DNA of 32,000 bases from Candidatus Iainarchaeum sp. GTDB lineage: Archaea; Iainarchaeota; Iainarchaeia; Iainarchaeales; JAZDEL01. The notes beneath the pieces were generated by a model. It was not told the DNA's origin and did no database searches. It worked only from the letters and a program-made list of their open reading frames with translations. Made by a program: the position numbers and the translations under genes. The stretch is from contig JAZDEL010000006.1 in NCBI GenBank assembly GCA_043808785.1, positions 1-32,000 on the forward strand, given 5' to 3'. Shown here one piece after another: positions 1 to 32,000 of the stretch; position 1 is the stretch's first letter; every line of letters starts with the position of its first letter.

Positions 1-160
1 CAAGCCGAAGGGCAAAGCCTGCACTCCTGCGTTTCCCCAGCCTGTATTTTATAACGAACCTGCGGATAGCTTCCTTATCGATTTTGCCCAAGATTCACCA
101 CCTATCAAAGATAGGCGGCAAAATGTCTTGGACCTATACACCGAAAGGCAAAACGAAACC

Positions 161-167
161 GTTAAAT
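161..167 (+). promoter_or_regulatory. TATA-box-like element upstream of cassette 1
   Basis: TTAAATA lies about 25 nt upstream of ATG 192. Its shape and spacing match other TTTAAA(T)A-type boxes in this window (2568, 11055, 11790, 24220, 31428). Confidence 0.4.
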
Positions 168-191
168 ACAACAAAAGCCTAATGAATTATC

Positions 192-416
192 ATGAAATGC
201 TCTTTAAACGACCCGAAATGCCTACTCATAATAGGCGCAGTCATTGTTCTGGTTGTGCTGGCGTTCGTTTTTCTCGGCCAGCAGGGGGGGCAGTCAGGCG
301 GGCAGGGCTCGGAAACGGGCAATGCCGATGACCCGTTTGCAGTGGGCGGCGGGACTGTGCCTGCGGAGGGCGAAGGAACGCCCGACTTCTGCGAGGGCGG
401 AAGCGAGGCCTGCTGA
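192..416 (+). CDS. Small single-pass membrane protein with acidic Gly/Gln-rich tail (cassette 1; paralog of 2611..2850)
   Basis: 74-aa ORF with a short polar N-terminus, a hydrophobic helix (LLIIGAVIVLVVLAFVFL) and a G/Q/E/D-rich tail. The tail aligns with the 2611..2850 product through the shared motifs GQG, TG[ND]A, GGG, EG, P.F and EGG.E. It stops 21 nt before the next gene. Confidence 0.6.
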   Translation: MKCSLNDPKCLLIIGAVIVLVVLAFVFLGQQGGQSGGQGSETGNADDPFAVGGGTVPAEGEGTPDFCEGGSEAC

Positions 417-437
417 GAAACAAAAAGGAGAGGTGTG

Positions 438-2441
438 ATGATGGACAAAAGACTGGTTTTGGCTTTCGCTGCCCTGGTGCTTGTGCCGACGGTGCTGGCG
501 GCGGAGCAGTGCGCATGGTTTAAGGGAAATTTGGTCGGCACAACATATGACTTGCTGACGAATTCAGGGCTTGCAAACGCTCCGCACAGCATAGATTCAT
601 ACACTAACCACGCAAATTATGCGCTGTTTTTCTCGAATGAGAGGGGCATAGTTTACGGGTACAATAAAACAACAAAGCAGTGGGAAAGCGGAAAGATTTC
701 GGATTATTACCCTGCAAGAAAGATTGACGCAATAATATGGCATACTTCGGATGTAACTACTGTTATTTCGGGGATGTTCTACTGGTACAGGCTCGGCCCT
801 GCGTGGGAAGGCAAGACAATTACAAAGGCGGGGAAGGAATGGAAGGGACCTATCGAGATTGAGGCCACTGCAATGAACTTCTGGAAGCCGAGGGTGCACA
901 GGCCGGAATTTGCGCTCACATACCCGGCTGCGCCCGAGGTGGCGACCTCGTTCTTCATGGGCCACGGCGAGCAGCTCTACATAGCCGAGAACGGCAGAGT
1001 GAACGGCGAGCCCGGCATACACCAGTGGTGGACTGGAGGGGGCAATGCGAAGTACTGGTTCTACTCGTTCAAGAAATTCTCCGAACTGAGCCTTGACCTG
1101 AAGAACATGACGCAGTTTGACGCGGTAGGCATGTACAACGGCAGGGGCTGGCTAATATTCGGGCAGGGCAACTGTGTGCCGCTTGTCAGGGACCCAAACC
1201 AAGACACGGGAAAACTGAACGATGTCATCCAGGATGTTATTGGGGTTCCGCAGAAAGATATAGTCGAGTGCACGGAAGGGCAGGCAAAGGAGTATTCTTG
1301 CCCTGATGGCACGAAGGTTCCGTGGTGCACATGCATGGACAAGAAGTGGAACTGCATACTCTCGCCCGAAAACGCGTGCCCGAAGATAGATGTGCCTGCA
1401 TGCGAGGTGCAGTTCACTGATACAGGGTTCCACGGCACTAACAAAACAGTGACTGTAAAGGTGCAGGGCGGGGCCGCTGCAATGAGCAAGGCAATCTCGG
1501 GATATTACAACTTCAACGACCCCGAGACATGCACAATATCGGGCAACACGGTGGCGTGCCCGTGCACGCAGACCACGAACGACATACGCTACGTATCCGT
1601 GACCCTCAAAACAGAGGCTGCTGGCGGCGTACTGTATGCAGTGGATGCCGCGGGAAACAAGGTGTGCAAAGCGGAGAGCGACCCGAAATACGGAGTTGCA
1701 ACATACCACTTCCTTGATGAGGACGGCCTCAAGCGCTGCAACCCGGAACAGGTTATGGCGGACCGCATCACAGTTAACAAGGTGAATGCGCGCTTCCATA
1801 AGCTGGTTGCCAACTATGTGCTGCAGGGTCTGGAGCTCAAAAATATCGGCACGGCAACTGCAACTGTCAGGGACATAAGCGTCCTCTATCCCGAGATGCT
1901 GGTAAAGCCGATTGATGTGAGCATGCAGTGCAGCGATTCCACATCAGCGGACTACTGCAGTTTCAGGCAGCCTGCCGTAACAGCAACGCCAGTGCCGATG
2001 GTGGAGCGCTATGCGCTGACCGCCAAGGTCATGGCTGAACCCGAAAAGGTCTACGAGATTCCCGTGGGCAAGGTAAGGCCTTTGGAAGTCGCGTGGGACC
2101 CGAGCGCGCTGATAGCTGGCAGGCCCCATGACATCTCAGTAGTAATCGCCTTCCTTGACGGCTCTTCGCTGACAGTGCCGATACCCGATGTCGTTGCAGA
2201 GGGCTGCACTGACAGCGACGGTGGCGATAAATACGGTGAAAAGGGTTCGGCAACGGGGAAAAACCCGAACAGGCCTTCGGAGACCATTTCAGCGGAGGAC
2301 TACTGCGACACCTCGGGGAATAAACCGACGACCACGTTAAGGGAGTACTACTGCGACGGCGAGTATCTGAAGGATCATCTGGCGAACTGCGATAATACCA
2401 GCGGTACGAACAGGTGCTCCGACGGCGCGTGCGTAAAATAA
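438..2441 (+). CDS. Large secreted Cys-rich surface protein 1 (propeller-like N-domain, Ig/CARDB-like middle, shared 6-Cys C-terminal module); function unknown
   Basis: The ORF opens at GTG 435; ATG 438 or 441 is preferred because GGAG lies at 427-430. The predicted signal peptide is MMDKRLVLAFAALVLVPTVLA|AEQC, and the mature chain has 22 Cys. Spaced [IF]D[AS] motifs followed by aromatic-rich strands (SIDSY, KIDAI, FDAVG) occur in the first ~230 aa. A CARDB-like stretch (LELKNIGTATATVRDISV) follows. The C-terminal module CTDSDGGDKY...EYYC...CSDGAC is shared with 2865..4775. There is no C-terminal TM anchor. Confidence 0.85.
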   Translation: MMDKRLVLAFAALVLVPTVLAAEQCAWFKGNLVGTTYDLLTNSGLANAPHSIDSYTNHANYALFFSNERGIVYGYNKTTKQWESGKISDYYPARKIDAIIWHTSDVTTVISGMFYWYRLGPAWEGKTITKAGKEWKGPIEIEATAMNFWKPRVHRPEFALTYPAAPEVATSFFMGHGEQLYIAENGRVNGEPGIHQWWTGGGNAKYWFYSFKKFSELSLDLKNMTQFDAVGMYNGRGWLIFGQGNCVPLVRDPNQDTGKLNDVIQDVIGVPQKDIVECTEGQAKEYSCPDGTKVPWCTCMDKKWNCILSPENACPKIDVPACEVQFTDTGFHGTNKTVTVKVQGGAAAMSKAISGYYNFNDPETCTISGNTVACPCTQTTNDIRYVSVTLKTEAAGGVLYAVDAAGNKVCKAESDPKYGVATYHFLDEDGLKRCNPEQVMADRITVNKVNARFHKLVANYVLQGLELKNIGTATATVRDISVLYPEMLVKPIDVSMQCSDSTSADYCSFRQPAVTATPVPMVERYALTAKVMAEPEKVYEIPVGKVRPLEVAWDPSALIAGRPHDISVVIAFLDGSSLTVPIPDVVAEGCTDSDGGDKYGEKGSATGKNPNRPSETISAEDYCDTSGNKPTTTLREYYCDGEYLKDHLANCDNTSGTNRCSDGACVK

Positions 2442-2452
2442 TGTGAACCCAA

Positions 2453-2492
2453 GGGGCGCGGAAAGCGCCCCGTTCTTATTTTTTTATTTTTT
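2453..2492 (+). terminator. Hairpin plus T-tract terminator after cassette 1
   Basis: GGGGCGC-ggaaa-GCGCCCC forms a perfect 7-bp stem at 2453-2471. It is followed by CTTATTTTTTTATTTTTT at 2475-2492, an 18-mer identical to 4810-4827. Confidence 0.7.
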
Positions 2493-2567
2493 AAGCCCAA
2501 GCGGAAGCGTTGTTTGCGGGTTTGTTTGGTTTTCCATAATTTCTGCAAAACCCGCGGCAAAGCAAGG

Positions 2568-2575
2568 TTTAAATA
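2568..2575 (+). promoter_or_regulatory. TATA-box-like element upstream of cassette 2
   Basis: TTTAAATA lies 36 nt upstream of ATG 2611, and GGAGG lies at 2598-2602. Confidence 0.45.
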
Positions 2576-2610
2576 GCACCAAACCCATACTATAACAGGA
2601 GGTATCTTTA

Positions 2611-2850
2611 ATGAAGGGAACCAAGGCTAAAGACAAAAACCAGATGTACCTGCTCCTTCTCGGAGTGGTTATAGTTGCCGTGATTGCAGTTGTGCTCTTC
2701 AGCCAGCCTGCGCCTGATGCACAGGCGGGGGACGGGCAGGGGAACGCTGCAACAGGCGATGCTACTGATGTTTTGGCGAGCGGCGGGGGACAGCCGCAGG
2801 AAGGAACAGAACCGGCATTCGATTCCGAAGGCGGGGAGATAGCGGAGTAA
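2611..2850 (+). CDS. Small single-pass membrane protein with acidic Gly-rich tail (cassette 2; paralog of 192..416)
   Basis: 79-aa ORF with GGAGG 8 nt upstream. It has a Lys-rich N-terminus (MKGTKAKDKNQ), the helix YLLLLGVVIVAVIAVVLF and a tail homologous to the 192..416 product. It stops 14 nt before the next gene. Confidence 0.65.
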   Translation: MKGTKAKDKNQMYLLLLGVVIVAVIAVVLFSQPAPDAQAGDGQGNAATGDATDVLASGGGQPQEGTEPAFDSEGGEIAE

Positions 2851-2864
2851 AGGAGGCTTGAAAC

Positions 2865-4775
2865 ATGAAGGCAAGGACACTATTAATTCTGGCAATGCTG
2901 CTTTCTTTGCCCGCGTTCGCGCTGGCTAAGGAGCAGTGCTTATGGGCAGGGGGGGAGAATTACGGAGGCACTGCAAGCGTGCTTAAGGCTGCAGGCATGC
3001 CCCGGAACACTATTATTCCGAGCAAGATTGATGCCGCAATGGAGGACCTGCGCAATGTTTACCTGTACTCCAGGGAAACAATGATGTTTTATGTGCTGAG
3101 CAAGGACACATTGAAGTGGACTGCAGGAAAGGTCGATAACCCGCAGTTCGCGCCGATAGGCGGCTACTGGATTAACGTGGTTCCGACAAGGAATATTGAT
3201 TCGATGAATTATGACATACTGTCGGATGCATATACAATAACATCCGGCGGCACGTACTACATATGGAAAGACAACAAATGGAGCCATGTGTACCGCTTGG
3301 GCGATTCCACAAGGGGATGGAGGCCGAACACCATGCCTCTGCCCGAGCTGCCGTCAAGGGCGGATGTGCTGGCGAACTTCGGCGACGCGCAGGGGAAACT
3401 CCAGACACTCATAGGGGTAAACAGCGGCAAGGGCCTGAAGGAATGGTACACTTCGGGCGCAAGGGTCAATCCCTGGTGGAATTTCAAGCTTGTGCCTTAC
3501 GACAGGCTTGGGCTGAGGGCACCGAAGCTCACTACAAGCGTGCAGGGGCTTGTGAGTGTTGATGCCATAACAGTGAACCTCGTGGTTCCAAAGAAGGAAT
3601 CCGTCAGGGTCAAGCTCGGCAAGACGATTATCTTCGGCACTGTCAGCGGCTCATGCAAAGTTGACAAGGTCACGAAGGTGCCGTGGGATATACAGATAAA
3701 GAACCCGGAACAGCTGCCTGTTCCCGTCCCTCAGCCCGGGCCCGAGCAGATAACCGAGTGCGTTGTCGGGGTTGTTGACAGGGGCACTGCGAGCACAGAA
3801 GGCATAGGCGCAAAGAAAGTAAAGGTGTTCGATGTCAAGGTCAACGGCGCTGCGGGAAAGGCAGTGAAAGCGGAGGCGCAATATGGCACTGCAGCGGGCA
3901 ACAAAAGTGACTGCGCGGTGTCCGCGAACGCGAACGGCGGCTCGACAATTAAGTGCGACTGCAAGAGCGGCGCAAATTCAATCCGCGGAGTCGGCATAAC
4001 AATCAAGCAGGGCGACTATACGAAGTGCTCAATAAACAACACAAAGGTAAACAGGGGTGCATACCAGACTGTTGCGGTCGACCCGTGCCCGGAGACAGTC
4101 CCGCAGGAAGTTCCCGGGCAGGTTCCGCAGCCCGGGCCCGAGCAGATAACCGAGTGCGTTGTGGGAGTTGTTGACAAGGGTACGGAAACTTCGTTTGCCC
4201 CAATAGGCGGAGCCAGGGCATTCAAGGTGTTCGGCGTGCAGGTCAACGGCGCTGCTGGAAAGGCCGTGAAAGCGGACGCATACTACGGCGGCTCCTCGGA
4301 CAACTGGCTTGGCTGCTCGCTGCGGGAAAACAACACCACCCTATGGTGCCCCTGCAAATACACGGGCAACACAAAAAGCCTCTATGCGGTCGGCATAAGA
4401 ATCAAGCAGGACGACTACACTAAGTGCACAATAAACACAGCCAGCGTTAAGAGGGGAAACTACCAGACAGTTACTGTGAACCCCTGCCTGGAGAACGTGC
4501 CTGTGCCGGAGAGTAGCGGCGGCGCTGAACAGTTGGTTGAGTGCAAAGAAACCGACGGCGGCAAGGATAAGTATGTGAAGGGAACCGCAACCGGGAAGGA
4601 GAAATACGGCGTTGCGGCGTCGGCCACCAAGGAGGATTACTGCATCGGCCCTGGCACTCAATTCACAGCCAACAAGCCTACGGTCGTGGAATATTACTGC
4701 GAAGGCGGCTATCTGGAAAACGCGCCAATGACGTGCAACGACAAAGCATGCAGAGACGGCGCGTGCACAAGGTAA
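2865..4775 (+). CDS. Large secreted Cys-rich surface protein 2 (paralog of 438..2441, with an internal tandem domain duplication)
   Basis: AGGAGG lies at 2851-2856. The predicted signal peptide is MKARTLLILAMLLSLPAFALA|KEQC, and the mature chain has 20 Cys. Hemopexin-like strings are present (SKIDAAMEDLRNVYLYSRETMMFYVL, RNIDSMNY...YYIWKDNKW). There are two ~123-aa repeats, followed by the C-terminal module CKETDGGKDKY...EYYC...CRDGAC. Confidence 0.85.
   Translation: MKARTLLILAMLLSLPAFALAKEQCLWAGGENYGGTASVLKAAGMPRNTIIPSKIDAAMEDLRNVYLYSRETMMFYVLSKDTLKWTAGKVDNPQFAPIGGYWINVVPTRNIDSMNYDILSDAYTITSGGTYYIWKDNKWSHVYRLGDSTRGWRPNTMPLPELPSRADVLANFGDAQGKLQTLIGVNSGKGLKEWYTSGARVNPWWNFKLVPYDRLGLRAPKLTTSVQGLVSVDAITVNLVVPKKESVRVKLGKTIIFGTVSGSCKVDKVTKVPWDIQIKNPEQLPVPVPQPGPEQITECVVGVVDRGTASTEGIGAKKVKVFDVKVNGAAGKAVKAEAQYGTAAGNKSDCAVSANANGGSTIKCDCKSGANSIRGVGITIKQGDYTKCSINNTKVNRGAYQTVAVDPCPETVPQEVPGQVPQPGPEQITECVVGVVDKGTETSFAPIGGARAFKVFGVQVNGAAGKAVKADAYYGGSSDNWLGCSLRENNTTLWCPCKYTGNTKSLYAVGIRIKQDDYTKCTINTASVKRGNYQTVTVNPCLENVPVPESSGGAEQLVECKETDGGKDKYVKGTATGKEKYGVAASATKEDYCIGPGTQFTANKPTVVEYYCEGGYLENAPMTCNDKACRDGACTR
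3726..4493 (+). repeat. Intragenic tandem duplication (2 x ~123-124 codons, period 396 nt)
   Basis: Repeat A spans 3726-4094 and repeat B spans 4122-4493. A 35-nt stretch is identical at 3732-3766 and 4127-4161. The block gtcaacggcgctgc.ggaaaggc.gtgaaagcgga is near-identical at ~3840 and ~4241. The rest is diverged. Confidence 0.9.
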
Positions 4776-4786
4776 TGCGAACTCAC

Positions 4787-4828
4787 GGGGGCTTTGAAAA
4801 AGGCCCCGCCCTTATTTTTTTATTTTTT
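4787..4828 (+). terminator. Hairpin plus T-tract terminator after cassette 2
   Basis: An 8-bp stem with a GAAA loop lies at 4787-4806. It is followed by CTTATTTTTTTATTTTTTT at 4810-4828. Confidence 0.7.
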
Positions 4829-4859
4829 TGGTAAACAGCCGAAAGGCGGCAAACCCTGC

Positions 4860-4868
4860 ATTTATAAA
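4860..4868 (+). promoter_or_regulatory. TATA-box-like element for the rps19e transcription unit
   Basis: ATTTATAAA lies about 125 nt upstream of the rps19e start, which implies a ~100-nt leader. Confidence 0.4.
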
Positions 4869-4897
4869 CCTTCGTTTTCTATACTTTTGTATAAACA

Positions 4898-4974
4898 GGC
4901 TGCTTCGGGCAGTCTGCTGATTGGTTTTGCTCCCCGTGCTTCGGGCAAGGGTTGAGCAACCAATCCCGAAAGGG
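4898..4974 (+). promoter_or_regulatory. Structured 5' leader or candidate small RNA upstream of rps19e
   Basis: Three consecutive hairpins are present. The first (4898-4914) has a 6-bp stem. The second (4919-4965) has 18 bp in four helical segments, including GATTGGTT/AACCAATC. The third (4965-4974) is CCC-GAAA-GGG. The 11-mer TGCTTCGGGCA forms the apex of both larger hairpins (4901-4911 and 4937-4947). Confidence 0.45.
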
Positions 4975-4991
4975 AAAAAGGATGTGAAAAA

Positions 4992-5603
4992 TTGGGTGTT
5001 TTCGACGTTCCGGCAGGAGCACTTATAGGCGAGATAGCCAAGGAACTGAAGGGCAGGATTGCGCAGCCCAAGTGGGCGGGGCTTGTAAAGACGGGCGTGA
5101 ACAGGGAAAGGGCGCCGCAGAATCCCGACTGGTATTTTGTGCGCACCGCATCCGTGCTTTACAGGGTTTACACAGACGGGCCGGTGGGCACGGGAAGTTT
5201 GAGGACCTATTATGGCGGGAGAAAAAGGCGCGGAGTGAGGACGGAGCACTTCAGGGAAGCGGGCGGAAAAATTATACGCACCTGCCTGCAGAACCTTGAG
5301 AAGGAGGGGCTGATTAAAAAGGTCGAGAAGGGCAAGGGCAGGATAATAAGCGCGAAGGGCGCGGGATATTTGAACAGGAAGGCAAATGAAGTTGCGGAGC
5401 TTATCAGGAGCGGGGCATATGCTGCAAAGGCAGGGCACGGAAGAAAGGGGAAGAGCGCGGAGGAAGAGAGCGTTACTGCCACGCTAAGGGGGCAGGAAGA
5501 GGCGAAGAAGAAGAAGATTGAGGGGGAGAAGAAGGCTGCGGAGAAAAGGCACCAAGCAGGCGCGGAGAAGGCGACGGAGGGTGCTGAAGCGAAACCCGCA
5601 TAG
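4992..5603 (+). CDS. rps19e: 30S ribosomal protein S19e (eS19) with a Lys/Glu/Ala-rich C-terminal extension
   Basis: The product reads GVFDVPAGALIGEIAKELK...PDWYFVRTASVLYRVY...GGRKRRG, which is typical S19e. The only in-frame start near the conserved N-terminus is TTG at 4992. The last ~55 aa are low complexity. Confidence 0.9.
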   Translation: MGVFDVPAGALIGEIAKELKGRIAQPKWAGLVKTGVNRERAPQNPDWYFVRTASVLYRVYTDGPVGTGSLRTYYGGRKRRGVRTEHFREAGGKIIRTCLQNLEKEGLIKKVEKGKGRIISAKGAGYLNRKANEVAELIRSGAYAAKAGHGRKGKSAEEESVTATLRGQEEAKKKKIEGEKKAAEKRHQAGAEKATEGAEAKPA

Positions 5604-5625
5604 GGCGGCAGGGAGCGGAATTTGC

Positions 5626-5922
5626 ATGCAACTCGGACAGCAGGGAGACGGGAACCAGGAAAGGGCTGTTGCGGAAAGGCAGAGGATGCTTGAGGCTGAA
5701 ATGCAATTGAGTTCAATCATGAGGAATGTGCTGGAGGGCAAGGCAAGGGAAAGGCTGAATAATGTGAGGCTTGTCAACAGGGAATTGTATTACAAGGTTA
5801 CACAGGCGGTAATGGTTCTTGCGCAGCGGGGCGAGATTAACGGGAAACTTGGGGATGCGGAACTGAAGGATTTGCTTGAAAGGCTTGCGAGGAAGAGGGA
5901 GACTACGATAAAAAGAAAATAA
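5626..5922 (+). CDS. PDCD5/TFAR19-like double-stranded DNA-binding protein
   Basis: The product reads QRMLEAEMQLSSIMRNVLEGKARERLNNVRLVNRELYYKV...INGKLGDAELKDLL. GGGAG lies upstream of the start. The gene sits in its usual position after rps19e. Confidence 0.8.
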   Translation: MQLGQQGDGNQERAVAERQRMLEAEMQLSSIMRNVLEGKARERLNNVRLVNRELYYKVTQAVMVLAQRGEINGKLGDAELKDLLERLARKRETTIKRK

Positions 5923-5949
5923 AAACAAAACGCGGCGGGTTGGTTTTTT

Positions 5950-6213
5950 ATGGTTCACAAAACACAGGAACTCAAGGAATTTTTGATTGCCGCGAGGAAG
6001 AAGATAGGCCCCGGAATGACAAACGCGCCTGTCTGGGCGATGCGCAAGGCCGGCAAGAGGCTTTGGAACAAGAAGCAGAAGAGGCACTGGCGCAGCACGA
6101 AACTCGGCCTGCTTTTCAAGAAGAAGCAGAGGAAGAGCGGCAAGCAGGGGAGAGGGAAGCGCGCAAAGAGCGGAAAGATGCATCCGAAGAAAAGGAAGAT
6201 GGGGTATCATTAG
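5950..6213 (+). CDS. rpl39e: 50S ribosomal protein L39e (eL39) with a basic C-terminal extension
   Basis: The L39e core reads NAPVWAMRKAGKRLWNKKQKRHWRSTKLGL. It is followed by about 33 extra Lys/Arg/Gly-rich residues. Confidence 0.8.
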   Translation: MVHKTQELKEFLIAARKKIGPGMTNAPVWAMRKAGKRLWNKKQKRHWRSTKLGLLFKKKQRKSGKQGRGKRAKSGKMHPKKRKMGYH

Positions 6214-6297
6214 AGGGCGTTGCAGGAAAGGCGGGGTTTGTATTTTCAGAGGTTGCGGACGGGGAAGGGCGGCGGATATTTTCAGAGGGTGTGTTGA

Positions 6298-6762
6298 ATG
6301 AAAGGGAATGAAGCGGAATATGTGATAAGCCTTGTGCCCGTTTTCAGCCAGCCGAGAACAAAGAGGGCAAAAAAAGCCGTGAAAGAGGTAAAGAGGTTCG
6401 TGAAGAAGCACGCGCGCAGCGATAACGCGGTTATTACGGAGGAGCTGAACCGCGAAATATGGAAGAATTCAAAAAACATACAGCGCAGGCTCGAGGTTAT
6501 GCTTGTGAAGAAGGACGGGAAGGTTTATGTTTACCTGAGCAAGGGGAAACAGCTTGCGGAGGACAGGAAACGCGAGGCCGATGACAAGAAAAAGAAAGAG
6601 GCCGAGAAGAAGGAAAAGGAAAAGAAGGCCGCCGAGGGAAAGGACGGGAAAAAAGAGGCAAAGGATATCGAGGCCGAGGAAGCGGAAAAGAAAAAGCGCG
6701 AGGAGAAGAGGGAGAAGGAGATTGCCGCGGAGAAAGGGGACATCAAGAGGGGAATGAAGTAG
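6298..6762 (+). CDS. rpl31e: 50S ribosomal protein L31e (eL31) with a long Lys/Glu-rich C-terminal extension
   Basis: The L31e core reads RTKRAKKAVKEVKRFVKKHARSDNAVITEELNREIWKNSKNIQRRLEV. It is followed by a ~70-aa KE-rich tail. Confidence 0.88.
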   Translation: MKGNEAEYVISLVPVFSQPRTKRAKKAVKEVKRFVKKHARSDNAVITEELNREIWKNSKNIQRRLEVMLVKKDGKVYVYLSKGKQLAEDRKREADDKKKKEAEKKEKEKKAAEGKDGKKEAKDIEAEEAEKKKREEKREKEIAAEKGDIKRGMK

Positions 6763-6820
6763 CGCGCGTGAGCGGGCGAAAGACAAAGGGCGCGGGAAAG
6801 GAAAGAGGGCACGCCGGGGA

Positions 6821-6829
6821 ATTAAAATA
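6821..6829 (+). promoter_or_regulatory. TATA-box-like element upstream of eif6
   Basis: ATTAAAATA lies 26 nt upstream of ATG 6855. Confidence 0.4.
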
Positions 6830-6854
6830 ACGCAGGCGCGAAAAAGGGGAAAAA

Positions 6855-7514
6855 ATGGAGATAGAGAAGGGCACCGTGAGGGGCAGCCCGTATCTGGGCG
6901 TTTTTTCGGTGGTTACCGAAGATGTTGCGATCCTGCCGAAGTTTGTTGAGCAGAAGGAGATTGCGAATTACGAAAGGACGCTGGGGATTGAGGTTATAAA
7001 GGCGAACATAATGGAGAGCGCGCTTGCGGGAATTTTTATGACAGGGGTAGGAAAAAAGTTTGTCGTGCCCTATGCCGCGGGAAATGGCGAGGTAAAATTC
7101 CTGCGCTCGCAGGGGCTTGAGATTGAGATGATTGGCGCAACCGCGCTGGGGAACATGATTGCGCTGAACAGCAGCGGGGGGGTCGTAAGCAGGCTGCTTC
7201 CGCACGCGGAGAGGGAAAAACTCGCGGATTTTTTCGGGATTAAGTTCGAGGCGATGGATGTCGCGGGCAGCGATGTGCCGGGCTCGGCAATTACGGTTAC
7301 GGAAAACGGATTCATAGTTAACCCTAACGTAAACGAGAAGGAATTCAAGATGCTGGGGAAAATTTTCGGGGTTTCGGGAAAGCCAACGACCGCAAATTAC
7401 GGCGACCCTTTCGTGGGGAACGATGTTGTCGCGAACAGCAGGGGTGCGATTGTCGGCACTTACACCTCGGGGCACGAACTGATAAGGATTGACGAAGGGC
7501 TGAGGGGCGAGTGA
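6855..7514 (+). CDS. eif6: Translation initiation factor 6 (aIF6)
   Basis: The 219-aa product has eIF6-type pentein repeats (GSPYLGVFSVVTEDVAILP, ALGNMIALNSSGGVVS, GSAITVTENGFIVNP, VGNDVVANSRGAIVG). Confidence 0.92.
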   Translation: MEIEKGTVRGSPYLGVFSVVTEDVAILPKFVEQKEIANYERTLGIEVIKANIMESALAGIFMTGVGKKFVVPYAAGNGEVKFLRSQGLEIEMIGATALGNMIALNSSGGVVSRLLPHAEREKLADFFGIKFEAMDVAGSDVPGSAITVTENGFIVNPNVNEKEFKMLGKIFGVSGKPTTANYGDPFVGNDVVANSRGAIVGTYTSGHELIRIDEGLRGE

Positions 7515-7524
7515 GGTGAGGGGA

Positions 7525-7845
7525 ATGGAAAAGGGGCATATTGAAAAGGCAGCAACAAAAAAACACGCGGGTTCCGCGGCGGTTGCGGGCGGGGTTGCCG
7601 CGGGCAAAGCTGCTGGCACGGGCGGATCCGCCGCGGGAAAGGGCGGCAGGGTTAAGGAAAAGGGCGAAGCCGATTTCGCGGTTTCCGGCACGTTCCTTGA
7701 GAAGGATAATTACAAGAAATTCACGAAAATAGTTTCCGCTTACAACGAGGCAAACGCAAGGGAGAAGGCATTCAGCCTCATGGGCTCGAAGCACGCGGTG
7801 AAGAGGCGGCACGTGAAAATAGATTCTGCAAAGGAGGCGAAATAA
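7525..7845 (+). CDS. rpl18a: 50S ribosomal protein LX (L18Ae/eL20 family) with an Ala/Gly-rich N-terminal extension
   Basis: The C-terminal core FAVSGTFLEKDNYKKFTKIVSAYNEANAREKAFSLMGSKHAVKRRHVKI is typical LX. The only in-frame starts are GTG 7516 and ATG 7525, so the ~50-aa A/G-rich N-terminus appears to be real. The gene abuts the eif6 stop at 7514. Confidence 0.8.
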   Translation: MEKGHIEKAATKKHAGSAAVAGGVAAGKAAGTGGSAAGKGGRVKEKGEADFAVSGTFLEKDNYKKFTKIVSAYNEANAREKAFSLMGSKHAVKRRHVKIDSAKEAK

Positions 7846-8289
7846 ATGGCTGATAAGCAGGTGAAGGTTAGCGGCGCGCAGATAATGCAGGCGTATGAGA
7901 CGGAGCGCGCGAAGATGGAATCGATTATTGCGAGGCTGAACCAGATAAGCGGGCTGAAGAACGATATTTCCGCTGCGGACAGCGTGCTTGAGTCGCTGGG
8001 CAAGGCTGGCAAGGGGGGGAAGGTAAAGCTCCCTGTCGGTGCGGGGATTTATGTCGATGCCACTATCGATGACCCGAAACTTGTCGGAATGGCGCTTGCC
8101 GGAAACATTATGCTCCCTGCCGCAACCGAGGCGGCAAGGGAGGAACTTGCGAAAAGGCTTGCGGACATTGAAAAGGCGCTCGAGAGCGCGGAGAAGGAAA
8201 GGCAGTTCACCGCCGCAAACCTGGATAACCTCGGAAGGGCGATTAATGTGCTCAGGCAGAATGCCGCGCAGGCGGCGAGAAGGCAGTGA
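7846..8289 (+). CDS. pfdA: Prefoldin alpha subunit
   Basis: The ATG directly follows the LX stop codon. The product has a coiled-coil / beta-hairpin / coiled-coil layout (KVKLPVGAGIYVDATIDDPKLVGMALAGNIMLP). The position between rplX and ftsY is conserved. Confidence 0.85.
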   Translation: MADKQVKVSGAQIMQAYETERAKMESIIARLNQISGLKNDISAADSVLESLGKAGKGGKVKLPVGAGIYVDATIDDPKLVGMALAGNIMLPAATEAAREELAKRLADIEKALESAEKERQFTAANLDNLGRAINVLRQNAAQAARRQ

Positions 8290-8325
8290 TTGCCGCTGGC
8301 TTGTAATGCACGGGGCGCGCGCAAA

Positions 8326-9654
8326 ATGTTTGAGTTCCTTAAGAAAAAGGTCGCGGCTTTCACCGAAAAGGTGAAGGCTAAGCTTGAGGCAAAAGCCGAG
8401 TCCGCGGAGGGCAAGGCTGCGGAGGAAGTCCCCGCTGTTTCTGAAAAGCCGGCTGAAGTTTCCGCACCTGTTGAAAAGAAGCACAAGGCGGAAGAGCCGC
8501 ACAAAGCGGAAAAGCCTGCAAAGGAAAAGCCCGGGCAGAAGGCTGCGGAGGAAATTGAAGCGGAAGAAGCCGCTGCTGAAGAAAGGCCTTTTCCTGAAGA
8601 AGCGGAAACTGAAGCCGCTCCTTCTGAAGCCGAAACCGCTGAAGAACCCGAATTCGCGGAAGAGGCGGAACCTGAACTTGCCGCCGAACCAGCTGCTGAG
8701 GCGCCTGAAGCGCAGGAGGAATTCGAACCAATGCTTCCCCCAGAAAAGAAAAGGGTGCTTAAGGCAAAGGTTTCCGTCGGCGCGAAAATTAAGGGCTTCC
8801 TGAGGGGGAAGGTAAAAGTAGAGACAAAGGACATCGCTGATTTTTTGTCGGAACTGGAACTTGCCCTGCTCGAGGGGGATGTCGAGCAGGGCACAGCGGA
8901 GGAGATTGCATCTGAAATGCGCAGGCAGCTTGTGGGGAAGGAGGTTCCGCGCGGGGAAGATGTTACCGAGTTCCTGAAGCGCGAACTCAGGGTTGTGCTG
9001 ATGCGCGTGATGCACACGGAAAGGCTTGACCTGCTTTCAGAAATTGCGGCAAAGGGGAAGAAACCGTTTGTTATCCTCTTCCTCGGGCCGAACGGCGCGG
9101 GAAAGACAACGACAATCGCAAAACTCACGCACCTTTTGCAGAAAAGGGGGAAAAGGGTTGTGTGGGCTGCTTCCGATACTTTTCGCGCTGCATCTATTGA
9201 ACAACTGGAGAAGCACGCGGAGAAATTGGGCGTGAGGGTGGTGAAGCACACGTATGGCGCTGACCCCGCGGCTGTGGCGTTTGATGCTATAAAGGCTGCG
9301 GAGGCGAAGAAAGTCGATGTTGTAATGATTGACAGTGCGGGGAGGCAGGAAACCAACAAGAATTTGATGGCTGAACTGGAGAAGATTGCGCGCGTTGCAA
9401 AGCCGGATATGAAAATTTATGTGGGCGAGGCGTACACAGGGCAGGCGCTGCTTCAGCAGGCCGCGGAGTTCAATGAAAGGCTTGGGATTGACGGGTTCAT
9501 ACTCACGAAAATAGACTGCGATGCGAAGGGCGGCACGGCAATTTCACTTTTGTACAGGTTAAAGAAGCCCATACTTTACATAGGAATGGGGCAGGGTTAC
9601 GCTGATTTGAAGGAATTCGAGCCTGAGTTCATCCTGGACAGGGTGCTTGGCTGA
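8326..9654 (+). CDS. ftsY: Signal recognition particle receptor FtsY
   Basis: The start is MFEFLKKKV. An acidic A/E/K/P-rich A-domain is followed by an NG domain with GPNGAGKTTTIAKL, DTFRAA, DSAGR and TKIDCDAKGG. Confidence 0.95.
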   Translation: MFEFLKKKVAAFTEKVKAKLEAKAESAEGKAAEEVPAVSEKPAEVSAPVEKKHKAEEPHKAEKPAKEKPGQKAAEEIEAEEAAAEERPFPEEAETEAAPSEAETAEEPEFAEEAEPELAAEPAAEAPEAQEEFEPMLPPEKKRVLKAKVSVGAKIKGFLRGKVKVETKDIADFLSELELALLEGDVEQGTAEEIASEMRRQLVGKEVPRGEDVTEFLKRELRVVLMRVMHTERLDLLSEIAAKGKKPFVILFLGPNGAGKTTTIAKLTHLLQKRGKRVVWAASDTFRAASIEQLEKHAEKLGVRVVKHTYGADPAAVAFDAIKAAEAKKVDVVMIDSAGRQETNKNLMAELEKIARVAKPDMKIYVGEAYTGQALLQQAAEFNERLGIDGFILTKIDCDAKGGTAISLLYRLKKPILYIGMGQGYADLKEFEPEFILDRVLG

Positions 9655-9678
9655 ACAGCTTGCGGGCGATGGAAAAAA

Positions 9679-10398
9679 CTAGCGCCTGTAAAATTTTCTT
9701 TTCCCTGCAGGGCTAAGGCACTTGGCTCTAACAGGCACTGGTACTGGAAAAGGCGCACGAATTGGGGGCATCTTTGCCGCCATTTCCCTCAATTTATTCA
9801 CCGCCAAAACACGAATTTTCTCGGGCGCGGTCGGCGGCTTTAGGTAGACGCGCCAGTTCCATGGGTTCAGACCGAATTTGCCTGGCCACTTTTTCTGTAT
9901 GCAATATTGCAGGTATTCGCGGCGCGAATTTTTCCTGAACACGAGGTCGCCGTTATGCTGGACTGAAAAAATAGGGTGCGTTTCCTTCACGATTGCGGGG
10001 TTACTCCAGTCGCGCGGGTAATTGCCTTCGGACTCGGTTGCTAGGATGCCGCATTTCTGCATTACATCGGCGAGAGCTACATGCTTCTCGTGTATTGCAT
10101 TTACTACCGCTTGCCGCACATATGCCTCTGCTACATATGCAGTTGCCGACGCCATCGGGGATGGCGGCTTTTTAGAAACATAATCATGCAAATCCCAAAG
10201 CGCAACACCCGCCAGAATTCCTTCGGTTGTCTTGCGCCAACCTCTGAGTGTATTAACTCCAAGTTTATCCACCTCCCACCCCTGCGGAATTTTGTTGCTA
10301 TTTTTGATTAGTATTTGCAGATTAGGGTTCAGATGCTCAAACTTTATGCGCACGGTTGCATTGCGCCTTAAATCATTCCTGAACCGTTCTTCAACCAT
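9679..10398 (-). CDS. Hypothetical protein (orphan, AT-richer than its neighbours)
   Basis: The open frame extends to 10506. ATG 10398 (MVEERFRNDL) is preferred because a minus-strand TTTTATA box lies about 30 nt upstream. I recognise no motif. The C-terminus is Pro-rich (PPIRAPFPVPVPVR). Confidence 0.6.
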   Translation of the reverse strand: MVEERFRNDLRRNATVRIKFEHLNPNLQILIKNSNKIPQGWEVDKLGVNTLRGWRKTTEGILAGVALWDLHDYVSKKPPSPMASATAYVAEAYVRQAVVNAIHEKHVALADVMQKCGILATESEGNYPRDWSNPAIVKETHPIFSVQHNGDLVFRKNSRREYLQYCIQKKWPGKFGLNPWNWRVYLKPPTAPEKIRVLAVNKLREMAAKMPPIRAPFPVPVPVRAKCLSPAGKRKFYRR

Positions 10399-10702
10399 GA
10401 AGTAATAACTGACAACCACGTATAAAATTGTTTCCGAAAGGCTTCGAAATGCAGAAGAAACGCCTTCCGCACCCCGCACGGGAAATTTTCCTTCGCAATT
10501 CCGCACCGGAAATGCACTCTCCTTCCGCGCCTTTAAAAGGCACTTTGCGCAAGGTATGTCCGAGGTGGTCTTAAATGATCGAGAGCAGGATTATAAGGTT
10601 CGTGGAGTCGTACAAGAGGACGCACAGGCAAGGGTATGGCGCCGGTTTCAGGGCGCTTCCCTTTTAATTGTTTTGGGGGTGGAATGCTTGAGAGGGGATG
10701 AT

Positions 10703-10990
10703 ATGAAGGTTTCAGAACTGAAAGCAAGGAGCGGGGTCCCTGAGCTTACTGTTGAAGTCGTTTCAATAGGGGAGCCGAGGAAGTTCGCAAATGAAAAGGG
10801 CAGCGGCAGGGTCGCGAGCGCCGCGGTAAAGGACAAAACAGGGGAAGTGAGGATGAGCCTCTGGAACGAGCAAATCGACCAGATAAAGGAAGGGGACAAG
10901 ATAAAGATTGAGAACGGCTGGTGCTCGGAATACAACGGCGAGCTGCAGGTAAGCACGGGAAGGAACGGGACCATCTCTCCCGCAGAGTAG
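10703..10990 (+). CDS. Single OB-fold nucleic-acid-binding (SSB/RPA-like) protein
   Basis: The product reads MKVSELKARSGVPELTVEVVSIGEPRKF...GEVRMSLWNEQIDQIKEGDKIKIENGWCSEYNGELQVSTGRNGTI, a pattern typical of archaeal RPA/SSB OB folds. The ORF-track start at 10556 is rejected in favour of ATG 10703, which has GAGAGGGG upstream. Confidence 0.7.
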   Translation: MKVSELKARSGVPELTVEVVSIGEPRKFANEKGSGRVASAAVKDKTGEVRMSLWNEQIDQIKEGDKIKIENGWCSEYNGELQVSTGRNGTISPAE

Positions 10991-11054
10991 TTGCCCCGCT
11001 CAGAAGACGGCAAACAAAGCCAGCCATCGGCGGGACGGGGGCGGAGGAGGAACA

Positions 11055-11062
11055 TTTAAATA
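11055..11062 (+). promoter_or_regulatory. TATA-box-like element upstream of the wHTH/RelE-like pair
   Basis: TTTAAATA lies 21 nt upstream of ATG 11083, which is consistent with a leaderless transcript. Confidence 0.45.
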
Positions 11063-11082
11063 AACAAATCATATAAGTATAT

Positions 11083-11367
11083 ATGATAACTATGCACGCA
11101 AGGGCGAATGTTCTGCACTACCCGAGGCTGGATACTGTGATTATGATAGAGGATGCGATAAAAAAGGCGGATAATTATCCGGGCAGGACGGCACTCTGGA
11201 AGAAACTGCCGAAAAAGGTAATGTACCAGACATATAAGGTTGCGATAGACTACCTCATCAGGTCGAGGAAGGTAATGCTCACAAAAGACGACAAGCTTGT
11301 CTGGGTTTTTGCTGATACGCCGAAGGCAAGGAAACTCATTGCAGAGAGCGTGCCTGCATATGCATGA
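11083..11367 (+). CDS. Small winged-helix-like protein, putative antitoxin/regulator of the downstream RelE-like gene
   Basis: The 94-aa product shows a helix-turn-helix-wing pattern (RTALWKKLPKKVMYQTYKVAIDYLIRSRKVMLTKDDKLVWVF). It overlaps the next ORF by 8 nt (ATGCATGA). Confidence 0.5.
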   Translation: MITMHARANVLHYPRLDTVIMIEDAIKKADNYPGRTALWKKLPKKVMYQTYKVAIDYLIRSRKVMLTKDDKLVWVFADTPKARKLIAESVPAYA

Positions 11368-11704
11368 GGTACGTTACTCCGCGGAGTTCAACAAGGAGTA
11401 TGTAAGGCTCAGGTTGCGCGCGGATAAGGGAGGCGGCGAGGCCAAATACATCATTGAGTGCATCAGCAGGGCAACCGCAAAGATTGCGAAAAACATCGAG
11501 GCCGGCAAGAAAATTCCAAGGAAACAATGGCCTGGCGAGTATGCCAGAAAGTACGGAATAACTAACCTCTGGAAGTTCAACCTTGATTCGAGCTGGCGGC
11601 TTATATACACAATAGAGGGCGACATGGCAAGCCTATATGCAATCTACCTTGAGCACATGAACCACAAGGAATACTGCAGAAAGTTCGGCTACAGGAAGGG
11701 CTGA
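11360..11704 (+). CDS. RelE/ParE-superfamily-like toxin (putative)
   Basis: The 114-aa product contains LWKFNLDSSWRLIYTIEGD..LYAIYLEHMNHKEY, which resembles the RelE/YoeB 'k.rlgdyRliY.i....i.il.i..r..aY' core. The start is set at ATG 11360, which overlaps the upstream stop. Confidence 0.5.
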   Translation: MHEVRYSAEFNKEYVRLRLRADKGGGEAKYIIECISRATAKIAKNIEAGKKIPRKQWPGEYARKYGITNLWKFNLDSSWRLIYTIEGDMASLYAIYLEHMNHKEYCRKFGYRKG

Positions 11705-11789
11705 GGCAGGTGCGCAGGAAGGGGTTATTTGCCTGCTCCGGGCGGTTTGCCAGCGGCTGTTTCGCCAATTGACGAACAAAGGCAAAGCC

Positions 11790-11798
11790 TTTTAAATA
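11790..11798 (+). promoter_or_regulatory. TATA-box-like element far upstream of the TRAM gene
   Basis: TTTTAAATA lies about 160 nt upstream of ATG 11960. A second AT-rich box, GTATATATAG, lies at 11811-11820. Confidence 0.35.
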
Positions 11799-11959
11799 AC
11801 CTAAGCAGCAGTATATATAGCAACTGTCAATTCGACTGGTGAGTTATAAGACTGTAAATTAGCAACTTCTGGCTTCTCGTTTTGAAGGGCTTAATTTCCC
11901 GCATGGGGATTAATCGTTTCTGGCGCGTGGCTGCAGGTTGCGGAAAGGAGGAGAATTAA

Positions 11960-12343
11960 ATGGCATATAGCAAGTACAATACCACAAGATTCCAGAGGGA
12001 CATTCCCGTAAAGGAAGGGGAAACCTACGAGGTTGAAATCGAGGGCGTGGGGGAAAAGGGAGACGGCATAGGCAAGGTAAAGGGCTATGTTGTTATAGTC
12101 CCTGGGACGCAGAAGGGAGACAAGGTTACAATAAAGGTAACCGCGGTAAGGGGCAGGGTTTCCTTCGGCGAAGTTGTGGGAAAGGCCAAGGATGAAGCCA
12201 GGGAAAAGGCAGCAACAAAGAGGGAAGAGGGCGGAGAAAGCAAGGGCACTGACGAGGAAGACCTTGGCGCCGATGAAGATGATGGGGGCGAGGATGAAGA
12301 TGACGCAGAAGGCAGTGGAGAAGGAGATTCATTAGAGGATTAA
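11960..12343 (+). CDS. TRAM-domain RNA-binding protein with an acidic C-terminal tail
   Basis: AGGAGGAG lies upstream of the start. The TRAM core reads VKEGETYEVEIEGVGEKGDGIGKVKGYVVIVPGTQKGDKVTIKVTAVRGRVSFGEVV. It is followed by a ~60-aa D/E/G-rich tail. Confidence 0.85.
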   Translation: MAYSKYNTTRFQRDIPVKEGETYEVEIEGVGEKGDGIGKVKGYVVIVPGTQKGDKVTIKVTAVRGRVSFGEVVGKAKDEAREKAATKREEGGESKGTDEEDLGADEDDGGEDEDDAEGSGEGDSLED

Positions 12344-12363
12344 ACACAAGGAGCGTGAATGAA

Positions 12364-12528
12364 ATGGATTGGAGTCCCGATAAGGCAAGCGAGGAGCTCA
12401 GGCTCAAGCTGCTTAAGGAAGAGTTCAAATTGAGGAAGAAACAGCCCCAGGCTTGGACAAAGACAAAGTACAGGCCGTATGCGAACTTCCGCACAAGAAG
12501 GGTGGAAGTTGCGCCTGCAACCGCGTAA
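12364..12528 (+). CDS. Possible 54-aa basic micro-protein (not in the ORF track)
   Basis: The product reads MDWSPDKASEELRLKLLKEEFKLRKKQPQAWTKTKYRPYANFRTRRVEVAPATA. GGAG lies at 12349-12352. A 9-bp hairpin plus TTGTTTT follows at 12543-12575. I recognise no family. Confidence 0.3.
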   Translation: MDWSPDKASEELRLKLLKEEFKLRKKQPQAWTKTKYRPYANFRTRRVEVAPATA

Positions 12529-12649
12529 GCGGAACCTTTGTGCGCACGGCGGAAATGCCGCTGTGCATTGTTTTCAGGGCTAGCGGAAGCAAAACCAAAC
12601 CCTGCCTGCTTTCTTATATTCCTTTTTGTGCTAATTTTTAGTGATTGCA

Positions 12650-14047
12650 ATGGGCTTAGGGGAAAAATTAAGGGGCGCAATGGAGAGGCTGCGCAACTCC
12701 ACGGAGCTTGACAAAGGCACGGTAAAGGAGGTTGTGAAGGAACTGCAGCGCGCGCTTATAGGCGCGGATGTGGAAATTGAACTTGTTTTAGGGCTGAGCA
12801 AAAATGTCGAGGCAGAGGCATTCAAGGACCTTCCCTCGGGAATAAACCGCAGGGAGCATGTAGTAAAGAAAACCTACGAACTGCTTGCGGAAATGGTGGG
12901 GGGAAGCGCAGCAGAATTGCCCGCAAAGGTGCAAGGGGAAACTGCTGCGAAAATACCCGACAAGCCGCGCAGGGTGCTTATGGTCGGCCTGTTCGGCTCG
13001 GGAAAAACAACAACCATCGGGAAGATTGCGCACTATTATTCAAAGCGCGGGGCAAAGGTTGGGGTTATCGCAGGGGACGTATTCAGGCCTGCGGCATATG
13101 AACAGCTGGAACAGGTTGCTGCAAAGGCGAAGGTTGCTTTCTTCGGGATTAGGGGGGGAAAGAATGCTGCAAAGGTTGTTAAGGAAGGGCTGAAGAAGTT
13201 TGAGAAATATGATTTGGTTATTGCTGATTCCGCTGGAAGGAGCGCGCTGGACAAGGAATTGACAAAGGAGATAAGGGAGATTAGTGCAGCGTTCAGGCCG
13301 GAACATACGTGGCTTGTTATTGCCGCGGACACAGGGCAGCTTGCTCGGAGGCAGGCTGAGGCGTTCCACAGCGCTGTGGGGGTTAATGGCGTAATAATCA
13401 CAAGGATGGACGGAAGCGCAAAGGGCGGGGGAGCGTTAGCAGCGTGCGCGGCAACAAAGGCGCCTGTGCTGTTTTTAGGCACGGGGGAAAAGGCCGCTGA
13501 CCTGGAGGGGTTCGATGCTCATAGGTATCTTGCAAGGGTAATGGGTTACGGGGATTTGAAGGCGCTGCTTGAGAAGGCGAAGGAAATAGAGGCCGAGGAA
13601 TTCGACATGGAGCGCCTGATGAAGGGCGAATTTAATCTCACTGTGTTCTACGAGCAATTGAAGGCTGCAAGGAAAATGGGGCCCCTTGGAAAGGTAATGG
13701 AAATGATGGGGTTAAGCCAGCAGATGCCGAAGGAGATGCTTGAGGTAGGGGAGGAGAAACTTGACGGATTTAAGGTGATGATGGATTCAATGACGCGCGC
13801 GGAGAAGGAAAATCCCGAGCTGCTCGACAGGAGCAGGATTGCGAGGATTGCGAAGGGCTCCGGGAAAAGCGAGGAGGGAGTAAGGGAACTGATAAGGAAT
13901 TACAAAAATATGAAGGCGATTTTCAAGAGGTTCGGGAACATAGACGAGAAGAAACTGCAGAAGCAGGGGGTGCAGGGCTTCCTGCGCAGTTTGCAGGGGA
14001 CAAAGGGCGTGAAGGGGATGGGGAAGAAGAAGTTCAAAATCAGGTGA
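12650..14047 (+). CDS. srp54: Signal recognition particle protein SRP54
   Basis: The start is MGLGEKLRGAMERL. The product has an N domain, a G domain (GLFGSGKTTTIGKIA, DSAGR, TRMDGSAKGGGALA) and a Met-rich M domain (KMGPLGKVMEMMGLSQQMPKEM). The GTG at 12641 is an alternative start. Confidence 0.95.
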   Translation: MGLGEKLRGAMERLRNSTELDKGTVKEVVKELQRALIGADVEIELVLGLSKNVEAEAFKDLPSGINRREHVVKKTYELLAEMVGGSAAELPAKVQGETAAKIPDKPRRVLMVGLFGSGKTTTIGKIAHYYSKRGAKVGVIAGDVFRPAAYEQLEQVAAKAKVAFFGIRGGKNAAKVVKEGLKKFEKYDLVIADSAGRSALDKELTKEIREISAAFRPEHTWLVIAADTGQLARRQAEAFHSAVGVNGVIITRMDGSAKGGGALAACAATKAPVLFLGTGEKAADLEGFDAHRYLARVMGYGDLKALLEKAKEIEAEEFDMERLMKGEFNLTVFYEQLKAARKMGPLGKVMEMMGLSQQMPKEMLEVGEEKLDGFKVMMDSMTRAEKENPELLDRSRIARIAKGSGKSEEGVRELIRNYKNMKAIFKRFGNIDEKKLQKQGVQGFLRSLQGTKGVKGMGKKKFKIR

Positions 14048-14098
14048 GGCTGCGGGCGTTTGTTTTTTGGATGTCGGGAATTTGCGCGGGGCGGAAAA

Positions 14099-14914
14099 AT
14101 GATTGACCTGATGCTCCTGAGGATTGCGGCGGTGCTTATCGCGGGCGCCGCTGCGGCATACGCCGATTTCAAAACAGGGCTTATTCCCGATAAAATAACC
14201 TACGGCGCTGTTGCCGTGGGTGCAGTGATTTCGCTCGCGGCATTTGACATGCAGGCATTCCTTATTGCAGGGGTTGTTTTCGCAATAGGGTATGCGCTGT
14301 ATTACGCGGGAAAAATCGGCGGAGGGGATGTGAAGCTTTTCGCAGGATTGGCGCTGATTATGCCTGTTTATGAAGGCAGGGTTTTTGTACTCAGCGTGCT
14401 GTTTGTTGCCGCGCTTGCAGCGGCGCTCTGGTTCGGGGCTTATTATGCGGGGAGGTATGCGCTGAGGGGGGTTGTGCTGAAGGGCAATGAGGAGGGCATA
14501 AAGAGGGCGCTGATTTTGGGGATTCCGCTTTCCGTGTTTTTGGCATTTTCACTGAATGCGGGGCTTATTTCATACGCGTATGTTGCTGCAATAGCCCTGC
14601 CCATGGCTGCGGCGCTGCTGTTCATTGCGTTCGAGCACGGGATAAGGAAGGAGTTCTTCCTTGCGCGCGTGAAGATTGCGGAACTCGAGGAGGACGAGCT
14701 GATTGCGCTCGATTTTATGGATGAGAAGCAAAAGGAAAAACTCGGGGTGCAGTTCAAGGGAATAATTGACGAGAAACTGAAAAAGGAACTGCTAAGCATG
14801 GGCATGAAGGAGGTGCCTGTGTACAGGAACCTGCCGAGGTTCGGGCCTTTCATACTTGCAGGGATTGTTTTTGTGGTTTTCTTGCCTGCCGCGGTGCCTC
14901 TGCCTGCGATGTGA
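14099..14914 (+). CDS. A24-family type IV prepilin/preflagellin peptidase
   Basis: The polytopic membrane protein carries the two catalytic Asp motifs, ADFKTGLIPD and GGGDVKL. The start is MIDLMLLRI at 14099. Confidence 0.85.
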   Translation: MIDLMLLRIAAVLIAGAAAAYADFKTGLIPDKITYGAVAVGAVISLAAFDMQAFLIAGVVFAIGYALYYAGKIGGGDVKLFAGLALIMPVYEGRVFVLSVLFVAALAAALWFGAYYAGRYALRGVVLKGNEEGIKRALILGIPLSVFLAFSLNAGLISYAYVAAIALPMAAALLFIAFEHGIRKEFFLARVKIAELEEDELIALDFMDEKQKEKLGVQFKGIIDEKLKKELLSMGMKEVPVYRNLPRFGPFILAGIVFVVFLPAAVPLPAM

Positions 14915-14918
14915 TTTT

Positions 14919-16118
14919 ATGGCTGCACAAAGGGGAACGGAAAGGCACCTTATTGAAAGGGCTCCTGCAGAAAGGGTGCCGGAAAGGCGCCTCATGCAAA
15001 GGGCGATTGCGCTTGCCGAAAGGGGCGGGGGCAAAACAGGCCCTAACCCCATGGTCGGGTGCGTGGTTGCAAAGCACGGGAAGGTTATTGCGGAGGGCTG
15101 GCACAAGTGCTGCGGGGCGGAGCACGCAGAGGCAATGGCTCTGAGGCTTGCGGGAAAAAAAGCAAGGGGGGCGGAGATGTATGTAACGCTCGAGCCATGC
15201 AGCCATTGGGGAAGGACGCCTCCGTGCACGCGCGCAATCATGCGGGCGGGAATAAAAAAAGTTTTTATTGCAATGCGGGACCCCAATCAGGGAGTAAGCG
15301 GGGAAGGAATCAGGGCGCTGCGCAGCGCGGGGATTAAGGTGCATGTTGGGCTCTGCAAAAAAGAAGCGGAAACACTTAACAACTTCTACATAACCAGAAT
15401 GCGCAGGGGGCGGCCTTTTGTCATAATGAAGGTTGCAATGACCGCTGACGGAAAGATAACCTGGGGCAACGGGAAAAGGAAGAAAATCAGCGGAAAGGAA
15501 GTGGATGAATTGGTTCACAGGATGCGGGCAAGGGTTGATGCGGTTATTGTCGGCGTGAATACCGTGATTAAGGATAACCCGCTTCTCACTGCGCGCCTCG
15601 GAAAAAACAAAAACACAAAAAACGCGCGCGGTTCGGGTTTGCAGGAAGGCGGCATAAAAAACCCGCTGCGCGTGGTTCTTGACTGTTCGCTCAGGATTCC
15701 TGCAAACGCGCGCGTGCTGAAGTGCGGGGGAGGGCTGAAAACGGCAGTTGTGGCCGCTGCGGGGGCACGCAGGAATGCGCGCAAAGCAAGGGAGATTCAA
15801 AAGCGCGGGGCAGCGGTAATGGTTGTGAAGCGCGGGGGAGGGGGCGTTGATTTGCATTCGCTGCTTCACGAACTCGGCAGTGCGGGGATAAATTCGGTTA
15901 TGCTTGAGGGCGGGAAGAAACTGAACACTTCTTTCCTGCGCGCGGGGCTTGCGGATGAGGCTGTGTTCATTGTTTCTCCGCGCAGGATAGGGAAAGGGCT
16001 TGACTGGGCCGAGCGCAGGGTTGCAAAGGGGGTTCTGCTCGATTGCGCGGAGGCTGCAGTGCTCGGGAAGGATGTTGTCATTTCTGGCGTGCCTTCGTTG
16101 AAAAGCCCGCACCTGTGA
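14919..16118 (+). CDS. ribD: Bifunctional riboflavin biosynthesis protein RibD (pyrimidine deaminase/reductase)
   Basis: The deaminase motifs are PNPMVGCVV, GAEHAEAMAL and LEPCSHWGRTPPC. The reductase half has FVIMKVAMTADGKI and MLEGGKKL. An alternative start is ATG 14994. Confidence 0.9.
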   Translation: MAAQRGTERHLIERAPAERVPERRLMQRAIALAERGGGKTGPNPMVGCVVAKHGKVIAEGWHKCCGAEHAEAMALRLAGKKARGAEMYVTLEPCSHWGRTPPCTRAIMRAGIKKVFIAMRDPNQGVSGEGIRALRSAGIKVHVGLCKKEAETLNNFYITRMRRGRPFVIMKVAMTADGKITWGNGKRKKISGKEVDELVHRMRARVDAVIVGVNTVIKDNPLLTARLGKNKNTKNARGSGLQEGGIKNPLRVVLDCSLRIPANARVLKCGGGLKTAVVAAAGARRNARKAREIQKRGAAVMVVKRGGGGVDLHSLLHELGSAGINSVMLEGGKKLNTSFLRAGLADEAVFIVSPRRIGKGLDWAERRVAKGVLLDCAEAAVLGKDVVISGVPSLKSPHL

Positions 16119-17262
16119 CTGAGATTTCAGCAGGCTCGCCCTGGCTGCCGCGCACTTCAAACTTCACGCCGAGCATTTTCTCGCAAACTGAAATGTTTGT
16201 GAGCGTGTGTTCAGTCAGAGAGGTGCAGGAGATTTCGCTCTTCCCTTTTGCAAGAGCCATGTAGGGGATAAGCTGGTCGGCAAGGTGGGAATCGACAGGC
16301 CTTTGCGCGGAAAGCTCGCGCAGGAGGTTTTGCGCCGCCTCCTCCCCTACTCTTGTCGCTGGCTTGCCTTTTTCGCCAAGGGCGTTCGCGCCTATAACGG
16401 CGCCCGAACTGAAAATTGCGAAAAGATCTATTCCCGAACCTATTGTGTCCGCACGCTCCCTGCTTTCGGCGTGCCCGCCGAAAGGAGCGTCAATGCCGGC
16501 ATTCGCAAGGGCGTTCTTTGCAGCACTGAGCTGGTTCCTTGAAACATCGGAGGGAAGAGATGCGGAATGGGAAAACGCCTTTATCTCCTGAAGTTCGCCG
16601 AGCTCGAGGATGCGCAGGGGCTTGAGCGGCAGGGCGGCGGGCTTTGAACGGAAAAGAACCCTTCCCCTGCCCTTCGGGAAGTAGCCGTGCATCAGTGTTT
16701 CCGCGGAAAACCTCGCGCGCGTGCATTTCAGCGCGGGAAAGAGCGCGTTCGCCAGATAGTTCATGGGCGGGGAGAATGCAACGTCTGTCCCCCCTGTTGC
16801 GGAAATTTTCAGTTCGCAGGCAAGCGCGGGAAGGGATGCTGATTGAATCACAAGCGCAACGGAACCTGCGGAACCTATGTTTGTTGCAAGGGTTTGCTTT
16901 TGCATTATTTCCCTTGGGCTGAATTTTATTTCCTTCGAACCCTCGAAAACCCCCATTGTCCTTGCGCCGCAGATGGATACAACAGCGGTTATTGCGGCAA
17001 CGTGCTGCTTTTTCAGCCCCGGCTTGGGGCGCGAGGAGCGTATGTTTTTCAGCGAAACCGGCACGCCTGTCAGGGCTGAGAGGCCGATAGCTGTGCGCAG
17101 AACCTGCCCGCCGTGGGAAGCATCAATTTCAAGCGCTTCCCCTGCGGCATCAACTGCCTTTGCGCATTCCGCCGCAGCATCCGCTGACTCTGCGCGGGAT
17201 GGGCCAACCTCAAGTAATTCAGCATTTTCCGTGCCTTCGGCCATAACCAAAAGTTCATGCAA
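16078..17262 (-). CDS. rtcA: RNA 3'-terminal phosphate cyclase RtcA
   Basis: The product contains LEIDASHGGQVLRTAIGLSALTGVPVSLKNIRSSRPKPGLKKQHV. The start is ATG 17262 or ATG 17244 (MAEGT). The 3' end overlaps the ribD 3' end by 41 nt. Confidence 0.9.
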   Translation of the reverse strand: MHELLVMAEGTENAELLEVGPSRAESADAAAECAKAVDAAGEALEIDASHGGQVLRTAIGLSALTGVPVSLKNIRSSRPKPGLKKQHVAAITAVVSICGARTMGVFEGSKEIKFSPREIMQKQTLATNIGSAGSVALVIQSASLPALACELKISATGGTDVAFSPPMNYLANALFPALKCTRARFSAETLMHGYFPKGRGRVLFRSKPAALPLKPLRILELGELQEIKAFSHSASLPSDVSRNQLSAAKNALANAGIDAPFGGHAESRERADTIGSGIDLFAIFSSGAVIGANALGEKGKPATRVGEEAAQNLLRELSAQRPVDSHLADQLIPYMALAKGKSEISCTSLTEHTLTNISVCEKMLGVKFEVRGSQGEPAEISVTGAGFSTKARQK

Positions 17263-17303
17263 AACCCTTAATAAATCCTTTAACCTAAGTTTAAGGTGGA
17301 ATT

Positions 17304-18221
17304 ATGAAAATCCTAATCACGGGTTCCGAGGGGCTGGTGGGCAGGGAACTTGCCAAAACCCTTGAGAGGCGCGGGCACCTTGTAAGGAGGTTTGATGCAA
17401 AGCTCGGCAACAACATCCTTGATGCAAAGGCGCTTGCTTCCGCGGTAAAGGGCGCGGATGCGGTTTACCATCTTGCGGCGCAGCTTGATGAGGGCGCGAA
17501 AGATTTGTTCAGGGTCAATGTTGCGGGAACAAAAAACGTGCTCGAGGCGTGCGCAAAGGAGAGGGTTGCGCAGCTGGTTTACCTGAGCACTGTGGGCGTG
17601 ATGGGCGACCTTAAGCGCGGGGTAAGGGCGGGTGAGAAAACTCCGCAGAAGCCGCTTACAAGGTATGAGAAGAGCAAGGCGGAGGCGGAGAAGATTGTGC
17701 TCACATACCTGGAGGTCCTGCCAGTCACAATAGTGAGGAGTGCGATGGTGCTCGGGCCTAACGAGTTCTGGGCGGGGATAATAAAGCAGGCGAAGCACAA
17801 CTTTCCTTTGGTCGGGGACGGGAAAAATAAGTGGCAGGTTATCTATTACAGGGATTTGGCGGATGCGCTTGTCTTCCTTCTTGGGGAAGAGGATGCAATG
17901 GGGGAGATTTTCATTGTTGCCGAGGAGGGCGGGATGACGCTAAAGCAATTCTACGAGGCGCTGCGTGCAGAACTCGGGGTAAGCGCGGAAATGAACACAA
18001 TAGGCCCGATTATGGCAAAGGCCGCTTCGTGGTTCTTTTTCACAAAGGCGATTATAACAAAGCACAACACAATTGTACTGCCGGCACACATAGACAGGCT
18101 TGTGAGGGAAAGGAGTTATAACACGGGCAAGATGGAGGGATTGGGCTGGCACGCGCTTACCCCCACAAAACAGGCGATTGCGGAGACTGTTAAGGCGATT
18201 GAAATAGGGGGCAAAAAATAG
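17304..18221 (+). CDS. NAD-dependent epimerase/dehydratase family protein
   Basis: The product starts with the Rossmann motif MKILITGSEGLVGRELAK and has an SDR-type YxxxK motif (YEKSK). Confidence 0.85.
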   Translation: MKILITGSEGLVGRELAKTLERRGHLVRRFDAKLGNNILDAKALASAVKGADAVYHLAAQLDEGAKDLFRVNVAGTKNVLEACAKERVAQLVYLSTVGVMGDLKRGVRAGEKTPQKPLTRYEKSKAEAEKIVLTYLEVLPVTIVRSAMVLGPNEFWAGIIKQAKHNFPLVGDGKNKWQVIYYRDLADALVFLLGEEDAMGEIFIVAEEGGMTLKQFYEALRAELGVSAEMNTIGPIMAKAASWFFFTKAIITKHNTIVLPAHIDRLVRERSYNTGKMEGLGWHALTPTKQAIAETVKAIEIGGKK

Positions 18222-18234
18222 AAGCCTCGGGAAA

Positions 18235-19014
18235 TTAGCGCTTCCCCTTCCCCGCTTTCCTAACCGCTGCAACCATCTTCTTCAGCCTTGCCTCGGCTTT
18301 GGGTAAGTTCGAGGCCGAGCCCTCAAGGGCAGTGCCCACATGGATTATGTCAGCGCCCGCCTTTACGGTCTGGTACGCATATTCGGGCGTGCGGACGCCG
18401 CCCGCAACAACAAGCGGGACACCGATCATTTTCCTTACCTGCGAAACCATTTCCTTCGGCGCGGGTGCCGGTGCGCCGCCGCCGGATTCGAGTATAACCA
18501 TTTTAGAGCCCATGTATTCTCCCGCGAGCGCGGTTATTGCAGCAAGGTACGGCAGGTTGCGCGGGATGGGCTTAGCCCTCCCAACCCAGCCTACAGCGCG
18601 CCCGGGCTCGACTATTATGTATGATGTGGGGAGCACTTCAAGCCCCATCTGCTTTACAGGGAGGGAGGATGCCGTCTGTGCGCCAGTGATGTAATAAGGG
18701 TCAAGGGAATTGAGCATTGACATGAAATAAATCGCGTCGGCGCGCTCGCTGAGTGTTGCGATATTGCCGGGGAAAAGTATGCGCGGGAGCGAGCACTTGT
18801 CCTTTATCGCGAGAAGGGTTTTGCTCAGGAGTTCGCCCTGTGCCCCTATGCTGCCCCCCACGGCAATCGCGTTAACCCCGCATTTCTCCGCGAGTTTTGC
18901 AAGCTTTCCCGCATCCTCGGGGTGCTGGTTCGGCGGGTCTATTACCACGAACACAAGGCCGCGGTATTTTTCAATGTCCGAAATTATGCCCTTGTAAACC
19001 CTGCCTTCTTTCAT
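18235..19014 (-). CDS. Geranylgeranylglyceryl phosphate synthase (PcrB/GGGPS family)
   Basis: The TIM-barrel PcrB pattern is present (FVVIDPPNQ..., AIAVGGS, ILFPGN, YIIVEPG, ILESGGGAPAP, PLVVAGGVRTPE). ATG 19014 is preferred over TTG 19023. A minus-strand TTTTAAATA box lies at 19045-19053. Confidence 0.88.
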   Translation of the reverse strand: MKEGRVYKGIISDIEKYRGLVFVVIDPPNQHPEDAGKLAKLAEKCGVNAIAVGGSIGAQGELLSKTLLAIKDKCSLPRILFPGNIATLSERADAIYFMSMLNSLDPYYITGAQTASSLPVKQMGLEVLPTSYIIVEPGRAVGWVGRAKPIPRNLPYLAAITALAGEYMGSKMVILESGGGAPAPAPKEMVSQVRKMIGVPLVVAGGVRTPEYAYQTVKAGADIIHVGTALEGSASNLPKAEARLKKMVAAVRKAGKGKR

Positions 19015-19122
19015 GGAAACCAAACTATATTTGGCGCGGTTAGGTATTTAAAACCTGCCATGCCCCCCGAATAGGCGGTTCATGTAAGGGGGGAAATGCG
19101 TGCCTTCCGTGCGGGTTCGCTT

Positions 19123-19788
19123 TCAGCGCAGCATTGCAATGCATGCCTCCAGGTTCCTTTCCTGCCTTGCTTTGCCCTCCAGAATCGGCCCGTGCCCGGG
19201 GAGGAGAACGCTGAAATCCAGCGCCCGCAGGCGTTTCAGGGAGCGGAGCAGTTCCTCCCTGCTCCCTGCAGGGAGGTCATAACGGCCGAAGGAGCCGCTG
19301 AATAGGGTGTCGCCCGAGAAGAGCATGCCCTTTTTGCGCTCGTAGAAGCAAACCGAGCCCTGTGTATGCCCCGGCGCGTGAACAACCCCGAAAACAAAGC
19401 CCGCGAATTTTATTTTTTGCCCGTCGGCGAGGAATTTTTTTATTTTCGGGAAATCTGCCTCCCTGAAAAAATTCGCGCACGTGAAAGTGCCGTCGCCGCG
19501 GTTTACGAATTCCGCATCATGCGCATGCATCAGCACTTCCGCCTCCGGGAACGCGAAGTCCGCGCCAAAGTGGTCTGCATGGCCGTGGGTGTTCAGGATA
19601 AGGCGCACGTCCGCGGCTGAAAGGCGGAGTTCCGCGAGCGCTGATTCCAGCAGCGGCACGTTTTCGGGCAGGCCCGGGTCTATAAGCGCGCAGCCGCCTT
19701 TTGATTTTTCGGCTACAAGGTACGAGTTCGAGCTCCAGCCGCCCTCCGAAAGCAGCGCGTAAATGCCCGGAACTATCTGCTTAAACAT
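19123..19788 (-). CDS. MBL-fold metallo-hydrolase (glyoxalase II-like)
   Basis: The start is MFKQIVPGIYAL. The metal-binding motifs NTHGHADHFG and HAPGHTQGS are present. The upstream 134 codons of the 355-aa ORF run antisense into the RPA gene and are rejected. Confidence 0.85.
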   Translation of the reverse strand: MFKQIVPGIYALLSEGGWSSNSYLVAEKSKGGCALIDPGLPENVPLLESALAELRLSAADVRLILNTHGHADHFGADFAFPEAEVLMHAHDAEFVNRGDGTFTCANFFREADFPKIKKFLADGQKIKFAGFVFGVVHAPGHTQGSVCFYERKKGMLFSGDTLFSGSFGRYDLPAGSREELLRSLKRLRALDFSVLLPGHGPILEGKARQERNLEACIAMLR

Positions 19789-19902
19789 AACGATTATTTC
19801 AGGGGCGCAACCAATAAAAACAAATCCGCGCGCGGTTTGGGGGTTTTCGCACGGGTTCGGTTCGGCACAACCAATAAAAACAAGTCCCAACAAAGAACAA
19901 TA

Positions 19903-21264
19903 ATGGCTTCGGGAATAGGGGGTTCGGAAACCGCTGTTTACGGCAAGGATTCGGTAATGGAAAAGGTAGTGCAGGGCAGCGGGAAAACGCACGAAGAAAT
20001 AGCGCAGATGGTTGCGGAGAAGAGGAAGAGGTTCGAGGGCCTGCTTACCGACAGCGGGGCGCTGTTTATGGTTGCCCGTGAACTGGGCGTGGAACTGGAA
20101 CTTGAGAGGAACCTTCCCGCAAGCGGGATGAAACTTTCCCAGCTTGAGGCTGGAATGCAGAATGTTGATTTGGTTGCAAGGGCGATGCATATCTTTGCCC
20201 CGAGGGAGTTCGAGAAGAACGGCAAGAGGGGCGTGCTTTGCAATATGGTTGTAGCGGATTCAAGCGCCGAGATGAGGCTGACGCTCTGGCACAGGGATGT
20301 TAAGAAGCTTGAGGAACTTTGCGCGGAACGCGGGGCGATAATGGCGCTGAAGGGCTGCAGGGTCGGGGCGTATAACGGAAAGGCGCAGCTGGATTTGGGG
20401 TTCGGCGGGGATTTCAGTTTGGCGGGAGCAAGCAGCGAGAGGCTGCCGGAGTGCACTGCAAAGCCGTGCAAACTTTCCGAACTAACTGCGGGGCAGCAGA
20501 ATGTTGATGCTTATGCGCGCGTCGCGCGGATTTTCGGGGAGAGGGAGTTTGAAAAGGAGGGGAGGAGGGGCAAGGTTGTGAATTTTGAAATTGCGGACGA
20601 GGGCGCGGTTGTAAGGGCCGCAGCATGGAACGAGATTGCCGATTCCGTTAAAAAACTGAAGGAGGGCGACCCGATAAAAATCGAGGGCGCTTACACAAAG
20701 GAGGGGATGAGGGGGATTGAGTTAAACCTCGGATGGCAGGCGCGCATTGTGAGGAACCCGAAGCATAAACTTGGGGAAGTGATGAAGGGTCCTGCTGGAG
20801 GAGGCATTGGCGCTGGCACGAAGTATGAGGGCAAAAAAATTTCCGAACTTGCTGAGGGGGCAAATGCAGAGCTGCTAGTCAAAATTGCGGAAGTTCAGCA
20901 GGGCAACCTGAGGTACAACATCTGCCCGAAGTGCGGCAAGAAGCTTGAGGGCGTTGCCGGGGGCTGGGTGTGCAGCGTGTGCGGGGAAATCGAGAAGCCC
21001 GACATAAACCCCGTTGTCGGGTTTGATGTGGAGGATGCGTCGGGAAGGATGGGGGCGGTTGCATTCGGCAGCGCAGCGGAGAGGATTATGGGCATCGGGA
21101 AGGAAGATTTGGAAAAGAGGCTGAGGAAGGACACGCCCGAGGAGATAATTGATGACTTTGCAAAGGCTATCGAGGGCTCGGAATTCACGCTTCGCGGGCG
21201 TGCAAAGAAAAACGCGCGCAGCGGGGAACTGGAATTTGTTGTCAACGAGGCTGCGGAGGCGTGA
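19903..21264 (+). CDS. Replication protein A (RPA/RFA large subunit: three OB folds plus a zinc finger)
   Basis: Three OB units are repeated (NVDLVARAMHIFAPREFEK, NVDAYARVARIFGEREFEK, ...), followed by CPKCGKKLEGVAGGWVCSVCGE. The start is ATG 19903, with ATG 19957 as an alternative. Confidence 0.88.
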   Translation: MASGIGGSETAVYGKDSVMEKVVQGSGKTHEEIAQMVAEKRKRFEGLLTDSGALFMVARELGVELELERNLPASGMKLSQLEAGMQNVDLVARAMHIFAPREFEKNGKRGVLCNMVVADSSAEMRLTLWHRDVKKLEELCAERGAIMALKGCRVGAYNGKAQLDLGFGGDFSLAGASSERLPECTAKPCKLSELTAGQQNVDAYARVARIFGEREFEKEGRRGKVVNFEIADEGAVVRAAAWNEIADSVKKLKEGDPIKIEGAYTKEGMRGIELNLGWQARIVRNPKHKLGEVMKGPAGGGIGAGTKYEGKKISELAEGANAELLVKIAEVQQGNLRYNICPKCGKKLEGVAGGWVCSVCGEIEKPDINPVVGFDVEDASGRMGAVAFGSAAERIMGIGKEDLEKRLRKDTPEEIIDDFAKAIEGSEFTLRGRAKKNARSGELEFVVNEAAEA

Positions 21265-21333
21265 TAAGTTGTTTCGGAACATTAAAATACTTGTCTGCAC
21301 ATTTAGTTTGTTGGAAATAACGGAGGCGATAAA

Positions 21334-21651
21334 TTGGCACCGAGAATTGCTAAAAGTAAACGCATTCCTATAGGCGCGATAGAATTAGCCAAGGCTTTAC
21401 GTATAAAATCACTCAGGGTCAAGGAATATCCTCATAGAGAGTTTGACATGACAAGTAGACCGCTGGGGGGGATAAGGGGCAAAAATGAATCTGTTGTTGC
21501 CGGTTCAGGCGAGAAGAGAGTATATTTCAAGTATGTTAAGAATGTGCACTCGCCCTCTCATGAACCAAGTAGCCAGTATGTCGCGGCAATAGATAGGCGC
21601 AGGACCGACGCAGAAGTGAAAAAAGAAAAAACAAGGCGCAGGAAAAAATAG
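21334..21651 (+). CDS. Hypothetical basic protein (orphan, AT-rich)
   Basis: The 105-aa ORF has a TTG start 7 nt after GGAGG (21322-21326). The C-terminus is Lys/Arg-rich. I recognise no family. Confidence 0.45.
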   Translation: MAPRIAKSKRIPIGAIELAKALRIKSLRVKEYPHREFDMTSRPLGGIRGKNESVVAGSGEKRVYFKYVKNVHSPSHEPSSQYVAAIDRRRTDAEVKKEKTRRRKK

Positions 21652-21699
21652 CAGGCAGTTTGCCTTTTGCAGCCTGCCTGCTCAAAGTTGGAGTGTGCT

Positions 21700-21727
21700 G
21701 TTCGCCAACAGGCGAACTGTTTCTTTC
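21700..21727 (+). terminator. Hairpin plus T-rich tract after the orphan ORF
   Basis: GTTCGCC-aaca-GGCGAAC forms a perfect 7-bp stem followed by TGTTTCTTTC. A second 9-bp hairpin (AGCAGGCAG...CTGCCTGCT) lies at 21650-21682. Confidence 0.5.
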
Positions 21728-21856
21728 GTCAACCATAGTTTGAGCACCCATTGGGCTCCGCCAAATTCGCGTGCCAGTGCTCTGAAAAGATTGCACAGGA
21801 AATGAACCCTGCGCAGGTTTTTAACCCCCCTGAAGCAAGGGTATTTCGGCGGAACC

Positions 21857-22249
21857 ATGAAGCGTGCGGGAGTTATGCGTGCGGAATCCGCGGAAATATT
21901 TGATGCGGAAAAGCGCGCAGCGCTTGCTGGAAGGCTTGCCAAGCAAGGCAAAAACATCCTTATTTTCGGCATGCCAAACAGCGGGAAATCCACGCTTGTG
22001 AAAGCGATATGCTCGGCGGATGCGCGGTTCCGTTCCACGGGGCATGAGGAACTGCTTACGGAGCGTGATATGGGGCTCGTGAGGCGCGGAAAAAGCCGCG
22101 GGTTTTGGGCTGTCGGCCATCAGTTCCCGGGGCAGGGTGAGGGGATTGCGGACGCGGAACTGGCGCGATTTGCGGAGAAAACACTGCGTTTAAACCTTGA
22201 AAAATGGCTCATACTGAGGATAATGCGCAACAGGAAGGTTTTTATTTAA
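21857..22249 (+). CDS. Short P-loop NTPase-like ORF (possibly a truncated remnant)
   Basis: A Walker A motif (GMPNSGKST) occurs at residues ~38-46. The ORF has only 130 codons and no clear Walker B motif. Its 3' end runs into the AT-rich promoter of the next gene. Confidence 0.4.
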   Translation: MKRAGVMRAESAEIFDAEKRAALAGRLAKQGKNILIFGMPNSGKSTLVKAICSADARFRSTGHEELLTERDMGLVRRGKSRGFWAVGHQFPGQGEGIADAELARFAEKTLRLNLEKWLILRIMRNRKVFI

Positions 22250-22268
22250 CTATGTGCATTAAATAAAT

Positions 22269-22868
22269 ATGAGCAAAACAATAACCCTTTCGGTTCCAGA
22301 CGAGGTTTACGAGGAGATGCGCTCGCATCCAGAAATCAATTATTCGGAACTTGCAAGGGAACGCATAGGCGAATACCTCGCAATGTTCAAGGGCAGGGAG
22401 GAGCTTGCTCCGCACAATTTCCTCCTGATGAAAGATTTGGTGTTCACGCCGGCAAAAATAGAGGAAATTCACCGCATGCTGGATAAGAAAAGCGCCCGCA
22501 CAGGCAATCTCCTCTGGGTGGATGCCGTGTTCGACCTTGACATGCTTGACAGCCTTGCGAAGTTCATGCATTCTTTCCCGCGCGCGCACCCTTTCGAGGA
22601 CGCGAACAAGCGCACCATGTTTGTATGCGTGGATGCGTTCCTGCGCCTTAACCGCATGAGGCTTGCGGTAAGGGCGGACGCGAAAAAAACAACCGAGGAC
22701 GAGAAGTTCTTCTGGCAGAATGCGAACATGCGGAAGGAAGTTGCGGAAATAAGGGCGTTCATCGAGAAGAGGATTGTGCCTGCAAGGAAGCCGAAGAGCG
22801 TCGAGGATGCTGTAAGGCAGTCTATCGAGGAAAATAAGGCGCTTATCCGCAGGCTGGCTGCGGAATAG
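22269..22868 (+). CDS. Fused ribbon-helix-helix (antitoxin-like) and Doc-family (Fic-fold) toxin domain protein
   Basis: The N-terminus TITLSVPDEVYEEMRSHPEINYSELARERIGEYL is RHH/CopG-like. Residues 107-115 (HPFEDANKR, nt 22587-22613) match the Doc signature HxFx[DN][AG]NKR. TTTTTATTTAA lies 21 nt upstream of the start. Confidence 0.7.
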   Translation: MSKTITLSVPDEVYEEMRSHPEINYSELARERIGEYLAMFKGREELAPHNFLLMKDLVFTPAKIEEIHRMLDKKSARTGNLLWVDAVFDLDMLDSLAKFMHSFPRAHPFEDANKRTMFVCVDAFLRLNRMRLAVRADAKKTTEDEKFFWQNANMRKEVAEIRAFIEKRIVPARKPKSVEDAVRQSIEENKALIRRLAAE

Positions 22869-23029
22869 GCGCAAGATGCGTGAGGGCGGCGCGCCGCAGT
22901 GGAAATCCACCCTCCAATTGTTTATAAAGGGTTCAAACAAACATACTATTGCAAAAGAATCTGCACCCGCAAGGGGGCGAGGTTTCCGAAGCCGAACCCC
23001 GAAAAGCGGGCGTGCAGGGAGGTGTTTGC

Positions 23030-23980
23030 ATGGGAAAGGAAATCAAGGAAGTCAAGGATTTGCCCGGCGTTGGGCCTGCGGCAGCGGAGAAGCTTTTTTC
23101 AGCGGGATACAAAACGCTTGAGAGCGTTGCGGTTGCTTCGCCTATGGAACTTAAGGAGGCTGCCGCGCTTGGTGACGGGACAGCGGACAAGGCGATAAAG
23201 GCCGCAAGAGAAGCGCTTGAAATGGGATTTGAAAGCGCGGATATACTTGCGGAAAGAAGGAAACTTGTGGGGAAAATCACAACAGGCTCCAAGGAACTTG
23301 ATATACTCATAGGCGGGGGAATTGAAACCCAGAGCATCACGGAAATTTACGGGAAGTTCGCCTCGGGGAAAACGCAGTGGTGCTTCCAGACGTGCGTGAC
23401 AACGCAGATGCCGAAGGATAAGGGCGGCTTGAGCGGGAACGTGCTTTACATAGACAGCGAAAACTCCTTCAGGCCGGAGAGGGTTGTTTCGATTGCAAAG
23501 GCATTGAAGCTGGACCCTGCCAAGGTGCTGAAGAATATTTTCGTGGCGCGCGCATATAACGCGGACCACCAGATGCTGCTCGCGGAAAAGGCGGGGGAAA
23601 TGGTAAAGGAGAAAAACATCAAGCTTGTGATTGTCGACTCCCTTACCTCGCAGTTCAGGTCGGAGTTTATAGGCAGGGGCATGCTCGCGGACAGGCAGCA
23701 GAGGCTGAACAAGCATATGAGGGCGCTGCAGAAACTTGCGGAAATGAACAATATTGCCGTGCTGGTAACGAACCAGGTTATGGAGAGGCCCGACATATTG
23801 TTCGGCGACCCTACTGCCCCTATAGGGGGGAATGTCGTGGCGCACGCGTCAAAGACAAGGCTTTACCTCAGGAAGAGCAAGGAGGACAAGAGGGTTGCGA
23901 AGCTTGTGGATTCGCCCTCACTGCCCGACGGGGAGGCGATATACAGGGTCACGGAGAACGGGATAGAGGATGCGGAATAG
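23030..23980 (+). CDS. radA: DNA repair and recombination protein RadA
   Basis: GGGAGGTG lies upstream of the start. The product has an N-terminal HhH (KDLPGVGPAAAEKL), Walker A (GKFASGKTQ), Walker B (LVIVDS) and the motif VLVTNQV. The TTG at 22949 is rejected as the start. Confidence 0.95.
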   Translation: MGKEIKEVKDLPGVGPAAAEKLFSAGYKTLESVAVASPMELKEAAALGDGTADKAIKAAREALEMGFESADILAERRKLVGKITTGSKELDILIGGGIETQSITEIYGKFASGKTQWCFQTCVTTQMPKDKGGLSGNVLYIDSENSFRPERVVSIAKALKLDPAKVLKNIFVARAYNADHQMLLAEKAGEMVKEKNIKLVIVDSLTSQFRSEFIGRGMLADRQQRLNKHMRALQKLAEMNNIAVLVTNQVMERPDILFGDPTAPIGGNVVAHASKTRLYLRKSKEDKRVAKLVDSPSLPDGEAIYRVTENGIEDAE

Positions 23981-24095
23981 GGGGGCAAAACGGCACATGG
24001 CGGGCGGCAACTGAGCGGGCAAAGGAAAATGAGGAAAGTGCACGGCATTGCCGCGGTTAGCCGCGGTGCAACCGCAGGGTTCGGGAGGTGACTGA

Positions 24096-24176
24096 ATGAA
24101 ACGCACAGAAAAGGAGCAAAAGTTCGACACGGAGAAGAAGCAGCGCATGGGCATGGGAAGGGACGGGAGGAAGTGA
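24096..24176 (+). CDS. Possible 26-aa charged micro-ORF behind a strong SD
   Basis: GGGAGGTGA at 24083-24091 lies 4 nt before the ATG. The product reads MKRTEKEQKFDTEKKQRMGMGRDGRK. There is no other support. Confidence 0.2.
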   Translation: MKRTEKEQKFDTEKKQRMGMGRDGRK

Positions 24177-24219
24177 AACTGCTTGCTCCATGCCTGCGTA
24201 TGGGCGGCATGGCGATAGG

Positions 24220-24226
24220 TTTAAAA
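24220..24226 (+). promoter_or_regulatory. TATA-box-like element upstream of the MNT gene
   Basis: TTTAAAA lies 22 nt upstream of the TTG 24248 start. Confidence 0.4.
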
Positions 24227-24247
24227 GTTGATTTATCAACTATATAG

Positions 24248-24889
24248 TTGGAAAATCAACAGGTGATTTGCTTGCTTGGCGAAGCCGAACTTAGGATATT
24301 GTCGGCCTTCTTCCCGGAAGGGGCTGAGAGGACAACCAAGGAGATAGAAGGGCGCTCAGGCTATTCCCACGAGCGCGTACACTCTATGCTTAACACCTTA
24401 GAGGGAAAGGAAATCCTGTCCAGGAGGAGCGTGGGGAAGGCGCTTGTTTATTCCATCAGGAGATACGGCGACCCTGCATATCTTGCATTCACTTATTATT
24501 CCATAAACAGGAAGGGTGCTTTCATTAAAAAACATCCACAGGCATGGAGGGCTGTGGAAGAATTTATGGGCAAAGCAGAGCCCGAACTGGCTGTCCTGTT
24601 CGGCAGCTATTCAAAGGGCGGGGCAAATGCGGGGAGCGACATTGACATGCTCTGCATTTGCGGGAACCGGAAGGCGGAAAAAATCGCCCTGTCGCTGAGG
24701 CATAAATACAACCTGAAAATAAGCCCCGTTATTGTCAGCAAAGAAGAATTCAGGAACATAAGGGCGGACAACCCCGAACTATGGGGGGAAATTGTAAGGT
24801 TCGGGGTTGTGCTGAAAGGGCAGGAACTGTTTTACGATTTGGTTTATCCGTTTACTCTGCAGTACCTGCGGCAGCCAGCGGGGGATTAG
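24248..24889 (+). CDS. Winged-helix plus minimal nucleotidyltransferase (MNT) domain protein (antitoxin-like partner of HEPN)
   Basis: The N-terminal wHTH reads LRILSAFFPEGAERTTKEIEGRSGYSHERVHSMLNTLEGKEIL. The MNT signature is GSYSKGGANAGSDIDML. The exact start (TTG 24248) is uncertain. Confidence 0.8.
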   Translation: MENQQVICLLGEAELRILSAFFPEGAERTTKEIEGRSGYSHERVHSMLNTLEGKEILSRRSVGKALVYSIRRYGDPAYLAFTYYSINRKGAFIKKHPQAWRAVEEFMGKAEPELAVLFGSYSKGGANAGSDIDMLCICGNRKAEKIALSLRHKYNLKISPVIVSKEEFRNIRADNPELWGEIVRFGVVLKGQELFYDLVYPFTLQYLRQPAGD

Positions 24890-24997
24890 ATGGAAAAAGA
24901 CGTTTCCAAGTTCATCAATGAGGGCTTGCTGGCAAAAACGCCGTTCATACAAAGGCTGGTGCCGAGATTCATTGGAAGGCGAAGGACAACCTCGTAA
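24890..24997 (+). pseudogene. Detached N-terminal segment of the HEPN gene (35 codons, out of frame with 25000..25431)
   Basis: The ATG directly abuts the MNT stop (TAGATG). MEKDVSKFINEGLLAKTPF... resembles the usual N-terminus of MNT-associated HEPN proteins. The downstream frame is open from 24922 and reads ...AEIHWKAKDNLVTMSILFG. A single -1 shift near 24959-24963 would join the two pieces. Confidence 0.5.
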
Positions 24998-24999
24998 CA

Positions 25000-25431
25000 A
25001 TGAGCATACTTTTTGGCATCCACGGCAACAAGGATGCGAGAAGCGCATTGGATGTGCCCGAAGATTACGACTCAAGCGAATGGGTTGCTGTCTGCGCTTA
25101 TTATGCGATGTACATGGCAGCCTCTGCCGCGCTTGCGAGGGTGAATTACAGGAGCAAAAACCATTCCGCGACTGTCCTTGCGCTTGAAACGTTTTTTGTG
25201 GATAAGCAGTTGCTGGAGAAAAAGTATGTTGAGATTATTGAGAAAGCCCAGCTTGAGAAAGACTATGTTGACGGCCTGAACCTTGCAAGAAACAAAAGGG
25301 AAATCGCACAATACAGCGTCACGAAGGAAACAACGAGGAAAATCGCCGTGGAACTGAAGGATGATGCATACAAATTTGTGGAACGGGTGGAAAGGCTTAT
25401 CCACGAATTGGATGAGGCTGCGGAGGCGTGA
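25000..25431 (+). CDS. HEPN-domain protein (toxin-like partner of MNT); major open segment
   Basis: The 143-aa all-helical product contains WVAVCAYYAMYMAASAALA...NHSATVLALE...LARNKREIAQY. It sits immediately downstream of an MNT gene. I could not see a canonical Rx4-6H motif. Confidence 0.7.
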   Translation: MSILFGIHGNKDARSALDVPEDYDSSEWVAVCAYYAMYMAASAALARVNYRSKNHSATVLALETFFVDKQLLEKKYVEIIEKAQLEKDYVDGLNLARNKREIAQYSVTKETTRKIAVELKDDAYKFVERVERLIHELDEAAEA

Positions 25432-25498
25432 CCTCCTGCGCGGTGAAATCGGCTCGGCATTGTGGGCGTGAAATCTGCTGCAAAAATATCGCCCCTAC

Positions 25499-25533
25499 TT
25501 ACCTGCGGGTTTTATATATTACCTGCGGGTTTT
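25499..25533 (+). repeat. 15-bp direct repeat (TTACCTGCGGGTTTT x2, 20-bp period) spanning a TATA-like ATATA spacer
   Basis: The copies at 25499-25513 and 25519-25533 are identical. They lie 30-60 nt upstream of the micro-ORF at 25563. Confidence 0.85.
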
Positions 25534-25562
25534 GCAGGTTAAAATTTTTGGAGGCGATAACA

Positions 25563-25706
25563 ATGGGGAAACCTATCATCAAACTAAAGATAACGGGGAC
25601 AGGGCAAAACAAATCGAGTGCGTTTTGGGGGCCTAAGGGCGGGCCTAAAGGGCTTAAAGGGTCATCGTGGTTAGATATTAAACCCAAGCCAAAGATTAAA
25701 AAATGA
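25563..25706 (+). CDS. Possible 47-aa basic micro-protein
   Basis: GGAGG at 25550-25554 lies 8 nt before the ATG. The product reads MGKPIIKLKITGTGQNKSSAFWGPKGGPKGLKGSSWLDIKPKPKIKK. The patch is AT-rich, and I recognise no family. Confidence 0.4.
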   Translation: MGKPIIKLKITGTGQNKSSAFWGPKGGPKGLKGSSWLDIKPKPKIKK

Positions 25707-25778
25707 ATTAATGGAATTGGCTCTCACCCGGCATTTGCAAACCGTGCCAATGCACTTGCCTGTAGGCGGACTGCACCA

Positions 25779-26240
25779 TCACACTTGCGCCTGCGAAATT
25801 TCCTCGAGGCGCCACTCGAAGGAGGCGTCCTTATCGAGCACATAGGAACTTATGCCCTGCATTGCGTAGTTCCCATCGGAGTAGAGCGCCCAGTATTCGC
25901 CCTCCCCCGCGCTGATGCCGTTTATTGAAGTTACCATCGCGCCGAACGCGTACTCCTTATATTCGACCTCGAACATCTGCTTCATTGCGTCAAAGGCGTT
26001 TGTGCCCGCGGGGAAGAGCGCGCTTTTCAGGAACAGGGTTTCCGAACCTGAAACGACCTTGAATGTGACGCTGTATTGCTGTGCGCTGCCTGCGGTGCCT
26101 TGGGCAGCAAGGGAGTTGCCATCTCCTGCAACCAGCTCTGCCGGCGCCGCAATATTACCGTTTCCCGCCTGACTTGTACACCCGAACAGTAGTGCGAGTG
26201 CCAGCAGCAACACGGGTAATACTTGCAATTTTGAGTTCAT
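25779..26240 (-). CDS. DUF4430-type (transcobalamin-like) lipoprotein
   Basis: GGAGGTGA lies 5 nt upstream of ATG 26240. The signal peptide has a lipobox-like LLFGC. The C-terminal pattern is GAMVTSINGISAGEGEYWALYSDGNYAMQGISSYVLDKDASFEWR. Confidence 0.75.
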   Translation of the reverse strand: MNSKLQVLPVLLLALALLFGCTSQAGNGNIAAPAELVAGDGNSLAAQGTAGSAQQYSVTFKVVSGSETLFLKSALFPAGTNAFDAMKQMFEVEYKEYAFGAMVTSINGISAGEGEYWALYSDGNYAMQGISSYVLDKDASFEWRLEEISQAQV

Positions 26241-26985
26241 CCTTTTCACCTCCGAGTTTCAAAAGCGGCTTCAGCAGGATTGCGAAGCCTGTGTTTGAAA
26301 TTATGTGGATGAGCGAGAAAGGCAGGGAGGTTAGGAAATAAAGCGGGATTGAAAGAACGCCTATGAAAAGGCCTATTCCCATAAGCGGCCCTGAGAGGTT
26401 CATCAGGATTTCGAAAATTACAGTGCCTGCAATGCTTGCAAGGATGAGGGTTTTGCCGGAGCGCGGGGCGATTTTTCCCGCTGCGCCGCCGAGTGCGCCC
26501 GCGAGCGCTGCTCCGAGCGCCTGAAACAGTGTCCACGGGCCCTGCAGGCCCCAGACAAAGAAATTTGAAATCAGATATGCCGAACCGCCGAGGGTAAAGC
26601 CCTCGCGCATGCCGAAGAGCATTCCTGCGAGAACCGCAAAAGGAATTATGGGCTCGACAGAGGGAACGAACTGCAGAGCAACCCTGCCCGCAACTGCGGC
26701 GGAAAGCATGCCGAGGAAAATTGTCAGTTTCCTGGAGTCCTGCCTCAGCCTTGCGCTGTTGAGGAAATCTGAAAGATGCTCGGCAGCGGTGCCTTGTGTT
26801 TCTTTCGCCAGCCTTTCTTTCCCAAAGAAAGGCTGTTCGCGCAGCCATTCAACAGGGCTTTGCTTCTTTTCCTGAAGCAAAACCTGGCGCTGGAAAACCC
26901 CGCCACGGGCGCCCCTGCCCTGCACCCCTGCGCCAGGCAAACCACTGCCCTGCGTGCCCCTGCCCCGTGCCCCGCTGCCCTGCAT
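26155..26985 (-). CDS. ECF-transporter S-component-like polytopic membrane protein with a Gly/Arg-rich N-terminal repeat
   Basis: ATG 26985 has a minus-strand TTATAAAT box 30 nt upstream. The product has about six hydrophobic helices (MLSAAVAGRVALQFVP..., AYLISNFFVWGLQGPW..., ILASIAGTVIFEILMNL...). The family call is tentative. The 3' end overlaps the next gene by 86 nt. Confidence 0.55.
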   Translation of the reverse strand: MQGSGARGRGTQGSGLPGAGVQGRGARGGVFQRQVLLQEKKQSPVEWLREQPFFGKERLAKETQGTAAEHLSDFLNSARLRQDSRKLTIFLGMLSAAVAGRVALQFVPSVEPIIPFAVLAGMLFGMREGFTLGGSAYLISNFFVWGLQGPWTLFQALGAALAGALGGAAGKIAPRSGKTLILASIAGTVIFEILMNLSGPLMGIGLFIGVLSIPLYFLTSLPFSLIHIISNTGFAILLKPLLKLGGEKDELKIASITRVAAGTRTTVRVYKSGGKR

Positions 26986-27025
26986 AAAACCACATAACCA
27001 TATTGCCGCATGGAATTTATAACGG

Positions 27026-27616
27026 TTATGCCTTATTCTCCACGAAAAGCGTGAATATCGGGCGCTTAAATGCCCTGAATAACAGGAAAACGGGGGCACA
27101 GGATGCGAGGGTCATTGCAACAGTTGCCGCAGCCATGAATGGCTCGGAACCCTGCGGAAGGGGCGGGTGCAGGGCAAGCGCATAATCCGCAAAATCATTA
27201 AGGAGAAGCCATGCGAGCGCGATTGCGGGGCATGATTTGCTTACGGCAACCCTGCCCGCGAAGAGCATGGGCTCGGCAAGAAGGCCCAGGTGCGCAATCA
27301 GGAGCGAGAAATACAGCAGCGCTGCAGCGGGCGCAAAGTAGAACTGCGGGAAATACAGCAGAACAAAAATCGTCCAGATGCCGTATTTCACCGCGCCGGC
27401 GGAAACGAGGAAAAGGAACCACTGCGGGTTCCTTCCCGCACGCAGGAGAAGCAGGCAGGCTGCAAATAGGAGGGCATAGAGCGGGCAATCGGCAACAAAA
27501 ACCCAGAGGAGGGGATTTGTTGAAGAGAGCTGTGTGCCGTAGAAAAACAAAAATCCGTAGGCTGCGCCTATCAGGTTGGCCGCAAGCACGAGCCAGAACA
27601 GGGGTTTTGCTTTCAT
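27026..27616 (-). CDS. DUF1405-family integral membrane protein
   Basis: The 196-aa product has multiple TM helices. The N-terminal pattern WLVLAANLIGAAYGFLFFYGTQL...VADCPLYALLF is typical of DUF1405, as far as I recall. Confidence 0.6.
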   Translation of the reverse strand: MKAKPLFWLVLAANLIGAAYGFLFFYGTQLSSTNPLLWVFVADCPLYALLFAACLLLLRAGRNPQWFLFLVSAGAVKYGIWTIFVLLYFPQFYFAPAAALLYFSLLIAHLGLLAEPMLFAGRVAVSKSCPAIALAWLLLNDFADYALALHPPLPQGSEPFMAAATVAMTLASCAPVFLLFRAFKRPIFTLFVENKA

Positions 27617-28056
27617 TCTTTTTCCTTCCTGAGTTCGCGTGCGGGAACGCCACCAACAAATGAACCCGCACTGACATCATTGTTCACAAGGGAGCAGGCG
27701 GAAACAACCGCATTGTCGCCGATTTCTATGCCCGCGAGGATTGTGGAATTTGCGCCTATGAGCGCGTTCTTCCCTATAACGACCGCGCCGGTGCGGTATT
27801 CCTTAAGCAGGAACTCGTGTGCGAGGATGGTTGCATTATAGCCTATGGTGCAGTTATCCCCGAGGGTTATGAGTTCTGGGAAGAAAATGTCGAACATCGC
27901 CCCGAGGCCTATTGAAACATCGCCGCCTATTTTCATCCCCGTGAGCCTGAGAAGGGAGCGCTTAAGCGCAAGGCTGGGGAGGATTTTTGAAACCGAAATC
28001 GCGAGGAAATTAAAGGAAACAATAAGCGGGTTCTTGGCCCTGTGCCATGAAAGCAT
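27613..28056 (-). CDS. Left-handed beta-helix (hexapeptide-repeat) acyl/acetyltransferase
   Basis: Hexapeptide repeats are present (IGGDVSIGLGAMF, LGDNCTIGYNATI, IGKNALIGANSTILAGIEIGDNAVV). The start is set at ATG 28056. The stop overlaps the DUF1405 start (ATGA). Confidence 0.8.
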   Translation of the reverse strand: MLSWHRAKNPLIVSFNFLAISVSKILPSLALKRSLLRLTGMKIGGDVSIGLGAMFDIFFPELITLGDNCTIGYNATILAHEFLLKEYRTGAVVIGKNALIGANSTILAGIEIGDNAVVSACSLVNNDVSAGSFVGGVPARELRKEKE

Positions 28057-28151
28057 CGAGTTGCCGCCCTGCGCGGGATGAGAGCTAAGGCGCCTCAAGG
28101 TGTTCCACCCCCTGCGGCGGGCGCGGCTGCTACGGCCCCCTTCAAAAACAT

Positions 28152-28343
28152 TCACCCGCCGGTTACCTTTATGCACTGCACGGGGCAGGAATCTGCGGCC
28201 TGCTTGTTGCAGCCGGCTTCATTCAGCGTTGTCTTTTTGGGCTTGGATTTCGCGCCCCTCATTTCCCAGTTATCGGGGCAGACTGCTGCGCAGCTGCCGC
28301 AGCCTATGCACGCCTTAACGTCGTGGACTATTTTCACAGCCAT
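28152..28343 (-). CDS. Small single-cluster [4Fe-4S] ferredoxin (Pyrococcus-type layout)
   Basis: The 63-aa product has CIGCGSCAAVCP plus a distal CP (SCPVQC). GGAGG lies upstream of the start. The ATG lies 29 nt inside the fumarase beta 3' end. Confidence 0.8.
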   Translation of the reverse strand: MAVKIVHDVKACIGCGSCAAVCPDNWEMRGAKSKPKKTTLNEAGCNKQAADSCPVQCIKVTGG

Positions 28344-28944
28344 CCGATATCGCCTCCTTATAGATTTCCTTGCTGTGCTTAATAACCTTTTCATGGATGC
28401 TTCCGCCGTGCGTGTCCGCGGTAACGAGCGCGGGGAACGCATCAACACGCAAAACCCAGATTGCCTCGGGCATGCCGAACTGAGGAAGCATGTAAACCTT
28501 TTCCACAAGCGTGACGCGGTTTGCAAGTAGTGCGGCAGCGCCGCCGATTGCGGAAAGGTATGGCACGCCGAGGGCACCCATCCCCCCCTTGCCCATCACG
28601 GCGCTTATCCCGTAGCGCTTTATCAGGCGCGGGGCGTACATGCCGAACCTTGCGCTTGTGGTTGGGCCCGCGGCAATCACACGGAACCTGCCGCCTTCTT
28701 TTTTCACGATTGGGCCGCAGTGGTAGAGGATGCCGCAGTGCAGCAATTCCCCGAGCCCTGCGGGAACCTTTTCAGAAAGCAAAAATTCGTGCGCGCGGTC
28801 CCTTGCTGTGACAAGAGTGCCTGAAATGCTGACGAACTGCCCGGCACGCAGCGAGGCTGCCGATTCTTTTGCAAGCGGGGAGGTTATGTGCAGGGTGCCC
28901 AGTGCGGCATGCGGCACCTCGTGCAGGGTGGCGGGCTTATTCAT
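28315..28944 (-). CDS. Class I fumarate hydratase (or tartrate dehydratase) beta subunit
   Basis: The product contains GTLVTARDRAHEFL, LYHCGPIV, AAGPTTSARF and SAVMGKGGMG. The start overlaps the alpha-subunit stop by 8 nt. Confidence 0.88.
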   Translation of the reverse strand: MNKPATLHEVPHAALGTLHITSPLAKESAASLRAGQFVSISGTLVTARDRAHEFLLSEKVPAGLGELLHCGILYHCGPIVKKEGGRFRVIAAGPTTSARFGMYAPRLIKRYGISAVMGKGGMGALGVPYLSAIGGAAALLANRVTLVEKVYMLPQFGMPEAIWVLRVDAFPALVTADTHGGSIHEKVIKHSKEIYKEAISDGCENSPRR

Positions 28945-29842
28945 ATTTGGCTTCCCCCCCGGCGTAAGTCATGCTTCTCCTTCTCAAAGCCCAGCAGGAG
29001 AATGAAATATCCACAAAGTAAGAGGCGGGGTGGCGGGCAAGCGCGGAAGCGTGAACCGCAAGCAGGGTGTTTTTTCCGCCGAGGCCTGCCGGGCCAATCC
29101 CGAGGGAATTTGATTTTGAAAGTATGCCGCGTTCGAGTTCTGCCAGGCGCGGATTTTTGCTGCGCTTACCCAGGCGCCTGAGCAGTTGCGCCTTTGATTC
29201 GAGCGCAACGGCGCCCCTTGAGCCACCTATCGCCACGCCCGCAACCATCGGCGGGCAGCCTTTCCCCTGTGCGCGAAAAACCGCGTCAAGAACGCATTTT
29301 TCAACGCCGCACAAATCGCGTGCGGCATTCAGCGAGGCATCAGGAAGGGCATAGCAGCGCCCTATGTTCTCGCTGCCCGCGCCCTTCATAAGGAGGGCAA
29401 ACCGAATGGCGGGGCGGTTCCATTCCGAAATGTGGATTTCGGGCGTGCCTTTGCCTGTGCCGCTGCCCGTGTTTTTTCCGCTTATGCTCTCAACTGCATT
29501 CGGCCTGAGCGGGATTTTTTTTGCTGCAACCGAGGTTGCGCGCAGGATTGCACGTTCTATTTCCGCATGGCTTTTGCCGCGGGGGGCGCTGACATAAAAA
29601 ACCGGCGCACCCGTATCCTGGCAAAGCGGAATTGAGCGCTCCCTTGCGATTTTTATGTTTTCGAGGATTGAATCGAGGGCGAAACGCGCGGGGGAGCCGT
29701 GCAATTCGATTTTGCCGGCATGCCTCAGCGCTTCCTCCACATCGGAAGGGAGGCTTGTCGAGGCAAGCCTGTAAAGCCCAAAAAGCGCATGCGAAAGGTT
29801 CACGCAACCACGACAGAATATGAACCGATTATTTTTTAGCAT
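28937..29842 (-). CDS. Class I fumarate hydratase (or tartrate dehydratase) alpha subunit
   Basis: The product contains PLCQDTGAPVFYV, LRPNAV, KGAGSENIG, CPPMVAGVAIGG and GIGPAGLGGKNT. The start is set at ATG 29842 (MLKNNRF). Confidence 0.88.
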   Translation of the reverse strand: MLKNNRFIFCRGCVNLSHALFGLYRLASTSLPSDVEEALRHAGKIELHGSPARFALDSILENIKIARERSIPLCQDTGAPVFYVSAPRGKSHAEIERAILRATSVAAKKIPLRPNAVESISGKNTGSGTGKGTPEIHISEWNRPAIRFALLMKGAGSENIGRCYALPDASLNAARDLCGVEKCVLDAVFRAQGKGCPPMVAGVAIGGSRGAVALESKAQLLRRLGKRSKNPRLAELERGILSKSNSLGIGPAGLGGKNTLLAVHASALARHPASYFVDISFSCWALRRRSMTYAGGEAKYE

Positions 29843-29874
29843 CGAGGTTTCACGCGGGGCGGAATATGGGCGCA

Positions 29875-30129
29875 TTATTTTTTAGCGCCAAGCGCCGCAA
29901 TTATGGCTTCCCTGTTGAAGCCGACTATGATTTTGCCGTTTATCTCGAGCACCGGGACGCCCGACTGCCCGCTCTTTTTCATCATTTCCCTGAGGCGCTC
30001 CTGGCTTTCGGAAACGTCGAAGTCCTCGAACTTCACGTTACGCTCCTTAAGGAAGTCCTTTGCCATGTGGCAGTAGGGGCAGTACGGGGAGGAATAAACG
30101 TTTACCGATGCGGATTTTGCTGCGGACAT
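29875..30129 (-). CDS. Glutaredoxin-like protein (CPYC active site)
   Basis: The product contains VNVYSSPYCPYCHMAKDFL...GVPVLEINGKIIVGF. GGAGG lies 7 nt upstream of ATG 30129 but only 1 nt upstream of ATG 30135. Confidence 0.88.
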   Translation of the reverse strand: MSAAKSASVNVYSSPYCPYCHMAKDFLKERNVKFEDFDVSESQERLREMMKKSGQSGVPVLEINGKIIVGFNREAIIAALGAKK

Positions 30130-30231
30130 TTTCATGCCTCCTTTGAAATGCTTGGTTGCGCAGGCGGTTTAAGCAGCCGCCTGCGCGCGCAAAATTACGT
30201 TCCCTGCTGCTTGTGCCGCCGCTGATTGCGG

Positions 30232-31308
30232 TCAGCAACTGCCTCCGCTGCCTGAACTTGCGCCGCTACCGAACCCTGCTGCGGGGGCTGTGGAGCTAAG
30301 TGCCGTGTTGCACTCCTCCGGCGTGGTGTTGAACGCGAAGCAGATGGCTTTCTTTATGGACTCGGAATCCCTGTCGCTCTTCACAGCAGTGCCGTTTATG
30401 ACCATTGTCGGGGAGCTGCCGACCGAGTAGCCTGCTGCGTAAGCCATGTCGCTGTCGTAGTATTCCTGCGCCTTGCCCTGCATGCAGGTTTCTAATTTCG
30501 CGCTGTCGACTCCTGCGTCTGCCATCATCTTCGTGATGAACGGCGCAACGCAGGCCTCCATCTTCGCCTCGTCGCCGTTGAACTCTGTTGGCGAGTAGAA
30601 TTTGTCCTGGCAGGCGCTTATGTCGGCGCTTGCCGCGAATGCGGACATGTATGCGTAGAGGGTTTCAGGCTGCTCCTCGCGCAGGCAGAGCTGCCTTTTG
30701 GCTTCAAGTTCCTCGTGCATGCCGTGCATTGCGCCTATCTGGCGCACGGTTATATCGGCCTTGTCAGCAAGGAGCTCGACAACGGGGAACAGTCCCTTCT
30801 CTACTTGCAGGCCGTAGGGGCAGTAACTGAATACGAACACATCTACCACTGGCTTGTCGGATTTCACGAGTTCGTCCGTAATTCCCCCGTTATCTGCCGG
30901 GGTTTCAGCCTGCACAGTAGTGTCGATTAGCGACGGCGCAACAAACCTGCCGTCCATTGTTACGAAAAAACTACCGGGCATTGTGTTGCCGCCGCCCTCA
31001 ATCTCGAAATCTACCTGGTAAAAAAATCCATTGTAGTCCTTCGTGCCCTTAAGGCTCATTGTCCCGCCCTGCGGGACTATTATATTCTTGTTTACGAACG
31101 CGACCGAATCCTCACCCGCCTTTTCCTTGCTTACAGTTACGAATCCGCCCGGGGTTGCCGTGCCTGTTGCCCCGCCCTGCGGGAATGCATACATCCCCGC
31201 AAGCAGCCCGACGACAAGGAATGCCGCGGATGCCACGACAAGATAATCGAGGGAGTACTTGTTTTTTTCATCGGCCTTCTTTTCTTCGGCCTTCTTTTCT
31301 TCAGCCAT
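30232..31308 (-). CDS. Membrane-anchored extracytoplasmic thioredoxin-fold (DsbA-like) protein with a CPYG motif
   Basis: GGAGGT lies upstream of ATG 31308. The product starts with a charged N-terminus (AEEKKAEEKKADEK), followed by the TM helix LVVASAAFLVVGLLAGMYAF. The Trx-fold core reads VVDVFVFSYCPYGLQ ... SSPTMVINGTAV. The tail is Gly/Ser-rich and ends in Cys. Confidence 0.75.
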   Translation of the reverse strand: MAEEKKAEEKKADEKNKYSLDYLVVASAAFLVVGLLAGMYAFPQGGATGTATPGGFVTVSKEKAGEDSVAFVNKNIIVPQGGTMSLKGTKDYNGFFYQVDFEIEGGGNTMPGSFFVTMDGRFVAPSLIDTTVQAETPADNGGITDELVKSDKPVVDVFVFSYCPYGLQVEKGLFPVVELLADKADITVRQIGAMHGMHEELEAKRQLCLREEQPETLYAYMSAFAASADISACQDKFYSPTEFNGDEAKMEACVAPFITKMMADAGVDSAKLETCMQGKAQEYYDSDMAYAAGYSVGSSPTMVINGTAVKSDRDSESIKKAICFAFNTTPEECNTALSSTAPAAGFGSGASSGSGGSC

Positions 31309-31427
31309 GTGAAACCTCCTGAGAAGTGCAAATGCATGAATTGTGCAGTGGAACTCTTTTAAATCATGTGTTTCTTTCCGGGGGGTGCGGCAATCCGCCG
31401 CAGGCATACCTGTTGCGGCACAAAAGG

Positions 31428-31434
31428 TTTAAAA
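31428..31434 (+). promoter_or_regulatory. TATA-box-like element upstream of the HTH regulator
   Basis: TTTAAAA lies 24 nt upstream of ATG 31458. Confidence 0.4.
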
Positions 31435-31457
31435 GGGTTATTAACGATTGTGTATTT

Positions 31458-31823
31458 ATGAGCGTCAAGATGCCCTGCGAGATTGTCGGCTGGTATTTGC
31501 TCCCCGCGATAAGGAAGGGGGTAGTGAATGCGATGGTTGCCGAGGGCAAGGTTCCCAGGAAAAAGGTTGCAAAGGCGCTGGGCATTACCGAGGCCGCGGT
31601 GTGCAATTACATGAAGGGCAAGAGGGGCGCCAATCTGCCGCTTGGCAGCGAATGGAATATGGAAATAAGGAAAATTGCGAAAAAAATGGCAAATGCCGGG
31701 AAAGGCGGCGAAAAAGAGTTCATAATTGACACCTGTGCGCTGTGCACGCGCGTAAGGAAGGCGGGGCTGCTCTGCAAAATGCACAGGGAGCACGGTGCGC
31801 CTAAGGGCTGCAGTTCCTGCTGA
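31458..31823 (+). CDS. HTH transcriptional regulator with a C-terminal Cys cluster
   Basis: The HTH reads [24 protein letters not shown]. The C-terminus is [29 protein letters not shown] (CxxC...C...H...CxxC). Confidence 0.7.
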
Positions 31824-31839
31824 GCCTGGTGAAACCAAT

Positions 31840-32000
31840 ATGAAGCGCATTTACATGGACAACGCCGCAACAACGCGGATGGACGCGCGCGTACTGCACG
31901 CAATGCTGCCTTATTTCTCCGAAAAATTCGGGAATGCGTCCTCACTGCACGCATCCGGGAGGGAAGCGGCGGAGGCGCTTGAGCAGGCGAGGGGCAAAGT
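31840..32000 (+). CDS. Cysteine desulfurase (NifS/IscS family), 5' partial that runs off the window
   Basis: [53 protein letters not shown] matches the conserved class V aminotransferase N-terminus. It is absent from the ORF track because there is no stop codon within the window. Confidence 0.85.

What the first reader, a model, noticed from the sequence alone, without database searches (positions are those of the whole stretch)
161..4828. Tandemly duplicated two-gene cassette: small acid-tailed membrane protein plus large secreted Cys-rich protein
Two consecutive units share one architecture.
- Each starts with a TATA-like box.
- A 74- or 79-aa ORF follows. It has a short polar or Lys-rich N-terminus, one hydrophobic helix and a ~45-aa Gly/Gln/Asp/Glu tail. 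The tails share the motifs GQG, TG[ND]A, GGG, EG, P.F and EGG.E.
- A 14-21 nt gap carrying GGAG(G) follows.
- Next comes a 636- to 667-aa signal-peptide protein whose mature end begins [AK]EQC.W. These proteins have even Cys counts (22 and 20), propeller-like ID[AS] repeats and the same 6-Cys C-terminal module.
- Each unit ends with a GC hairpin and an identical CTTATTTTTTTATTTTTT tract.

The large proteins have no anchor of their own. The small ones look like N-in/C-out signal-anchor proteins. My inference is that the small protein is a dedicated membrane partner, anchor or maturation factor for the secreted protein. That would make this a two-component surface or adhesin-like module that has duplicated and diverged. 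I do not recognise either component as a named family.
Basis: partly seen in the sequence, partly recalled or inferred. Interest (0 to 1): 0.75.

Follow-up and report, generated by a model that had tools for sequence, protein, structure and literature searches.

The report
Small membrane tether plus secreted propeller protein
A tiny uncultivated archaeon carries two tandem copies of a conserved gene pair, a small membrane protein with a floppy acidic tail followed by a large secreted cysteine-rich protein that starts with a hemopexin-like propeller; the pair is most likely a previously undescribed way of holding a surface protein on the cell, but no interaction has been shown.

Summary
Window 155-4828 holds two promoter-to-terminator units in a Candidatus Diapherotrites (Iainarchaeum-like, DPANN) genome. 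Each unit encodes a 74- or 79-aa protein and a 666- or 636-aa signal-peptide protein. The small protein has an N-terminal membrane helix and an acidic Gly-rich tail.

All four genes are annotated only as hypothetical. None reaches significance in Pfam or NCBIfam, and the large proteins have no PDB sequence match.

The pair recurs as a unit in three deeply diverged versions in about three related genomes:
- 74 aa + ~630-700 aa
- 76-79 aa + ~620-636 aa
- 195 aa + 394 aa

The only domain shared by all three large partners is the N-terminal ~225 aa. AlphaFold2 (pLDDT 82) and Foldseek place it in the four-bladed hemopexin fold. The only tail features shared by the small partners are two short motifs, D-x-[FL]-[AS]-x-GGG and P-[DA]-F. 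Proteins that carry only the widespread C-terminal 6-Cys module have no such small upstream gene.

Best reading, at about 45%: the small protein is an N-in/C-out tether whose tail motifs dock the propeller of the co-transcribed secreted protein.

The interaction, expression and topology are untested. The family is narrow, so interest is moderate.

The parts
155..171 (+). Unit 1 archaeal promoter block GAAACCGTTAAATACAA. The TATA box is at 162-168, about 23 nt before the ATG, which implies a leaderless or very short leader.
   Evidence: The block is identical in the three orthologous loci, while the upstream DNA is not alignable.
192..416 (+). small1 (74 aa; NCBI V1676_04480). It has a short basic N-terminus, a 19-residue membrane helix, and an acidic Gly-rich tail with the motifs DPFAVGGG and PDFCEGG..C.
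   Evidence: dN/dS is 0.27-0.53.
427..435 (+). Ribosome-binding site GGAGAGGTG for large1.
   Evidence: Read from the sequence. GAGGTGTGA is conserved in L001, L002 and L007.
441..2441 (+). large1 (666 aa; V1676_04485; P0003). It has a Sec signal peptide (aa 1-20) and a hemopexin-like propeller (aa ~22-246, nt 504-1178). A Cys-rich linker and beta-rich middle region follow. The protein ends in a 6-Cys module (aa 589-666, nt 2205-2438).
2453..2492 (+). Unit 1 terminator: a GC hairpin (GGGGCGC/GCGCCCC) followed by the oligo-T tract CTTATTTTTTTATTTTTT.
2559..2578 (+). Unit 2 promoter block AAAGCAAGGTTTAAATAGCA, with the TATA box at 2568-2575. A Shine-Dalgarno AGGAGGT follows at 2597-2603.
   Evidence: Conserved in L001 within otherwise diverged intergenic DNA.
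2611..2850 (+). small2 (79 aa; V1676_04490). It has a Lys-rich N-terminus, a membrane helix, and an acidic tail with the motifs DVLASGGG and PAFDSEGG.
   Evidence: dN/dS is 0.21, and it differs from L001 by an in-frame 9-nt indel.
2865..4775 (+). large2 (636 aa; V1676_04495; P0001). It has a signal peptide (aa 1-21) and a hemopexin-like propeller (aa ~22-265, nt 2928-3659). Two tandem ~133-aa Cys-containing repeats follow (nt 3726-4121 and 4122-4520). The protein ends in a 6-Cys module (nt 4542-4772).
4788..4828 (+). Unit 2 terminator: an 8-bp GC hairpin followed by the identical oligo-T tract.
   Evidence: (repeat families D4 and D5).

Best explanation
Each unit is a bicistronic operon for a two-part cell-surface module.

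- **Small protein.** It inserts into the membrane as an uncleaved signal-anchor, N-terminus inside. It displays a ~45-aa acidic, Gly-rich, probably disordered tail outside the cell.
- **Large protein.** It is exported by Sec and its signal peptide is cut before [AK]EQC. It then folds with 10-11 disulfides.
- **Tethering.** The large protein has no anchor of its own. Its N-terminal hemopexin-like four-bladed propeller binds the two conserved short motifs in the tail, D-x-[FL]-[AS]-x-GGG and P-[DA]-F.
- **Outward domains.** The beta-rich repeats and the 6-Cys module then project outwards for adhesion or contact with the surface layer.

Shown here: gene organisation, paralogy, conserved pairing, purifying selection and the propeller fold. 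Inferred: topology, tail disorder, the binding step and the outward function.
For: **The pair is inherited and duplicated as a unit**
- The same small-large-small-large order is found in L001.
- L002/L003/L004 carry one pair.
- A third, deeply diverged pair (195 aa + 394 aa) is in L006/L007.
- The three small-protein types are homologous (hhalign 87%, E=4e-6).

**The shared features point to the propeller and the tail motifs**
- The N-terminal domain is the only part common to all three large partners. The L001 large1 orthologue lacks the C-module. P0153 carries a different C-terminal domain.
- That domain models at pLDDT 81.7 and pTM 0.80.
- Its best structural matches are hemopexin 1qhu, the vitronectin hemopexin domain 7u68, and the plant hemopexin-fold proteins 3oyo, 3v6n and 6ix1. 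Probabilities are 1.00 and TM-scores up to 0.56.
- The two tail motifs are the only tail features conserved across the small-protein types.
- They stay untouched in a divergent allele that changes 13 other residues.

**Specificity**
- The two proteins checked that carry only the C-terminal module have divergent upstream neighbours and no room for a small ORF.

**Topology and expression signals**
- The small proteins have basic N-termini, a 19-20-residue Pro-free hydrophobic stretch and tails without K or R.
- The large proteins have no second hydrophobic segment.
- Promoters, ribosome sites and terminators are conserved.
- dN/dS of the small ORFs is 0.2-0.5.
Against:
- The family was seen in only about three species-level genomes, so co-occurrence is phylogenetically shallow.
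- Charge complementarity is not general. Propeller pI ranges from 4.7 to 9.5.
- The upstream DNA of two further propeller proteins could not be read. These are the C25-peptidase fusions P0059 and P0060; P0060 comes from the window's genome and P0059 probably does too.
- Signal-peptidase cleavage of the small proteins cannot be excluded; small2 has an AQA|G site after the helix.
- The match to hemopexin is at fold level only. The Pfam Hemopexin model scores E=1.1 in one of nine sequences.
Confidence: 0.45

Rival explanations
1. The small protein is not a permanent anchor. It acts as a transient, dedicated export or maturation factor, or it is itself cleaved after the helix. In the second case it is released as a ~40-aa acidic peptide that acts on the propeller as a trans-acting chaperone, ligand or plug. 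The large protein would then end up free, or be held by something else.
For: - Pairing and motif conservation are the same as for the tether model.
- Small residues that fit the -3/-1 rule follow the helix. Examples are AQA|G in small2 and TQA|A in its L001 orthologue.
- The large proteins need many disulfides.
- The acidic propeller of P0153 argues against a simple electrostatic tether.
Against: - The hydrophobic stretch is 19-20 residues without a helix breaker. That is longer than the 16-residue Pro-containing core of the large proteins' own signal peptides.
- The 195-aa paralogue carries three copies of the DPF/DHF-type motif on a long spacer. That looks like a multivalent tether rather than a chaperone.
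Confidence: 0.17
2. The small proteins are degenerate type IV pilin-like (class III signal peptide) subunits. Their helix enters a pilus-like fibre made by the neighbouring pilin-like gene, and their tails recruit the large protein to the fibre as an adhesin.
For: - In L001 and L002 the cassette lies directly downstream of a class III signal-peptide gene.
- A prepilin peptidase gene lies in the same conserved block (window 14060-14914).
- The small2 helix YLLLLGVVIVAVIAVVLF resembles the pilin helix YLLLIGGAVLVAVVIIVLI.
- The L002 pilin-like protein carries DALANGGGG after its helix (hhalign 62%, E=8e-5).
- The L001 pilin-like protein ends in a DPF motif.
- The 195-aa paralogue starts MLEKG|AVSF, a plausible prepilin site.
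Against: - Pfam Class_IIIsignal does not match small1 or small2 at E<=1.
- Neither has [KR][GA] directly before the helix. The residues there are KC and NQ.
- There is no globular pilin domain.
- The third pair, in L007, is not next to a pilin gene.
- Similarity between hydrophobic helices is weak evidence.
Confidence: 0.12
3. The small ORFs are functionally unrelated neighbours, or mere upstream ORFs or leaders that tune translation of the large genes. The peptide product would have no role.
For: - Synonymous divergence of small1 (pS 0.42) is lower than in all 11 neighbouring genes (0.58-0.88) between the window and L002. This hints at a nucleotide-level constraint.
- The small ORFs are short and of low complexity.
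Against: - Protein-level conservation is evident, with dN/dS of 0.2-0.5.
- The indel between small2 orthologues is in frame.
- The helix-plus-motif architecture is kept across three paralogue lineages that share almost no DNA identity.
- small2 has its own ribosome-binding site.
Confidence: 0.06

Closest known systems
SlaA/SlaB two-component S-layer of Sulfolobales
   Same: - A large secreted surface protein without a membrane anchor is encoded next to, and co-transcribed with, a separate membrane-anchored partner that holds it on the cell.
   Different: - There is no sequence relationship.
- From established knowledge, SlaB is a ~45-kDa folded stalk with a C-terminal membrane helix and a coiled coil.
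- Here the partner is 74-195 aa, with an N-terminal helix and a disordered acidic tail.
- The gene order is reversed, with the anchor first.
- No lattice formation is known.
- The related genome has a separate Methanococcales-type S-layer gene (S_layer_C, L007 5523-8426).
Hemopexin-fold proteins (hemopexin, vitronectin and MMP hemopexin domains, plant PA2/CP4 albumins, Photorhabdus photopexins)
   Same: - Both have a four-bladed propeller with recurrent [IV]D[AS]...[FY]x.G..Y[WY] blade motifs.
- A Cys lies at each end of the domain, as in the blade I-IV disulfide.
- These proteins are the best Foldseek matches.
- A baculovirus MMP is among the viral matches.
- The fold typically serves protein or ligand binding.
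   Different: - Sequence similarity is below the family threshold (Pfam E=1.1; hhalign 5%).
- TM-scores are only 0.45-0.56.
- Blade 3 carries long insertions, modelled at low confidence around residues 120-160.
- The host is a DPANN archaeon, and the domain sits at the N-terminus of Cys-rich surface proteins or C25 peptidases.
- To my knowledge this fold has not been described in archaeal surface proteins.
Geobacter PilA-N/PilA-C split pilin
   Same: - A small helix-only protein is encoded directly upstream of a larger exported partner with which it associates (from established knowledge).
   Different: - PilA-N is a genuine type IV pilin with a prepilin cleavage site.
- small1 and small2 fail the class III signal tests.
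- The partner here is a 640-aa multidomain protein with its own Sec signal peptide.
SafA-type small membrane proteins acting through a short conserved motif (PMC9282373)
   Same: - A small single-pass membrane protein is genetically linked to a surface-biogenesis protein and acts through a short linear motif.
   Different: - SafA binds a membrane enzyme (sortase) in Actinobacteria and is not a tether for a secreted protein.
- There is no sequence relationship.

Membership tests
Hemopexin fold / Pfam PF00045 (N-terminal domain of the large proteins) | Four-bladed beta-propeller architecture | tested here: met
   - The AF2 model from a 9-sequence alignment has pLDDT 81.7 and pTM 0.80.
- The top Foldseek PDB hits are hemopexin-fold proteins at probability 1.00 and TM 0.45-0.56.
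Hemopexin fold / Pfam PF00045 (N-terminal domain of the large proteins) | Sequence match to the Hemopexin repeat profile above threshold | tested here: not met
   - There was no hit at E<=1 for the full proteins.
- One of nine N-domains hit at E=1.1.
Hemopexin fold / Pfam PF00045 (N-terminal domain of the large proteins) | Disulfide joining the first and last blade | tested here: inconclusive
   - Cys24 and Cys245 lie at the two ends of the domain.
- Both are present in six relatives. Both are replaced (by V and Y) in P0059 and P0060.
SlaA/SlaB-type two-component S-layer | Sequence or domain homology to SlaA/SlaB | tested here: not met
   No Pfam or NCBIfam match reaches significance, and there is no PDB sequence match.
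SlaA/SlaB-type two-component S-layer | Adjacent co-oriented genes for an anchorless exported protein and a membrane-anchored partner | tested here: met
   Searches show the arrangement. It is conserved in L001, L002 and L007.
SlaA/SlaB-type two-component S-layer | Assembly into a 2-D lattice on the partner | not testable with these tools
   This needs microscopy or symmetric multimer modelling.
Class III signal peptide / type IV pilin-like (small proteins) | Profile match and a [KR][GA] cleavage motif directly before the hydrophobic helix | tested here: not met
   - PF04021 does not match at E<=1.
- small1 has KC and small2 has NQ before the helix.
- Only the 195-aa paralogue has KG|A.
Class III signal peptide / type IV pilin-like (small proteins) | Prepilin peptidase and a pilin gene in the neighbourhood | tested here: met
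   - Peptidase_A24 lies at window 14060-14914.
- A class III signal protein lies directly upstream in L001 and L002.
Methanococcales-type S-layer protein (Pfam S_layer_C) | Profile match in the large proteins | tested here: not met
   - The large proteins have no hit.
- A separate 967-aa S_layer_C protein exists in the related genome.
- Only P0153 shares one ~105-aa domain with it (E=2e-17).
Covalent or own-anchor surface proteins (C-terminal membrane helix, PGF-CTERM, lipobox) | A second hydrophobic segment or a sorting signal in the large proteins | tested here: not met
   - The only hydrophobic segment is the signal peptide.
- The C-termini are the Cys module.
- The Cys lies at +3 or +4 after the cleavage site, so there is no lipobox.
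Diversity-generating retroelement target (for the hypervariable small ORF allele) | Substitutions confined to template adenines | tested here: not met
   The 29 differences involve all bases and all codon positions, and about half are synonymous (dS 0.31, dN 0.10).

The most novel reading that the evidence does not exclude
The acid-tailed small proteins and hemopexin-like propeller proteins form a previously unknown 'peptide-in-propeller' anchoring system of DPANN archaea. Short DPF/GGG motifs on disordered membrane tethers, and perhaps on the neighbouring pilin-like protein, recruit anchorless surface proteins. One of these proteins, P0153, shares a domain with the S-layer protein. The system could therefore be the missing link that ties a Methanococcales-type S-layer, which has no membrane helix, to the membrane. 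Allele swapping confined to the small ORF would reflect selection on this exposed tether.
Probability: 0.15. Interest if true: 0.8.

Novelty: new variant of a known kind. Interest (0 to 1): 0.55.

Why it matters
- **Open question.** How DPANN archaea build and hold their surface proteins is largely unknown. No DPANN S-layer or anchoring system has been determined experimentally (bioRxiv 10.1101/2023.10.27.564410). These surfaces mediate contact with hosts.
- **What a confirmed system would add.** It would be a new anchoring principle: a minimal membrane tether that captures a secreted protein through short linear motifs docking into a hemopexin-like propeller.
- **Structural interest.** It would be a rare prokaryotic, and possibly the first archaeal, use of the hemopexin fold.
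- **Testability.** The motif-to-domain hypothesis can be tested with small peptides.
- **Limits.** The family is currently seen in only a few closely related genomes. Everything beyond gene organisation, conservation and fold is inference.

Tried and rejected
**Searches that led nowhere**
- A full-length AF2 model of large1 from 5 sequences was unusable (pLDDT 36).
- Two scans of JGI metagenome contigs and one of IMG/VR found no relatives.
- The GTDB genome scan found only the already known L002 contig.
- Exact look-ups failed for P0001 and P0003 (the window's own contig) and for P0059 and P0060. The region upstream of position 1 and the neighbourhoods of the two C25-peptidase propeller proteins could therefore not be read.
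- The P0058 contig starts inside the gene.
- A profile search of PDB sequences gave 0 hits.
- Rfam and tRNA scans of the window were empty.

**Ideas tested and rejected**
- *DGR-type hypermutation of the small ORF.* Rejected, because the changes are not adenine-specific and half are synonymous.
- *Simple electrostatic pairing of an acidic tail with a basic propeller.* Rejected as a general rule.
- *The conserved antisense ORFs over small1 (179-604, minus strand) as the real gene.* Rejected for three reasons:
  - The substitution pattern shows purifying selection in the sense frame, with dN/dS of 0.31.
  - The promoter and ribosome site lie on the plus strand.
  - The G-rich sense codons explain the open antisense frame.
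- *A lipobox or PGF-CTERM anchor on the large proteins.* Rejected.
Full report
**Source and context**

The window comes from a metagenome-assembled genome labelled Candidatus Diapherotrites. Its nearest relative in GTDB is titled Candidatus Iainarchaeum. NCBI annotates the four genes of the finding as hypothetical proteins V1676_04480, 04485, 04490 and 04495.

Downstream lies a conserved archaeal housekeeping block:
- ribosomal proteins S19e and L31e, an ORF at the position where the L002 orthologue matches L39e, a dsDNA-binding protein and eIF6
- ribosomal protein LX (Pfam Ribosomal_L18A) and prefoldin
- FtsY, SRP54 and a prepilin peptidase

- The small ORFs are at 192-416 (74 aa) and 2611-2850 (79 aa). 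The large ORFs are at 441-2441 (666 aa) and 2865-4775 (636 aa).
- The large proteins are paralogues, with E=4e-14 over the N-terminal part and E=1e-11 over the C-terminal module.
- The small proteins are weakly similar on their own (E=0.008). They align clearly once orthologues are added.
  - Cys counts of 22 and 20
  - a single hydrophobic segment per protein
  - tails free of K and R, with net charges of -8 and -10
  - TATA-like boxes and GGAG ribosome sites
  - the twice-occurring tract CTTATTTTTTTATTTTTT, each copy after a GC hairpin
- Two details need correction. The gap before large1 is 21-24 nt, depending on the start codon. The motif EGG.E fits only small1.

**The units are conserved transcription units**

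- The block GAAACCGTTAAATACAA (155-171) is identical in three genomes whose flanking DNA no longer aligns.
- It ends about 23 nt before the small1 ATG, which suggests a leaderless mRNA.
- The unit 2 block AAAGCAAGGTTTAAATAGCA and its AGGAGGT site are conserved in L001.

**The pair is the unit of inheritance**

Relatives are very rare. Two word-indexed searches and an exhaustive HMMER scan of 1.84 billion representatives found full-length relatives in only two other assemblies.

| Locus | Source | Arrangement |
|---|---|---|
| L001 | Logan SRR22387960 | 74 aa, 632 aa, 76 aa, 617 aa in the same order |
| L002 | GCA_043820655.1 | one pair, 74 aa + 699 aa, at the same position upstream of rpS19e |
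| L007 | same genome as L002 | third pair, 195 aa + 394 aa (P0153) |
| L006 | MAG labelled Micrarchaeota | near-identical copy of the L007 pair |

- The 195-aa protein again has an N-terminal helix and a long acidic tail. It is homologous to the window's small proteins (hhalign 87%, E=4e-6).
- The three large-protein lineages are only ~26-29% identical to each other in the shared domain. The pairing is therefore old.
- As negative controls, two proteins that carry only the C-terminal Cys module have divergently transcribed upstream neighbours 50-90 nt away and no small ORF.

**The small ORFs are coding**

- dN/dS is 0.21-0.53 between orthologues and 0.31 between two alleles.
- The one indel between small2 orthologues is 9 nt.

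**What the large proteins are**

*N-terminal domain*
- A nine-sequence alignment of the first ~250 residues gave an AF2 model with pLDDT 81.7 and pTM 0.80.
- Foldseek against the PDB ranks hemopexin first (1qhu, E=7e-5).
- The next matches of this fold are the vitronectin hemopexin-like domain (7u68) and the plant proteins 3oyo, 3v6n and 6ix1. All have probability 1.00 and TM-scores up to 0.56.
- A baculovirus matrix metalloprotease is among the viral hits.
- The sequence shows the blade signature [IV]D[AS]...F[FY].G..Y[WY].
- A Cys lies at each end of the domain. Both are present in six relatives and both are lost in P0059 and P0060. This is as expected for the blade I-IV disulfide of this fold.
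- Sequence profiles do not reach significance. This is therefore a fold-level assignment, not family membership.
- The same domain heads two other proteins. P0060 comes from the window's genome and P0059 probably does too. P0059 is a C25-type cysteine peptidase.

*Middle and C-terminal regions*
- The middle of large2 is a tandem duplication of a ~133-aa Cys-containing unit, 54% identical.
- The C-terminal 6-Cys module is a widespread extracellular repeat. Nearly all of the 768 hits in the exhaustive search are to it.
- It occurs up to 10 times per protein, sometimes together with S_layer_C. Pfam has no model that matches it.
- P0153 carries a different second domain, which is 38% identical to a domain of the 967-aa S-layer protein encoded 1.2 kb downstream (E=2e-17).

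**Mechanistic inference**

- The propeller is the only domain common to the three large partners.
- The only conserved tail features of the small partners are two motifs:

| Motif | Versions seen |
|---|---|
| D-x-[FL]-[AS]-x-GGG | DPFAVGGG, DVLASGGG, DPFAKGGG, DHFSTGGG |
| P-[DA]-F near the C-terminus | PDFCEGG, PAFDSEGG, PDFGASG |

- The positive-inside rule, the long Pro-free helix and the basic-residue-free tails put the tail outside the cell.
- The most economical model is that the tail motifs dock into the propeller, tethering an otherwise anchorless protein. I rate this at 0.45.
- The broader statement that the two genes form one functional surface module is much safer, at about 0.8.
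- Charge complementarity does not explain the pairing.

**Rival explanations**

- The small protein could be a cleaved or transient maturation factor.
- It could be a pilin-like subunit. In favour:
  - The cassette lies next to a class III signal-peptide gene.
  - A prepilin peptidase gene lies nearby.
  - The L002 pilin-like protein shares a DALANGGGG motif.
  
  Against: small1 and small2 fail the class III tests.
- The small ORF could be a purely regulatory upstream ORF.

**An unexpected population-level feature**

- L003 and L002 are identical over 4613 nt apart from 30 mismatches. Twenty-nine fall inside the 225-nt small ORF.
- The changes are roughly half synonymous and not adenine-specific. 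They look like replacement by a ~13% diverged allele rather than DGR mutagenesis.
- Both motifs are untouched by these changes.
- Conversely, small ORFs diverge less at synonymous sites than their neighbours:

| Comparison | Small ORFs | Other genes |
|---|---|---|
| window vs L001 (dS) | 0.37-0.51 | 1.0-1.3 (large genes) |
| window vs L002 (pS) | 0.42 (small1) | 0.58-0.88 (11 other genes) |

- The evolutionary history of the small ORF therefore seems partly decoupled from its flanks.

**Verdict**

- This is a real, conserved and unnamed two-gene surface module.
- It functionally resembles anchor-plus-canopy pairs such as SlaB/SlaA but is built from unrelated parts.
- Its narrow distribution and the lack of any interaction or expression data keep interest moderate.

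Noticed in passing
L003 230-454 versus L002 8409-8633: Two assemblies from sister samples are 100% identical over 4.6 kb except for 29 substitutions confined to the 74-aa small ORF, plus one in the signal peptide of the large gene. The changes are half synonymous and not A-specific. This looks like allele replacement or balancing selection limited to the small gene, and both tail motifs are spared.
   Followed up: partly
window 192-416 and 2611-2850: Synonymous divergence of the small ORFs is clearly lower than that of every neighbouring gene. For small1 versus L002, pS is 0.42 against 0.58-0.88 for the others. For window versus L001, dS is 0.37-0.51 against 1.0-1.3. This suggests recombination, strong codon preference or an RNA-level constraint.
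   Followed up: partly
window 4896-4975: A conserved, strongly structured RNA leader lies between the unit 2 terminator and rpS19e. It folds at -38 kcal/mol (z=-3.2) into two hairpins. The first stem shows apparent compensatory changes in L002, and L001 and L002 carry an insertion inside the second. It has no Rfam match.
   Followed up: partly
window 2421-2492 versus 4755-4828: The last codons, stop codon and terminator of the two units are 81-87% identical at DNA level, while the genes themselves are only ~23-38% identical as proteins. This suggests gene conversion or selection on the 3' end.
   Followed up: no
window 3726-4121 and 4122-4520: There is an internal tandem duplication inside large2. 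Two ~133-aa Cys-containing units are 54% identical, and each begins VPQPGPEQITEC.
   Followed up: yes
window 2205-2438 and 4542-4772: The C-terminal 6-Cys module (C.[DE][ST]DGG...DYC...EYYC...C...C.DGAC) is an abundant extracellular repeat of uncultivated archaea. Nearly all of the 768 hits in the exhaustive search are to it, with up to 10 copies per protein. Pfam has no model that matches it.
   Followed up: partly
L007 3163-4347 and 5523-8426: The third propeller protein, P0153, shares a ~105-aa domain with the 967-aa S_layer_C-type S-layer protein encoded 1.2 kb downstream (38% identity, E=2e-17). That S-layer protein has no obvious membrane helix.
   Followed up: partly
L002 1419-8321 and L001 3-6520; window 1-54: Upstream of the cassette, the related genomes carry a class III signal (pilin-like) gene. 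On the other strand lie three or four paralogous ~356-aa secreted proteins. L002 also has there a ~1040-aa protein with acidic double-disulfide repeats and a weak match to the CPR pilus protein PamT. Window 1-54 looks like the Cys-containing 3' end of the pilin-like gene.
   Followed up: no
P0059, P0060 (not in the window): The hemopexin-like N-domain also heads two 1000-1150-aa proteins. P0060 is from the window's genome and P0059 probably is too. P0059 matches peptidase family C25 and carries a weak cell-wall-binding (CW_binding_2) match below Pfam's cut-off. Both lack the two terminal Cys residues of the propeller.
   Followed up: partly
window 11297-11704, 22269-22868, 24248-25431: Candidate toxin or defence genes are scattered among the housekeeping genes. 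They are a ParE-like toxin, a Fic/DOC protein and an adjacent nucleotidyltransferase/HEPN pair.
   Followed up: no
window 4992-5603 and 6298-6762: Ribosomal proteins S19e (203 aa) and L31e (154 aa) carry long Lys/Glu-rich C-terminal extensions beyond their Pfam domains.
   Followed up: no
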